A DNA stretch of 64,000 nucleotides from Spirochaetia bacterium. GTDB lineage: Bacteria > Spirochaetota > Spirochaetia > CAKZLE01. Positions 1 to 64,000 of this stretch are shown in pieces (within the stretch, counting starts at the first letter, position 1; each line of letters begins with the position of its first letter). The notes under the pieces are model-generated. The model saw only the letters and a list, made by a program, of their open reading frames with translations. It did no database searches and had not been told where the DNA came from. The stretch spans positions 928,001 through 992,000 of the forward strand of contig OY782041.1 in the NCBI GenBank assembly GCA_963677595.1, given 5' to 3'. A program made the translations under genes and the position numbers.

Positions 1-634
1 ACGAACCGTTCGGCACATGCATGCGCATCAGGAAGTCCGCTCCCCAATACCCTTCATCCAGCAGCCGCCTGGAGAGCATCGTATAATACTCATTCCCGCT
101 TCCACACACACGCTCATGCGCTTTGAAGAAGAGATAGGCCGACAAAGGATGCTGCTGCGGGTTGCAATAGCTGCTGTGGGAGAGGTGGGAGAGATGGATG
201 CCTACATCACCCGAGGCGTCATACCACCCCCCATGCACGTCCAAGCAGCCCTCCCGGGGCCCGTTGAACCGGAGGGTGCGATCCTCATGCAGCCACTCCC
301 CACTGGATCGCTGGGCCTTGAAGTAGTAGCTCACGGCATTGATCATCCTCATGGTGATGAGGAATCTCCTGACCTCGAAGTCAGGAGAGACGTCATTCCC
401 GACCTTGATCCGGTAGGTCCCCTCGTCAGTGATCTCACAGAAGGTCCCGGTATAGTAGGTTCCCATCTCCCAGCGGTCAACGGGCCCTGCATAGGCCAGG
501 GGGGCGGTGAACACTTCAGTCCCGAACTCGTCAAGGACGGTGAAGGTCTCAGGTACTTCTCCCTCTCTGCACTGCACGACGACCTTCTTCTCCCCTGCTG
601 CAGAATACCCGATATGGTTGGTCAGTATCTTCAT
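1..634 (-). CDS. Glycoside hydrolase family 9, exo-beta-D-glucosaminidase-like (runs off left edge; absent from ORF track)
   Basis: Manual translation from ATG 634 (RBS AAGGAA): MKILTNHIGYSAAGEKKVV...YYFKAQRSSG...DVHGGWYDASGDVGIHLSHLSHSSYCNPQQ. This has the GH9 DxxGGWYDAGD motif and an Ig-like N-terminus. Confidence 0.85.
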   Translation of the reverse strand, partial: MKILTNHIGYSAAGEKKVVVQCREGEVPETFTVLDEFGTEVFTAPLAYAGPVDRWEMGTYYTGTFCEITDEGTYRIKVGNDVSPDFEVRRFLITMRMINAVSYYFKAQRSSGEWLHEDRTLRFNGPREGCLDVHGGWYDASGDVGIHLSHLSHSSYCNPQQHPLSAYLFFKAHERVCGSGNEYYTMLSRRLLDEGYWGADFLMRMHVPNGS

Positions 635-657
635 AGTCACTTCCTTATTAGATGGTA

Positions 658-1530
658 TCAGCCCTTCACGGCACCGGCAGTCAAACCGGAGACGACCTGC
701 TCCTGGGCAAGGATGTAGAGGATGAGCGGCGGTGCCAGCGTGACCACGATGGCTGCCATCATCGCCCCGTAATCGGTCCCGAACATATTGCTCACCATCG
801 ACAGGATCACGCAGACCGGTTTCTTCGCCTGGTCAGAGATATAGACCAGCGAGGTGAACAGGTCGTTATAGCTCCAGATGAAGACCATGATGGCGATGGT
901 CGCCATCATCGACTTGCACAGCGGCAGCGCTATATGCAGGAAGATCCTGGGGATACTCGCCCCGTCGATCACGGCAGCCTCGTCCAGTTCCAGCGGCAGG
1001 GCCCGCATGAAGCCGGTCATCATGATGATGGAGAAGCAGAGGTTGCCGGCAGTCTGCGGTATGATCGCAGCCAGGTAGTCACCCCTGACGAAGGGGATGT
1101 AGCTGAGCGTGACGAAGTTGGGGATCACGGTCGCGAAACTGGGGACGAGCAGTCCCGCAGTCAGGATCGACATGATGTACCTGCTAGCCTTCATCCTGAA
1201 CCGCCCCAGGGCGAAGGATGCCATAGAGGCGAAGATGATCACGAAGAGGACGACTGACCCGGAGATGATGAAGCTGTTCTTCAGGGACCGCACCAGGTTG
1301 ACGTCGGGATACTTCGTGATAGTCGAGAAGTTGGTGAAGTCGAGTCCTGTTGGTATAGAGAGGCTGCTCCGCAGTATCTCCATCGAGGGCTTGAACGAGT
1401 TGATCACGACCCAGAAGAGCGGGATGATGGTCGTCAGGGCCCAGAGGATCAGGACGGTATAGGTGACTGCCTTGAGCAATCGGGAGCGCAGTTTCTGCGC
1501 CTGTGGTGTGCTAGCCGATTCGAGTCCCAT
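658..1530 (-). CDS. Carbohydrate ABC transporter permease (MalG-like)
   Basis: EAAVIDGAS EAA loop, GLTAGAVKG end; start MGLESA chosen from TGATG coupling with upstream gene. Confidence 0.92.
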   Translation of the reverse strand: MGLESASTPQAQKLRSRLLKAVTYTVLILWALTTIIPLFWVVINSFKPSMEILRSSLSIPTGLDFTNFSTITKYPDVNLVRSLKNSFIISGSVVLFVIIFASMASFALGRFRMKASRYIMSILTAGLLVPSFATVIPNFVTLSYIPFVRGDYLAAIIPQTAGNLCFSIIMMTGFMRALPLELDEAAVIDGASIPRIFLHIALPLCKSMMATIAIMVFIWSYNDLFTSLVYISDQAKKPVCVILSMVSNMFGTDYGAMMAAIVVTLAPPLILYILAQEQVVSGLTAGAVKG

Positions 1531-2396
1531 CAGTACTGCTCCTTTGGTTCCAGTATCTTCCGCATGATCACGGTCACGCCCACCCCGATGATGATCATCA
1601 GGATCGATATAGCGCTCGCATAGCCGCCATTGCATCGCATGAATGCGGTCGTGTACATATAGGTGCTCAACAGTTCACTCGAGTTCAGCGGCCCGCCATT
1701 GGTGATGATGAAGACGAGGTCGAACACCTTGAAACATCCCGAGATCACGAGGATCACCACTGATATGATGATATCGCGAAGCATCGGTATCGTGATGTAG
1801 AAAGCCTTCTTGAACGGCGTGATGCCGTCGATCTCGGCAGACTCATAGATCTCCCGCGATATCTTGGACATCCCCGTCAGGTAGATGACGAAATAGAACC
1901 CCACATACTGCCACATGATGGGTATGGTCACCAGGAAGATCGAGCTCTTCGTGTTGAGCCATACCTGCTTCTCCTTGCCGAAGAGCTCGATGACCAGGTT
2001 CAGCAGTCCGTACTCGTATCCGTAGATGAGCTTGAACATCAGCCCTATGGCTGTCGCCGAGATCAGGATCGGGAAGAAGTAGACGGTCCTGAAGAACTTG
2101 AACATCCGCTTCGTCCCCGATACCAGGATCGCCAGGACCAGGGAGACCCCGACCTGGAAGAGGAATACCCCACCCATCATGATGAAGGTGTTCCTGATCG
2201 ATTTCATGACCACCACATCTTTCAGGAGGCGGGCATAGTTGTCAAAGCCGGCCCAGGTCTGCCTGGGGGAGAAGTTCTTCCAGGCAGTGAAACTGTAGTA
2301 GACTGTCTTGAACATGGGGTATGCAAGGAATACCAGGATCAGCAGGGCTGCCGGTGCCAGGTACGTCATGTAATACCGTTTGCTTCGTAGAATCAT
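1530..2396 (-). CDS. Carbohydrate ABC transporter permease (MalF-like)
   Basis: YESAEIDG EAA motif, TNGGPLNSSELLSTYMY. Confidence 0.93.
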   Translation of the reverse strand: MILRSKRYYMTYLAPAALLILVFLAYPMFKTVYYSFTAWKNFSPRQTWAGFDNYARLLKDVVVMKSIRNTFIMMGGVFLFQVGVSLVLAILVSGTKRMFKFFRTVYFFPILISATAIGLMFKLIYGYEYGLLNLVIELFGKEKQVWLNTKSSIFLVTIPIMWQYVGFYFVIYLTGMSKISREIYESAEIDGITPFKKAFYITIPMLRDIIISVVILVISGCFKVFDLVFIITNGGPLNSSELLSTYMYTTAFMRCNGGYASAISILMIIIGVGVTVIMRKILEPKEQY

Positions 2397-2419
2397 ATAC
2401 TCATTCCTTCATGATCGAC

Positions 2420-2449
2420 CCGTACCAGGGGTTGAAACCCCTGGTACGG
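2420..2449 (-). terminator. Intercistronic stem-loop after SBP gene (mRNA stabiliser/attenuator)
   Basis: ccgtaccaggggt-tgaa-acccctggtacgg perfect 13-bp stem; no U tract. Confidence 0.6.
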
Positions 2450-2460
2450 TATCAAGGACC

Positions 2461-3711
2461 TTAGTCGTTCAGGGACCTTGCTGCTTCCAGTACTTCCTCA
2501 GGGGTGCTCATACCTTCGCAGATATACTGCACTCCCGGTTTCGTGAGGGTCAGCCACGCTTCACGTGAGACCTGGCTGTCCACGGCAGGTGCTGAGAAGG
2601 TCGCGGTATTAAGCATCTTCACGGCACTCTCCTCAAGGCTCGTTGCACCTTCAGGCACATTGCAGGTCACTGCAGGACTCCCGCCGATGGCGATGAACCT
2701 GGTCATGACCTCGGGGCTCGTCATGTACTTGAGGAACTCGAGGGTAGCATCATCACGTTCTGCCGCCTTCTTGCTCATATACCAGCCGCTCCCGAATCCC
2801 GAGAGCACGGTATTGGCCCCGCCGACTCCGCCGGGGAGTGTCGGCATGGCGATGATCCGCATGTTCTCATTCCCCTTGAGCCGTGATACCAGCCAGGAGC
2901 CGTTGATCATCATGGCTGCCTTCTCATCAGCGAACAGAAGCCTGATGTCATCCTCTGACATGGTCATGGCATCCGGCGGAAAGGCGCCTGCCTCATAGAG
3001 CTGCTTGACTGCATCCAGTGCCGGTGCCCAGGAGTCTCCGAAGTAGTCCTTCTGGCCCTCCGTGCCGACCTGGGAGAGGATAAAGAGTTCGATCAGGTAG
3101 TTCGGCTTTGCCAGGGTCGTGGAGAAGGTCGCGATCCCGTTCTTGTTGAAGGTATCGACACTTGCCAGAATGTTCTCCCAACTCGTCGGCTCTGCAAGCC
3201 CGAATTCGTCGAACAGGCCCTTGTTGTAGTAGAGTCCCTCGAAATACCCGATGAAGGGGATACAGTACTGCTGGCCGTACTTGTTCCCGGCTGCCATGGC
3301 ACTTGGCTTCAGGTTCCCTGCCCAGTCTGCATCTGCTTCCATCAGGGAGGTGAAGTCAACGAAGAGTTCCGAGTCGACCATCGTCTCTCCCTCTGCCCCG
3401 TTGTAATAGAGCATCAGGTCCGGCGGTGTCTTCGCAGCTACCTCTGAATGGATCTTGGTCCTCAGCAGGTCATTCGCCCCTGCTGTCGGCTGGCTCTCAT
3501 CCACGATGGTCACATCGGGATGCTCTTCCATATACTCATTGATCACCTCTTTCCAGACAGGCGCCCACTGGTCTGAACCTGCAAAGAACGTGACGACACG
3601 GATCTCTTTCGCTGACCCTTCCTCGCTGGCTGCAGTCTCCTGCCCGCCGTTCGCGAATGCCATACTTATCACCATCGTGATAAGCAACATACACACTACT
3701 ACTTTCTTCAT
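2461..3711 (-). CDS. Sugar ABC transporter substrate-binding protein
   Basis: Signal peptide MKKVVV...AFANGGQE; SBP_bac_1-like AAMMINGSW; RBS GGAGG. Confidence 0.92.
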   Translation of the reverse strand: MKKVVVCMLLITMVISMAFANGGQETAASEEGSAKEIRVVTFFAGSDQWAPVWKEVINEYMEEHPDVTIVDESQPTAGANDLLRTKIHSEVAAKTPPDLMLYYNGAEGETMVDSELFVDFTSLMEADADWAGNLKPSAMAAGNKYGQQYCIPFIGYFEGLYYNKGLFDEFGLAEPTSWENILASVDTFNKNGIATFSTTLAKPNYLIELFILSQVGTEGQKDYFGDSWAPALDAVKQLYEAGAFPPDAMTMSEDDIRLLFADEKAAMMINGSWLVSRLKGNENMRIIAMPTLPGGVGGANTVLSGFGSGWYMSKKAAERDDATLEFLKYMTSPEVMTRFIAIGGSPAVTCNVPEGATSLEESAVKMLNTATFSAPAVDSQVSREAWLTLTKPGVQYICEGMSTPEEVLEAARSLND

Positions 3712-3749
3712 GAAAACCTCCATATATGTTAGCCTTACTCCGTAAGGTC

Positions 3750-4961
3750 TTAGCCAAAACAGGGATCTGCCGGCCCCAACAGCTCCTTCTGGGACCTGCT
3801 CCAGACTGCGAAGCCGCAGGTGGCGGCAACGAGCAGGAGCGCACTGAACAGGATGATCCTGTTTACCCCGTAGTGTTCACCGGCTACCCCCCCGATGAAC
3901 CCGAAGAGGACCTTCGATCCCACGATCCCGAAGATCATGTTCAGCGACTGTCCTGTCGCCCGCAACCCTTCCGGTACACTCTTGCCGATATAGGTGATGA
4001 TGCAGTAACTGAAACTGGTATAGCCCAGGCCGTGCAGCAGGTTTGGCAGGATGGCCAGGGATGGGTCCTTGATCAGGTAGAGCAGGAGCCAACGGACAGT
4101 CGTGGTGCATCCCGCGACCAGCAGTATCCAGCGAATACCAAAGTGATCGACCAGGCGGCGGATCACCAGCAGCATCGGTATCTCGGAGAGGGCGCAGCAG
4201 AACATCATGAGTCCCACCTTCGCGCTATCCCCTCCGATGGTTGTGAAGTATATCGGGTAGAACAGGTAGAACATGTTCAGTCCGATCGAGAAGACCAGGT
4301 TGTAGAGGACCATCACGATCAGCTGCCTGTTCCCGAACAGTTCCCGGAACTGCTTCGCTCCCATAGCCTTCCCGGCTGATCCTTCGATCCTCGGGAGCAG
4401 CATACTGATGAGGAAGCCCAGTCCCAAGAACCCTGAGACCAGGGCGAAGATCCGGTAGTAGGAATCAGCGATGAGCCATCCTATGCACAGGACCGTCAGG
4501 CAATACCCGACCGTCCCGCCGAGACGGATCTCCCCGTAGCTCCTCCTGCCGTCCCCAAGCAGTTCGAGGCTGCAGGTGTCAAGGAGGGGAATCACCGGGT
4601 TGAAGAATACCGCGAAGACGACGAACAGGAGGAACAAGGCGATATAGGTATGGACCAGGTAGAAACCTGCTGCCGTCAAGGCTGATGCAAGCAGCAGGAG
4701 ACTTACCACCCTGTTCCTGTTCCGGGCCCTGTCCGTGATGAGTCCCCAATACAGCTGGGCGATGATCATGAACAGGGTCGAGACTGAGACCATAAGGCCG
4801 ATCCGCGACTGAGAGATCCCAACGGAATGGAGGAAGAGATTCACATAGGTGTTGTAGATAGACTGTCCTGCATAGAACAGGACATATACTGAGAAAAGGT
4901 GAAACGGGAACCCGTCAGGGATCGTATTATGCTTTTCTGCAGATGCTATGTTCAAGCTCAA
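3750..4961 (-). CDS. MFS transporter (LacY/nucleoside symporter-like)
   Basis: About 12 hydrophobic segments, WGLITDR and YGEIRLGGTVG motifs; TTG start 9 nt after GGAG (start uncertain). Confidence 0.85.
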   Translation of the reverse strand: MSLNIASAEKHNTIPDGFPFHLFSVYVLFYAGQSIYNTYVNLFLHSVGISQSRIGLMVSVSTLFMIIAQLYWGLITDRARNRNRVVSLLLLASALTAAGFYLVHTYIALFLLFVVFAVFFNPVIPLLDTCSLELLGDGRRSYGEIRLGGTVGYCLTVLCIGWLIADSYYRIFALVSGFLGLGFLISMLLPRIEGSAGKAMGAKQFRELFGNRQLIVMVLYNLVFSIGLNMFYLFYPIYFTTIGGDSAKVGLMMFCCALSEIPMLLVIRRLVDHFGIRWILLVAGCTTTVRWLLLYLIKDPSLAILPNLLHGLGYTSFSYCIITYIGKSVPEGLRATGQSLNMIFGIVGSKVLFGFIGGVAGEHYGVNRIILFSALLLVAATCGFAVWSRSQKELLGPADPCFG

Positions 4962-5010
4962 TTTGTCGTACTCCGGAATCCAGGAAAGACCCATGCATGG
5001 TTTCGATCAT
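4927..5010 (-). pseudogene. Possible 3' remnant of a LacI-family regulator
   Basis: IETMHGSFLDSGVRQIELEHSICRKA* resembles LacI C-termini; frame closed upstream. Confidence 0.3.
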
Positions 5011-5396
5011 CGGGCTAGAGTATGCAACTCCTCACGTACTCTTACAACTTGGGTTCTCAGGGGTGAACCCCATCCACCCTAGAGTCTTGCCAACAACCAA
5101 CCGCAACTGGGACTTCCCGAAATTCAGTTAGGATACCTATTAGTACCATGCAGGAAATGAGCCCACAAACACTATTTTGACCAATAGTTTTACTATTTTT
5201 ACTTCGCCGCTCGAAGGGAGGCGCATACCCGGCCAAGCCCGTACTTAGGAGACGCCACTGAGACCGATTCACTGAATCTAAACCATACCCCGGGGAAAAA
5301 CCTGTTCAATTCTTGGACTTGCAGGTATGATGAATAATACTACCGTGCAATCCGTGATGCTCCATGCGCTGGATTGTGCATCAGAGGGAGAAGCGT

Positions 5397-5963
5397 ATGA
5401 TCATTTACCTGGTGGGGATGGCATGTGTCGGCAAGACGACCATCGGCCGCATGCTGGCAGAGAAGTTGGGTTTCACGTTCTTTGACATCAATGAGATGGT
5501 TGAAGAGTACTACGAGATGCCGATAGAGAGGCTCCAGGATGAATGTGTCTTCATGAATGAATTCAGGAATCGGGCCAGTGTCGTCCTGGACCTTGCATTA
5601 TCGAAGAACATCGACTCTGTTATCGCAGGGACCCCGGCCGGCCTGAAATTCGCGTACCTCAGCGTATATAAGAGACACAAGAAGAATAAAGACCTCTATT
5701 CCATACATGTGTTGGATACGTACGAGAACGTACTGAACAGGCTGACCTTCTTTGACAAGGATTCCAAACAGATCTTTGGCGTCCTCAATGACTCAAACCG
5801 GGATTGGTACCGGAAAGATATCAGGTTAGATTACAAGTACTTTGAATCGTCATACAAACGGGCCGATATCGAAATCAATATTGACGGGGTGAAACTCGAA
5901 GACACCCCGGACCTCTTCATTCGGGAGCTCAAGGCAAACGGGGTTGAGCTGCAAGTACCATGA
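5397..5963 (+). CDS. Shikimate-kinase-like P-loop kinase
   Basis: IYLVGMACVGKTTIGRMLAEKLG Walker A. Confidence 0.85.
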   Translation: MIIYLVGMACVGKTTIGRMLAEKLGFTFFDINEMVEEYYEMPIERLQDECVFMNEFRNRASVVLDLALSKNIDSVIAGTPAGLKFAYLSVYKRHKKNKDLYSIHVLDTYENVLNRLTFFDKDSKQIFGVLNDSNRDWYRKDIRLDYKYFESSYKRADIEINIDGVKLEDTPDLFIRELKANGVELQVP

Positions 5964-6248
5964 GAACTGCAGCATAGGCTCATGAAGTGAATCGGTGATG
6001 CTTGGTTTTGAACGATCTGTGATGCATAGTCTTGCGTTTGGCTTATTTTTGGACTATAGTCTAATTATAGAGGACAAAAATAGGAGTCCATTCCAATAAT
6101 GAATGCTATCCGCACTACCTACCGAAGATTATTACAGGGTTATGATTACCCGAAGAAGCGGTATCTCTACCGGGACTTCTCCCTTGAGGAACGCCTTACC
6201 GGGATCATCGGAGCAGGGGGCACCGGGAAGACCACATTACTCATCCAA
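5749..6248 (+). repeat. 500-bp direct repeat, left copy (kinase 3' end + intergenic + ATPase 5' end)
   Basis: Aligns to 26038-26537 with 9 mismatches by manual comparison. Confidence 0.95.
6099..6248 (+). pseudogene. Truncated 5' copy of the AAA_14 ATPase at 26388
   Basis: First 50 codons identical to 26388 gene, then unrelated sequence. Confidence 0.92.
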
Positions 6249-6286
6249 CCTACAATAAACCAAAAAGTAGAGCCATTATCTTTCAT
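6248..6286 (-). pseudogene. 5' stub of an L-arabinose isomerase-like gene cut at island junction
   Basis: RBS GGAGGAG then MKDNGSTFWFIVG, matching the AraA N-terminal FWFxxGSQ motif; ends at the repeat boundary. Confidence 0.55.
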
Positions 6287-7349
6287 CGAATTCTCCTCCT
6301 AAAGCACTCTTGTCATTTTGATTCCTGACATCAATCAATACATGAATGATGTCATTACTGTTGTCATTTCGCATCATAAAGGCTTCCTGGATCTCCTCAA
6401 GCGGATATATCCTGTCAATATACTGATCCGTATGAATAAGACCATCTTTCACAAGGGATACCGCTTCCTTGAAATAGCGGTACATATCTATATCCCTCCT
6501 CGGTTCTGTCGAAATGATCGAGACCCGTCGCCTGTGGACCTTGAAGAAATCAAACGGCTGCCTGGCTGTTCCTATCCCGCCATATAACACTACTTTCCCA
6601 CCCACACGAGTTATATTGACGGCATCCATGACACAGTCTCCTTCCAAGAGGCAGGGTATCACCACATCAAATCCATCCGGGTATTCCTGCTTCAGGAAAT
6701 CAGCAGTCGACGTGTCGCTGTCCGGGAGGCATATCGCTTTAGTTGCTCCATACTGTTTGGCAAATTCCAAGTTTCGTGTTTTCAGGTCAGTGACAACCAA
6801 CTCCTTCGGAGAATAGAGCGAAAGAATCTGTGTCAACATCAGCCCGCTCACACCCTGCCCCATGATGAGAACTGAGGTCCCCGAGTCTATCTCAGAAAGT
6901 TCAGCGGTATGTATCACTCCTGGCATAATCTCCATGAGGCTTATTGATTTTAACGAAAACTCGTCCGGCATCACCTGAATATTGAATGGGCGGCAGGTGA
7001 TATACTCAGCAAAGGCACCCCAGACATACCGGCAGACAACTTTCATACCAGCTGCAAGGCCATGGACTTGGGTCCCCACTTTATCTATGATCCCGGCTAC
7101 TTCGTGTCCTAGACGTGCAGGGAAACTGATAAATTCCGGTTTCCTTGTCCCCCGAAAAGCTTCCAGATCTGACCCGCAGATTCCGACAAAGATTATTTTC
7201 ACCCGTACTTCTTCCGGACCCGGCTCAGGAATTTCTGCTTTAGCCAGCTTCAGGGAATATGGTTTCTCAAGAATCGCAACGCGCTGCAATGATTTGTCAT
7301 CTTGATCGTTGATAATATGCAAATCGGCAAAGGACATCGTTGTCGGCAT
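6276..7349 (-). CDS. Zn-dependent sugar/polyol dehydrogenase (MDR)
   Basis: GICGSD, GHE, GQGVSG motifs; lacks structural 4-Cys loop. Confidence 0.9.
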   Translation of the reverse strand: MPTTMSFADLHIINDQDDKSLQRVAILEKPYSLKLAKAEIPEPGPEEVRVKIIFVGICGSDLEAFRGTRKPEFISFPARLGHEVAGIIDKVGTQVHGLAAGMKVVCRYVWGAFAEYITCRPFNIQVMPDEFSLKSISLMEIMPGVIHTAELSEIDSGTSVLIMGQGVSGLMLTQILSLYSPKELVVTDLKTRNLEFAKQYGATKAICLPDSDTSTADFLKQEYPDGFDVVIPCLLEGDCVMDAVNITRVGGKVVLYGGIGTARQPFDFFKVHRRRVSIISTEPRRDIDMYRYFKEAVSLVKDGLIHTDQYIDRIYPLEEIQEAFMMRNDNSNDIIHVLIDVRNQNDKSALGGEFDER

Positions 7350-7449
7350 AGATACCTCCTAGTTTTCTAGTAAGATTCTATCCTATTCCCTTTGCCAGAT
7401 ATTTGTTTTAAATGGATCAATAGGTATCAAAAGAGGAACTTTTGTTCTC

Positions 7450-8334
7450 TTACTCTGTTCCTATCTGTAGCTTATTCACAAATCCAGGATGTATTAGAAT
7501 ATCCTGTCTGATCTGCTTGTGGAGGTTGTTACGCCAATGTCCGGGAGGTATCCCTTCGATCTTCTTGAAGCTTTTCGTGAACTGATGAATATCAGAGAAT
7601 CCTATCATCTCAAAGATCTCTTTCAATTCATACGTTGTATAACTCATGAGTTCCTTAGCTCTCTCAATTCGCAGTCTTTCCCTGTAGCTCATGGGAGTCA
7701 TCCCCATATCTCTTTTGAACTTGACACTTAAGTACCGATAACTGAAACTGAATACCTGCTCAAGATCAGATGAAGTTATGCCAAAAGAAAGATTACATTC
7801 CAAATAGCGTATGATCTTATTGGTCAATGGGTTTATGCTGCATGAACTGAGCTGTAAACTTGGGATACTCTGTATAGGAGATTCAGTCTCTTTGCTGTAC
7901 CAGCTTTCCAGGATTAATAGAAGATTACTTACATTTAGTCTGCAAAACTCCTGATACCACCTATTTTTTCGTATGCCCTGAAAGCGTATCTGCTCTAAGA
8001 TCTGTTTAATCTCTTCAGTTATAGGTTTCGTAAGAGGAGAAATATTACTGCAAATTTCAACAAGATTGCTATTATTGATCATGAACTTCACATCCAGTGT
8101 CACCAGATTATCAGTATAAATCTCAGAAAATCCATGAGATTCTCCGGGTGATAGGAAAATTATTTGTGGCGCTGATATATAAATATCCTCACCGTTCAGC
8201 TGCAATTGACAGGAACCATTCACAATATAGATTAGCTGGTAAAACGTATGTGTATGCTGTTTCAGATACCAGTTCCTTTCATAATCAAACCGAGATATCC
8301 AATATACTTCAACATCTGAAAATAAATTCTCCAT
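7450..8334 (-). CDS. AraC-family transcriptional regulator
   Basis: Cupin HTHTFYQ N-domain; C-terminal IGFSDIHQFTKSFKKIEGIPP. Confidence 0.92.
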   Translation of the reverse strand: MENLFSDVEVYWISRFDYERNWYLKQHTHTFYQLIYIVNGSCQLQLNGEDIYISAPQIIFLSPGESHGFSEIYTDNLVTLDVKFMINNSNLVEICSNISPLTKPITEEIKQILEQIRFQGIRKNRWYQEFCRLNVSNLLLILESWYSKETESPIQSIPSLQLSSCSINPLTNKIIRYLECNLSFGITSSDLEQVFSFSYRYLSVKFKRDMGMTPMSYRERLRIERAKELMSYTTYELKEIFEMIGFSDIHQFTKSFKKIEGIPPGHWRNNLHKQIRQDILIHPGFVNKLQIGTE

Positions 8335-8386
8335 GAAATCATGGTAGTAGAGTAGTACGAGCTAGTCAATAATTACATCAAAAGTG

Positions 8387-8606
8387 GTAACTACTCAGGT
8401 CCTCAACCCCGGAATTAGTCGAGGAATGACAGAGAGAATGAGTTAGTAAATATCGCAGAGAGGGCTTCATGAGGATTTCCGCCATTCTTCCTGACCGTAT
8501 CAATGATCGAGAAGATCGTACAGAAATTAGAGCCACCAGATTCAGACCGGAAGGTCCCTGCTACTTTCATCTTTAATTTGCTTAACCTGAAGCTGCGTTC
8601 TGAGCT
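8387..8606 (-). mobile_element. IS66-family (ISBst12-like) right-end remnant
   Basis: ERSFRLSKLKMKVAGTFRSESG...SIIDTVRKNG transposase C-terminus; terminal GTAACTACTCAG at 8387. Confidence 0.75.
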
Positions 8607-8820
8607 AAATGCGAATTTTCGTATTTTCCTGTGAGAATTCATTTTCTTGTCGTGAAGGTAATTCTGAGAGCAATCCTGCTTCCCTGATACAGTCTCGGTA
8701 GCCGCGGATCGTCTTTCGTTCAAAACCAGTGGCATCACTGATACATGTTATTGACTGCCCATCCTGCAGCCTTCGTAAGATCTCTATTAATTGCCGGAAG
8801 TTTTGGATTATTCGAACCTT
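8605..8820 (-). pseudogene. IS21-family IstA N-terminal HTH remnant
   Basis: Manual translation LIEILRRLQDGQSITCISDATGFERKTIRGYRDCIREAG. Confidence 0.55.
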
Positions 8821-8864
8821 TTAATCACCGAATCCATCTCTTCCTACCGGGAATAGGACCTAAC

Positions 8865-9104
8865 TTAGACTACGCAGATAGTGTAAGCCCGCCTGGTCTG
8901 CGATGCTATCGAGCAGGTACTCATCGTCATCGGGTCCTTTGGGTCGACCTTCATCCATTTGTGGTAGAGGATCGTCAACAGTTCGACGATCGACATCGCT
9001 CCCCCGATATGGCCTGCACCAAGATTCGCGATCTCATCTATCGTCAGCTTCCTGATCACTTTTGCCTTTTTCATCAAGGCTGTTACGTCTGCATCTTTCA
9101 GCAT
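8865..9104 (-). pseudogene. Truncated transketolase N-terminal subunit
   Basis: GAGHIGGAMSIVELLTILYH...VDPKDP, then homology is lost before DRLVLSKGH. Confidence 0.85.
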
Positions 9105-9151
9105 CCTGTATCTCCTCAGAATCGTGTTCTTGTGTGGTCTTGCTGTATATG

Positions 9152-9188
9152 AAAACGGGCTGCCGCCCGATACTCAGGAGACAGCCCG
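9152..9188 (-). terminator. Intrinsic terminator after pgk
   Basis: cgggctg...cagcccg stem followed by UUUU on minus strand. Confidence 0.5.
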
Positions 9189-9206
9189 CAGGAGGTTTTA
9201 CTGTAT

Positions 9207-10463
9207 CTATTCTTCTTTTCCTGCCTTCTCCATCGCGGAGATCAGCGGCAGCTTCTTCCCTGACAGGTAGCGCACCATAGCACCACCGGCTGTGCAAATA
9301 TAATCCATATCTGCCGGGTCACAGAACCGCGAGGTCGCGCTCACGCTGTCCCCGCCCCCGATCACCGTATAGCCAGGCGCCTTCGCGATCGCCTGCCAGA
9401 TCTCTCTCGTCCCGACCTCGAAGGCGGGGTCTTCGAACACGCCCGCAGGCCCGTTCACGAAGACTGTTCCTGCTCCGTTGATACTCTCCCGGTAGGAGGC
9501 GATCGTCTTCTCGCCCACATCCAGGTACATCAGTTCGGCAGGCATATCTGCTACTGCGATCTCTTTTCGTTCCCCGTCAGCTTCATAGGCCAGGTCTTCG
9601 GGCATCCTGATCTTGGCCCCATAGTGGTCCAGCAGATCCTTTGCCTGGCCGATGAACTTCGTCAGTCCCTTCCCCGCCAGGAACTCATCGACCTTGCTTC
9701 CCAGCTGTTTCCCCGAGGCGATGAGGAACACTTCCCCCGTCACCCCGCAGGTCAGGATCTCGTCTGCTGTCCCGTTGGAGAGCACTTGCTCCATCATCCC
9801 GAACGCATCCGAGATCTTCGCACCTCCGAGCACGAATACCGACGGATGCGCAGGGGCAGTCATCACCTGGTTGAGTGCCGATACCTCGTTAAAGAACAGC
9901 GGTCCTGCAGCACTCGGTAAGAGTTCCTGGAAGGCTACCATGCTCGGGCAGTTCCGGTGCGCCGCGGCGAATGCATCATTGACGTAGAGGTCGAACAGCG
10001 GGGCCAATGACCGCACCAGCCAGGTGTCGAGCATCTCCTCCGGTTTCAGCTTCACCGCATCCTCGAAGGTCGAGATCTCCTCGCACAGGTACCGCAGGTT
10101 CCCCAGCAGTACCGCTTCACCCTCATCCAATGCCTCTACCGCGCTCTGCGCCATCGGCCCGCAGACATCATCGATGTACCGTACCTTCCGGCCGATTTTC
10201 TGACTCAGCTTCTGCGCATGCTCGGCCAGCGGAATCAGGTTCTGGTAGTCGAGCGTATCCCCCTGGTGGGCGATGAGCGCAAGCTTCGCCCCGTTATCGA
10301 GCAGCCACTTCACCGTCGGCACGCTCTTCTCCAGCCGGTTCTCGTTGACTATTGCCTTCGTCTTCGGGTCGATCGGCGAGTTGATGTCCACCCGCAGCAG
10401 TACCCGCTTGCCCGAGACATCAAATTCCTCCATCGGCTTGAACCCTAACCTATGCTCTTTCAT
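9207..10463 (-). CDS. pgk: Phosphoglycerate kinase
   Basis: RVDINSP, NDAFAAAHR, GGAKISD, NGPAGVFE, GGGD motifs. Confidence 0.95.
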   Translation of the reverse strand: MKEHRLGFKPMEEFDVSGKRVLLRVDINSPIDPKTKAIVNENRLEKSVPTVKWLLDNGAKLALIAHQGDTLDYQNLIPLAEHAQKLSQKIGRKVRYIDDVCGPMAQSAVEALDEGEAVLLGNLRYLCEEISTFEDAVKLKPEEMLDTWLVRSLAPLFDLYVNDAFAAAHRNCPSMVAFQELLPSAAGPLFFNEVSALNQVMTAPAHPSVFVLGGAKISDAFGMMEQVLSNGTADEILTCGVTGEVFLIASGKQLGSKVDEFLAGKGLTKFIGQAKDLLDHYGAKIRMPEDLAYEADGERKEIAVADMPAELMYLDVGEKTIASYRESINGAGTVFVNGPAGVFEDPAFEVGTREIWQAIAKAPGYTVIGGGDSVSATSRFCDPADMDYICTAGGAMVRYLSGKKLPLISAMEKAGKEE

Positions 10464-10473
10464 CGGTGCTCTC

Positions 10474-11490
10474 TTACTTCATGCCCAGGTACTGGTTCGT
10501 TGCTGCCGTACCCTCTTCCCTGGTCGCCTGCATTCCCATCGCTGCCCTGATCCCGTCGATGTTCTCCGGGATCACCACGGACTCCTGCGGGATGTTGATC
10601 GCGAACATGATGTCATCCCCTGACTTCACGATCGACTCTTCCCACAGCCCGATCTCGTACATGTCACCCCGCGCGTTCCCGATGTCACGCGCCCAGCGGA
10701 ACATCGATGCATTCCCTAGGAACCCGTCTGCCAGTCGTACCGGCATGATCCTCGGGTGGCCCTTTGCCATCTCCCACAGCTCTTCCTTCTCGATCTTGTT
10801 CTTCGGTGTTGCCGTCACCGTGATGATGTGGCCGTGGGTCACCGGTGTGTGCACCAGGATACCGGTACACGGGATATGGGGCATGATCGTCATCAGGTCG
10901 AGTGCCTGGTGGCTCGGTGCCTTCTCCACCTGCAGGGCATTGGTCAGCCCTCGATGGTAGTCACCCGGGTCTGCCACCCTCCGGATGATCGTGATCGCCA
11001 CTTTCTCGAGTCCTACACTCCGGTCGAGCATGTCCACCGCACGGATGAGCCCGGTGGTATTGCAGCTCGTGAGCTTCAGGTAGTCTGCCCCGATGCCCTG
11101 CTCGTAGTTCGCATAGCCGTGGAAGAACACATCTGCGATATCATTCTTCTCGCCGCCCTGGAACACGGCCTTGGTGCCATGCTTCACATACAGCTCCTTG
11201 TTCCGTGCGCCGATGCCGCCAGGGGAACTGTCGAGCATGATGTCACACTCCTGCACGAGTTCCTCGAAACTCCCTGATACCGGGATCCCGGCATCTTCTA
11301 AAGAGGTGTTCTTCGGGTCCACGTTGAACATCTTATACGGCATGCCCCGGTATTTCAGTGCCCGCACCGAGATCGTCGGGGCTATGTCAGCAACACCTAC
11401 GAGCTCCATGTCTCCCTGGGCCGCTACCCCGTCTGCCAGTCGCTGCCCGATCACGCCGTATCCTGCTACTCCTACTTTTACCTTCTTCAT
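10474..11490 (-). CDS. gap: Type II (archaeal-type) glyceraldehyde-3-phosphate dehydrogenase
   Basis: GYGVIGQRLADGVAAQGDMELVGV, FQGGEK, SCNTTGL, RRVADP, QESVVIPENIDGIRA are class II signatures. Confidence 0.92.
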   Translation of the reverse strand: MKKVKVGVAGYGVIGQRLADGVAAQGDMELVGVADIAPTISVRALKYRGMPYKMFNVDPKNTSLEDAGIPVSGSFEELVQECDIMLDSSPGGIGARNKELYVKHGTKAVFQGGEKNDIADVFFHGYANYEQGIGADYLKLTSCNTTGLIRAVDMLDRSVGLEKVAITIIRRVADPGDYHRGLTNALQVEKAPSHQALDLMTIMPHIPCTGILVHTPVTHGHIITVTATPKNKIEKEELWEMAKGHPRIMPVRLADGFLGNASMFRWARDIGNARGDMYEIGLWEESIVKSGDDIMFAINIPQESVVIPENIDGIRAAMGMQATREEGTAATNQYLGMK

Positions 11491-11524
11491 ATGTCTCTCC
11501 ATCATTCGTTATAGTCTTGAGGCT

Positions 11525-11686
11525 CTATCTCTCAGGGAATGCCTGCGAGAAACTGTTCACGAGGCCCCGTGCATAGGCACCGAGCGAGACGGTGTCGGAC
11601 ATCAGCATCAGCAGCTGGTATCCCCGCTCATACTTCGCTGTCGCCTGCTCCCAACTGCCGCCGACGGTAGCAAGGATCTTGTCGAT
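11525..11686 (-). pseudogene. 3' remnant of an HpcH/HpaI-family aldolase
   Basis: Manual translation IDKILATVGGSWEQATAKYERGYQLLMLMSDTVSLGAYARGLVNSFSQAFPER*; in-frame stop just upstream at the GC shift. Confidence 0.6.
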
Positions 11687-12587
11687 CTATTAAATCTCCA
11701 TCTACACAATATTGACGGTATTTCCCTAAAAGATCATCAAGGGAAGGCAGAGCCTCAATCAGTCCTATACTCTTGCATTTCTCAGAAGCACAGACCAGGG
11801 CAATCAAACTTGCATCGACGACGTTGTAATCATTTTTCAAAGCCCAGAGGAAGCACCCGTGGAAGGTGTCTCCGGCACCATTCGAATCAACAACTTTGAC
11901 GAGAGGGGCTGGATAGTGTGAAAGAGTATCGTTATGAACTATATTTATACCATTTTCTCCATCAGTAATGATCAAAGACTCAATACCTTTACTATGTAAT
12001 TCATGGTAAATTCCCAAAAAATCTCTTTCTCCGGTGAAATGTTCTGCCCATTCTTTGGAGGGTATGCAGAAATCAACATATGGTAATACATCATTGATCC
12101 CTTCTGCATCATTCGTCGGGCTCACATCCATTACGATTCTAGCTCCGGAATCTTTAGCTGCGTGAAGAACCTCTTCAAGACCGGTTAAAACGGTACAATC
12201 AAAAATCACAATGTCATCTTCACAAAAAGAGACCTTAACATCTTTCCATGAATGCTGCTTACTTCCTGATGGATAATGATAGATAGTACGGTTATGGCCA
12301 GTATTCACTATAAAACTGAAGGAAATGTCACCAACTTTTGACACCGCACTCATATCGATCTTTTCCTGTTCCAACTTATCAATGAGCCAATCAGATTCAG
12401 TTGTATTGCCGACTACAGAAAATAGTTTGACTTCTTCCCCATAAAAGGAGCAGACTCGTAAAGCATTGGCAACCATACCACCCACGGTCTTCTTATATGC
12501 TTTAATGTGATTTGCCGTGTTCTCTGCCGGGTAGGAATCTACCGTACAGATATAGTCGATACAGGCTTTCCCGAATCCATAAATCAT
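11628..12587 (-). CDS. PfkB-family carbohydrate kinase (C-terminus chimeric)
   Basis: GGMVAN and DSNGAGDTFHG motifs. Confidence 0.9.
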   Translation of the reverse strand: MIYGFGKACIDYICTVDSYPAENTANHIKAYKKTVGGMVANALRVCSFYGEEVKLFSVVGNTTESDWLIDKLEQEKIDMSAVSKVGDISFSFIVNTGHNRTIYHYPSGSKQHSWKDVKVSFCEDDIVIFDCTVLTGLEEVLHAAKDSGARIVMDVSPTNDAEGINDVLPYVDFCIPSKEWAEHFTGERDFLGIYHELHSKGIESLIITDGENGINIVHNDTLSHYPAPLVKVVDSNGAGDTFHGCFLWALKNDYNVVDASLIALVCASEKCKSIGLIEALPSLDDLLGKYRQYCVDGDLIDRQDPCYRRRQLGAGDSEV

Positions 12588-12608
12588 AACGAACCTTTCA
12601 CTCTCTTT

Positions 12609-13553
12609 TTATTTAATCTTCATAAAATCCAGACAGGCAGCTAATAATGTCTCAGGATCCAGCCCATATGTATGTAATAGTTCAGGAGGACTTCCTGACT
12701 GCCCGAACCTGTCATTAACTCCGATTATCTTGTGTTTGACAATATCTTCAGAGGCTAACACTTCCGAAACTGCACTGCCCAACCCGCCAATTACTGAATG
12801 CTCTTCCATAGTGACTACTTTTTTAGTTTCTCGTGCATGTTTTATGAGCAATTCCCTGTCTATCGGCTTTATCGTATGAATATTGATCACAGTAGCACTT
12901 ATACCCTGTTTTTCAAGATTCTCTGCTACTTCAAGACCGGCAGAAACCATGATCCCTGTTGCAATAATTGTCAGGTCACTCCCTGAACGCAACATATGCC
13001 CTTTCCCTATCTCAAAATCATAATCATCTGTATGAATCACAGGCGAAGGGGATCGTGAGATCCGAAGGAACACAGGTCCTTCAAATTTTACCGCGGCATG
13101 AATGGCTTTCCTTGTTTCTACAGAATCAGAGGGAACGATTACGGTCATGTTCGGCACAACTCTCATAAGTGCTATGTCTTCAATTGCCTGGTGACTTCCT
13201 CCATCCTCGCCAACGGTTATTCCGCCATGAGTTAGTGCAATCTTGACGTTTAATTTAGGATAACAGATCGTGTTGCGTATTTGTTCGTATGCCCGGCCAG
13301 CCCCAAACAGAGAAAACGTACTGATTATTGGAGTCAAACCAGACAAAGCGAACCCTCCGGAAATACAGACCATATTCTGTTCAGCAATTCCTATATTGTA
13401 AAATCTTTCAGGGAATTCTTCTGCGAATTTACATGTTTGGGTTGCATGGGCCAGATCAGCATCCAATACAACAACTTCACTGTTCGTCCTACCGATGTCT
13501 ACCAAAGCTTCGCCATAAGCATTTCTTGCTGACTCTAATTTCCAATCTTTCAT
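12609..13553 (-). CDS. Transketolase C-terminal subunit
   Basis: NIGIAEQNM, GEDGGSHQ, EEHSVIGGLG. Confidence 0.95.
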   Translation of the reverse strand: MKDWKLESARNAYGEALVDIGRTNSEVVVLDADLAHATQTCKFAEEFPERFYNIGIAEQNMVCISGGFALSGLTPIISTFSLFGAGRAYEQIRNTICYPKLNVKIALTHGGITVGEDGGSHQAIEDIALMRVVPNMTVIVPSDSVETRKAIHAAVKFEGPVFLRISRSPSPVIHTDDYDFEIGKGHMLRSGSDLTIIATGIMVSAGLEVAENLEKQGISATVINIHTIKPIDRELLIKHARETKKVVTMEEHSVIGGLGSAVSEVLASEDIVKHKIIGVNDRFGQSGSPPELLHTYGLDPETLLAACLDFMKIK

Positions 13554-14362
13554 TTGCCTGCCTCCAATTCATGCATAGCTTTCTCATACTCCTCATCATT
13601 TGGGGCTTTGCCATGCCAGGAAACATTATCTTCCATGAAAGAAACGCCCTTCCCTTTAACAGTATTAGCTACAATACATTTTGGTCTGTTTTCCGATTTT
13701 AACTTAAACGCCTGCTCCAGTTCGATTACATTATGTCCGTCTACTTCCTCTACCATACATCCAAAGGCTTTGAACTTTGCGGAGATGTCTCCCAGGCTCA
13801 TAACTTCACTATTCGTCCCATCGATTTGCAGTTTGTTGTAATCAAGTATTATTGTCAGGTTATCCAATTTATAATGGGATGCAGCCATTATCGCTTCCCA
13901 GATCAATCCTTCCTGGCATTCACCGTCCCCGATAATGGAATAAACAGTATGCTTCATGGATAGTTGCTTAGCGGCTAAAGCCATTCCTACAGCAATTGAA
14001 AGCCCCTGCCCTAACGAACCTGTGGAGGCATCAATACCTGGGACTTTCCTAAAATCCGGGTGACCCTGCAGCTTGTTTCCCAATTTTCGTAACCCAAGCA
14101 GATCCTGTTTAGGGAAAAAATTTTTCTCAGCAAGCACAGCATATAATGCAGGAGCACCATGCCCCTTGCTCAACACCAGTCTGTCTCTATCAATCCATCC
14201 CGGGTTATTGCTATCAATATTCATTATTTTGTAATACAGTACCGTAAGCACTTCTACCAGAGATAACGATCCTCCCGGGTGACCTGAACCTGCAGCATGA
14301 ATCATTGTTATAATCTGCTTTCTCAGTTCATTTGTTATATTCGTAATATCATGTTGTGACAT
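13550..14362 (-). CDS. Transketolase N-terminal (TPP-binding) subunit
   Basis: SGHPGGSLS, LSKGH, GSLGQG, GDGECQEG. Confidence 0.95.
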   Translation of the reverse strand: MSQHDITNITNELRKQIITMIHAAGSGHPGGSLSLVEVLTVLYYKIMNIDSNNPGWIDRDRLVLSKGHGAPALYAVLAEKNFFPKQDLLGLRKLGNKLQGHPDFRKVPGIDASTGSLGQGLSIAVGMALAAKQLSMKHTVYSIIGDGECQEGLIWEAIMAASHYKLDNLTIILDYNKLQIDGTNSEVMSLGDISAKFKAFGCMVEEVDGHNVIELEQAFKLKSENRPKCIVANTVKGKGVSFMEDNVSWHGKAPNDEEYEKAMHELEAGK

Positions 14363-14413
14363 GTTTTTAAATTTCCTCTTTTCCTACATGGATGATGCCA
14401 TCTAGAACAATAC

Positions 14414-14474
14414 AAAAAGGAAGGCATCGGCACGGAAACGGCCTGCAACAGACAGTTCCCGTACCATATGCCTT
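14414..14474 (-). terminator. Long hairpin + U tract after SBP copy 1
   Basis: aaggcat/atgcctt and ggcacggaaac/gttcccgtacc stems (G-U pairs on minus strand). Confidence 0.65.
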
Positions 14475-14486
14475 CATACTCGTTAC

Positions 14487-15770
14487 TTAGTCTGCATATT
14501 TCGCAAATTCCGCATCCCAATAGGCTGCTGCATCATCCAATGCCTGCTGTGCAGTCTTCTTGTCTGTCAGGAAGTTCTGGATCTCAATGGTGAACTGTCG
14601 CTTCAGGTCAACCGCCTGCGGCAGATAGTTGTCGATCACCTGCATATTCTCAGTATTGATCTGCTGGTCGGCAAACACCTTCAGATATGGGTCATTCTGG
14701 AAATACGAATCCTGCATCGTAACTTTGTTATACGGGAAGAATCCGGTTGCCTTATCCCACAATAGCTGGCCTTCTGCACTCCCCATGAACTCCAGGAACT
14801 TGAATGCCGCATCCTTGTTCTTGCTGTCCTTGGTGATACCCAGCACTGATCCAAGCACGATGTTTCCACTTACTTCCCCTACGGGCAGCGGTACGACCCC
14901 AAACTTCAGGTCAGGGTTCGCTTTCTGCTGGATCCCCACACCCCATGGTCCTTCAAACATGAATGCTACGTTCCCCGCACTGAAATTCGCACGTTTCTCT
15001 TTCTCCCCTGCATTCAGCTCGCCGGGAGTCATGACCTTGTAAGTCTTCATCAGGTCTTTCAGGAAAGTGATCGCCTTTACCCCTTCAGGACTGTTGAACG
15101 CTGCTTTCGATCCGTCCAGGATCTTCCCGCCTGCCTGCATGATCAGGGGGAATACTTCATAGTTGATGGTAGTCGGTGGTTCTGAGGCAATATTCCCGGT
15201 AAGCGCATAGACACCTTCAGACGGGTTGTTCACCTTGATGCAAGCAGCAACCAGCTCGTCCCAGGTGGTCGGAGGTTCTACACCGGCGTCTGCCAGGATC
15301 TGTGTATTATAATACAGCCCGATATTCCCGTTCGTTACCGGGATCCCGTACAGATGTCCCTTCCAAGGAAGCATCGCAGGTCCGGCCAATGCGTCGGTAT
15401 AGTCTTTCGGCAATGCTGAGATATAGTCATCCAATGGCACGATGATCCCTTGGTTAGCAAACTCAGTGACCCATGCGCCTGATACGGTTACGATGTCTGG
15501 CGCCATGCCGGCCATACTCAGGGTCAATACTTTGTCATGCATCTGCACGAACGGGATATTATCGAATATCAGCTCGATATCCGGGTTCTGCGCCTCGAAT
15601 GCACGCTTTACCTCATTGATCTTGTCTGGTCCCTGCTCGGTGATCCAATGCAGCAGCCAATGAATCTGTACCTTCTCAGCCGCTGGTTCCGCTTTTTCCT
15701 GTTGCGCCCCGGCGAACAGCAGACCTGTCACCAGCAACAAACATGCAACTATCATGCTTACACGTTTCAT
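14487..15770 (-). CDS. Sugar ABC substrate-binding protein (copy 1)
   Basis: Signal peptide ...LFAGAQQE; AFMFEGPW motif. Confidence 0.93.
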   Translation of the reverse strand: MKRVSMIVACLLLVTGLLFAGAQQEKAEPAAEKVQIHWLLHWITEQGPDKINEVKRAFEAQNPDIELIFDNIPFVQMHDKVLTLSMAGMAPDIVTVSGAWVTEFANQGIIVPLDDYISALPKDYTDALAGPAMLPWKGHLYGIPVTNGNIGLYYNTQILADAGVEPPTTWDELVAACIKVNNPSEGVYALTGNIASEPPTTINYEVFPLIMQAGGKILDGSKAAFNSPEGVKAITFLKDLMKTYKVMTPGELNAGEKEKRANFSAGNVAFMFEGPWGVGIQQKANPDLKFGVVPLPVGEVSGNIVLGSVLGITKDSKNKDAAFKFLEFMGSAEGQLLWDKATGFFPYNKVTMQDSYFQNDPYLKVFADQQINTENMQVIDNYLPQAVDLKRQFTIEIQNFLTDKKTAQQALDDAAAYWDAEFAKYAD

Positions 15771-15843
15771 ATAGTCCTCCTATTTTTTAATCTGGTACGA
15801 CCGTACCATTTTCAACCCTTTTTGATGTTATGTACCCTAATAT

Positions 15844-15900
15844 CGTTACCGTTACCGTTACCGTTAACGTTAGACTACAACGGTTTCTCCCTCTTGTCAA
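15844..15900 (-). promoter_or_regulatory. Sigma70 promoter with tandem CGTTAC operator-like repeats (copy 1)
   Basis: TTGACA-17-TAGTCT on minus strand; (CGTTAC)3 CGTTAA CGTTA over the predicted start site. Confidence 0.7.
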
Positions 15901-16012
15901 TTTTTTTTGCTTATTAATGATCCCCTATTTCTTCTAGAACGAATTGTATGATATTTATCTTTTTGCAATATTTCGATTTATAGTAATTCAATTATGAAAA
16001 TACGTGATTCCC

Positions 16013-17185
16013 TTATAATTCAATGGGATACTTACCAAATTTCATGGCAGCTTCAATCATAATCATTAATGAATCACCTGTAATGGGATATGAGATAGTA
16101 TTTGAGCTAGATAGAATATATCCTCCTCCTGTTGCTGCCGCTTTTATACAATCCTTAGTTTCCTGTACTATCGCATCTTTATCACCACTTGGTAAGGTTC
16201 TGCCACAATCGACATTCCCCATAAGCGTTATCTTATCCCCGTATTTCTGCTTGATAAGCCCGATATCCATACCTGCATAAGGTTCAATCCCCTGGTACCC
16301 ATCTATCCGCATACCAAAAAACAAATCCTGTATTGGCATAATATTGCCATCATTATGTTTTAGAACCTTCACATTGTGCTCATGACAATAATCTGCTATT
16401 GCATTTACTTGAGGAACTAAATACTTTTCAATTAATTTTGGAGGGAATAATGGGCCAGAATTCATCGCCCAATCTGTTGCTATTATTACTGCATCGACAC
16501 CACAGTCAATATATCCCTTAGCAGCTTCCAACCCATAGGCAGTGTACAGATCACACAATCTTTGAGTGATTTCAGGCTCCATTAGCATCAATTCCATAAA
16601 TTCTGTATACCAGCTTCTCCCTGAAGGTATCAGATTTGGAATCTTTGCCATACAGAATAGATCTCCGCCTGCTTTCTCACAAACTATCCGAGTTGAATCA
16701 AAACAGCTCTTATCTATCATATTACCTTTTGTCTCTTCAAGATAATCGAGATGTTTGATAATCCCATTTGTTCCTTCAGATTTCTCTGTTGAATCAGATT
16801 CCATAACTACATCAGTTTCTTTATTATACTTGAAAGATCTGAACATCCCCGTTTTCAAATCCTTTTCTTCCCAACCTTCAGGTGTCAATTTTATTTGCAA
16901 ACTCCCATCCCCTGGCGGGTCTAGTTCCGTTTCAAGTAAATCATGACCAATTTTACTAATTAAATCTAACGAATCCTGTGCATATTTCTCTACAAAAGAA
17001 TCTCTATCCCCTCTAGACACATACTCAGCCATTTTCATATACATCCCAGCTTCACCTGTTATCGCATCACGTTGCAGTATCTGACTCGCTGCATGTGGCA
17101 TAATATGCATTTCGCCAATCGGCACCCTATCTGCTTCTTCGTGGCTAAACGCTTTTAGCACTCTTTCTTTTGATGTCATTTGCAC
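16013..17185 (-). CDS. Uroporphyrinogen decarboxylase/MtaA-CmuA family protein
   Basis: MTSKERVLKAFSHEEADRVP N-terminus, KHNDGN, LMGNVD, GGGYILSSSNTI. Confidence 0.88.
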   Translation of the reverse strand: MQMTSKERVLKAFSHEEADRVPIGEMHIMPHAASQILQRDAITGEAGMYMKMAEYVSRGDRDSFVEKYAQDSLDLISKIGHDLLETELDPPGDGSLQIKLTPEGWEEKDLKTGMFRSFKYNKETDVVMESDSTEKSEGTNGIIKHLDYLEETKGNMIDKSCFDSTRIVCEKAGGDLFCMAKIPNLIPSGRSWYTEFMELMLMEPEITQRLCDLYTAYGLEAAKGYIDCGVDAVIIATDWAMNSGPLFPPKLIEKYLVPQVNAIADYCHEHNVKVLKHNDGNIMPIQDLFFGMRIDGYQGIEPYAGMDIGLIKQKYGDKITLMGNVDCGRTLPSGDKDAIVQETKDCIKAAATGGGYILSSSNTISYPITGDSLMIMIEAAMKFGKYPIEL

Positions 17186-17280
17186 ACTCCTCTTTTTATC
17201 TTATGATCTTTTGAAAAACGACTCATTTCTTAAAGCCATACTATTTTTCAATAGTGTTTTTTTATTTCATCCTTTCTATA

Positions 17281-18309
17281 CTACGAAAATTTAATTAGAG
17301 CTTTAATTATTGACTTATCTTTTTGAATATCACTAAAAGCTTTTTCGATTTCTTCTGGCAAATACACACGTGATATGAGTTTTTTCAAACTATCATTGAT
17401 TATCCCGGTATTGATAATCTTTGCTGCTGCCTGGAAGTGATTCAGTGGGTGTATTCGCACTCCTTTAATAACGAGTTCACGCATAATGATTTCGTTGGTA
17501 TCCATTTCAGGAAGTTTTTCAGGGAAACCGATGAATACAATAGTACCGCCGGATTTTGCTGCTTTTAATGAAGTTTTATAACCGAATTCAGATCCTGTTA
17601 CCTCGAACACCCGATCAAACCTTTCGCCCATATTCTGTTGCATGGTCCTCTCAAACATATTATTGGGAGAACTTGAGTCGATTACGTTAAAACCCATCTC
17701 TTCAGCAAACTTAATCCGTTTTTGATCAATTTCACATAGTACGATATTGGAAGCACCATTCATTTTCGCAACTGACGCAATGAGCAGCCCTATGGTGCCT
17801 GCACCGATTATCAGAACCGATTCCCCTATAGCTAGTCCACTTATCAAAACATCATGAACAGCTACCGATAAAGGTTCTGCCAGAGCTGCGACTTCTGCAT
17901 CGATGTCAGATTTTATCTTTATGACTTTATCCACTGCAGCCTTTACATATTCAGTATACGTTCCATCCTGGTGTACGCCGAAGATAGATATTTCTTTACA
18001 GAGATTCTGTCTCCCAGCAACACAGTGTTCACATGTACCGCAGGATGTCAGTGGATGGGCAACAACAAGGTCCCCGATGGTAAAATCTAGAATCCGGTTT
18101 GAACGTATATCACTAACTTCACCGCAGAATTCATGTCCCAAAACCAGTGGAGGGGCTGCGGTTGGATGTTCAGCTTTATAGACATGCAAATCTGATCCAC
18201 AGATACCTATAAATTTCACTTTAAGTAATACTTCGCCTTCATTGAGCTCAGGCATCCTGCTGTCAACTTCTTTTATATGCTCAAAAGCATCCATTAGAAG
18301 AGTTCTCAT
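17281..18309 (-). CDS. Zn-dependent sugar alcohol dehydrogenase
   Basis: GICGSD, GHE, CGTCEHC...C, GAGTIG. Confidence 0.92.
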   Translation of the reverse strand: MRTLLMDAFEHIKEVDSRMPELNEGEVLLKVKFIGICGSDLHVYKAEHPTAAPPLVLGHEFCGEVSDIRSNRILDFTIGDLVVAHPLTSCGTCEHCVAGRQNLCKEISIFGVHQDGTYTEYVKAAVDKVIKIKSDIDAEVAALAEPLSVAVHDVLISGLAIGESVLIIGAGTIGLLIASVAKMNGASNIVLCEIDQKRIKFAEEMGFNVIDSSSPNNMFERTMQQNMGERFDRVFEVTGSEFGYKTSLKAAKSGGTIVFIGFPEKLPEMDTNEIIMRELVIKGVRIHPLNHFQAAAKIINTGIINDSLKKLISRVYLPEEIEKAFSDIQKDKSIIKALIKFS

Positions 18310-18342
18310 GATATTAATTTCCCTACCTTTTTTATTTCATTA

Positions 18343-19350
18343 TTAATATAAATTCTTTGCGGTCGTACCCCGTATTATCAACTCAACATCCAGTTCTATA
18401 CTCTCTGTATTCTTTTTGTCAGTTAACAAACGCACTAGCAGGTCAACCGCTTTCTGTGCCTTCTGCAGGATCGGCTGGCGTACAGTAGTCAACGGAGGAT
18501 CAAGGTATTTGGATATAGCAATATCATCAAAGCCAACGACAGATATGTCATTTGGGATGTGGTAACCTCTTTGCTTTATTGCATTCATAGCTCCGATAGC
18601 CATAAAATCACCTGAGACAAATACTGCCGTTATCTCATTTTCCCTGAGCAAACGATTCATTTCTAACGTCCCCGATTCTATGGTATTGGCTCCCTCTGCA
18701 ACCATATCCTCCCGGAACTCGATATTGTTTTCTTCTAATTTTTCCTTATACCCTCTCAATCGATCGATACTACTGGCCAGGATCTGCGGTCCATTAATGA
18801 AAGCTATTTTCCTATGCCCAAGTGAGATCAAATGATCTATAGCTAGAAGTGCCCCTAAATAGTTATTAACACATACTTTCGGATACGAATTCTCAAAAGG
18901 AACATGAGATGTGACTACAAAAGGTAACCCACTTTGCGTGATCGTATCAAATATCTCTGTATGGTCTGTCCCTGGACTGATGATCAAAACCCCATCGATC
19001 CGATCCTGAAAGATAACACTTTCGAAATTAATGTTATTCATTAATAATACATAGTAATCCAGCTTATTCGCCTGGTTCAAAATGCCTCTGATCATTTCAT
19101 CATAAAACGGATTCATAAGCAGACGATCAGTATCATGGGGAATCAGCACTCCTATCATTCTGCTGTTCTTGTTCTTCATTCCTTTTGCTAAGGCGTTAGG
19201 ATGATAATTGTACTTTTCCACCATGTCCAGAATTCTTTTTTTAGTTTCCTTGCTAATGTCATCCTTATCATTGATGGCACGGGAAACAGTCATCTTTGAC
19301 ACGCCAAGCTCTTCCGCAATATCTGCAATAGTATATTTTCTTTTATTCAT
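18343..19350 (-). CDS. LacI-family transcriptional regulator
   Basis: TIADIAEELGVSKMTVSRAIN HTH; VVGFDD, PPLTTVRQP. Confidence 0.95.
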   Translation of the reverse strand: MNKRKYTIADIAEELGVSKMTVSRAINDKDDISKETKKRILDMVEKYNYHPNALAKGMKNKNSRMIGVLIPHDTDRLLMNPFYDEMIRGILNQANKLDYYVLLMNNINFESVIFQDRIDGVLIISPGTDHTEIFDTITQSGLPFVVTSHVPFENSYPKVCVNNYLGALLAIDHLISLGHRKIAFINGPQILASSIDRLRGYKEKLEENNIEFREDMVAEGANTIESGTLEMNRLLRENEITAVFVSGDFMAIGAMNAIKQRGYHIPNDISVVGFDDIAISKYLDPPLTTVRQPILQKAQKAVDLLVRLLTDKKNTESIELDVELIIRGTTAKNLY

Positions 19351-19466
19351 ATTGTCCTTCCACCTAAGAAGTATTTTTTAATTAACAATTGATGTCATAA
19401 AATATTACTGTTATCATGTCTTAGCATATCAAATTCAACTACATTAAAACACAGCCTAACAGAACC

Positions 19467-20288
19467 CTATGCCTTTACACTGCCTGCTGTAAGTCCCTGC
19501 AGGAAGTATTTCTGCAAGAACAGGAATATAAGGATAAGTGGTGCACTGGCTAAGAAAGTCAATGACATAAGTGCGTTCCATTCTGTTGAATACTCTCCGA
19601 TAAGCATTCCTATCCCTATAGTCAATGGGCGAACATTAATGGTATTGGTCAGAATTACGGCGAAGAGATATTCATTCCAGGAGAGTATGAAGGTATATAT
19701 TCCAGTAGCTATCATCCCGGGTATACTTGGCGGTAGAATAATATAGAAGAAAGTCCTCATTATTCCACAGCCATCAATGATTGCTGCTTCATCGAGTTCG
19801 CGGGGTATTGTGGCAATGAAGTCCCTCATCATCATTATAGAAAACGGCAGGGAAAACGATGTATACGCCAGGATCAGAGCTATATACGTGTTATATATCC
19901 CGATTTTGACAGAAAACAGGAAGTATGGAATACTTAATAACACCATGGGGAACATTTGCGTTATCAGGATGTATAACAATGCTATATTTCGGCCGCGAAA
20001 CGAAAATCTGGAAAAGGCATATCCAGACATCGCTGAAAATATGATACAGATCAATGTTACCGAAAAGGAGATTATATAGCTGTTCACAAACAATCTCAAT
20101 AAATCCCTGTTTGCGAAGACCGTGCGGAAAGATTCCAGGCTCGGATGTTTTGGTATTACCTGTAAAGGGGTGATAAACACTTCAGCATTAGGACGGAAAG
20201 CTATACTAATCATCCAAAAGATTGGAACCAATACGGCAAATGATAAGATTAAAATAACAATATAAGTAGATTGATTTCTTTTTAACAT
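19467..20288 (-). CDS. Carbohydrate ABC permease (MalG-like)
   Basis: EAAIIDGC; GLTAGSVKA. Confidence 0.93.
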   Translation of the reverse strand: MLKRNQSTYIVILILSFAVLVPIFWMISIAFRPNAEVFITPLQVIPKHPSLESFRTVFANRDLLRLFVNSYIISFSVTLICIIFSAMSGYAFSRFSFRGRNIALLYILITQMFPMVLLSIPYFLFSVKIGIYNTYIALILAYTSFSLPFSIMMMRDFIATIPRELDEAAIIDGCGIMRTFFYIILPPSIPGMIATGIYTFILSWNEYLFAVILTNTINVRPLTIGIGMLIGEYSTEWNALMSLTFLASAPLILIFLFLQKYFLQGLTAGSVKA

Positions 20289-20294
20289 TTTAAC

Positions 20295-21230
20295 CTACCT
20301 CTTTAATTTTCCAAAACTTATTTTCAGATAAGGAATAGCTATGAGAATCATAACTGTCAACATAATGATCGATGATGCCGATGCATAGCCGAAATCAATC
20401 CTTCGGAAAGCCTGGTTGTATATAAACGTTGACAGGATCTCCGAGGAGTTCATCGGTCCCCCCCCCGTCATAAGGAAGACTAGATCGAATGCCCTGAAGT
20501 TCCATATTATCTCCAACATCGTTACCGTGAATATGATTTCCCTTATCTGGGGTATGGTGATATTCACCAGTCTCTGGAATCCGCTAGCCCCGTCAATCAT
20601 GGCAGCTTCATACAACTCTTCAGGTACTGTTTGTAGTCCTGCAAGGAGCATCAGCATCATGAAGGGGAACCCACGCCAGATGTTAGCCACAATTATTGAG
20701 AACAACGCTGTCCTTTCATCTCCAAGCCAGGGGAAATAGACAAGGCTATGTATACCCAGCATTTCAATTACACCGTTTACCAGTCCAAAAGGTGTGAAGA
20801 TCAGGATCCATAATGCTGCAATAACAGTTGAAGACAGCAGCCATGGGAACATCAGTATAGATCTGAAGAATGAGCGAAATATTGAATTGATCGGCCTATT
20901 CAGTAAGAGAGCTACCCCCAGGGAGAAAACCAATTCAACGCCTACGCTACTGAAACAGAATATTATTGTGTTTTTTGCTGCATTCCAGAAAAGCGGGTCA
21001 GTAAATACATTAATGAAGTTCTGCAGAGATGCGGTAGAAGTATCTGAAGAGATAGAAGTAGATTCAGAGAAGCTGAACTTTATAATCTGATACATTGGAT
21101 ATCCAGTCAACAATAGAATAATCACCATGGCAGGAAGTATCAAAGACAACGTATCAAAAAACTTCACCATCTTTTTTGAGTTCCCTGCCATTAAAGGTTT
21201 GGGTGCTTTCATTAACTCAGATTTCCTCAT
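20295..21230 (-). CDS. Carbohydrate ABC permease (MalF-like)
   Basis: YEAAMIDGAS; TGGGPMNSS. Confidence 0.93.
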   Translation of the reverse strand: MRKSELMKAPKPLMAGNSKKMVKFFDTLSLILPAMVIILLLTGYPMYQIIKFSFSESTSISSDTSTASLQNFINVFTDPLFWNAAKNTIIFCFSSVGVELVFSLGVALLLNRPINSIFRSFFRSILMFPWLLSSTVIAALWILIFTPFGLVNGVIEMLGIHSLVYFPWLGDERTALFSIIVANIWRGFPFMMLMLLAGLQTVPEELYEAAMIDGASGFQRLVNITIPQIREIIFTVTMLEIIWNFRAFDLVFLMTGGGPMNSSEILSTFIYNQAFRRIDFGYASASSIIMLTVMILIAIPYLKISFGKLKR

Positions 21231-21264
21231 AATTTTTCTCCAAATGAAATACTTCTAATTTTAA

Positions 21265-22056
21265 TTATTCATCCAAAGACCAAATATCTGCGTCAGGTTC
21301 TGCAACCCAGTTATATTCAGGCAGAAATATTGGTGCTGTATATGGATTGTCATCAAAATGCCTGATAATCCAAATGATATACATCGCATACCCTGGGGCC
21401 GAAACCTGGGGATGAATCTTCCCATCTAGCAGGATTACAGTATCATTATTCTTTACTTTGACGACATCTTCACCAATCTCTGAATGACCATACCCGTCTT
21501 CAGGGAAGAATTTGTAAAAATAGATTTCAGGCTGTGGGTGGTTATGCGGCGGGAAACTTGACCATCTACCCGGTATTCCGACAACCTCACCAAGCACCAG
21601 TTTGGATTCAGGTTTTGTTGAATAATCAAAAAGAGTCCTTACTTTTCTCTTTGAGGCTCCTTGCATGACACCTTCCCCTCGAATCTCTACCCTGCAATCA
21701 TCTTTACTAATAAATTCTGAAGGTAATATAAATTCATTTACAGTTTGGACATAAGCTATTTCTGTATTGTCACTTTTTGCTATTACTACAACGTCAACAC
21801 CAGCTGATACATGCAAGGATGTTGGATTCTCATCTAGAAAAGATGATCGCTTACCGCCTGCCGTCTGTCCTTCCCATTGGAATTCAACTTCACCGGTAAT
21901 AAGCATAAAAACCCGTTCCAACTTTTCTTCTGATACATACCGTTCTGATGTGTCAAGTTTTATAATCCCAAAATCCATCAATGCCCCATCTATTTCTTTG
22001 GATGACACAATTTTATTATAACCCTTAGTAAAACTCTGATCCTGTTTTATGTGCAC
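21265..22056 (-). CDS. iolB: 5-deoxy-glucuronate isomerase (IolB/KduI family)
   Basis: LVLGEV...GRWSSFPPHNHPQPEIYFYKF, HPQVSAPGY. Confidence 0.85.
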   Translation of the reverse strand: MHIKQDQSFTKGYNKIVSSKEIDGALMDFGIIKLDTSERYVSEEKLERVFMLITGEVEFQWEGQTAGGKRSSFLDENPTSLHVSAGVDVVVIAKSDNTEIAYVQTVNEFILPSEFISKDDCRVEIRGEGVMQGASKRKVRTLFDYSTKPESKLVLGEVVGIPGRWSSFPPHNHPQPEIYFYKFFPEDGYGHSEIGEDVVKVKNNDTVILLDGKIHPQVSAPGYAMYIIWIIRHFDDNPYTAPIFLPEYNWVAEPDADIWSLDE

Positions 22057-22105
22057 TTCATTCTCCCGTATATGATACTATAACACTTATTTTATTCATG
22101 ATAAG

Positions 22106-22167
22106 AAAAAAGAAAGGCATCGGCACGGGAACGGCCTGCACTAGACAATTCCCGTACCATATACCTT
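22106..22167 (-). terminator. Long hairpin + U tract after SBP copy 2
   Basis: Homologous to 14421-14474 with 5 substitutions. Confidence 0.65.
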
Positions 22168-22179
22168 CATACTCGTTAC

Positions 22180-23463
22180 TTAGTCTGCATATTTCGCAAA
22201 TTCCGCATCCCAATAGGCTGCTGCATCATCCAATGCCTGCTGTGCAGTCTTCTTGTCTGTCAGGAAGTTCTGGATCTCAATGGTGAACTGTCGCTTCAGG
22301 TCAACCGCCTGCGGCAGATAGTTGTCGATCACCTGCATATTCTCAGTATTGATCTGCTGGTCGGCAAACACCTTCAGATATGGGTCATTCTGGAAATACG
22401 AATCCTGCATCGTAACTTTGTTATACGGGAAGAATCCGGTTGCCTTATCCCACAATAGCTGGCCTTCTGCACTCCCCATGAACTCCAGGAACTTGAATGC
22501 CGCATCCTTGTTCTTGCTGTCCTTGGTGATACCCAGCACTGATCCAAGCACGATGTTTCCACTTACTTCCCCTACGGGCAGCGGTACGACCCCAAACTTC
22601 AGGTCAGGGTTCGCTTTCTGCTGGATCCCCACACCCCATGGTCCTTCAAACATGAATGCTACGTTCCCCGCACTGAAATTCGCACGTTTCTCTTTCTCCC
22701 CTGCATTCAGCTCGCCGGGAGTCATGACCTTGTAAGTCTTCATCAGGTCTTTCAGGAAAGTGATCGCCTTTACCCCTTCAGGACTGTTGAACGCTGCTTT
22801 CGATCCGTCCAGGATCTTCCCGCCTGCCTGCATGATCAGGGGGAATACTTCATAGTTGATGGTAGTCGGTGGTTCTGAGGCAATATTCCCGGTAAGCGCA
22901 TAGACACCTTCAGACGGGTTGTTCACCTTGATGCAAGCAGCAACCAGCTCGTCCCAGGTGGTCGGAGGTTCTACACCGGCGTCTGCCAGGATCTGTGTAT
23001 TATAATACAGCCCGATATTCCCGTTCGTTACCGGGATCCCGTACAGATGTCCCTTCCAAGGAAGCATCGCAGGTCCGGCCAATGCGTCGGTATAGTCTTT
23101 CGGCAATGCTGAGATATAGTCATCCAATGGCACGATGATCCCTTGGTTAGCAAACTCAGTGACCCATGCGCCTGATACGGTTACGATGTCTGGCGCCATG
23201 CCGGCCATACTCAGGGTCAATACTTTGTCATGCATCTGCACGAACGGGATATTATCGAATATCAGCTCGATATCCGGGTTCTGCGCCTCGAATGCACGCT
23301 TTACCTCATTGATCTTGTCTGGTCCCTGCTCGGTGATCCAATGCAGCAGCCAATGAATCTGTACCTTCTCAGCCGCTGGTTCCGCTTTTTCCTGTTGCGC
23401 CCCGGCGAACAGCAGACCTGTCACCAGCAACAAACATGCAACTATCATGCTTACACGTTTCAT
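22180..23463 (-). CDS. Sugar ABC substrate-binding protein (copy 2)
   Basis: Identical 427-aa protein to 14487-15770. Confidence 0.93.
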   Translation of the reverse strand: MKRVSMIVACLLLVTGLLFAGAQQEKAEPAAEKVQIHWLLHWITEQGPDKINEVKRAFEAQNPDIELIFDNIPFVQMHDKVLTLSMAGMAPDIVTVSGAWVTEFANQGIIVPLDDYISALPKDYTDALAGPAMLPWKGHLYGIPVTNGNIGLYYNTQILADAGVEPPTTWDELVAACIKVNNPSEGVYALTGNIASEPPTTINYEVFPLIMQAGGKILDGSKAAFNSPEGVKAITFLKDLMKTYKVMTPGELNAGEKEKRANFSAGNVAFMFEGPWGVGIQQKANPDLKFGVVPLPVGEVSGNIVLGSVLGITKDSKNKDAAFKFLEFMGSAEGQLLWDKATGFFPYNKVTMQDSYFQNDPYLKVFADQQINTENMQVIDNYLPQAVDLKRQFTIEIQNFLTDKKTAQQALDDAAAYWDAEFAKYAD

Positions 23464-23536
23464 ATAGTCCTCCTATTTTTTAATCTGGTACGACCGTACC
23501 ATTTTCAACCCTTTTTGATGTTATGTACCCTAATAT

Positions 23537-23593
23537 CGTTACCGTTACCGTTACCGTTAACGTTAGACTACAACGGTTTCTCCCTCTTGTCAA
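23537..23593 (-). promoter_or_regulatory. Sigma70 promoter + CGTTAC repeats (copy 2)
   Basis: Same as 15844-15900. Confidence 0.7.
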
Positions 23594-23751
23594 TTTTTTT
23601 TAATACTTTGTTTCTCTACTTGGATATTTCAACCGCTACAAACCTTGAAATTTTAAAAAAAATAATTATAATAGCCTCTAATAAACGTTATTTACCTTTT
23701 TTCATTACCGTCTTTTACCTCAATATTTTTTCCTGATAGAGAGGTATCTTC

Positions 23752-24744
23752 ATGAACAATTATACTCAGTCCGGTTTGGTAAACACAAAGGACATGCTGA
23801 AAAAAGCATATGAAAGGCACTATGCAGTCCCTGCTTACAATTTTAATAATCTTGAACAAGTTCAAGCCATTGTTGAAGCTTGTATAAAAACCAATTCCCC
23901 TGTTATTTTGCAGGCATCTAAATTCACATTCGCATACTCGAGTATCCAGTTCGTAACAAATCTCGTGAGGGGGGCTGTTAGTCATGCAAGGAATCTCGGA
24001 TCCAATATCCCGATCGCTCTACACCTAGACCATGGAGATAGTTTTGATCTATGCAAGATGGTTATTGATCACGGATTTTCTTCTGTTATGATTGACGGTT
24101 CACACCTTTCATTTGAAGAGAATATCGCTTTAACTAAGCAAGTCGTGGATTATGCAGGAAAATATGAAGTCACAGTCGAGGGTGAATTGGGAAAACTGGC
24201 GGGAATTGAAGATAATATCAATTCTGAGGAATCAACCTACACAAAACCTGATGAGGTAGTAAACTTCGTGACTTCAACGGGTGTTGATTCACTGGCTATT
24301 TCAATCGGCACCAGCCATGGAGCCCATAAATTCAAACCTGAACAGTGTTCAATATCTTCAGAAGGCCTGCTAATACCCCCGCCCCTGCGTTTTGATATCC
24401 TTCAGAAAGTCTCGGAAAAATTACCTGGATTCCCTATTGTCCTTCACGGATCTTCAACAGTCCCGAAAGAATTTGTCACTATTTGCAATACATACGGCGG
24501 CTCCTTGGCCAATTCGATTGGTATCCCTGAAGACCAGTTGAGTAAAGCTTCCAAAATGGCCGTCTGTAAGATTAATATTGATTCCGACGGTAAACTGGCC
24601 ATGACTGCACTTGTACGAAAATTCCTGCATGAGAATCCGAGTGTTATAGATCCAAGGGAATTCCTGAAGGCTGGCAGAAAGGAACTCATAGATATGTATA
24701 TCCATAAAAACAGCTGCGTGCTTTTTTCCGCTGGAAATGCCTGA
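23752..24744 (+). CDS. fba: Class II fructose-bisphosphate aldolase family
   Basis: LHLDHG, SVMIDGS, VEGELG, GTSHG, VLHGSS, KINIDSD. Confidence 0.92.
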   Translation: MNNYTQSGLVNTKDMLKKAYERHYAVPAYNFNNLEQVQAIVEACIKTNSPVILQASKFTFAYSSIQFVTNLVRGAVSHARNLGSNIPIALHLDHGDSFDLCKMVIDHGFSSVMIDGSHLSFEENIALTKQVVDYAGKYEVTVEGELGKLAGIEDNINSEESTYTKPDEVVNFVTSTGVDSLAISIGTSHGAHKFKPEQCSISSEGLLIPPPLRFDILQKVSEKLPGFPIVLHGSSTVPKEFVTICNTYGGSLANSIGIPEDQLSKASKMAVCKINIDSDGKLAMTALVRKFLHENPSVIDPREFLKAGRKELIDMYIHKNSCVLFSAGNA

Positions 24745-24776
24745 CTTGGTTCATACCCAGCTCATACAGATGCAAT

Positions 24777-24813
24777 AGACCCAATCAGTTTCTCATTGAA
24801 CTTGATTGGGTCT
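24777..24813. terminator. Hairpin between convergent fba and SDR genes
   Basis: agacccaatca...tgattgggtct 11-bp stem. Confidence 0.6.
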
Positions 24814-24868
24814 GCATAGGACCCATCATTCAACTGACAAATCCATCCTGTTGGAACCTGAACTTTTT

Positions 24869-25666
24869 CTATTTTATTGTTGAGAATCCACCATCAACAA
24901 CAAGGTTGTGCCCTGTAATGTATGCTGATGAATCTGACGCTAAGAATAATGCTGCCCCTTTTATGTCTTTTCCCATTGTCCCCATTCTCCTGGTTATGGT
25001 AGCATGTTCATAATCAGAAACAAAATCTAGAGGAAGGTCACCTTTATCGAATCCTCCTGGCGAAATACAGTTCACACGAATCCCAGAAGGAGCAAAATAT
25101 GCTGCCAGATCTCTCGTCATCCCTATCACACCTGCTTTGGAAGCAGAATAGTCGATCGGCTGTTCCATCTTACCGTTCTTCCGATACATTTCACGGTCCC
25201 TGCCTACAATACCCGCAATTGAACCTAGATTGATAATGTTCCCACTAGCCTGTTCAACCATATAAGAACCGGCACATTGACTACAGAACATGGTCCCAAG
25301 CATATTAACCCTAATCAGATATTCCATATCTTCTGGTGCTCTCTTCAAGAAATCCCCTTCAGAGTTTCCTGATCCCCCGCCGGCATTGTTAACTAGAATA
25401 TCGATCCTATTCATCCATGAGAAAGCGCTTTTCATCATGTTCTGTACTTGCTCATAATCACAGACATCAACTTCGAGAGGCAGCGTATTCACTGAGAATC
25501 TCTCTTTGATTTGATCCGTTGCCTGACATACTTTATCAAAAGATCTGGATGCGATCACTATATTGCACCCGGCTTCTGCCAAACTACAGGCTATATCGTA
25601 TCCCAGCCATGAATGTCCGCCCGTGATAACTGCGACTCTACCTGTAAGGTTAAACATATCCAACAT
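24869..25666 (-). CDS. SDR oxidoreductase (gluconate 5-dehydrogenase-like)
   Basis: TGGHSWLG, NNAG, YSASK, VDGG. Confidence 0.92.
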   Translation of the reverse strand: MLDMFNLTGRVAVITGGHSWLGYDIACSLAEAGCNIVIASRSFDKVCQATDQIKERFSVNTLPLEVDVCDYEQVQNMMKSAFSWMNRIDILVNNAGGGSGNSEGDFLKRAPEDMEYLIRVNMLGTMFCSQCAGSYMVEQASGNIINLGSIAGIVGRDREMYRKNGKMEQPIDYSASKAGVIGMTRDLAAYFAPSGIRVNCISPGGFDKGDLPLDFVSDYEHATITRRMGTMGKDIKGAALFLASDSSAYITGHNLVVDGGFSTIK

Positions 25667-26037
25667 TTTTAATTCTCCTTACCATTTCCGAAGATTTATA
25701 AAAGCCTGAAGTTATTATTCGACAGGAAAGTTTCTTTCCGAATAATAATAATGTATAAAACCAGTCTATTCAAATTTTTAATCTTACTTTTTTCTTCCAT
25801 GAACCACAAGGCTGTATTTGATATTTCAAAATACCTGCTTTTAACAAAAAACTTGACATATTGAATCATCAGGATAAGAATATAACTTTCTGATGGGATT
25901 ACCCTGTATTTATGAATGGCCGGATCCTTCCATGCAGGATAGCAACAACCATACCGGTAACAGGCTGTAGAGTCTTAACCGCTCTCCAGTCTATCCATAT
26001 ATCCTGCATCACAGAACCTGCTGTATCCGTTATACCG

Positions 26038-26252
26038 TCTTTGACAAGGATTCCAAACAGATCTTTGGCGTCCTCAATGACTCAAACCGGGATTGGTACC
26101 GGAAAGATATCAGGTTAGATTACAAGTACTTTGAATCGTCATACAAACGGGCCGACATAGAGATCAATATTGACGGGGTGAAACTCGAAGACACCCCGGA
26201 CCTCTTCATTCGGGAGCTCAAGGCTAATGGGGTGGAGCTGCAGGTACCATGA
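26038..26252 (+). pseudogene. 3' fragment of the shikimate-kinase-like gene (different allele)
   Basis: Encodes the same FDKDSK...ELQVP* tail with 7 synonymous changes. Confidence 0.9.
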
Positions 26253-26537
26253 GAGCTGCATCATAGGCTCATGAAGTGAATCGGTGATGCTTGGTTTTGA
26301 ACGATCTGTGATGCATAGTCTTGCGTTTGGCTTATTTTTGGACTATAGTCTAATTATAGAGGACAAAAATAGGAGTCCATTCCAATAATGAATGCTATCC
26401 GCACTACCTACCGAAGATTATTACAGGGTTATGATTACCCGAAGAAGCGGTATCTCTACCGGGACTTCTCCCTTGAGGAACGCCTTACCGGGATCATCGG
26501 AGCAGGGGGCACCGGGAAGACCACATTACTCATCCAA
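26038..26537 (+). repeat. 500-bp direct repeat, right copy
   Basis: Matches 5749-6248. Confidence 0.95.
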
Positions 26538-27596
26538 TACATCAAGGAGCATTTTGATGATCCTAACTCGTGCATCTATGCCTCCCTGGACCATATCTAC
26601 TTCCAGAGGACAACTGTCCTCGAACTCATAGAATCCCTCTATGAGTTCGAGAGAGTACGTTACTTCTTCTTTGACGAAGTTCACAAGTATCCCTCCTGGG
26701 CACAGGAGCTCAAGAATGCCTATGATTCGTTCCCAGATATCAGGATCGTGTATTCCGGCAGTTCTTCCATCGACCTGGTGAAGGGAGCGTATGACCTGTC
26801 CAGACGGAGTGTGCTCTACCATCTGAAGGGCCTGTCCTTTCGTGAATACCTGCTCTTCCAGGGAATCGCTGATATCGCGCCGGTAACACTCGAAGAGATC
26901 CTTACGGACCGGAGTCGCCTGGAGAAGGATCTCGGTAACGTCGAGGGCTTGTTAGGCTATTTCAAGGACTACCTTCGCTGCGGGTATTATCCGTTCTTCC
27001 TTGAAGGGGAAGGGACCTATCGACAGAAACTCCTACGGGTCATCGACAAGACGATCTACGAGGATATCTCCAACTTCTATAAGCTCAAGACGGAGAACCT
27101 GATCCACCTGAAGCGCATCCTTGCCTTCCTGGCAACCATACCCCCAAGGGAGCTGAACAGGAACAGTATCTCCCGCCACCTGGGAATCGATAACAAGACG
27201 GTAGAGAGCTACCTGCACATCCTGCAGGAGACAGGTCTTGTCCAGCTTGTACGTGAGGACCGGGGAGGCAGTGCCCTCCTGAAGCAGAAGGAGAAGATCT
27301 TTCTCGCCAATTCAGACCTCTATCATACGATCTGCGAAGAAACCGGTTTCGAAGCGTCAGTGGGTACATTGAGAGAAGTATTCTTCATTCGCATGGTAGA
27401 GAACTCAGGCCATCATGCATTCTATGTACGGCAGGGAGATTACCAGGTAGCCAACACGCTCTTTGAGATCGGGGGAAGGAACAAGACCCTGAAACAGGTC
27501 AGCCACGCCCTCCCCCATGCGTTTCTCGTAAAGGATGATATACGCATCGGGGGACGGCATGAGATCCCGCTCCACTACTTCGGGTTCCTGTATTAA
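26388..27596 (+). CDS. AAA_14 ATPase with DUF4143-type C-terminus
   Basis: GAGGTGKTT, FFDEVHKY, SGSSS, GYYP, wHTH, GDY...FEIGG. Confidence 0.9.
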   Translation: MNAIRTTYRRLLQGYDYPKKRYLYRDFSLEERLTGIIGAGGTGKTTLLIQYIKEHFDDPNSCIYASLDHIYFQRTTVLELIESLYEFERVRYFFFDEVHKYPSWAQELKNAYDSFPDIRIVYSGSSSIDLVKGAYDLSRRSVLYHLKGLSFREYLLFQGIADIAPVTLEEILTDRSRLEKDLGNVEGLLGYFKDYLRCGYYPFFLEGEGTYRQKLLRVIDKTIYEDISNFYKLKTENLIHLKRILAFLATIPPRELNRNSISRHLGIDNKTVESYLHILQETGLVQLVREDRGGSALLKQKEKIFLANSDLYHTICEETGFEASVGTLREVFFIRMVENSGHHAFYVRQGDYQVANTLFEIGGRNKTLKQVSHALPHAFLVKDDIRIGGRHEIPLHYFGFLY

Positions 27597-27625
27597 AGAA
27601 AGCTCAAGGCATCAAACAACTATGA

Positions 27626-30600
27626 TCAGATCACCTGGTGCAGGTACCGTTCGGCTATGATGTAGTCCTCTGTACCTTTCGAAAAGTCTGCATCCTCAGC
27701 GAGCAGCCTGCCCATGACCTCTTCGACCGAGAGTTCTGTATCGCTGTTGACGAAATCGCTCTTCTCCAGCCAATCGATGAGATCTGGTTTCACTTTACCC
27801 CTCAGGTTCTTGATCTCGCCCTGCTCCAAGGCCTCGAGCAGCAGGTTCCCGTCATAGTCATGCTCTGCCAGGAACTCTACTATCTGGGTCCAGTAGGCTG
27901 CTGAAGTGTTCACCTTCACATCGCTGTCTTCCAGGTCACTGACGGCAAGGGGCCTGCTCCTGCCGATCTGGGCTGTACGCTGGGCAGCCTGCAGGATCTC
28001 CAACCGCCGCTTCAAGCCGGGGTCGGTCACAGGCAGCTGCCCTGCCTGGATCCTTCCCTGCTCCATGTAGGTGAAGAGATCGCTCCCTTGCGTGAACAGG
28101 TACCAGCTGTGCAGTCCCTGGATCGGATCCCAGAGAACGGCACCGGGGACCATGAGCTTGCTGCCATAAGCCTGGTAGTCATCGACGGGTTCCGGTACGG
28201 GGGTATCGGTAGTCGTGTAGGCTACCAGAGGCTTTGCCTCTGCTGTATGGACCTTGAAGAGTTCGCTCAAGGCTACCTCATGGAAGACCTCAGCCGCATG
28301 CTGCCTGAACTTCTCGACCTCATCACCCTGTGCGGTGAAGTAGAAGACCTGCCGTTCGGAGGCGATCTCCTTCACAGCATGGATGACCTTTAATGCCCTC
28401 TCGTCATCGGTGTTGGCAAGGAGTTCATCCATGAAGATCGGCAGCCTGATGCCGCTGGTTATCTCCTGCACGGTGATGAATCCCATCCGCACGGCGAACA
28501 GGAGCTGGATCCGTGTTCCGTCCGAGAGTTCTTCAAGGGAGAGTGGCTCATTGTTTACCATATCGAAGGCGAAGAAGTCATCCTTGTTTACACGAAGCTG
28601 GTACCGGTTGGACGTGATCCGCTCTAGCCAGTGACTTGCCTGCTTCAGCACCTCAGGCACTGCCTCATGTGAGGACTCTTTCTCCAGCATCGCTGCCATG
28701 ATACCGACTGCACGGCCAAGTACCTGCTGCTTCCTCGTCCTCTCAAGGTCCTGCAGTGCCCTCCGGTACCGTACTTCAGCCTCTGCCAGGCTCGAGCCCT
28801 CGATCAGGTGTTCATAGGAGCTTATCAGCTTCCCTTTCTTCTCTTTCTTTTCATCAAGGTCTGCAAGTTCTTCTTGGAGAACCTCTATCTTCTCTTCGAT
28901 CTCAGCTAACGTAGATGCTTCACAGACAGCATAGGCTTCAGGATTCTGTGCCTTCCGCTTCTCAATATCGTCCTGCTTGGTTCGTAGCGTCAGGTTGACT
29001 GCATCCCAGGATTCCCTTTTCCCCGCTAGCTCTTTCAGGGCATATTCATCAGTGGATTCAAACCCGGTCTCTTTCCAGAAGGCTGCCAATTCAGCCTCTA
29101 CCGCTGCTATATCCTTGATGCAGGAAGTCAGCTCTTTCTTATTGTTCTCGATCTCTATGATCAGGTTTCTGGCACGTTCTATCCTGGAGGCGAGGTTCTT
29201 AGCCTCGCCCTTCAGGAGGAATACTTGATCCTCATCACTGCCCAAGACAGCCTTCAGATCACTGCGTACTGAATCCAGCTTGGTAGAAGCTGTTTCATGA
29301 CCTGCTCCCGCAGCTTTAACGGCTTCTACGAGATCTATCCATTTCAGTAGATGCGGGGAGTACTGGAAGAAGAGTGAATTCTCCAGATGGGGATTGCCAG
29401 GATCCAGTCCGATTTCTTTGCAGGCAGCTTCCCACTGGTCATAGAGACCTGAAAGGTCACTCTTAGCCTGTTCCAGTGATTTGCCAACCTTACTTCGTTC
29501 TTTGTTCCTGTCTATGGTCTCTTTGGTATTCCTGATCCGAGCCTCGATCTCACCGAGGAGGTCAGAAAGAACACCGAGCTCCAGCTCATTGACAGGTTCG
29601 AACCCGCAAGGTCCCAGTTCCTCATTGAGGTCATTCAGCTTCTTTTTCAGGTTTTCTTCATCCTGGTTGGTGGAGGTGCCTGCCGTCCTGGACGGAAGCA
29701 GGAAGTAGAGCCCTGCCGGGATGCCGATCGCCAGGAGGAACAATAGGGGGTGCAGCGTGATCCCAAGGATAAGGGCTATGGCGGTAACTCCTGCAGAGAA
29801 GGGTATCGCTCGTATCTTCGCCTTCGGGTCAGCTTCCCCGCCCTTCTTCAAAGACTCGAATGCGATATACTGCTTGATCAGGTCCTTCAGGTGAGTCCTG
29901 AGTTCTGCGAACGAGTCCGGGTCTTTGGCAACCTCCTCGGCTTCCCCGAGCAGGTCTGCATAATCTCTCTGTGCGGAGAGCCTGCACCGTACCGGTTCGA
30001 AGCTCATGGAAAGCTTCTTCAGCAAACCCACTGCTGAAGCCAGCCTGGACCGTTCAGGGGCTTCCGGGATAATCCATGTATGCTCCTGCTCCCAGAGCTT
30101 CAGGGAGCCTTCCGCTTTTCTGAACTCCTTGAATGCGGTCTCCTTCTCCCTGGAACTCTCATCCAGGTTCGTGGAGAGTTCAGTAAGCTGCTCGATGATG
30201 GAATGGTCGTTGAGGTGACCTTCAGAGACTGCACAGTCCTCAAGCTGGGAGGTCTTACGGTCTATTTCTGCTTCCAGCCTGCTCTTGGTAGCGTTCTTAT
30301 CATCGAGGCTTCCCTGCAGCTGCTCGAACTTCTGATAGGAGTAGGTGGTCACCCCGGATATTCGCCCATCGTACAGGGAGAGCTTCTGCTCTTCCTCTTC
30401 GATCTCCGAGAGGGTCTTGCGCATCATGGAGGCAGCTTCCAGCAGCTTTGTCTGGTCCCTCAACCCTTGCTCTTCAGCAAGTGTATCGGTCAATGCCCTG
30501 ATATCAGCGGAGAGGGCGTTCACCTCGCCCTGGCCTTGTCTCTTCTCCCGCAGGTCCTTCTTTGCCTTGTTCGCGGTCTTCGTCACCTGCTGATTGCTCT

Positions 30601-31069
30601 GGGAGAACTTCGGTATGGCCCCGGCTTCCTCTGCTGCCTTTGCAATATCCACCCCGCCCTGCATCTCGCTGTAGACGATCTTGTGGAAGGGTTTGGTCCT
30701 GTCATCTGCCTTGAGGAAATCGCTCAGGGAGAACCAGTAGATATCGGCCATCTCGTCATTGCGTCCAGGCAGCTGCATCTGCTGGTTATCCGCAAGCCGT
30801 GTCTGCACCAGGGTATGCCGCTGGATAGCAGCACTCCACTGCTCGCCTTCTGTCTCGATGGCGGCCCGGGCTTCCAGGCTCTCCGGGCTATGCGTCTTCC
30901 AGACGAGGGAACGGAGGGTCTGCCCCAGGGTGGTCTTCCCGATCCCATTCGGTCCCCAGATGACATTCAGGGCTGCGGAGAGTCCCTTGACCTCAGGGAA
31001 TCTCCCACGGAGGAATCCAGGGGCTCGCTCTACTGTCACGTCCTTGACTGTATACTGTTTACTCATCAT
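27626..31069 (-). CDS. YhaN/SbcC-like coiled-coil ATPase
   Basis: GPNGIGKTT, long coiled coils with central TM hairpin, LSDGT signature, IFMDE. Confidence 0.88.
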   Translation of the reverse strand: MMSKQYTVKDVTVERAPGFLRGRFPEVKGLSAALNVIWGPNGIGKTTLGQTLRSLVWKTHSPESLEARAAIETEGEQWSAAIQRHTLVQTRLADNQQMQLPGRNDEMADIYWFSLSDFLKADDRTKPFHKIVYSEMQGGVDIAKAAEEAGAIPKFSQSNQQVTKTANKAKKDLREKRQGQGEVNALSADIRALTDTLAEEQGLRDQTKLLEAASMMRKTLSEIEEEEQKLSLYDGRISGVTTYSYQKFEQLQGSLDDKNATKSRLEAEIDRKTSQLEDCAVSEGHLNDHSIIEQLTELSTNLDESSREKETAFKEFRKAEGSLKLWEQEHTWIIPEAPERSRLASAVGLLKKLSMSFEPVRCRLSAQRDYADLLGEAEEVAKDPDSFAELRTHLKDLIKQYIAFESLKKGGEADPKAKIRAIPFSAGVTAIALILGITLHPLLFLLAIGIPAGLYFLLPSRTAGTSTNQDEENLKKKLNDLNEELGPCGFEPVNELELGVLSDLLGEIEARIRNTKETIDRNKERSKVGKSLEQAKSDLSGLYDQWEAACKEIGLDPGNPHLENSLFFQYSPHLLKWIDLVEAVKAAGAGHETASTKLDSVRSDLKAVLGSDEDQVFLLKGEAKNLASRIERARNLIIEIENNKKELTSCIKDIAAVEAELAAFWKETGFESTDEYALKELAGKRESWDAVNLTLRTKQDDIEKRKAQNPEAYAVCEASTLAEIEEKIEVLQEELADLDEKKEKKGKLISSYEHLIEGSSLAEAEVRYRRALQDLERTRKQQVLGRAVGIMAAMLEKESSHEAVPEVLKQASHWLERITSNRYQLRVNKDDFFAFDMVNNEPLSLEELSDGTRIQLLFAVRMGFITVQEITSGIRLPIFMDELLANTDDERALKVIHAVKEIASERQVFYFTAQGDEVEKFRQHAAEVFHEVALSELFKVHTAEAKPLVAYTTTDTPVPEPVDDYQAYGSKLMVPGAVLWDPIQGLHSWYLFTQGSDLFTYMEQGRIQAGQLPVTDPGLKRRLEILQAAQRTAQIGRSRPLAVSDLEDSDVKVNTSAAYWTQIVEFLAEHDYDGNLLLEALEQGEIKNLRGKVKPDLIDWLEKSDFVNSDTELSVEEVMGRLLAEDADFSKGTEDYIIAERYLHQVI

Positions 31070-32297
31070 TCGCTCCCTGTGCGGCCATGCTCCGCAGCAG
31101 CTTCATCCCTGCCCTTCGGATCAGTTCTCTGGTGTCCATGCTCTCGTCAGGATCATCAAGCTCCTGTACCAGGGAGAATGCCTTTGTTCTCATGCTCTCT
31201 TCTTTCATCCGCTCCATCTCTGCGATGAGTTTCTCATCCGCTCCGATATCGAGGAGCTTTCGGGCAAGGAGGGCCTTGGGCCCTACGCCCTGTGCGAGCT
31301 CCTCGAGGTCGAGCTCCAGGCTCGTCTTATCATCGTAGTCAGGCAGGGGCGAGAGCTCTATACCATTCATCTCGGGGAACTCCCAGGCGGCGAGCTGCTC
31401 GCCTGTGAGCGACTGCAGGTCGAATGCCGGGGAGACGATCCCGGTGAAGGTGAGCTTGCAGTAGAGCTTCCCGCTGAACTGCTCGTCTGCCGCCCTGTCG
31501 GCATACCCCTGCAGCCCATCCTGGATATAGCCGGTTATCGTATCCTGGGTCACCGCTGTGTCCAGCGGGATCTCGCACTCCTCGAACCGGTACGGGCAGA
31601 GCTGGATGAACCGTGGGCTTCCCCAGGCGCCAGCCTGCGATTCCAGCAGCCAGGCCCCATGGGGGCCGCATTCACTGCTGTCCAGGGCCATGGGAGACCC
31701 GCAGTAGAGGTAATCGTCCGTCAGCTTATGTTTATGGATATGTCCCAGTACCCACAGTGCCTGTGAGCTGTTCTGGAACCTGTTCGCCGGTACCGGGGCA
31801 TACCGGTCCGAAGAGACCTTCCCGTCAACATTGCAGTGGAGCAGCCCCAAGACGGGACCCGGGGCATCCAGGAGCCCTGGATCGAAGTCCTTAGCGAAGG
31901 GGTCTGAATTGTGTGTTGCGGAGGGGAAGGACCAGCCGACGAACCGGGTCCCGGCTATGTCGAGAGATTCCCATCTCCCGCCCAGGCCGAGGATATGGAC
32001 CGAAGGCGCCTCCGCCGCCAGGCGGGGGAAGACCTTATGGTCATGGTTCCCGGCTACCGTGACGATTGCGATCCCCTGCTCCTCCAGTTTCCTGACCTGC
32101 TTCAGCAGCGGCCCGTAGGCCTCGAACCAGGCATCATCCTGGTCGATCACGTCGCCGGCAATGGCGAGCACATCGACTCGCTCACGGATGGCAGTCTCCA
32201 CTACCGCATCCCATGCGGCAGAGTTCGTGAGGGTTGTTGAGCTGGGGATAGCGGGGATCCTCCCCAGGTGGATATCGGCACAAGCTAAGATTTTCAT
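31059..32297 (-). CDS. YhaO/SbcD/Mre11-like metallophosphoesterase nuclease
   Basis: ADIHLG, AGDVID, GNHD, LLH, LGHIH. Confidence 0.92.
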   Translation of the reverse strand: MKILACADIHLGRIPAIPSSTTLTNSAAWDAVVETAIRERVDVLAIAGDVIDQDDAWFEAYGPLLKQVRKLEEQGIAIVTVAGNHDHKVFPRLAAEAPSVHILGLGGRWESLDIAGTRFVGWSFPSATHNSDPFAKDFDPGLLDAPGPVLGLLHCNVDGKVSSDRYAPVPANRFQNSSQALWVLGHIHKHKLTDDYLYCGSPMALDSSECGPHGAWLLESQAGAWGSPRFIQLCPYRFEECEIPLDTAVTQDTITGYIQDGLQGYADRAADEQFSGKLYCKLTFTGIVSPAFDLQSLTGEQLAAWEFPEMNGIELSPLPDYDDKTSLELDLEELAQGVGPKALLARKLLDIGADEKLIAEMERMKEESMRTKAFSLVQELDDPDESMDTRELIRRAGMKLLRSMAAQGANDE

Positions 32298-32386
32298 GGA
32301 CTGGAATGCTCCTTCTTAGGGATCTTCTTACACATACTATCATGAATCATGGGTTATGTAAGGATGAGAGAAACGCCATCCAGGGT

Positions 32387-34558
32387 TCAATACTCCAGGG
32401 AGGCCATCCCATCCTCATAATCGTGGTAGACATCGAGGAACTCGTTGATCAGGGGCTGCTGGGCATTGTACAGGCTGAATACCTGGAGGTTATCTATGCA
32501 CCTGGTCATGGAGACATACAGCAGCCTCCGTGTCGAGTTCTCGGCTGTTGCCTGGTCAAGTCTCGTTGAGACCGTGACTTCCGGGATGAACAGCATCACT
32601 ACCGGGAACTCCACTCCCTTTGCTGAATGGATGGTCGATATCCTGATGCCGTCATCCTTCCTGAAATCGAAATCCCTGGCCTTGATCTCCTTGTATGCAA
32701 GACCTGCCTTCTCCAAGGCCCCCTTGGTCCTGGCAAGCAGGTCCTTCGAGGGGACGAGGACCGCGAGGTTCTCAGGCTCGTATCCCAAGGTCTCCAGAAA
32801 GAACTGAATCCGTTTCATCAAGACCGGGAACAGAGCCGTTACGGAGTCTTCCAGCCAGAGTTCCGGGGAGGGACCATCGCGGAAGGTATCCGCAGATGCA
32901 TCCTGGGCTGCTGCCGGGATCTCTCCAGGCAATAGCCTGAACCGGTACATCTCAGCAAGATGATGGATCTGACGCGTATTCCGGTAATTCAGAAGGAGTG
33001 TAGAGGCATGCCCTATGATGTTCACCCCGAGCTTCTGGAAGGAGAACCCAGCCTGGTATATTGCCTGGGTCTCATCCCCGGCCATGACCAGCCCCTCTTC
33101 TGAAAGCATGGAAAGCAGCTGGATACCTACAGGGGACAGGTCCTGGACCTCATCAAGGTAGATCCGCTTCACGGAGAGCTCTGATGCAAGGCTGGGGTCC
33201 TGCTGCAGGGCTTGCAGCAGGACCAGCCTGCTGTAGCCTTTTGAGAATCCCTTCTTCTCATCCATCTCTTCCCTGAGCTTCAGTGCAAGTTCCCAGACCG
33301 CTTCCTTCTGGTTCCTCGAAAGAGCCTTCTTCATCCCTGCCCGAACTCCCGGCACCAGGATATAATCATCATGTGAGGTATCCCGCCCAAAGATCGCGGT
33401 CTCGAGTTCCGCGTTCAACTCTTTCCCTGTCAGGAACGGCAGGGTATCATCCGTGATGCGGTTATCGAGGAAATGGTAATCTATGGAATAGCCAGGATCG
33501 ATCCTCTTCAGTCGTTCCAGGAAGAAGTCATCCACTGTCTTGACCTGGAATTCTGGCTCCCCATCTGCGAACAGTGCAGCCAGGTAGCTGTTGAAATGGA
33601 CGAGTGCATTCGTGTAGGTCAGGAGATACCGTTCGGCTCCGGCACTGAAGTCAAACTGCTCCTTGGCGGCCTTCTGATGGGAGAGCAATGCATGGAGCAG
33701 CACCAGGGTCTTGCCGGTACCGGCACTTCCCTTCACCAGGTAATCGCCGAAATCCCTGATCCTGCTGCTGATCCGCAGCTGTTCAGGGGTCAGCCGCATC
33801 AGGGCCCGCTCGTAATCATACCTGGACCTGGTGTAGAAGGTGAACCGTTCCATGTAGGTCAGGTAGTCTTCCTTGAACCGGAGTTCTTCAAGCTCCCTGT
33901 CAAGCTGCTGCTTCTTCTCCCTGACATCGAAGAGGTCCTTCCTGAGTTTGTCTTGTTTATCATGCTGCTTCTGGAGTTTCAGCTCCATGGTATGTAATGT
34001 GTCAGACCTCTCTTTCAGCTCTGCTCTCAGACGTTCCAGTTCGTCACGGCTCACGGTCTGCTCAGCCAGGGCACGTTTCAGTTCCTGGTTCTCCTCCAAG
34101 GCCTGCTGCATCTGCTGTCGGAGATGATACAGTCTCTGGTGATCTTCCACAGGATTGAACTTGTCATCCCATGCAGCACGGAATCCCCGAAAGGTATCAA
34201 GTTTCGGGTCAGACCAGTCCACGAACATGCAGAAGTTGATGAACTCGCTGGTCATGGAGATCGCCTCATGCTTGGTAAGCTCCTTGAACTGGTGGCGTAC
34301 CCCGTTGGTGAGATGGTGCCCGCCGGAAAGCTGAAACAGCAGTCTGGAATAGGAGTGCTGTTCAGGAGTTATCTGCTCAAAGAACAGTCGCAGCTTGTCA
34401 CTGAACTTCTCGGTAAGAAAGGCAATCTGCGGGTCCTTCATGCAGATGTAGCACTCTATCCAGGAGAAGAGGGAGAGGACATAGAACCCCTCATCAACCC
34501 CGTAGAGGTTGATGATGCGGTCAAGGTTCATTGACAGTTCGGTTCTCTGTTCTTCCAT
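32387..34558 (-). CDS. UvrD-like SF1 helicase with N-terminal helical (HEPN-like) and coiled-coil domains
   Basis: GSAGTGKT, LDEVQD, AGDETQAIY, NYRNT, TIHSAKGVEF, LYVSMTR. Confidence 0.88.
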   Translation of the reverse strand: MEEQRTELSMNLDRIINLYGVDEGFYVLSLFSWIECYICMKDPQIAFLTEKFSDKLRLFFEQITPEQHSYSRLLFQLSGGHHLTNGVRHQFKELTKHEAISMTSEFINFCMFVDWSDPKLDTFRGFRAAWDDKFNPVEDHQRLYHLRQQMQQALEENQELKRALAEQTVSRDELERLRAELKERSDTLHTMELKLQKQHDKQDKLRKDLFDVREKKQQLDRELEELRFKEDYLTYMERFTFYTRSRYDYERALMRLTPEQLRISSRIRDFGDYLVKGSAGTGKTLVLLHALLSHQKAAKEQFDFSAGAERYLLTYTNALVHFNSYLAALFADGEPEFQVKTVDDFFLERLKRIDPGYSIDYHFLDNRITDDTLPFLTGKELNAELETAIFGRDTSHDDYILVPGVRAGMKKALSRNQKEAVWELALKLREEMDEKKGFSKGYSRLVLLQALQQDPSLASELSVKRIYLDEVQDLSPVGIQLLSMLSEEGLVMAGDETQAIYQAGFSFQKLGVNIIGHASTLLLNYRNTRQIHHLAEMYRFRLLPGEIPAAAQDASADTFRDGPSPELWLEDSVTALFPVLMKRIQFFLETLGYEPENLAVLVPSKDLLARTKGALEKAGLAYKEIKARDFDFRKDDGIRISTIHSAKGVEFPVVMLFIPEVTVSTRLDQATAENSTRRLLYVSMTRCIDNLQVFSLYNAQQPLINEFLDVYHDYEDGMASLEY

Positions 34559-34913
34559 ACGCTGCTTCTCCTCACACACCAAGATCTATCATTATCCATT
34601 ACTCAGTATCATCATAGCATAAATAGACAGGCAGCGTCAGCGATTATGAAGGAATGTCGTATTGGCGATTTACTTTTAGCATGTGAGCATGCTATGATTC
34701 CTCTATCAATGAGTAAATAGTCCGTATACGCAACTCGGGATCTGCATGTGCATGAGGGTAACGGGATGACTGTGTTCACAGGCCATCCATGAACATCCTC
34801 ATCCTTACTGACCTCGCTGCTTTCATGGCATGGTCGGCTTTCTACCGGCTGTGATCGTCTCAACCCGTAAGTCTCTTGAGGGGTCTTCCTTCAAGAGGGA
34901 AGGAGCTGCTTAC

Positions 34914-36242
34914 ATGCGAAGAACGATATGTATACTGGTGCTGGCGGCAATGGTCATGACGCTCATGACCGGCTGTGATGCTTTTGGCCTATTCGGAGGA
35001 TCCGGGACCGGTTCCTTCAAGATCGACGGGGTACTCAAGGCAGGCACTGACCGCGAGGTTACCGATACCCAGCTGGAATTATGGGTGATGCCGCTGTATA
35101 CGGGAAGCGATGAACCTATCGCCCATTCCAGTGTCTATGAGTTGAGGAAATATCAGGCGGCAGAAGACGGCAGCTATGCTATACCGATGGAGGAGATCCC
35201 CAATACGGCATTCGTCATCTTCATCGTTGAGACCAACGAGACTGCCGTCTATGACGTACTCGGATTCCTCAGCTTGAGTGTCGATGAGGCTGAAGCACTC
35301 TCGACCTTCCCGAATCCTGAAGAGATCATCGATACCGTCGAGTTCGGTATAGTGGAGCTTATGGGCGATAGTAGCTATTCCAGTTTCTCCGACAACACGC
35401 TCACTGACAACAGGAGTGCATTCACCTCTGCAACCTTCGATGAACTCCATGAGAACGTGGTCCTTCACAATACCGGGCAGATGGCACTGAACATCCTGCT
35501 GAACACCAACCCAGATCCGGAAGTGAACGACTATTACGCGATCGACCTGAGAATGTCCTATCGCACCCAACTTGGAAGTTCCGTCCAAAACTCAGCGCAG
35601 GTCGACTGGGCTTCCGACGTGAAACTGAGGATATACTCCAGTGATTCCACTTCAAAGGCTTCGTTATTCACCCCGGACGGGACCAACCTTAAGGGGGCTG
35701 GCGTGTTTGTAGACCCGTACGGGGAACAGAGTGCCGTCCAATACGAATTCCCCATCTCGTTCGAGAACTTCAAGACCCATGCCCAGCCTGGACAGTTCTG
35801 GGAACTGCGGGATGACAGCGGCACGGTCCTGGCAAGCTTCGACATGTCCGTTGCCATGCTGCTCGATGACCAGGATTACCCGATCATCCCGATCACCGAA
35901 CCCACCTATACCTTGGATGAGGGAGGTACTGTCATCGATACGGTGGACTTCAACTGGTTCTACTTCGAATCGGACGGTACCACGAAACACGAACTGACTG
36001 ATCCTGTTGTACTGGAAGAGATCATCGGGAAAACGGAGTTCTATCTCCAGACTGACACGACTGACCCAGTAGTCACCTATATGTATCGGGACCCGGGAGA
36101 AGGAGGTATGGGAGGCATGGAGGGAGATGTGGCGACCGCCTACTCCTTCAGCCCGGTCCTGACCGAAGCAGCATTCCAGAACGTGTCATTCGGGTACCGC
36201 TTCACCCTGTTCAGGTGCTCCACATCGTGGTGGGAAAACTGA
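34914..36242 (+). CDS. Acidic lipoprotein of unknown function
   Basis: RBS AAGGAG; MRRTICILVLAAMVMTLMTG-C lipobox. Confidence 0.8.
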   Translation: MRRTICILVLAAMVMTLMTGCDAFGLFGGSGTGSFKIDGVLKAGTDREVTDTQLELWVMPLYTGSDEPIAHSSVYELRKYQAAEDGSYAIPMEEIPNTAFVIFIVETNETAVYDVLGFLSLSVDEAEALSTFPNPEEIIDTVEFGIVELMGDSSYSSFSDNTLTDNRSAFTSATFDELHENVVLHNTGQMALNILLNTNPDPEVNDYYAIDLRMSYRTQLGSSVQNSAQVDWASDVKLRIYSSDSTSKASLFTPDGTNLKGAGVFVDPYGEQSAVQYEFPISFENFKTHAQPGQFWELRDDSGTVLASFDMSVAMLLDDQDYPIIPITEPTYTLDEGGTVIDTVDFNWFYFESDGTTKHELTDPVVLEEIIGKTEFYLQTDTTDPVVTYMYRDPGEGGMGGMEGDVATAYSFSPVLTEAAFQNVSFGYRFTLFRCSTSWWEN

Positions 36243-36267
36243 GATTCAAGCTGAATGTGCATCACTG

Positions 36268-36292
36268 ATCCCCCGTAATGACAGCGGGGGAT
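36268..36292. terminator. Hairpin between convergent genes
   Basis: atcccccg...cgggggat. Confidence 0.5.
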
Positions 36293-36314
36293 TCCTATTT
36301 CTAGGCTCTGAGTA

Positions 36315-38945
36315 TTACTGAGAATCCGCCACATACGACCCAGCTTCAGGCTGATGCCTGTAGGCAGCCTTGAAGGAGAATTCCTGCAATCCACCCAACT
36401 CCTGGTAATAGGCTTCAAGGTCCGCTGCCAGTTTGGTCTCAAGCCGTTCAAGATCGTTATGAGCGAGCAGTTCATCCCAGAGGGTTCGTGAGAATGAGAG
36501 TATATTCAGGTCCTTCAGGTCTGCATGCTTCTGTTTGTCCGTGCGATCAGGTTTGGCATGGAACATGAAACGTTTGCGCTCGAACTTCTCGAAGGGGTTG
36601 GCAAGGATGCTCTTGCTCACTTTGGGCGCGGTATTCAGGTATACCTCCGTGTAGGGACAGCCCTTACGATCAACAGGCAGGTCATGGGCTAGCCTGTCCT
36701 GGTAGAACCGTGAATAGAGGTTGAGGAGCTCATCCAGGTTGCAGATCCCGTTCTCCTGATCCGCCAGGGCCAGGAATGAGAGCAGGAAGACCATCTTGTA
36801 GGAATAGGTGTAATCACCTTTCTCAATGAAGTCCCAGAAGTCCTGGTAGATCGTACTCTGGTCATGTTTTGCCAGGCCTCTCTCCTCCCGTATTCCCTCG
36901 ACCCTGTCAGGCTTGAAATAAGACAGGGTACTCCTCCCGAAGGGGATGGAAACATCAGCCGTCAGTTGGCCCTTTCGCATCCAGCTCTTGATGCTGCCGG
37001 TAGAGACGAACAGTTCCCGGGCCAGCTGCTCAGGGCTGAGGTAAGCCCCGTACTTCTCCTCGAAGGTGAAGATATCGATCTCCTCGATCTTCCTGATAGC
37101 TTCAGTCAACCCAGACAGGAACAGCTCCTCCCTAGTTTGATCATCATGGTTGAAGATATCAGCCCAGGGCTTATAGAGCTTGGTTCCGGTCAGGGCATGG
37201 ATGGACCAGGGGTTGGTGAAAGCCCCGTAGTTATCCACCACATCGATGATGTAGAGAGCCTCTTTCCCATCACACTTCCGGGTTCCCCGGCCGATCTGCT
37301 GGGTATAGAGTACCTTACTCATGGTCGGTCGTGCCATCACGATCACGGAGGTCTGGGGACTGTCCCACCCCTCGCTGATCAGGGAGCAGGAGGTCAGGAA
37401 CTGCAGTTCCTTCTTCTCATACTGCTCAAGGTATTGTGCAGACTTCTTGATCGTTCCCGCTACAGCTTCAGCTCTGATCCCGAAATTCCTCAGGCATGCT
37501 GCCATACGTTTCGCATGGCGGACATTCACACAGAATACCACACCCTGCTTACGCATCCCCTCCTTAGTGAAGTACTTCTGGATCACCTTGGCGATCAGTT
37601 CATCCCGCGAGTCTATGACGATGGATTTCTCCAGGTCTGTTGAGACATAGTCCTTCCCCATGAACCGTATCTCTGACAGGTCAAGGTTGCTCTTCACCCG
37701 ATAGGCATGGATTGGGGCCAGGATCCCTTGCAGGATAGCCTCTTTCAAGGTCATATCAGTCTCATACTGGCCGAAGACATCCTCCAACTTCCTTGCATCC
37801 AATCGCTTGTCCGTAGCAGTCATCCCGATCAGGAATTCGGGATTGAAATGTTGGATGGTCCTCTGTAGGGTTGGCGCCACAGCATGATGGGCCTCATCGA
37901 CCGCTATATAATCATAGTAGTCACCGGGATAGTTGAAATAGTGGAGTCCCATCCATGAGTAGGTATGGATATCAATGGAAGCAAGTTGAACCCCTGCACG
38001 GATAATGGCATCCCGGACCTGTTTCTCAAGATGCTTCGTCGGTATGAGGATGAGGACTTTTGCCTCCTCATTGGTCTGGGACAGCGCCTTCAACTCCTCG
38101 ATGAGGATCTGAGTCTTCCCCGTGCCTGTCGGGAACACGACCAAGGCACTCCTGAGACCTGCAGCCCTATCCTGCTGCAGGCGTTCGAGACACTGCTCCT
38201 GGTGGTCATATAACTTGAACTCCCTGTCAGCCTTGACATGGTTGATCGTCAGGAGATTCGTGCCGTCCCCAAAATAGCTCCTGATATCATCGATGAAGTT
38301 ATCTTTGTCGACCATACTTCCGATAGACCAACGATAGAGCTTGTTCCCATTCGTCACGAAAGAGTTCTGTTTTCGCAGCTGATCTTTATACCGTTCCTTC
38401 CCGATAACAGCTGGATGATGGTATTGCTCACCATTCTGCTCAACCGCAATATAGTGATGGGGTTCCTCCATCTCTATCAGGTAGTCATAGAACTTCTCAT
38501 TGCCGTGGATATCGAAGAATGAAGCTTCCTTGCAGATCTTATCGGAGGATCCCCTCCCATACAGGTCGATGAACGCATCCTCGAACTTGCATTCAGTCGG
38601 GGAAGAATCAGGGAATGCAAGAGCCCTGTCATAGGGACTGGACCTGAACTCAGCCACATCACTGGAATCAAGAGTAAAATCGACCAGGGACTGCAGGTCT
38701 CGTTCCGCCTCTTCAAGATCGGACTCATCCTCGATCACGAAACGGTAAAGGGAATCGAACCGATGCATCAGTTCGTTCTGGTGTCTCGTGTAGTCTGAGT
38801 AGTACAGTCTCCGGTCCCGGCAGATATCACGGTCGATGATGATGAGCCTGCTTCCCTGAATATCCTGAAAGCAATGGGAGGTGCGGAACGTACTGGTCTC
38901 AGTAAAGTCCCATCTCTTCAGCCATTCTCGTATTCTCTCAATCAT
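36315..38945 (-). CDS. SF2 (ResIII-like) DEAH helicase with N-terminal Vsr/DUF559-like nuclease region and HTH
   Basis: PTGTGKT, DEAH, MTAT, SEGWD, QQIGRGTR; YDY...AVEQNGEQYH; LARELFVSTGSIKSW HTH. Confidence 0.88.
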   Translation of the reverse strand: MIERIREWLKRWDFTETSTFRTSHCFQDIQGSRLIIIDRDICRDRRLYYSDYTRHQNELMHRFDSLYRFVIEDESDLEEAERDLQSLVDFTLDSSDVAEFRSSPYDRALAFPDSSPTECKFEDAFIDLYGRGSSDKICKEASFFDIHGNEKFYDYLIEMEEPHHYIAVEQNGEQYHHPAVIGKERYKDQLRKQNSFVTNGNKLYRWSIGSMVDKDNFIDDIRSYFGDGTNLLTINHVKADREFKLYDHQEQCLERLQQDRAAGLRSALVVFPTGTGKTQILIEELKALSQTNEEAKVLILIPTKHLEKQVRDAIIRAGVQLASIDIHTYSWMGLHYFNYPGDYYDYIAVDEAHHAVAPTLQRTIQHFNPEFLIGMTATDKRLDARKLEDVFGQYETDMTLKEAILQGILAPIHAYRVKSNLDLSEIRFMGKDYVSTDLEKSIVIDSRDELIAKVIQKYFTKEGMRKQGVVFCVNVRHAKRMAACLRNFGIRAEAVAGTIKKSAQYLEQYEKKELQFLTSCSLISEGWDSPQTSVIVMARPTMSKVLYTQQIGRGTRKCDGKEALYIIDVVDNYGAFTNPWSIHALTGTKLYKPWADIFNHDDQTREELFLSGLTEAIRKIEEIDIFTFEEKYGAYLSPEQLARELFVSTGSIKSWMRKGQLTADVSIPFGRSTLSYFKPDRVEGIREERGLAKHDQSTIYQDFWDFIEKGDYTYSYKMVFLLSFLALADQENGICNLDELLNLYSRFYQDRLAHDLPVDRKGCPYTEVYLNTAPKVSKSILANPFEKFERKRFMFHAKPDRTDKQKHADLKDLNILSFSRTLWDELLAHNDLERLETKLAADLEAYYQELGGLQEFSFKAAYRHQPEAGSYVADSQ

Positions 38946-38950
38946 CTCAT

Positions 38951-38992
38951 CTCTGCCGTCTCAAGGAACAGTCTCCTGGAGAATCCTCCCCT
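38951..38992. repeat. 42-bp direct repeat (orphan 3' end of PRA-PH-like gene)
   Basis: 38/42 identical to 40581-40622; minus strand reads RGGFSRRLFLETAEMR* with ATGA overlap to helicase start. Confidence 0.85.
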
Positions 38993-39818
38993 ATTCGCTC
39001 TCGGTGAAGAATGCGTTCTTGAAGAGGTCCATAAGCTGGTGTCTGTCATCGACTCCGGCCTTATCGAAGATGTTCTTGATGTGGGTCTTCACCGTCTGTT
39101 CCTTGATCCCCAACAGGTCGGCGATCTCCAGGTTCGAGCCTCGCGTCTCGCAGAGGGTCTGCAGTACATCCATCTCCCTCGGGGTGAATCCCATCTGGTC
39201 CGGATCGAGAGTCTCTCCCATCAGCTTGTCAAGTTTGTCCTTGACCTCCAGGAGACGGGTATGGTACTTCTTCGTGAGGCCGAGGTATCGGCTGAGCTCA
39301 TCGTAGAACATGATCAAAGCTATCCCAAAGAAGAACACCCCGAAGAGGATGACATACAACCCTCTCATGACCATGTTGTCAGAGAAGGCAGAGTACTCTA
39401 TGACCGCTGCCATGTAGATGATGAAGATGATCAGGCCTCTGGTGGCAAAAAACCTGTACTTGATCCCCATGAGCCCTGAGAGCATGATCAGGGCGAGCAG
39501 ATACTGGTTCTGGTGGTCATCAAGAGCCGAGAAGGTGGTGATCAAGATGAGAACCAGGAGCTGAAAGCCTTTGTTTATGGTATCCAGTCTGATAATGATA
39601 TTCTTTTTCGCTGTACCGAACCGGAGGCTCTCCCGGGGAATGAGGGAGAGGGTGATCATGATAAGACCGAAGGCGAGGATGAAGTAGTTCCACCAGGAGA
39701 ACCCTCCTCCCTGCTGCATGTCAACTTTGGCAGAGGTTGAGATGTAGTTCATAACGACCACTAATAACCCGATTGTTCCGAACAGCGTACCGATTATATT
39801 GTGTACTTTCCGCTTCAT
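38991..39818 (-). CDS. Membrane-anchored LuxR-family one-component regulator (~6 TM + coiled coil + HTH)
   Basis: Six hydrophobic segments; FTPREMDVL...SNLEIADLLGIKEQTVKTHIKNIFDKAGV. Confidence 0.9.
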   Translation of the reverse strand: MKRKVHNIIGTLFGTIGLLVVVMNYISTSAKVDMQQGGGFSWWNYFILAFGLIMITLSLIPRESLRFGTAKKNIIIRLDTINKGFQLLVLILITTFSALDDHQNQYLLALIMLSGLMGIKYRFFATRGLIIFIIYMAAVIEYSAFSDNMVMRGLYVILFGVFFFGIALIMFYDELSRYLGLTKKYHTRLLEVKDKLDKLMGETLDPDQMGFTPREMDVLQTLCETRGSNLEIADLLGIKEQTVKTHIKNIFDKAGVDDRHQLMDLFKNAFFTESE

Positions 39819-39823
39819 GCGTC

Positions 39824-40351
39824 TTAATCCTCCCAGAATGATTGAATATAGGTATCAGGATCTAGAATCGGTCGAAATAGATCCTGGTAGGGTGCGAACG
39901 CTTCCTCGAGCTCCCCAGCAAGGGTCTCATAGTCCCACTTCCCGCTCACAAGAGGGTTATACTTTCCCTGTTGCATATCTTCCTGTCTGTCACGATGGTA
40001 GTCTTCGAGCATATTCCGCGCGATGAGAACCACTCCGGCATTCGCGATGGCCTCATTGCCGGAACTGATCGTCGAGATCAGCTTAAGCCTGTGCATGATG
40101 TGGACATCATCGGTCTCACCGTGAAGGTAGTATTCTTTCGTTCCGGGGAGTATCGACAACAGATAGGTCATCATGTGAGTCAGTGCATCCCGCCTCGGAG
40201 CAGCTGAAGCTGCAAGATAAGGTATTGCCGTAATGAGAAGGAGGGTCTGGTTACCCAACAGGCTCTCTTTCCTGCCATCGGGCAGGTGTATGATGCCAGA
40301 CAGGTCATCAAGGATGGACTGCATCTCATCGAAGATCTCTGATCTGTTCAT
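39824..40351 (-). CDS. Hypothetical alpha-helical protein with prenyltransferase-like EDxxxDxxED..GKYN motif
   Basis: 175-aa ORF with G-rich RBS, 5 nt upstream of LuxR gene; function inferred only. Confidence 0.75.
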   Translation of the reverse strand: MNRSEIFDEMQSILDDLSGIIHLPDGRKESLLGNQTLLLITAIPYLAASAAPRRDALTHMMTYLLSILPGTKEYYLHGETDDVHIMHRLKLISTISSGNEAIANAGVVLIARNMLEDYHRDRQEDMQQGKYNPLVSGKWDYETLAGELEEAFAPYQDLFRPILDPDTYIQSFWED

Positions 40352-40525
40352 CTTCCCCCCCAGCTCTTCACCGCTCAAGACTCTTTAAGCTGTATGGAGT
40401 TCAGGCAGGAACACGACATACTCTCAGTAACAAAGAATCATTCGATGTATATATCGGTTATATAGCATGCCAGGAGTAAAATCAAGAGAATACGGATATT
40501 GATGCAGGCAAGCGGGGGGAGGTAT

Positions 40526-40551
40526 GGAACATACTGGACTCAGTATGTTCC
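40526..40551 (-). terminator. Hairpin after PRA-PH-like gene
   Basis: ggaacatactg-gact-cagtatgttcc perfect 11-bp stem. Confidence 0.5.
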
Positions 40552-40556
40552 CCCGA

Positions 40557-40889
40557 TCACGGATCCTGCTGATCATGCTCCTCTACCGTTTCAAGGAACA
40601 GTCTCTTGGAGAACCCTCCCCTCTTTTCCTGCTTACTGATCCTGATTTCCTCAAGTTCCTGGGCATCCGCACCATGCGTCTCCGCCAATGCTAACACCAC
40701 TTCCATGATATCAGCCAGCTCCTCCAGGGAGGGATCATCAAGGTATTCAGCAACCTCTTCCTTCAGCTTCTCAGAAAGAAACCTCACAAATTCCTGTTCA
40801 TCCAGTACCCTGGTTGTGCAGGAATTGCCGCTTGTTTCAATGATCTGTGGGATCCTGTCCCGAATGAGTTTGTTATAGGTCTTTTTCAT
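40557..40889 (-). CDS. PRA-PH/MazG-like nucleoside triphosphate pyrophosphohydrolase
   Basis: YNKLIRDRIP, KLKEEVAEY, EELADIMEV, KRGGF. Confidence 0.9.
   Translation of the reverse strand: MKKTYNKLIRDRIPQIIETSGNSCTTRVLDEQEFVRFLSEKLKEEVAEYLDDPSLEELADIMEVVLALAETHGADAQELEEIRISKQEKRGGFSKRLFLETVEEHDQQDP
40581..40622. repeat. 42-bp direct repeat, second copy (within intact PRA-PH-like gene)
   Basis: See 38951-38992. Confidence 0.85.
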
Positions 40890-40968
40890 CGTTCACTCTT
40901 CATACCCATAATCCATGGCTTATAGATACGAGTATACACGATACGGGCGGTTCCGATAAGGAATTTCT

Positions 40969-41520
40969 CTACCCCCACACCATCTCCCCGGTATCTATCC
41001 GGTAGAAGCAGCTGGTGATCATGAGGTCCGTGACCTGTCCGAGAATGGTTGACCGTTCTATGATTGCCCGTGCAACATCCTTGGTATGGGCTATGGTCAC
41101 CGCATCGATGGACATGTGGTCCCTGACTACCGGCTGTATGGCCTTGATGAGGCTGGTAAGGTGCACCGAGTCCGTGGGGGAGTCTTCCACCGCCGCGGTG
41201 ATCGCCCCGCAGGAGGAGTGGCCCTTTACCACGATGAGGCGTACGCCCAGGGTCGTGACGGCATACTCGATGCTGGCAAGGTCATAGTCGCTGACGACAT
41301 TCCCCGCAGTCCGTATGACGAAGAGTTCCCCGAACCCTGCATCGAAGAGCAGCTCCGGGGGTATCCTGGAATCGGAGCAGGAGACGATGACCGCGAAGGG
41401 CTTCTGCCCGCCAGCCGTGAGCCGTGCCTGCCCGACAGACCTCTTTGCTGTCTCGCGGGTATCGCCGAAGAACCTGCTGTGGCCATCTTTCAATCTCTGA
41501 AGGGCTTGTCTTGCATCCAT
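40969..41520 (-). CDS. Beta-class carbonic anhydrase
   Basis: SCSDSR, RTAGN, GHSSCGA zinc ligands. Confidence 0.93.
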   Translation of the reverse strand: MDARQALQRLKDGHSRFFGDTRETAKRSVGQARLTAGGQKPFAVIVSCSDSRIPPELLFDAGFGELFVIRTAGNVVSDYDLASIEYAVTTLGVRLIVVKGHSSCGAITAAVEDSPTDSVHLTSLIKAIQPVVRDHMSIDAVTIAHTKDVARAIIERSTILGQVTDLMITSCFYRIDTGEMVWG

Positions 41521-41592
41521 GAACGGTACTCCTGCTTTTCTACTATTCCTGACATATTGCACTCTTTTTGTCAAGATAAACAAGCGTTCGTG

Positions 41593-42921
41593 TCAATAGG
41601 ACGGGAGGGCCAGCGGCTGCTCCTTAGCCCTGGGGATGAGGATCTGGAAGACGGTGATCCCCTCGCTCTCGATCGACTGGACCTCGATCTCCCAGCCGTG
41701 GGACTCGACGATCGACTTCACCGATGCGAGGCCGAGGCCGAAGCCCTCGCCCCTGCGTGAGGAGTCACCGCGGTAGAACGGCTCGAACATATGGCGGATC
41801 ACATCCCGGCTGATCGGGTTCTCATGCCGGTTGATGAAGGCGATCCTGATATACTCCCCCTTGTACTGGCAGAGCATCCGTACCGGCTTGTCCTTGATCC
41901 CGTAGCGGTAGCTGTTCTGCATGAGGTTCTCCATGGCACGGGTGAGCAGGTCCGTATCGAAGGATACGACCGTGTTACGCTCGATGTCTATCTCATAGAT
42001 GAACTGGTAACCGAGCAGGGCAGCCTCATCTGCCTGGAGGTTGGCGAAGTCCTCTAAGAAGGGACAGAGCATCTGGTAGGAGAGGTTGGACTGGAAGTCA
42101 TTGTTCGTGAGCTTGATGTACTGGATCAGCTGGGCTATCCGCTTATCGAGGAGAGCACCCTTCTTGTTGATGATCTGCAGGTACTTGTCCCTCGTCTCCT
42201 TATCCTCGGCAAGGCCGTCGAGGAGCGCCTGGGAGTAGCCCGTGATCGAGGCAAGGGGTGTCTTGAGGTCATGGGAGACCCCGGTGAAGAACCGGGTCCT
42301 CCGGTCATACTCCTCCTTCACCTTCTTCCGCATGGAATTGATCGAGTCGGCAAGCTCGATGAAGGTGTCATCGTCGTAGAGGAGTATCGGGGTATCAAGG
42401 TCCCCGTCCGCCATCCGTTTCGTTCCCTCCTCGAGCTTCTCGAGGGACTTCGAGATCGACCGTATGGTCATAAAGGAGATGATGATGATGAACACCAGGA
42501 TAGATACCATGGCGATGAAGTTGAAGTAGCCCCGGTAGGGCATGGTGAACCCAGACCCGAGGAGCACAGAGTAGTAGTTCCCGTCATCGAACCTGAGCCG
42601 CTTCGTCGTGACGAGCTGCTGGGAAGTCGCATCGGTGAGCGTCTTGAACCCTGAGAACCCCTCGTTCCGGTAGACGACGTTCTTCTCATCATCGAGGATG
42701 ATGAGGAAGAACGGCTCGGGGAACTCAGTACTCAGCTGCTTCACCCGTTCCAGGGATACCCCGTCCTCGAGCTCGTTGAAGAAGTGGCCGGTCTTCCACT
42801 CAGCCGCCTTGATGATGGAACCAAGATCCGGAGCTATCAGGAGCATCGTGAGAAAGGTGACTGCGATCGGGACGATGAGCGTCCCGATGATGATCCCGAG
42901 GAACCGGTTCTTCAGCTTCAT
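41593..42921 (-). CDS. HAMP-domain sensor histidine kinase
   Basis: 2 TM, SHDLKTPL, ENLMQNS, FEPFYRGD, GFGLGL. Confidence 0.95.
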   Translation of the reverse strand: MKLKNRFLGIIIGTLIVPIAVTFLTMLLIAPDLGSIIKAAEWKTGHFFNELEDGVSLERVKQLSTEFPEPFFLIILDDEKNVVYRNEGFSGFKTLTDATSQQLVTTKRLRFDDGNYYSVLLGSGFTMPYRGYFNFIAMVSILVFIIIISFMTIRSISKSLEKLEEGTKRMADGDLDTPILLYDDDTFIELADSINSMRKKVKEEYDRRTRFFTGVSHDLKTPLASITGYSQALLDGLAEDKETRDKYLQIINKKGALLDKRIAQLIQYIKLTNNDFQSNLSYQMLCPFLEDFANLQADEAALLGYQFIYEIDIERNTVVSFDTDLLTRAMENLMQNSYRYGIKDKPVRMLCQYKGEYIRIAFINRHENPISRDVIRHMFEPFYRGDSSRRGEGFGLGLASVKSIVESHGWEIEVQSIESEGITVFQILIPRAKEQPLALPSY

Positions 42922-43610
42922 GCTGTCTTTTCCCTGTCGAAGAGATACCCCTTCCCATGGATGGTCTTGATGTACTGCGGGTTATGGTAGTCATCCTCTA
43001 TTTTCTTTCGGATCCGCTGGATGTAGACAGAGACCGCCGAGACGTCGCCGAACTCCTGCCCCCAGATCTCCTCATAGATCTCCTGCAGGCTGAAGACGGT
43101 CCCGGCATGCTCAACGAGGAAGCGCAGGATCTCGAACTCGCGCACCGCGATGGGTACGATCTCCCCGTCCCGCTTGATATTATACCCGTCATAATCTAGC
43201 TCGAAGGGACCGAAGGAGAACTTCCGCTTCTCCTCACCGGAGAAGACCTTCGAACGGCGCAGGAGCGCACGGATCCGTGCGCTCAAGACCCGCGGGGCGA
43301 AGGGCTTTGTGACGAACTCATCGGCACCGATGCCGAGCCCCATGATCACGTCCTCGTCAGCCTCCCGGGCCGAGACAATGATCACCGGGACCGTGGAGTC
43401 CTTCCTGAACCGCTGGAGGAACTCGAACCCGTCCATCCCCGGCAGGTTAATATCGAGGACGATGAGGTCGAAGGAGGACTCCTCGATACAGGCGAGCCCC
43501 TTCTCGGCAGTACCCGCCCATACGGTATCGACTCCCTCGTTCCTCAGGTAGAGCTGGACCAGCTCTGCGATCTCCTGCTCGTCCTCTATGATCAGCACAT
43601 TCGCTTTCAT
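42918..43610 (-). CDS. OmpR-family response regulator
   Basis: IIEDE, LDINLPG, TKPF, IKTIHGKGY. Confidence 0.95.
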   Translation of the reverse strand: MKANVLIIEDEQEIAELVQLYLRNEGVDTVWAGTAEKGLACIEESSFDLIVLDINLPGMDGFEFLQRFRKDSTVPVIIVSAREADEDVIMGLGIGADEFVTKPFAPRVLSARIRALLRRSKVFSGEEKRKFSFGPFELDYDGYNIKRDGEIVPIAVREFEILRFLVEHAGTVFSLQEIYEEIWGQEFGDVSAVSVYIQRIRKKIEDDYHNPQYIKTIHGKGYLFDREKTA

Positions 43611-43612
43611 GG

Positions 43613-45073
43613 CTAGAAACTCGTACCCCCGAGCGAGAAGGTCAGGGAAGTCGAGAGGGTGCTGCCGTCGGAGAGCCCAAGACTGGAAGTCAGCGGATTG
43701 GCCGAGTACTCCGGCGTGAACTGGTCGCCCAGGTCCCCGTAGGTCATCGTCGCACCGAGGGAAGCCGAGATGTAGTCGGCGATGCCCCAGTTGATGCTTG
43801 GCCGCAGCATCCCGGACATGTCATCGAGGTTGCTGTACCAGAAGAGGCTCGTGGACACTGAATCGGTCAGCGTGAGGGAAGCCGTTGCCGCCCCGTAGTT
43901 GAACCCGGAGGTAGTGAAGGAGTTCGCGAAGAGGTCATCCCCGTTGTAGCCTTCACCGTTGAAGTAGTACTGGGCCATGAGGGATACCCCGAAGTCACTC
44001 TCATCGGCAGACCAGGAGTACAGGCCTCCCACCGTACCAGAGAGGTAGAGCTTGTCCTCGAACTCATGGAAGCCAGGCACGAACCCGTCAAGGGTTGATA
44101 TACTGTTGGTCGACCCGTAGGAAGCCAGGCCCTCAGCGAAGAACATGATGTCCTTGAAGAGCGTCGTGGAAAGTGTCGCCATAGCCTTCGGAGGCTCGTC
44201 GTACTGGTAATATGCTCCAAGACCAACCTCGGCCCCACCGAGGACCTTCTCGTACTTCAGCGCATAGGCCAGGTCCTCGATCTCACTCGCACCATCAGGC
44301 AGGATCACATAGCCGTAGAGATTGTCGATCCCGATCGGTGCATTCATCTTGATCGACAGCGGCCCCTCGAGCTCGGCAGTCGGGTTCTCCGGATCAACCT
44401 GCGAGATGTTCAGCAAGTTGGCAGGTGAGAAGAAGTACCCCACCCCCCAGTTGAGTGCCTGCTTCCCCACTCGGAAGAAGACCCGGTCATTGATGTTGAA
44501 GTCGCTGAAGAGCTCCTTGATGCTGATGATGTCGCTTCCCTGCCTTCCTTCAGCAATCGCATAAGGAAGCTCATCCGGTGTCAGGACATCACTTACATAC
44601 AGGGGATTCTCTACAAGGTATGAACCGCTCTCCGTGAACGGATACGATATATCAGCCTTCCCATAGACCCTGATCGATGCATCGGGACGTGCATCGAAGA
44701 AGAGGGTCGAGGAGAGGCTGGAGCCTCCCAGGCTCCAGTCAGAACTCTCATCATCGAAGTTGTAGGTGAAGGTTGGGGCCACTGCCATGGAGAAGCTCCC
44801 ACCGATGGTGACGCCTTCCTCGTTGACGAGCAGCAGCTCGTTGAGGTTGAGGTCGGTCTCCTGCACGTCGGTGACCAGTGAGTCACTTGCGGTGTCCGTC
44901 TCTTCTCCGAAGAGGTCATCCATGCTTCCTGAATCATCCCCGAAGAGGGAATCGAGATCATCCGATGACTCCTCCCCGAAGAGGGAGTCCAGGTCATCGG
45001 CAGCGGTGGCCACCGCTGCCGGGATCAGGAGGATGAGGAGGATGATCAGTAGGTTCTTTCCTAAGGTTCTCAT
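43613..45073 (-). CDS. Exported, probable outer-membrane beta-barrel protein with acidic DxLFG repeats
   Basis: Signal peptide, RVGKQALNWGVGYFFSP motif, amphipathic strands, terminal Phe. Confidence 0.75.
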   Translation of the reverse strand: MRTLGKNLLIILLILLIPAAVATAADDLDSLFGEESSDDLDSLFGDDSGSMDDLFGEETDTASDSLVTDVQETDLNLNELLLVNEEGVTIGGSFSMAVAPTFTYNFDDESSDWSLGGSSLSSTLFFDARPDASIRVYGKADISYPFTESGSYLVENPLYVSDVLTPDELPYAIAEGRQGSDIISIKELFSDFNINDRVFFRVGKQALNWGVGYFFSPANLLNISQVDPENPTAELEGPLSIKMNAPIGIDNLYGYVILPDGASEIEDLAYALKYEKVLGGAEVGLGAYYQYDEPPKAMATLSTTLFKDIMFFAEGLASYGSTNSISTLDGFVPGFHEFEDKLYLSGTVGGLYSWSADESDFGVSLMAQYYFNGEGYNGDDLFANSFTTSGFNYGAATASLTLTDSVSTSLFWYSNLDDMSGMLRPSINWGIADYISASLGATMTYGDLGDQFTPEYSANPLTSSLGLSDGSTLSTSLTFSLGGTSF

Positions 45074-45093
45074 GCTTTTTCTCCTCCTCTATG

Positions 45094-45852
45094 CTAGTTG
45101 TTCACTCGTTCGACGTAGGACTTGGTGAAGATCGTATCAGGCACATCCTTGGTGGAGATGTCGCTGATGGTGATCGTCGTCTTCTTGCCCGCGATGAGCT
45201 CATCGACGAAGATCATCTTCGTCGGTATGAAGTTGGTCCCGGCCTTGGCGTAGGAGGGGTAGTAGCTCGTCCTCATGAGGCGGTCGCCGGCGCTGTAGTC
45301 CTCGGTCTTGAGGACGAGCGACCCGTTCTGAGTGACCCAGAGCTTCTGCGTCGGGTAGGTCACCTCGTCGTTGTTCGCCTCGATCACCATGATGTAGACC
45401 TCGTACTTGCCGAGCTTGCCCTCCTCGATCGAAGTCACCTCGTAGTCAGCTGCGACGGAGGACTCGTTGAAGTCCGAGTTGTTGGCATCGGAACCGTTGA
45501 ACTGCTCCTTCATCGAGGTGTGGGAGAACTTCCTGCTCTCCGGGTCGTAGAACCAGAGGTTATCCTCGATCATCAGGTAGCCCTGCCCCTTCTGGGCCAG
45601 GGGCTCCTGGATGAGCATGAGGAACTTGTCGTTGTCGTCGTCACGGAACTGCTGTACCGTGGTCTTCTCGATCCCGTCCTCGGGATCCTCCGAGATGAAG
45701 GACATGAGGGCTGAGAAATCGGTACCGGAGAAGTTCCCCATGTTGTCAATCTCCTCGAGGATCCGCTGCCCGTCTGCAAGGGTCACCGCTGAGAGGGAGG
45801 CTGCTGCCATGATGAGGAGCATGGCCGAAAGTATCAGTAGCTTCTTTTTCAT
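45094..45852 (-). CDS. LolA-like outer-membrane lipoprotein-sorting protein
   Basis: EPLAQKGQGYL..EDNLWFYDP, FNGSDANNSDF. Confidence 0.85.
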   Translation of the reverse strand: MKKKLLILSAMLLIMAAASLSAVTLADGQRILEEIDNMGNFSGTDFSALMSFISEDPEDGIEKTTVQQFRDDDNDKFLMLIQEPLAQKGQGYLMIEDNLWFYDPESRKFSHTSMKEQFNGSDANNSDFNESSVAADYEVTSIEEGKLGKYEVYIMVIEANNDEVTYPTQKLWVTQNGSLVLKTEDYSAGDRLMRTSYYPSYAKAGTNFIPTKMIFVDELIAGKKTTITISDISTKDVPDTIFTKSYVERVNN

Positions 45853-45874
45853 TCTTCTATTCCTTATTTGCCTG

Positions 45875-47179
45875 TTACGCCCTCAGGGCGTCAGCAGGAT
45901 TCATCTTCGCAGCCTTCCTGGCTGAAGAACTAACCGAGAACAGGGTGATCACCGTGATGATCACCGTGACCAGCAGGATCATGGTCCCGACGATATGGAG
46001 CCCGAGGTACCCCCCGTTGAGGAGGAAGGCAAACCGGTTTGCCACCCCGAAGTTGATCAGGTTCACGATGAGGATGATCGCCACTTCAAGGATGATACCG
46101 ATGAAGGCTCCCCGTAAGGCAAGGATCACAGCCTCGAGCAGGAAGAGGCGCTTCACGTCCTTCTGCTTCATGCCGACGGCCCGCATGGTCCCGATCTCCT
46201 TGACCCGTTCGATCATGATCATCCGGAAGGTGTTCATGATGCCGACCATGGTAATCAGGAGGATCACGAGGAAGACTCCCATGGCGATCCCGTTGAGGAT
46301 GCTCACGATCTGGGTGACCGCGTCCATGAAGTCATTCAGTGTCGTTATATCGAAGCGGGTACCCTCCCAGGGCTCCTCATCCCCCTGCTCGAACATCGCC
46401 ATAGGGTTCATAGAGGCCTCGAGCGTCTCCTTCGGCTTCACCGGGGACCCGATGGCCTCGATCTCGGTCCTGATCTGATCCGAGATGGTGTTGATCATCG
46501 TCACGTCCTTCAGGATGAGGTTGAGTGACTGGTACTCAGTCGGGCCGATCCCCACCAGTTCGTTCACGTAGTCGATGTTGGCATAGGTCGAGGTGAACCC
46601 GAAGCCCGTTGTGTCCTTGGTGAGGGCAACGACGGTGAACTCACCGACATTGGCCTGCCCGGTGACGGTCTCGAGGCTGATGAGGACCTCCTCACCGACC
46701 ACGACGCCGAGTTTGGCTGCCATATCCTCCGGGAGGACGAGCGCCTTACGCTCACTCACCCGGTCGAGCGATCCTTCGGTCACGACCAGGGAGTCGACGA
46801 GTTCCGACTCATGTGACCAGTCAATACCGTAGATGACCCCGCTCTCCGAGGCGGAGCGGAAGATCATGGTCCCCCCAAGGGTGGACCGCTTCTGGTAGTC
46901 CGCTATATAGGGTTCGAACTGGGTCAGGACCGTCTCGAGGACATCGGTATCTGTGATCTTATGTACCGACTTGCCGCTCTCCAGCAGCTCCTCTCCGCTG
47001 ATGTATATATGCCCACCAAGGACGGAGGAGAAGTTCTTCTCCGTGTTGGTGATGAGCCCGGAGGTGAGCGAGTTCACCAGCAGGATGATCATCACGCCGA
47101 ATGCGATGGCAGCTGCCAGCAGGTTGCTTCTCCGTTTATGCCTTGATACATTCCTGTATGCTATTTTCAGTATATTCAT
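45875..47179 (-). CDS. FtsX/LolE-like ABC permease
   Basis: IAYRNVSRHKRR, ERVKEIGTMRAVG, PADALR. Confidence 0.92.
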   Translation of the reverse strand: MNILKIAYRNVSRHKRRSNLLAAAIAFGVMIILLVNSLTSGLITNTEKNFSSVLGGHIYISGEELLESGKSVHKITDTDVLETVLTQFEPYIADYQKRSTLGGTMIFRSASESGVIYGIDWSHESELVDSLVVTEGSLDRVSERKALVLPEDMAAKLGVVVGEEVLISLETVTGQANVGEFTVVALTKDTTGFGFTSTYANIDYVNELVGIGPTEYQSLNLILKDVTMINTISDQIRTEIEAIGSPVKPKETLEASMNPMAMFEQGDEEPWEGTRFDITTLNDFMDAVTQIVSILNGIAMGVFLVILLITMVGIMNTFRMIMIERVKEIGTMRAVGMKQKDVKRLFLLEAVILALRGAFIGIILEVAIILIVNLINFGVANRFAFLLNGGYLGLHIVGTMILLVTVIITVITLFSVSSSARKAAKMNPADALRA

Positions 47180-47194
47180 TTCGCTCTTGCTCCC

Positions 47195-48700
47195 CTAACC
47201 GTTCTTGTTCATTGCCTCGAGAGGCGAGATCTTCAGGGCTACCGATACCGGGTAGAGACTGGAGATGACCCCCACGAGTGAGATCATGACCATCGAGAGG
47301 ATGATAGCGCTTCCTGAGATAGCCGGCCTGAAGATCTCCCCGCCAAGGAGGATCTGCAGGAACTGGTTCGTCGCCTCGATCCCGATCGCCCCCATGATGA
47401 GGAGGACGATGACCCCGAGGGCCACCCCGACCAGGCCGAAGAGGATCGTGATGATCAGTGTCTCGATCGAGATCATGGAGCGGACGAAGCTCTTCTTCGC
47501 CCCGATCGCCCGCATGGTACCGATCTCGCCGTAGCGCTCCGATACCGAGATCACGAGGGTGTTCATGATGACGATCACCGCCACGATGGCGATGATGAAG
47601 AGCAGGACGTTGAAGACCACACTCATGGAGTCGGCCATCCTGGCCGACATCCCCGCACCCTTGATCCACTCATAGGCGGTGGCATCGATGCCGTTCTCCT
47701 CGAAGTAGGTGTTGAGGTCCTTCAGCACCCGGTTCGTCTGGTTGTTGTTCTCGAGCTTGACGAGCAGGTAGTTCCAGGCGTTCGGGTCGGTCTCGTTCAC
47801 ATAAGCCCTGCCTGAGGTGTCTCCGAGGATCCCGAGCCAGTCCTCCTCCGTGGTAGCCGCCGTATCGTCTGTCACGAGGGCGTCAGTGACCAGGTCATCG
47901 CCGAAGAGGGAGTCCATATCGCTGGAACCGAAGAGGTCGTCCTCTGCGAGGGTCCCGAGGGAGGACTGCTCCTCTGCAGAGAGGTTCAGGTCCTCGGCGG
48001 TGTTGAGGACCATCCCATTGAGGGTCCGTAAGTTCCCCTCATCGATGAAGCAGATGAAGGAGAGGTCGAAGGAGGCATCCCCGTAGTCGTGGATACCCCG
48101 TACGGTCACCTCACGGATCTTCGTCCCCGTGGTGGAGTTGAGCATGGTCAGCACGATCCGGTCACCGGGTTCGATCTCATCGTCCGCAGACTCGTTGAGC
48201 ATGTCAGCCACGGTGGTGGAGAGGACGATGCCCTCTTCCCCGGGGCTGAGGAACTCACCCCCGGTGATGTTCACCCCGGTGGGGAACATCTGCTGGTAGG
48301 ATTCGCTGTCGACCCCGAAGAGGAGCATGAACCCTTCGCCGAGCTCGCCCCACTTGGCCGAGGCTACGCCGTTGATCTGCCCGGTAGTCGAGACGACCTG
48401 GGGCAGGGACTCCACATACGCTCTCACCGACTGGAAGTCGGGGACCGTCTTCGGCTTCGACTCGAAGAGCTCGTTCGACATGATCAGGGAGACTTCCTCG
48501 AGCTGCGAGGAGGCGATGAAGATATCGCCGGTGTAGTTCTCCACATAGTTCTCTTTGATACCCTTCTTGACGGTATCCATGAAGCTGTTGCCGACCACGA
48601 GGATGGCGATACCCAGGGTGATGAGTATCCCGATGATCAGCGTCTTCGTCTTGTGTTCCTTCAGGTTCCTGAAGGCGATCTTGAACAGTACGCCGTTCAT
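47195..48700 (-). CDS. FtsX/LolC-like ABC permease
   Basis: IAFRNL, ERYGEIGTMRAIG, SPLEAM. Confidence 0.92.
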   Translation of the reverse strand: MNGVLFKIAFRNLKEHKTKTLIIGILITLGIAILVVGNSFMDTVKKGIKENYVENYTGDIFIASSQLEEVSLIMSNELFESKPKTVPDFQSVRAYVESLPQVVSTTGQINGVASAKWGELGEGFMLLFGVDSESYQQMFPTGVNITGGEFLSPGEEGIVLSTTVADMLNESADDEIEPGDRIVLTMLNSTTGTKIREVTVRGIHDYGDASFDLSFICFIDEGNLRTLNGMVLNTAEDLNLSAEEQSSLGTLAEDDLFGSSDMDSLFGDDLVTDALVTDDTAATTEEDWLGILGDTSGRAYVNETDPNAWNYLLVKLENNNQTNRVLKDLNTYFEENGIDATAYEWIKGAGMSARMADSMSVVFNVLLFIIAIVAVIVIMNTLVISVSERYGEIGTMRAIGAKKSFVRSMISIETLIITILFGLVGVALGVIVLLIMGAIGIEATNQFLQILLGGEIFRPAISGSAIILSMVMISLVGVISSLYPVSVALKISPLEAMNKNG

Positions 48701-48703
48701 CCG

Positions 48704-49420
48704 CTACTCCTTCTCCTTCCTGACGTTCTTCACCACGACCCCGTCCCTGAGGCGGATGACGTGGTCAGCGATATCGACGATCGTCTGGTCATGGGTGGAG
48801 AAGATGAACGTGGTGCCCACGTCATTGTTCATCTTCTTCATCAGCTCGATGATCGCCTCGCCGGTCGTCGAGTCAAGGTTGGCAGTCGGTTCGTCCGCGA
48901 GGACGATGTCCGGTTTTGTCACGAGCGCACGGGCAATCGCGACCCGCTGACGCTGCCCGCCGGAGAGCTCATTGGGCTTGTGGGTCCTCCACTGCTCAAG
49001 ACCGACCATCATGATGAGGTAGTCGATCCACTCCTTGCGCTCCTCCTTGCTCCACATGGTGCTCTTGTCGAGCAGCAGCGGGAACTCGATGTTCTCGTAG
49101 ATGTTGAGGACCGGGATCAGGTTGAAGCTCTGGAAGATGAACCCCAGCGTCTGGTGACGCAGCCGGGTGATGTCGTTGTCCTTCATCCCGCTGGTCACGG
49201 TGCCGTTGATCGCCACCGTGCCCTCGGTCGGGGTGTCGATGCACCCGATCATGTTGAGGATGGTTGATTTGCCCGACCCTGACGGCCCGGCTATGGAGAT
49301 GAAGTCCCCTTTCGTGATATCGAAAGAGACGCCCTTTACGGCGTGTACCTCGGTCTTTCCCAGCGGGTAGACCTTGTGTACATCCTTCAGTGATATGATC
49401 ACGTTATTGTTCTCTGCCAT
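48704..49420 (-). CDS. LolD/MacB-like ABC ATP-binding protein
   Basis: GPSGSGKST, LSGGQRQR, LADEPTANLD. Confidence 0.95.
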   Translation of the reverse strand: MAENNNVIISLKDVHKVYPLGKTEVHAVKGVSFDITKGDFISIAGPSGSGKSTILNMIGCIDTPTEGTVAINGTVTSGMKDNDITRLRHQTLGFIFQSFNLIPVLNIYENIEFPLLLDKSTMWSKEERKEWIDYLIMMVGLEQWRTHKPNELSGGQRQRVAIARALVTKPDIVLADEPTANLDSTTGEAIIELMKKMNNDVGTTFIFSTHDQTIVDIADHVIRLRDGVVVKNVRKEKE

Positions 49421-49638
49421 GTTTCTAGTCACTCCTAACTCATTCGCTTTTTATGTACTTGTACCTATACATACCAAGGTACATTACTACAATAGTCATA
49501 ACGCGGGAAGAAAGCCATTGTCAGAGCATGAATATTAGATAACAAATTGTTACGGAGCATGGATGCCCATGCTCCACACACTGTTTATGCTCGTGTTTGC
49601 TCTTTGATACTACACAGTACACCAGATACGCATGAATC

Positions 49639-49690
49639 CTATTTCGCAAAAATGGAAAATCCTTGTTTTTGCGAAATAGCGTAGTATACT
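49639..49690 (+). promoter_or_regulatory. 14-bp perfect inverted repeat overlapping promoter of a probably leaderless ATPase gene
   Basis: ctatttcgcaaaaa-13-tttttgcgaaatag; TATACT -10 lies 6 nt before ATG; no RBS. Confidence 0.65.
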
Positions 49691-49696
49691 TAAGCT

Positions 49697-50890
49697 ATGA
49701 AACTGATAGAACGTACACAGTATATGAGCAGGCTCATCAACACCATCGGGACCCCTGATATCAAGGTCATCACCGGTGTGCGGCGCTGTGGGAAATCGAA
49801 GCTGCTGGAGGCCTTCATCGGGTATGTGGGGGACCATATCAGCGACGCACAGGTGATACATATAAACTTCAACCTGATAGAACATGAACACCTGATGGAA
49901 TACCATGCATTGTCAGACTTCATCAGGGAACAGTATGTACCAGGCAAACGGAACTTCGTATGCATAGATGAGATCCAGATGTGCCAGGGCTTCGAACGGG
50001 CTGTAAACGGGCTTCACGCTTCTGAACAGTATGAGATCTACCTCACAGGTTCCAATGCATTCCTGCTGAGCAGCGACTTGGCTACCCTATTCACCGGCAG
50101 GACGTTGGGCATAGAAGTATTCCCCTTCTCCTTAGGGGAGTTCATGCAGTACTACGCATTGACCGATCCATCTGAAGCCCTCGAGCGCTATATCACAGAA
50201 GGTGGGATGGCAGGCTCCTATCTGTATCAGACACCGCAGGACAGATACCGCTATATCGAGGAGGTGTTCAATACGCTCATCGTGAAGGACATCAAATTCC
50301 GGAACAACCTCAGGAACATGTCGCTGATGGATCGGTTGACTGATTTCCTCATGGACAACATTGGCAACCTCAGCTCATCGAGAAGTATCGCAGGAGCCCT
50401 GACTGCTGGGAGTTTCAAGACGAATGACCGGTCCATCGCCTCATACGTATTCTATCTCTGTCATGCTTTCATCTTCTACAAGCTCAGCCGATATGACATC
50501 CAGGGGAAGAAGTATCTTGCCACACAAGATAAGTACTACCTGGTCGACCACTCCTTCCGGTATGCAGTACTGGGAACAAGGAACATGAATTACGGGAGAA
50601 CCCTCGAGAATATCGTCGCAGTGGAACTGCTTCGAAGGGGGTATGAACTCTATGCAGGTGTGCTGTACAAGAAAGAGATAGACTTCGTCGCCGTGCGGCA
50701 GAGTGAGAAATGCTATATTCAGGTCTCTGATGATATAACGAACAACGATACCTTCAAGCGGGAGTATGAACCCCTGCTCAAGATCAATGATGCATATCCC
50801 AAGATGATCCTTGCCAGGACCCATCATGACAGCTATGACTATGAAGGGATCAGGATCTGGGACATCGGGCGATGGCTGATCTCGGGATGA
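49697..50890 (+). CDS. AAA_14 ATPase with DUF4143-type C-terminus
   Basis: GVRRCGKS, IDEIQ, TGSNA, LENIV, EIDFV...YIQV. Confidence 0.92.
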   Translation: MKLIERTQYMSRLINTIGTPDIKVITGVRRCGKSKLLEAFIGYVGDHISDAQVIHINFNLIEHEHLMEYHALSDFIREQYVPGKRNFVCIDEIQMCQGFERAVNGLHASEQYEIYLTGSNAFLLSSDLATLFTGRTLGIEVFPFSLGEFMQYYALTDPSEALERYITEGGMAGSYLYQTPQDRYRYIEEVFNTLIVKDIKFRNNLRNMSLMDRLTDFLMDNIGNLSSSRSIAGALTAGSFKTNDRSIASYVFYLCHAFIFYKLSRYDIQGKKYLATQDKYYLVDHSFRYAVLGTRNMNYGRTLENIVAVELLRRGYELYAGVLYKKEIDFVAVRQSEKCYIQVSDDITNNDTFKREYEPLLKINDAYPKMILARTHHDSYDYEGIRIWDIGRWLISG

Positions 50891-50954
50891 GCAGCTGAAG
50901 TGCAGCGGATTCTTCTACCGAAGAGATCTATCATCCTTTAGTTTATGCACCTGA

Positions 50955-50982
50955 ATGCACAAACTACCCTTAGTTTGTGCAT
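50955..50982. promoter_or_regulatory. 12-bp perfect inverted repeat upstream of third ATPase
   Basis: atgcacaaacta-ccct-tagtttgtgcat. Confidence 0.5.
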
Positions 50983-51014
50983 CATCGTAATAAATACTGC
51001 AAATGAAGTGACCC

Positions 51015-52373
51015 ATGATGATATTCCCCAGGGCGATCGAGACGTTTCTCAGCGCATGGCGAGATGATCCGTACCGAAAACCGTTGATCCTGCGCGGGGC
51101 AAGACAGACAGGTAAGACGACTGTCATACAGGAATTCGGGAAATCGTTTCCCCAGTTCATCTCCCTGAACCTGGAGAGGCATGAGGACAGGAGGCTGTTC
51201 CTCGAGGAGCGCCCGCTTTCACAGGTAGTTGATGAGATGTTCTTCATACACGATTCGAACAGGGCTGGTACTACCCTTATCTTTATCGATGAGATCCAGC
51301 ACTCTTCCCGGGCTGTATCGCTTCTGCGATACTTCTACGAAGATTATCCCCAATACCATATCATCGCTGCGGGGTCGCTCCTTGAGCAGTCCTTCGATCT
51401 TGAGACCTCAGTCCCTGTAGGCCGTGTACAGTTTGCCTATATACATCCCGTATCATTCGAGGAATTCCTGCTGGCTACTGACGAGAGGGCCGCCCTCGAG
51501 GCATATACCACCATTCCCGTCCCCGATTATGCCCATCAGAGACTGTCGGGACTGTTCCAGCAATACCTGTTCATAGGGGGGATGCCGGAAGCTGTCAGGG
51601 TCTATCTGGAAGGAAGGGACTTAGGTCGGGTCAGTGCCGTACAGAGGGACCTGGTATCCTCCTTCACTGATGATATACTGAAATACACAGGGGTTCGTTC
51701 GATTCATGATGTCCTCGGGCATGTCTTCTCCCAGATCTTCTCCCTCCCCTGTGAACGAATCACCTATAACGGCTTCCAGAACAGCCCCTACGGATCCCGG
51801 CAGGTCAAGCAGGTGTTCACCCACCTGGAGAAAGCCATGCTCTGCCAGGTCATCCATCCCCTGACCAGGACTGAATTCCCCATGATACGGAATCTCAAAA
51901 AAAAACCCAGGCTGCACCTGCTCGATACCGGCCTCTGCTGCAATGCCCTTGGGATCCAGCAGGAACTTTTGTCCCTGCAGGACCTGTCCCAGGCGGCACA
52001 CGGCCGGATAGCCGAACATATCGTCGGCCAGGAATTGAAAGCATCTTCCCCTGACAGCCTTGAGACGATCAACTTCTGGGTCAGGGAAAAGAGCCAATCC
52101 AGTGCAGAGATAGATTACATCCTGCCCCATGGGAATTCACTGGTGCCGATAGAAGTGAAATCAGGGAGCACCGGGACACTGCGGTCACTGTTCCAGTTCA
52201 TGGACCGGGCAGGCCATGCAACAGCACTGAGGATTTATGGCGGCAGGTTCTCGGTGACCGAATTGAACAGCAGGGAAGGGAAACCGTTTAATCTTATAAG
52301 CATTCCCTATTACCATGCAGGGAAGGCGGTGCAGTATATCAGGGAACTCTCGGAGGATCCCCTCGAATACTGA
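51015..52373 (+). CDS. AAA_14 ATPase with DUF4143 and PD-(D/E)xK C-terminus
   Basis: GARQTGKT, IDEIQ, AGSLL, GGMPE, EIDY...PIEVKSG. Confidence 0.92.
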   Translation: MMIFPRAIETFLSAWRDDPYRKPLILRGARQTGKTTVIQEFGKSFPQFISLNLERHEDRRLFLEERPLSQVVDEMFFIHDSNRAGTTLIFIDEIQHSSRAVSLLRYFYEDYPQYHIIAAGSLLEQSFDLETSVPVGRVQFAYIHPVSFEEFLLATDERAALEAYTTIPVPDYAHQRLSGLFQQYLFIGGMPEAVRVYLEGRDLGRVSAVQRDLVSSFTDDILKYTGVRSIHDVLGHVFSQIFSLPCERITYNGFQNSPYGSRQVKQVFTHLEKAMLCQVIHPLTRTEFPMIRNLKKKPRLHLLDTGLCCNALGIQQELLSLQDLSQAAHGRIAEHIVGQELKASSPDSLETINFWVREKSQSSAEIDYILPHGNSLVPIEVKSGSTGTLRSLFQFMDRAGHATALRIYGGRFSVTELNSREGKPFNLISIPYYHAGKAVQYIRELSEDPLEY

Positions 52374-52509
52374 CTGAATATGGAAGGCTTATCTTCAACT
52401 TTTCAAACCAAACGTTCGTAAATATGGTATAGTTTTAGCATCCGGCAGCAGGATTACGGGATGAGCCGAACGAGACTGCCAGGAAAGAGAGCTGGACACA
52501 GCTACGAGG

Positions 52510-54885
52510 GTGGTACGGGTTTTGGGCAGCACAGACAGGAACACAACAGCGAACGTCTCTAGGGTTCTCGCCTCTCCAAGCTTCCGTTCCTCCCTTCCGG
52601 TCCTCGTTACCCTGCTGCTGGCGGTGATCATCGTACTGCTTACCCTGGCAGCGCTCAACAGCACCTATGAGTCCCATATAGAGAAGACTGCAGGGATCTT
52701 GGAACATGAACACCACAACATCCAGAACATCCTCAACACGGCCGTGGTCTACCTGGACCTGATGGAACAGGGGATCACCCATACAGCCCGGTACCATACC
52801 GGGGAGAGCCATGAGGAGCTGGACGACCGAATGCTGCGCTACAGCTCCTTCTATGCGGGGATGGGACCGGACTCCCCGGAGATCAAGGAAGAGCTGATTG
52901 CAGCCCTTGAGATCATCCCGGTCGTGCAGGTCCTCCAGCGTGACGAGCAGTCGATCATCCGGTACAGCTACTTCTCCCCCAACGGGTTCATCGTATCCTA
53001 CCCGGAGGCTGCAGCGTCCGACCTCCCCTCCCCGGACACCTACGGGAAGATCATCGGGAACCTGGCCGATGCCTCGGTATTCAGGCTCGGGGAGGACAAG
53101 GGTATTACCATGCCCTATATGTCTGCCCAGTCACGCATACCGGTCGTCTCCTTCACGCAGCCTGTCACTATCGCCTCTTCCCCCGGGCAGGGCATGCTCG
53201 CCATCGATGTCACCCTGGAATCCCTGCAGGAGATCATCTCTGCACTGCCCGGGGAGGAGCAGGTCGAGACGGTCCTGGTCAGCGAGGAAGGCGAGGTCGC
53301 CTGCACCGCAGGGAACCTCCTCGGGGAGGAGCTGCCGACTCTGCTGCAGGATATAACCCAGGAGCTCTCGGATGCCGGCCCGGGCAATTCGGTGATCCGG
53401 CATGGAGCCTACACGATCATGGTCTCCAGGCTGGATGCAATTCCCTGGGACCTGGTCGCGATCGAGAGGACACGTACGGTCTTCTTCGAGCCGCTCACCT
53501 CCTACCGGTTCTTCCTGCTGATCCTTGCGATGCTCGTCACTGCCGGGGTCATCTATCTCTTCATGCGGCGATCATACCGAGAGGTCGAAGAACTGGCGGC
53601 AGAGATGGAGGTCTCGTTCGACCAGTCACCGTTGTTCCTGGCCAACCTGGACCGGGAGGGCCGGATCATCACGATCAACTCGAGGCTACTCTATTTCCTC
53701 CGTGCGACCAGTGAACAGGCCGTGGGCAGGAGGCTTGATGAGCTTGCCCGGATGCAGCATGTGGAGGGGCTTAAAGAGTTCTTCAGCCAGTCCATAGATA
53801 AAGTCAGGCAGGGAGAGACTGTCCGGGAGATCCTGAGCGGAACCATACCTGAGGATGGCACGGTCCTTCATGTCGACGTGAGACTCTCCCCGGTGCTGAG
53901 GAAGGACGGGAGCCTGCTTCTCATGAGCCTCGCTGCACAGGACGTGACCGAGAACTGGGAGCTGCATGCCGCCCTGGAGCGGGAGTCCCGGCAGGACCAC
54001 CTGACCGGTCTGCTCAACAGGCGCAGCTTCGAGGAGCACCTTGAACGGGAGATGAGCCGCAGCGGGCGTTACAGCATCCCGCTCAGCTTCATCCTCATGG
54101 ACATCGACAAGTTCAAGCTGATCAACGACAACTACGGACATGACTATGGGGACACCGTCCTGGTAATGATCGCGGAACTCATCAGTAAGAATATACGGAA
54201 GGCCGATATAGCGTCACGCTGGGGCGGTGAGGAGTTCATCATCCTGATGCCGGAGACGGACCAGGCAGCTGCAGCCATGACTGCAGAGAAGCTGCGGGTC
54301 CTGACAGAACAGACAGTGTTCCCGAATGATGTTCATATCACGATGAGCTTCGGGGTAGCCCAGTGGATGCAGGTGGAAGAACCACGCACCTGGTTCAAGC
54401 GGGCTGATCATGCCCTCTACCGGGCAAAGCAGTCCGGACGCAACCAGGTCGAAGAGTGCCGCTGGTGCAAGATGATACCGGTGGGAACCACCGGGCTCGA
54501 CTGGAACCCCGTCTATGAGACGGGCAGCCCGATCGTCGATGGGGAACACCGCGAACTGCTCGAGATAGCCTCACGCCTGCTGAAAGACATCGATGACCAC
54601 GCCCATATGGTCAGGGCACGGGATGAGCTCAAGAGTCATATCATCGAGCACTTCGCCCATGAAGAGGAATTGATGGACGAGACCGGCTACCCCGGGAAAG
54701 GGAAGCATGCAGCCATACACCAGCACTTGATAGAGCGCGCACTGCAGATCTTCGAGGAGATCGACAAGGGGTTCTTCGACAACTTCCACCTCTTCCTCAT
54801 AGAAGAGATCGTCCTCGAGCACTTCTTCATCGCAGACAAGCCGTTTGTCGACTTCATGCAGCAGGAAGGTTCCAAGCCGGACTGA
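52510..54885 (+). CDS. Diguanylate cyclase: Cache-like periplasmic domain, PAS, GGDEF, C-terminal hemerythrin
   Basis: 2 TM; RKAD I-site and GGEEF; H..HFAHEE..HAAIH..HFFIAD ligands; start uncertain. Confidence 0.9.
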   Translation: MVRVLGSTDRNTTANVSRVLASPSFRSSLPVLVTLLLAVIIVLLTLAALNSTYESHIEKTAGILEHEHHNIQNILNTAVVYLDLMEQGITHTARYHTGESHEELDDRMLRYSSFYAGMGPDSPEIKEELIAALEIIPVVQVLQRDEQSIIRYSYFSPNGFIVSYPEAAASDLPSPDTYGKIIGNLADASVFRLGEDKGITMPYMSAQSRIPVVSFTQPVTIASSPGQGMLAIDVTLESLQEIISALPGEEQVETVLVSEEGEVACTAGNLLGEELPTLLQDITQELSDAGPGNSVIRHGAYTIMVSRLDAIPWDLVAIERTRTVFFEPLTSYRFFLLILAMLVTAGVIYLFMRRSYREVEELAAEMEVSFDQSPLFLANLDREGRIITINSRLLYFLRATSEQAVGRRLDELARMQHVEGLKEFFSQSIDKVRQGETVREILSGTIPEDGTVLHVDVRLSPVLRKDGSLLLMSLAAQDVTENWELHAALERESRQDHLTGLLNRRSFEEHLEREMSRSGRYSIPLSFILMDIDKFKLINDNYGHDYGDTVLVMIAELISKNIRKADIASRWGGEEFIILMPETDQAAAAMTAEKLRVLTEQTVFPNDVHITMSFGVAQWMQVEEPRTWFKRADHALYRAKQSGRNQVEECRWCKMIPVGTTGLDWNPVYETGSPIVDGEHRELLEIASRLLKDIDDHAHMVRARDELKSHIIEHFAHEEELMDETGYPGKGKHAAIHQHLIERALQIFEEIDKGFFDNFHLFLIEEIVLEHFFIADKPFVDFMQQEGSKPD

Positions 54886-54998
54886 CGGCCTGAGGTTGCC
54901 AGGAAGGATTCCCCTACCGGCCTAGATAGAATTGCCTATTGTACATTTCCCCGTATTTTCCCATCATAGGGGAAACCTGTACCACCTGTGAGGATACT

Positions 54999-55664
54999 AT
55001 GGCACTGCTTCGCTGGATCGACACACACATCACCCTACATGAACACGACAACCCGAAGGAAGAGCGTGCGAACGCGCTGACCCACCTGCTCGGGATCCTG
55101 CTCTCGGCAGCGGCCTTCCTGGCCGTGGTCGTGAACCATGCGTCCTACAGCCGGGCCGGCCTGCTAGGAGCCTTCCTCATCTACACCGGGTCCATGCTGC
55201 TGCTCTACTCGGCATCCACGCTCTACCACCACCTGCCGCGCAACGTGCTGAAGAAGCTCTGCAGGGTCTTCGACCATGCGAACATTTACATCCTCATCGC
55301 GGGGACCTACACCCCGATCCTTACCTTCATCGGGTCGAGTGAGGCGAACTACCTCCTCCTGCTGCAGTGGGGTATCGTCGTGGCCGGGATCATCCTTACC
55401 CTCGCCTTCTGGGGACGGTTCAAGATCCTCCATGTCCTGCTCTATCTGGCCATGGGCTGGTCACTGGTATTCTTCTGGGATGCCGTCATCCCCAACATAC
55501 CGAAGGGACTCCTGGCCTGGGTCCTCGCAGGGGGTATCACCTATACGGCAGGGACAGGCTTCTATGCTGCGAAGAAGCTCCCCTACTACCATGCGGTCTG
55601 GCACCTCTTCGTGCTCGGCGGAAGCATCTGCTTCTATATCGGGTTCATGCGCTACCTGGTCTAA
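54999..55664 (+). CDS. Hemolysin III/PAQR family membrane protein
   Basis: EERANALTH, STLYH, DHANIYILIAGTYTP, HAVWHLFV. Confidence 0.93.
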   Translation: MALLRWIDTHITLHEHDNPKEERANALTHLLGILLSAAAFLAVVVNHASYSRAGLLGAFLIYTGSMLLLYSASTLYHHLPRNVLKKLCRVFDHANIYILIAGTYTPILTFIGSSEANYLLLLQWGIVVAGIILTLAFWGRFKILHVLLYLAMGWSLVFFWDAVIPNIPKGLLAWVLAGGITYTAGTGFYAAKKLPYYHAVWHLFVLGGSICFYIGFMRYLV

Positions 55665-56533
55665 CTGGCAGGCTCGCACTCCGCCTCAGGGAAGATATAG
55701 TCCCTGACCACCGACCGTTCGACCGTTATTTCCTGCGAGACCTCGATAAACGTCTCTATATCGATGATCCTAAAGAAGACGCTCAAGCTGTCATGGAACT
55801 CATTGATCAGCTCCGACCGGATGGACCAGGTCTTTCCGTCTGCCCTCCTCCACCAGTCTGCCGGGTACCCGGCCGTGATGAAGAACGCCGGCTTCATCTC
55901 CATCCTGACCTTTGCAAGGACCTGCGCCCATTCCAGGACAGCATCGTACCGCTTCAAGCCGGTCTCCTCTTCATGGATGAACGGCGGCAGGTGGAGCGCG
56001 TTCCTGCGCGCTGCCTCCTCCTGAAGCCGTTCGACCTCAGGGTATGGTGTGGCAGGGCCTATCTTCTCCTCGTCGAAGATCCCGGAGAGGATAGTGATGA
56101 TCCTCTTCGCCTTGCCGGTATACTCCCTGCGTTTCCGGTCGATCGATGACCGGAAGTCCTCAAGCCCGTGCTGGAGCACATCGAGACATTCATACAGGTC
56201 CCCGATGGCAGGGTTCCCCGTCTCCCTGAGCTGCCCGAGAAGAAGCTCCACCTGGCCGTCGAAGGACTCCCTGAACTCGTAGCACTCGTCGATCTTCTCC
56301 CTGATGATGCACGGGCACCGGTTAAGGTAGGTCTGCGCCGCCTGGTGGGGGACCCACAGCTGGTCCCGGTAGGTATCGAGGAGGGTGAGGACCATGTCCA
56401 TCTCCCCGGCTTTCCTGCTGTAGAGAGAAAGGAAGAAACTGGAATCGAGGATGAAGGTACTCTCCTTCCATACCTCGAACATCTCGCTTCGTGTCGGTTC
56501 GAAACTTCCGGGAAAGATCTGTCTCATACGCAT
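55661..56533 (-). CDS. PIN-like domain protein (DUF4935 type), possibly degenerate
   Basis: WKESTFILDSS..LSLY, LWVPHQ, PPF, DWW, RSELINEF. Confidence 0.75.
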   Translation of the reverse strand: MRMRQIFPGSFEPTRSEMFEVWKESTFILDSSFFLSLYSRKAGEMDMVLTLLDTYRDQLWVPHQAAQTYLNRCPCIIREKIDECYEFRESFDGQVELLLGQLRETGNPAIGDLYECLDVLQHGLEDFRSSIDRKRREYTGKAKRIITILSGIFDEEKIGPATPYPEVERLQEEAARRNALHLPPFIHEEETGLKRYDAVLEWAQVLAKVRMEMKPAFFITAGYPADWWRRADGKTWSIRSELINEFHDSLSVFFRIIDIETFIEVSQEITVERSVVRDYIFPEAECEPAS

Positions 56534-56718
56534 GCCTCACATTGATAGTATTCCACGATAAAGAGCCATACTACTGACTCATCGCGGAGAAAACAACTAG
56601 CTAGGCATATAATTCCGGCTTGCCCGGGGAGTTCCCGCTCCAGCCGATCACCCTGTACAGAAGTGCCATGCCGCCGTATACTGAGAATGTACCAGGATCA
56701 CCCCGGGAGGTATGAAAC

Positions 56719-59457
56719 GTGAAACGGGAACGACTCCTCACCAGATGGGCTGCATGGTCAGCGGTCTCTCACAGTAAGGCACTGCTGATCGGCCTGACCA
56801 TCACCATCCTGCTCTCTCTCGGCTTCCTCCGTCTCGAGATGGAGATGACCTTCTACTCCATGATGCCCAGGAGCTCGGAACAGGTCCAGGACTTCGAGAC
56901 GATCACCGAGGATTTCCCCTTCGCATCTCAGGTCGTCGTGGTCGTCGGCACCGACGGGAAGGCGACGACCGACCAGGTGAAGCAGACCATCGACGCCCTG
57001 CAGGAGGAGTTCTCGGACCCCGGCTACAGCTATGCGATCGCCGGGGTCTACAGCTCCCTCGACCGGGATTTCCTCTCCGACCACGGGCTCATGTTCATGA
57101 AGCCCGATGATATAGCGAAGTTCCGTGAGACCTACACAGACTTCAACCTCACTCCGCTGGTCAGAAGCATCAATGACGAGCTCGAGCGGGAGTACTCAGG
57201 GGACTCGGAGAACCTCGAGGATCACGAGCTTGCCGCCGTCTCCCAGTTCAAGGCCCTGAGCCACCTGCTCGAGCTCATCGACGGTGCAGCGGGTGGGGAG
57301 GAGACCGACTCCATGGAGGTTACCCGCACGATCGAGGACTACCTCCTCGGGGAGCAGTACCTGCTAAGCGAAGATGAGCGCATGGGCCTCATGTTCATCA
57401 TGCCGACGATCACGATCAACGACTTCATGGACTACGGCTATATCGTGGAGTTCGAGCAGACTGCCAAGCGGATAGCCGCCGAACACGGGACCACCGCAGG
57501 CCTCACCGGCATGCTCGTCGTGGGGAAGGATGAGATGATGACCTCCGAACAGGGACTTGGTGCCTCTATGACCATCGCCTTCATCCTCATCATCGCGCTG
57601 ATGATCCTGGCCTTCAGGATGAACTCCGCCCCCATCCTGGCAGGGCTCCCCCTCTTAGTCGGCATCATATGGACCACCGGGGCATCCGGGCTGCTCATCG
57701 GGCGGCTCACCATCATGACGGCCATGTACATGGTCGCCCTTCTTGGCCTCGGGATCGACTATGCCATCCACATCTTCGCCACCTATATCCAGGGGCGAGA
57801 CGAGGGGATGACGTGGCTCGACGGAATTACCTATGCCTACCGGACCAGCGTGCCCGGTATCATCACCGGTGCGCTCACCACGGCAGCAGCCTTCTTCGCC
57901 CTGAGCTTCGCGAAGACCGACATCATGCGGGAACTCGGCCTCATCGCCGGGATCGGTATCGTCTGCGAGGCGGCAGCCATGCTCCTGCTCATCCCGCCGC
58001 TGCTCGGTCTCCGTCATGCCAGGCTGGAGAAGCGCGGAAAACCCGACACGATTGGCAGCAGGAAGGTCCGCATCAGCTCGAGCCTGACCGGGAGGGTTGG
58101 CTCCTTCGTGACCCGCAACCCGGGGAAGATCGCAATGGCCTTCCTGTCCGCCGGCATCGTGCTAGCCCTCTTCGCCCCGGGAGTCTCCATCGAGGACAAC
58201 ATCATGAAGATGGAGGCGAAGGGTCTGGAGTCTGTCGAGCTGCAGGACCTCCTTGTAGATGAGTTCGGGATGGCCCCGGACGGGATGTTCCTCCTTTCGG
58301 ACGACCTGCAGGAGATGGAAGAGGTCACCGAGGAACTCAAAGACCTCGAGACGGTTGCCTCCGTCGATTCGATCACCGCATACATGCCTTCTAAAGGTGA
58401 ACAGGCAGCCAGGGCGAAGGAGATCACGGCCTTCCGTGATGTGCTGGCCTCACGACCGGCAGCCGGGGAGACCATCGACAGCTGGGAACTCACCGATGAG
58501 ATCTTCAGGCTCGAGATGAACCTGATAGAACTCGGGGACATGGCCTTCCTTGGGAACATGGAGCGGCTCTCTCCTGTCCTCAACGGGATCACCGGCATCG
58601 ATGATGAGGGGAAGAAATTCAAGGAGACGGTGTTCGACCGGCTTGCAGTCTCGCTGGAGACCGAAGCAGTCCATAAGGACCTCTACCGGCTCCAGGAGCA
58701 AATAGATGCCGGCATGGGCCGGATCCTTGATGACATGGCTGACCCGCAGGAGATCACGGCAGACATGCTCCCGAAGATGGTCACCGACTCCTTCCTCTCC
58801 CGGGACGGGGATTCGTACCTGCTCTCCATCAGCCCGAAGGAGAACCCCTGGGAGGGGGCTAACCGATCCGCCTTCAAGAACCAGCTCGCCACCGTGACTG
58901 ATAAAGCCACCGGGATGATCCTCGTGGCTGACCAGCTCACCTACATGGCTACCGTCGACGGGATCCGCTCCTCGATCATCGCCCTCATCGTCGTCGGGAT
59001 CATCCTCCTGCTCGACTTCAGGAACCTCAAGCTCACCCTCCTCACCTTCGTCCCTCTGCTCCTCTCATTCGGCTCCCTCTTCGGGATCATGGCGCTCACC
59101 GGCATCAGGTTCGATTTCGTGAACATCATCGCGATCCCGCTGCTGATCGGGATCGGCATCGACGATGCGGTCCACATAAACCACCGGTACCGGCTCGAGG
59201 GAACCGGCGGGATGGAGCGGGTCATCACGAAGACCGGCACGGCGGTCCTCCTGACGACCGTCACGACGATCGTAGGGTTCGGCTCCTTCATCCCGTCGAT
59301 CATGCGGGCTATGCGGTCCACGGGCATCGTGCTCTCCTTGGCGATGGCCCTGGCCTTCATCTACTCGATCTTCCTCCACCCTGCCGTGCTGGTGCTCGTC
59401 CATGAGAAGTTCGGGGCCTCCCTGGAACCCTGGGGGAAGAAGGAGGGACAGTCGTGA
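56719..59457 (+). CDS. MMPL/RND family transporter
   Basis: Two repeats with GLGIDYAIH and GIGIDDAVH. Confidence 0.92.
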   Translation: MKRERLLTRWAAWSAVSHSKALLIGLTITILLSLGFLRLEMEMTFYSMMPRSSEQVQDFETITEDFPFASQVVVVVGTDGKATTDQVKQTIDALQEEFSDPGYSYAIAGVYSSLDRDFLSDHGLMFMKPDDIAKFRETYTDFNLTPLVRSINDELEREYSGDSENLEDHELAAVSQFKALSHLLELIDGAAGGEETDSMEVTRTIEDYLLGEQYLLSEDERMGLMFIMPTITINDFMDYGYIVEFEQTAKRIAAEHGTTAGLTGMLVVGKDEMMTSEQGLGASMTIAFILIIALMILAFRMNSAPILAGLPLLVGIIWTTGASGLLIGRLTIMTAMYMVALLGLGIDYAIHIFATYIQGRDEGMTWLDGITYAYRTSVPGIITGALTTAAAFFALSFAKTDIMRELGLIAGIGIVCEAAAMLLLIPPLLGLRHARLEKRGKPDTIGSRKVRISSSLTGRVGSFVTRNPGKIAMAFLSAGIVLALFAPGVSIEDNIMKMEAKGLESVELQDLLVDEFGMAPDGMFLLSDDLQEMEEVTEELKDLETVASVDSITAYMPSKGEQAARAKEITAFRDVLASRPAAGETIDSWELTDEIFRLEMNLIELGDMAFLGNMERLSPVLNGITGIDDEGKKFKETVFDRLAVSLETEAVHKDLYRLQEQIDAGMGRILDDMADPQEITADMLPKMVTDSFLSRDGDSYLLSISPKENPWEGANRSAFKNQLATVTDKATGMILVADQLTYMATVDGIRSSIIALIVVGIILLLDFRNLKLTLLTFVPLLLSFGSLFGIMALTGIRFDFVNIIAIPLLIGIGIDDAVHINHRYRLEGTGGMERVITKTGTAVLLTTVTTIVGFGSFIPSIMRAMRSTGIVLSLAMALAFIYSIFLHPAVLVLVHEKFGASLEPWGKKEGQS

Positions 59458-60209
59458 AGAAGCTCCTGACGATATGCATGCTGGTACTGGCCGTTAGTGT
59501 ACTGACCGCTGAGGATGCCGAATCCATCCTCAGGCAGGCAGATGCTATCTTCACCTTCACCAACATGTACCAGAAGAGCAGCATGGTCATCTACTCGGGC
59601 TCTCAAGCCCAGCCCGAGCAGGTGATGGAGTCCTATTACCTGAAGGAGGACGGGAAGAGCCATTCGCTCATGGTGTTCCTCCAGCCCTCCAGGGTCAGGG
59701 GGACTGCCTACCTCACCATAGGTGATGACCTCTGGGTCCGCTTCGCCTCCACGGGAAGGACCCGCAAGCTCTCCTCCTCTGCCAGGCAGAACTCGGCGAG
59801 CGGAAGCGACTTCTCCTATGACGACATGGGGGAAGGCAGCGACGGGTACGCAGCAGATTACCAGGCTGCTTCAGTCGAGCATGCCGTGATCAAGGGGGAG
59901 GCCTGTTACCGGATCACTCTCACCCCGAACGACCCTGCAGGATCAGCCTATGACAAGGCTGTCTGCTTCATCACCGAGGATACCTACCACTATGTGCGGA
60001 TCGAGCTCTACAGCAGCGGAGCCCATATAAAGACGATGACCCTCGAGGACTACCGGCAGGTATCAGGGAGTTACTACCCCTTCACGATCTCGATGGCCAG
60101 CGAGATCAGGGACTCTAAGACGGTGATCACGACCACCGAGTTCGAGTATGACAGCCCCAAGGTACAGAAGCGTCTCTTCTCGAAGTCTTACCTCGAGAGT
60201 CTGAGATAG
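59454..60209 (+). CDS. LolA-like outer-membrane lipoprotein-sorting protein
   Basis: FLQPSRVRGTAYL..GDDLW, GSDFSYDDM. Confidence 0.88.
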   Translation: MKKLLTICMLVLAVSVLTAEDAESILRQADAIFTFTNMYQKSSMVIYSGSQAQPEQVMESYYLKEDGKSHSLMVFLQPSRVRGTAYLTIGDDLWVRFASTGRTRKLSSSARQNSASGSDFSYDDMGEGSDGYAADYQAASVEHAVIKGEACYRITLTPNDPAGSAYDKAVCFITEDTYHYVRIELYSSGAHIKTMTLEDYRQVSGSYYPFTISMASEIRDSKTVITTTEFEYDSPKVQKRLFSKSYLESLR

Positions 60210-60362
60210 GGGAGCAGGGCAGTGTACCCGAAGGAGGCTGTCCATTTCGGGGAGAATTTCTCAGAACTGTGTTTTCCCTATGGTATCTTGAGTAAGTGAA
60301 AACGCCGGTAGAAACGCCGGTAGAAATGACGATGAAAAGGGCGGACACTGGGAGGTAGGAGA

Positions 60363-61475
60363 ATGAACCCTATGAGGAGAATACTCGTGAGATATCCAAT
60401 ACTGATCATCCTGACCCTGTTTGTCCTCTTCCCACTCACGGCAGGGGATGCATACCTGGGAGGTACGGCATCGACATCGGTAACGGCTCTCTTCTCAGAT
60501 TCAGCTTTCACCTTCGATGATCTATCGTTCACGGCAGCCAGCTCCTTCGAGCTGGAGAGTGAGGGGCTCTCCTACTGGACGACGGTAGAAGCGACCGAAG
60601 ACGGGGTGAGCATCAGCCTCGAGCGTCTCTCCCTCCTGCTCAACCTGACAGACCACCTGCTGCTCACGATCGGCCGGCAGGGACTACTCACCGGCTATGG
60701 CTACGGGTGGAACCCGTCTGACCTCTTTTCCGGTGCCAAGGACCCCACTGACCCGGAAGGGGGTCGCAGGGGGACGGATGCTGCTGCCCTGCTCTATGAC
60801 GACTGGGACTCATTCACAGGCAAAGCGATCATCCTACTCGAGGCAGATCCCACGACGGAAGACATCTCCCCCTCCGATATTTCGATCGGCGGGGAAGCCG
60901 GTCTCCTCCTTCCCGCAGTTGAGCTCAAGCTCACCGCCCTAGCCGACCTTCCCGGAACGGGAGAGGAGTTGGCGCTCTCTGCAGGGGCAGCAGCCTATGC
61001 AGACATCGCGGGGATCGGGATCTACGGGGAGATCAATACCGACCTCGACATCCTCGCAGGCTGCGAGTACTTCTTCGAGAACGGCATGAGCCTGACGGCT
61101 GAGTATCTCTACCACCATGACGGCCTGGATCTTCCGGGCCGCCAGTCCTTCTTCACTGACCTGTACACCGCCCTTCTTGCAGACCCTGCGTATGTACCCG
61201 ACTACCATCCCGGGTATTTCGCCCAGCACTACCTCCTGGCCAGCCTGGCCTACTCGACCTACGACCCCTCACTAGACCTGGTCGCAGCGGCCCTCTACTC
61301 TCCCGACTCCTCTGCCCTCATGCTCACCCCGTCAGCCAGTCTCCATACGGCATGGGGACTTACCATTACAGGCAGTTATGTCGGCCTGGTCAGCCTGCAG
61401 GCTGACCAGTACAGCGAGTTGGGACTCTACCCCTTCGACCATGCGGTGCAGGTCGGCTGTTCCTATGCCTACTAA
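60363..61475 (+). CDS. Exported, probable outer-membrane beta-barrel protein
   Basis: Signal peptide; IGRQGLLTGYGYGWNPSD motif like the 43613 gene; ends YAY. Confidence 0.72.
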   Translation: MNPMRRILVRYPILIILTLFVLFPLTAGDAYLGGTASTSVTALFSDSAFTFDDLSFTAASSFELESEGLSYWTTVEATEDGVSISLERLSLLLNLTDHLLLTIGRQGLLTGYGYGWNPSDLFSGAKDPTDPEGGRRGTDAAALLYDDWDSFTGKAIILLEADPTTEDISPSDISIGGEAGLLLPAVELKLTALADLPGTGEELALSAGAAAYADIAGIGIYGEINTDLDILAGCEYFFENGMSLTAEYLYHHDGLDLPGRQSFFTDLYTALLADPAYVPDYHPGYFAQHYLLASLAYSTYDPSLDLVAAALYSPDSSALMLTPSASLHTAWGLTITGSYVGLVSLQADQYSELGLYPFDHAVQVGCSYAY

Positions 61476-61511
61476 AAAAATCAAGGCCCTGATCGTGTAT
61501 GACCAGGGCCT
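61474..61511 (-). terminator. Intrinsic terminator
   Basis: aggccctg...cagggcct stem with U7 on minus strand. Confidence 0.7.
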
Positions 61512-61533
61512 CTAGATTGAACAGGCAAGCTGC

Positions 61534-61974
61534 TTATGCGAATCTGAACTTCGAGCTGTAGTAGTCGTATGCCTTATCTGCTTCCTTCATGATGTATGAA
61601 GTTACCGGGTTCTTACCTTCCTTGTAGGTATAGTCCCTGACTGCAACGTCAGCAAAGACATCTGCATCCTCTTTCATCAACTCGAACCAGTGCTCAGCCA
61701 TCTCGAGGTAGAGGTCTGACTTGTTCTTTCCCCGGAACATGAGGCCGACTCTCCAGGAGTTCATCTCATGCTTGAGTGGGATATAGATGTTCTCATGGTA
61801 GCAGAAGACCCCATCGAAGAATGAGAGCTTTGTCCCGAGCTTTCCTTCGAGGTCTGTAATGTATGATTCTATATGATCTAAGAGAGTATTCCATTTCTCA
61901 TCACTGCTCATGACCAAACCGACGTTTCCGAAAGCGATCTCTACATGGTTCCTTTTGTCAGTCATCTGTGACAT
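61534..61974 (-). CDS. Hypothetical protein (146 aa)
   Basis: Strong RBS AAGGAG, own terminator, AT-rich upstream region. Confidence 0.75.
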   Translation of the reverse strand: MSQMTDKRNHVEIAFGNVGLVMSSDEKWNTLLDHIESYITDLEGKLGTKLSFFDGVFCYHENIYIPLKHEMNSWRVGLMFRGKNKSDLYLEMAEHWFELMKEDADVFADVAVRDYTYKEGKNPVTSYIMKEADKAYDYYSSKFRFA

Positions 61975-62328
61975 ATGCCACTCCTTATAATTGGTATTTC
62001 TTTATCGATAACATACTGAATCTTACAAAAATAATCAATAGTTTTTTAAAACTTTTCCTTGACAAATATCTTTTTTACCCCTTGTAGTGTTATTGCTGTA
62101 TGTATTCTGTGTTTTATATGGTTTTTCTTGTGAATATTCTCAGAAAAATGAGTTCTTATGAAAAATATTACTTTTTTTACTTCTCAGCCCCATACGTTCC
62201 CGGCACGTCCTGTCAGTACGTTCCGGCCTATGTCCTTCACTTCCAGAGAAAAAGTCACGCTGGTATATACGGCTGTGCAGGGATCCTGTGCTATACTGGA
62301 TTATGTTAATACAACCATGAGATGAGGT

Positions 62329-63606
62329 ATGTCTATGAACCCTTCCCTGAATCCGCTGGTAACCTGTATCAAGGAGTCAGCTACGCTGGCCATCAACCTT
62401 CGAGCACGTGAGCTGCGAGCCCAGGGAAAGGAGATCTCCCACTTCGGGTTCGGCCAGGCGGCCTTCCCCGTTCCCGACATACTCCAGGAGGCACTTCGCA
62501 GCAATGCTGACAGCAACATGTACCTGCCCACCCAGGGGATGGTCGAGCTGCGGGAAGCAGTCTCCGACTATTACCACAAGCAGTTCGGCCTGGACTTCCC
62601 CGCAAGCCAGATCTGCGTGGGACCGGGAAGCAAGGAGCTGATCTTCCAGACCCTCTACCTCGTGGAGGGTGCCCTCCTCATCCCCGCCCCGAGCTGGGTC
62701 AGTTACGGACCGCAGGCATCACTTCGCGGGAAGGAGGTCTTCCCCATCGAGACCGAGCGGGAGAACAGCTACAAGCTCACCCCCGACGAACTGGATAGGG
62801 CATGCCACTCCCTCGGCCAGCAGCAGAAGATGCTGATCCTCAACAACCCGAACAACCCCACCGGGGCGGTCTACACCCAGAGGGAGGTCGATGCACTGGC
62901 CGAGATCTGCAGGGCCTACCAGGTGATCGTCATCTCTGACGAGATCTATGCCGGGATCGATTTCACCGGCCGGCCCCAGGCCAGCATGGCGAAGCCCTAT
63001 CCTGAAGGGACAATCGTGAGCGGCGGGCTCTCCAAGCTGTTCGCCGCCGGCGGCTACCGCCTGGGCGTGATGCTCTTTCCCGAGAGCCTCGCCAACCTGA
63101 TGGCAGCGATCAAGGCGATCATCAGCGAGACCTTCAGCTGCGTGAGCGCCCCGATCCAGTATGCCGGCCTTGCGGCCTATTCCCGGTTCGATGAACTCAA
63201 ACCCTTCGTGGAACGTACCCGGGACATCTACCGCTTCGCCTCCACCTACTTATGGGACCGATTCATCGACATGGGGCTCAACTGCCCGAGACCTGAGGGG
63301 GCATTCTACCTCTTCCCCGATTTTGACAACTTCAAGTTCAAGCTGAGGAAGCACGGTCTCTATACCGGGCTGTCGCTCTCGAAGCGGGTACTCGATGAGG
63401 CAGGCGTCGCCCTGCTGCCCGGATCAGACTTCTACTTCATGGCCACCAATCTCGGGGCAAGGATCGCATCTGTCGATTTCGACGGTGCCAAGGTCTATGA
63501 GGCCTGGCCAGACAGGCCGGACGACCATGAGCAGGTAGTGGAAGAACTTTTCCCCAACCTGAAGATGGGGTGTGACAGGCTCGCCGGCTTCCTCAACCAT
63601 CTGTAG
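62329..63606 (+). CDS. Class I/II PLP-dependent aminotransferase (aspartate aminotransferase-like)
   Basis: NNPNNPTG, SDEIY, GLSK..AGGYRLG. Confidence 0.93.
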   Translation: MSMNPSLNPLVTCIKESATLAINLRARELRAQGKEISHFGFGQAAFPVPDILQEALRSNADSNMYLPTQGMVELREAVSDYYHKQFGLDFPASQICVGPGSKELIFQTLYLVEGALLIPAPSWVSYGPQASLRGKEVFPIETERENSYKLTPDELDRACHSLGQQQKMLILNNPNNPTGAVYTQREVDALAEICRAYQVIVISDEIYAGIDFTGRPQASMAKPYPEGTIVSGGLSKLFAAGGYRLGVMLFPESLANLMAAIKAIISETFSCVSAPIQYAGLAAYSRFDELKPFVERTRDIYRFASTYLWDRFIDMGLNCPRPEGAFYLFPDFDNFKFKLRKHGLYTGLSLSKRVLDEAGVALLPGSDFYFMATNLGARIASVDFDGAKVYEAWPDRPDDHEQVVEELFPNLKMGCDRLAGFLNHL

Positions 63607-63751
63607 GAGCAGGACCGAGGTAATAATGCCAGGTTGTCTTCGGATGGTGGCAGCAGCCCCATCCCGTCTCCCAGTAATGGATGGCAATCTGCCAAGGTTC
63701 ATATTCCCAATTAGCAGGCTATGAAGATGTTGGGAAACATCAGTGCATATA

Positions 63752-63891
63752 CAGTTGGTAATATAACCACCAGTTGGTAATATAACCAACACCTCTATGC
63801 CAAATGTTTGTTATTTGTTTTATATACAAGGAGTTATTATCGGTGGTAATATAACCGCCTGTTTGTTATATAACCAACAGCTGTTTGTTAT
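63752..63891. repeat. Array of near-palindromic GTTGGT(A/T)ATATAACCA repeats
   Basis: Copies at 63752, 63771, 63841, 63859 and a partial copy at 63881. Confidence 0.8.
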
Positions 63892-64000
63892 CTGGCCTTG
63901 CAGATAGTATTGGGACCCTTTCTGGCAGCAGCGTGTTCTTAGCAGAATGTTACTATTTTGTAATGACATATATTGACTTTTGCGTTACACATGCAAATCC

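Follow-up and report, generated by a model that had tools for sequence, protein, structure and literature searches.

A mini isoprenoid-synthase-like protein paired with a membrane-embedded regulator in spirochaetes: a candidate two-gene signalling module

Described systems and the spirochaete locus

In LuxI/LuxR circuits the synthase gene stands beside that of its regulator, 18-bp lux boxes lie upstream of the synthase and LuxR solos occur, and in borosin RiPPs such as OphMA the modifying enzyme is fused to its own C-terminal core peptide. The gene pair described here can be set beside both: compared with LuxI/LuxR, an isoprenoid-type enzyme replaces the acyl transferase and the sensing domain is membrane-embedded, whereas OphMA differs in its N-methyltransferase chemistry and has no signalling pair. 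ComQXPA, as the relevant parts of the 2014 census present it (PMC4008528), shares with the pair an isoprenoid-synthase-superfamily enzyme, a Trp near a C-terminus, a polytopic sensor with a variable membrane part and a GerE/LuxR-type output, and a locus without dedicated exporter or protease. By the same account the pair has two genes instead of four and an enzyme of 175 aa instead of 286-309, and lacks both the FARM motif and a separate 52-73-aa ComX (PMC4008528). In 61 of its 97 tandem loci the membrane domain and the output are fused directly, whereas ComQXPA employs the ComP kinase and the ComA regulator. The part of the census dealing with distribution gives no ComQXPA outside Firmicutes (PMC4008528), and the pair is found in Spirochaetota.

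Other enzymes with the trans-IDS-like fold are also relevant, since all characterised prenyltransferases of this type target Trp, according to the section of a review that covers them (PMC13290415). PalQ/PalX and StheQ/StheX, in the portions of the two reports that describe them, share an all-helical fold with the mini enzyme and prenylate a terminal or near-terminal Trp (PMC10853753, bioRxiv 10.64898/2026.08.29.745113), and a palP kinase lies near the Pal cluster as the sensor lies near the enzyme here (PMC10853753). In the same portions, PalX and StheX are separate precursor peptides and PalQ and StheQ keep FARM and a Gln, both absent here, where the Trp is part of the enzyme's own chain (PMC10853753, bioRxiv 10.64898/2026.08.29.745113). 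As far as the StheQ account goes, FARM is a Mg-binding motif and the tail of StheX is predicted to be disordered (bioRxiv 10.64898/2026.08.29.745113), unlike the modelled tail of our enzyme, which is ordered; the Gln, which precedes the second motif by one turn, is tied to Trp recognition in passages on StheQ and Ord1 (bioRxiv 10.64898/2026.08.29.745113, PMC13290415). No description of an enzyme and membrane-sensor pair of the present kind was found in the open-access main texts searched, and we regard the module as real, widespread in spirochaetes and apparently undescribed.

The window, that is the whole stretch of 64,000 nucleotides analysed (contig OY782041.1 of a Spirochaetia bacterium, positions 928,001 to 992,000), contains the following features:

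39824..40351, minus strand: mini isoprenoid-synthase-fold protein, 175 aa (ORF), putatively both the signal synthase and its precursor
38991..39818, minus strand: membrane sensor-LuxR fusion, 275 aa (ORF, Pfam, AlphaFold model, Lys/Arg positive-inside pattern)
39303-39818, minus strand: six-helix membrane part of the sensor, residues 1-172 (model)
39024-39188, minus strand: LuxR/GerE HTH of the sensor, residues 211-265, joined through a long helix (Pfam)
39953..40003, minus strand: Asp-triad motif D117-x3-D121-x3-D125-x3-GKYNP, predicted Mg/prenyl-diphosphate site (alignment)
39833..39835, minus strand: Trp173, third residue from the end, ~40 residues past NP (alignment, codon positions)
40581..40625, no strand: flanking direct repeat, upstream copy, the 3' end of the MazG-like gene, with a degenerate extension to ~40515
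38951..38995, no strand: flanking direct repeat, downstream copy, keeping the original helicase-start junction, with an extension to ~38875
40526..40551, no strand: perfect 11-4-11 palindrome, candidate operator upstream of the pair, ambiguous as it lies inside the duplicated segment
40557..40889, minus strand: MazG-like gene, insertion target at its 3' end (weak Pfam match, E 0.009; empty sites)

Translation of 39824-40351 (minus strand) yields the 175-aa product that the initial annotation had described, with NMLEDYHRDRQEDMQQGKYNPL and a C-terminus ending in DPDTYIQSFWED, and the sensor ORF does begin 5 nt past the enzyme stop. The pair had also been taken for the cargo of an inserted cassette, and this holds. 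The segment is bracketed by a 45-nt direct repeat (copies 89% identical, spacing 1,630 nt), which in degenerate form extends to ~120 nt over the 3' end of the MazG-like gene and the start of the helicase. In both same-genus genomes searched (G001 and G002) the site is empty: the MazG-like gene is joined straight to the helicase and ~1,634 nt are absent, so the cassette is an insertion, carrying both genes and ~200 nt upstream of them. Both genomes hold more distant copies of the gene pair at other sites (L003, L004). No plasmid match was found for the locus, and no RNA holder is listed there. Elsewhere in the window, a 470-aa lipoprotein-like ORF without Pfam match (34830-36242, plus strand) is convergent with the helicase.

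The small protein and its terminal tryptophan

The proposal that the small protein adopts an isoprenoid-synthase-type fold is supported by its predicted model (pLDDT 93.8, pTM 0.89). When this model was structurally aligned (VIA) against 48,161 chains, all of the best 50 matches listed were, by title, chains of the isoprenoid-synthase superfamily, which we take to be trans-IPPS, terpene synthases, squalene-type or UbiA-type enzymes. The top matches, the MoeN5 prenyltransferase (aligned over residues 1-173 of the enzyme) and a Methanosarcina geranyltranstransferase, reach Z 8.4 with an rmsd of 4.3-4.4 over 163 aligned residues, a Z in the middling range for helical proteins by the tool's own scale; we therefore base the assignment on the uniformity of the list and the agreement of the motif. 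Foldseek returned no match at E<=0.001 for the same model, its highest TM-scores (0.45-0.48) being with trans-IPPS. In the model, the Asp i/i+4/i+8 triad and GKYNP sit at the end of helix 100-120, and the whole motif appears to resemble the second Asp-rich motif with a shortened loop, D117, D121 and D125 being the putative ligands of Mg and prenyl diphosphate. Because ~100 residues of the usual fold are absent, the prenyl pocket may be incomplete.

The protein belongs to a family without a name, comprising 350 clusters at 50% identity, with lengths of 86-227 aa in the best 150 of them; a word-indexed search gave only 3 close proteins. Genome and profile searches located it in 20 of 61 relatives, in 14 of 401 genomes drawn phylum-wide and in 91 of 401 Spirochaetia genomes. 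An alignment of 238 rows, from which rows below 140 aa or with at least 40 gaps were left out, shows near-invariant columns at P44, R88, G98, D125, N132, P133 and W173; D125, N132 and P133 are each kept at 98-99%, and D121 and D125 occur jointly in 204 rows. As for FARM, DDxxD is present within residues 55-95 in 7 of 238 rows only, H77/D81/R88 being conserved there instead, and position 114, whose register to StheQ Q212/N215 we infer from motif spacing, is Met in 76% and Gln in 4% of the alignment. With FARM absent, Met in place of the Trp-recognising Gln and 175 aa against ~300 aa, the membership of the ComQ family suggested at first does not stand.

Pfam and NCBIfam gave no family assignment for the enzyme, PF00348 is absent among 25 of the 26 families listed for 104 enzyme members, and a profile comparison of the family with the two host IPPS enzymes gave no match. 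Several leads were dropped: PDB sequence matches (trypanosome VSG, FTase alpha) were at chance level, the ESM Atlas gave lyase look-alikes of low recognition or nothing, and DCA couplings of W173 with R88, D125 and N132 were artefacts of invariant columns. At five loci (L021, L046, L066, L067, L119) the enzyme gene is disrupted by a frameshift, a stop or an IS insertion, and the adjoining sensor remains in 4 of the 5. A distant enzyme subfamily in another class (L022-L028, family f64) ends in GFWxx, its partners being membrane kinases with a CxxCxxxxCxxC insert in the ATPase domain.

Among Pfam families, DUF5685 (PF18937) comes nearest: 15 of 104 enzyme members match it weakly (best E 0.006), and profile-profile comparison gives E 0.0024 over 45 columns with a probability of 12%. 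All these matches lie far below the 26.7-bit cut-off of DUF5685, and the host genome has none. The two families share the motif D-x3-D-x3-D-x5-YNP; DUF5685 differs in its ~270 aa, in its retained first DDxxD-like motif and in a J-domain gene that adjoins in the 3 loci seen. The DUF5685 proteins at L126, L127 and L211 have the look of full-length isoprenoid-synthase-type proteins bearing two Asp motifs, and at L126 and L127 they are coupled to a J-domain protein with a Cys-rich tail. Close DUF5685 proteins carry an internal GVW ~45 residues past the motif (30 of 30 rows), so that a Trp there can be an enzyme residue; 4 of 4 distant DUF5685 proteins lack that Trp, and a terminal Trp does not run through the whole of DUF5685. 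For the role of the Trp in our enzyme, these observations point in both directions. A metagenome scan for DUF5685 was discarded since the search pattern itself contained Trp.

The near-terminal Trp noticed in the window proved to be conserved across the family, with 231 of the 233 residues aligned at position 173 being Trp. The last Trp falls among the final 5 residues in 96 of 108 complete loci, the chain ending 0-4 residues past it, against a background of 154 among 2,584 long ORFs of the host genome. The flanking positions 169, 170, 174 and 175 are highly variable (3.6-4.1 bits), the spacing from NP to Trp is fixed at ~40 residues, an aromatic residue directly precedes Trp in 167 of 238 rows, and the model gives an ordered tail (pLDDT 86-96). 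The tail had been expected to be hypervariable and appears not to be: its columns vary across the family with high entropy, and in close pairs, sampled between species, its identity is 0.77 against 0.82 for the N-terminus.

The sensor, its linkage to the enzyme and candidate operators

The partner had been described as a ~6-TM protein fused directly to a LuxR HTH, which is how the window's sensor is built, although across the family this is only one form, with 29 of 97 tandem sensors ending in a kinase. In the window, the only Pfam match above cut-off is the GerE/LuxR HTH (E 2.5e-12), kinase and receiver being absent; this HTH is found in 61 of 62 sensor members and matches the NarL HTH structurally (Z 11). 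The AlphaFold model presents six long N-terminal helices, the sixth extending to residue 201. Lys/Arg counts over 90 homologues place the N-terminus and loops 2 and 4 inside, a positive-inside pattern by which the HTH is cytoplasmic. The outer loops are short, and polar residues are kept inside the membrane helices (N24 in 69 and Q86 in 75 of the 90). No family match and no specific fold match were obtained for the membrane part, of which residues 1-81 were barely covered, a result that does not imply a new fold, and Foldseek found no significant match for the sensor model. These results lend no support to homology between the sensor and ComP. Over the 13 closest pairs, divergence is faster in the membrane domain than in the HTH (0.73 vs 0.92), which suggests diversifying ligands.

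Linkage was assessed over 109 distinct loci representing the stronger matches, the weakest and fragmentary ones being left out. As predicted, it is conserved: the sensor adjoins the enzyme in 100 of the 109 (97 tandem, 2 divergent, 1 convergent); the stretch fetched for another 8 contains no sensor, and the remaining one is uninformative. The outputs of the 97 tandem sensors are 61 HTH, 29 histidine kinase and 7 cut or short, the output type switching ~4 times along the enzyme tree, and translational coupling is tight in most loci. The two genes also appear to be inherited together, as had been anticipated, since for 83 pairs the enzyme and membrane-domain trees have 43 of 80 splits in common (29 of 39 among supported splits) and the Mantel rho of 0.30 is reached by 0 of 999 permutations; these measures speak for co-inheritance, not for matched specificity. 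Among the 401 Spirochaetia genomes, 85 have both genes, 6 the enzyme alone and 25 the sensor alone, tallies that assume an identical draw for the two genes.

Solo sensors had no enzyme upstream at any of 20 loci, fetched from 19 of the 25 sensor-only genomes, as would be expected for a shared signal. The host itself has two further solo sensors outside the window, tandem paralogues at G000:C1:228667-230376 with an IS110-like transposase upstream, and no synthase remnant was found upstream of them. Within ~1.5-2.5 kb of the 109 loci, no exporter, protease, precursor or other third gene recurs, and only 3 loci show a small Trp-ending ORF directly ahead of the enzyme, the three sequences being unrelated. 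The sole exporter-like neighbour seen is at L123, a divergent pair ~1.2 kb from a C39-peptidase ABC exporter-like gene. Six loci of one genus with the same neighbourhood (L108, L112, L114, L110, L111, L116) all have the enzyme with its Trp, and the sensor adjoins it in L110, L111 and L116 only; two genomes (G452, G620) have no sensor match genome-wide.

Of 57 HTH-type loci, 11 carry perfect 7-4-7 palindromes in the 300 nt that precede the enzyme gene (three from one genus, and one being the window's ambiguous palindrome), against a mean of 1.3 and a maximum of 3 in 30 shuffles; of the kinase-type loci, 0 of 27 do. The 18-bp boxes are clade-specific and track the HTH clades. In three genomes of two families (G006, G541, G717), the D box is confined genome-wide to two copies, both close upstream of the enzyme gene (control 0), in flanks that are unrelated between these genomes; G566 has one copy at the enzyme gene and one elsewhere, and G043 has a single copy elsewhere, none being found at its enzyme gene. 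The C box stands before the enzyme and again directly past the sensor in 5 of 5 genomes of one genus, only its position being informative, as its counts are no higher than control. In genus g11 (L275-L277), the second box precedes a small gene past the sensor; in L275 the product of this small gene matches the ThsB TIR (E 9e-6), so that a connection with phage defence is possible.

In G606 the E box is found at 7 sites (control 3), with unconstrained spacers that are near-identical throughout. Five of them are away from the enzyme promoter, intergenic and 63-140 nt upstream of genes: a prkA-DUF444 operon, a trypsin-like protease, an LVIVD-repeat protein with a divergent response regulator, one protein without assignment and one integrase. 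A search of G646 and G640 showed no E box at the enzyme gene, and neither the window's own clade (L002-L004, L085) nor clade B yielded a shared box. With one mismatch allowed, the window palindrome (40526-40551) occurs only once in the genome; an imperfect copy in the helicase start (38885-38910) indicates that it may be a duplication remnant. Between the two, four arm changes together make the upstream copy a perfect palindrome, and such perfecting could possibly reflect selection for an operator or a hairpin. A search for sigma-70 promoters gave none above chance. Taken as patterns in DNA, the boxes point to an autoregulating factor with a small regulon, to which the HTH would presumably bind.

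A proposed circuit and its alternatives

We consider it likely that the pair forms a synthase-to-sensor circuit with autoregulation. In the mechanism we propose, the small enzyme would attach a prenyl chain to the Trp near its own C-terminus, in cis or between subunits, unlinked proteases would release a short peptide bearing the prenyl-Trp, the six-helix membrane domain of the sensor would bind the lipid-tagged product, and the fused LuxR domain would then switch genes by binding the palindromes upstream of the enzyme. That the enzyme prenylates its own Trp is something we infer rather than demonstrate, and the whole circuit including this step is favoured tentatively, as one that may well fail. 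It is favoured because characterised trans-IDS-like transferases act on Trp and known substrates end near a Trp, and because there is no separate precursor and the chain stops just past an invariant Trp with free flanks. Counted against self-prenylation are the ordered, seemingly not hypervariable tail and the loss of FARM and Gln, and also that self-modification would be a single turnover. Still more guardedly, we see as possible a two-gene quorum sensing across Spirochaetota, in which a half-size prenyltransferase would be its own pheromone precursor, the sensor would read the released lipopeptide and solo receptors would listen. That the receptor, HTH or kinase-swapped, would bind an 18-bp box before the synthase and run a small regulon is a part of this wider reading which we hold with the same caution.

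If true, this would be a new signalling system in a phylum without peptide or prenyl signalling in the literature searched, and would extend prenyl-Trp signalling to diderm bacteria. The self-prenylating enzyme-precursor and the kinase-free membrane receptor would each be a new architecture, and the enzyme, at 175 aa and without FARM, would represent the isoprenoid-synthase fold in a much-reduced yet working form. The small size of the module, together with the predicted boxes as reporters, makes a rebuild in E. coli feasible and the proposal directly testable.

The same circuit could also run on different chemistry, in which the enzyme turns over many times and its product is a small lipophilic signal (a terpene, a prenyl alcohol, or prenylated indole or free Trp), with Trp173 as a lid or carbocation-stabilising residue, in a LuxI/LuxR logic with a membrane receptor. 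The fixed spacing from NP to Trp, the ordered and seemingly not hypervariable tail, the aromatic residue before Trp and the internal GVW of close DUF5685 proteins all suit this reading, as does the absence of protease and exporter nearby, and the short outer loops with N24 and Q86 in membrane helices would suit a membrane-soluble ligand. We nevertheless find it rather unlikely, as the chain ends just past Trp like the ComX, PalX and StheX substrates, the distant DUF5685 proteins without that Trp argue that it is not an ancestral fold residue, and the quicker change seen in the sensor's membrane domain suggests that the ligands diversify.

There might instead be no released signal, the small protein being a cytoplasmic partner that touches the sensor via its Trp tail and reports the isoprenoid pool, having either bound prenyl diphosphate or prenylated itself and anchored to the membrane. 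Tight translational coupling, the degenerate first motif and the lack of export genes agree with such a role, and congruent trees equally suit physical partners. This is improbable in our view: sensors without enzyme occur in 25 of 401 genomes and twice more in the host, one membrane domain serves both HTH and kinase outputs whose cytoplasmic parts differ, and the candidate targets are mixed (secreted or surface proteins, the prkA operon, an integrase, the TIR protein) and are not isoprenoid genes. Considerably more doubtful is an enzyme that prenylates an unlinked peptide or protein in trans, as ComQ and PalQ do, its own Trp being an autoinhibitory mimic. All characterised relatives, as far as the cited accounts describe them, act on separate substrates, but small Trp-ending ORFs upstream are present at only 3 of 109 loci and are unrelated in sequence.

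The initial annotation had cautioned that the W-E-D codons also form the RBS of the luxR gene, which is correct for the window, where TGGGAGGAT holds GGAGG 10 nt before the sensor ATG and TGGGAGG is the likely RBS, and does not extend to the family. In 94 tandem loci scored for the position of the Trp codon (2 were skipped), its distance to the sensor start ranges from -17 to +228 nt: it is 8-20 nt in 20 loci and 21-24 nt in 6, whereas it is at least 25 nt (25-228) in 48, and in a further 20 the codon lies less than 8 nt away or inside the next gene. These positions refute an RBS by-product with an incidental pairing as the family-wide explanation, to which we attach a negligible probability, and the Trp persists in five loci (L054, L069, L108, L112, L114) where the sensor is divergent or missing.
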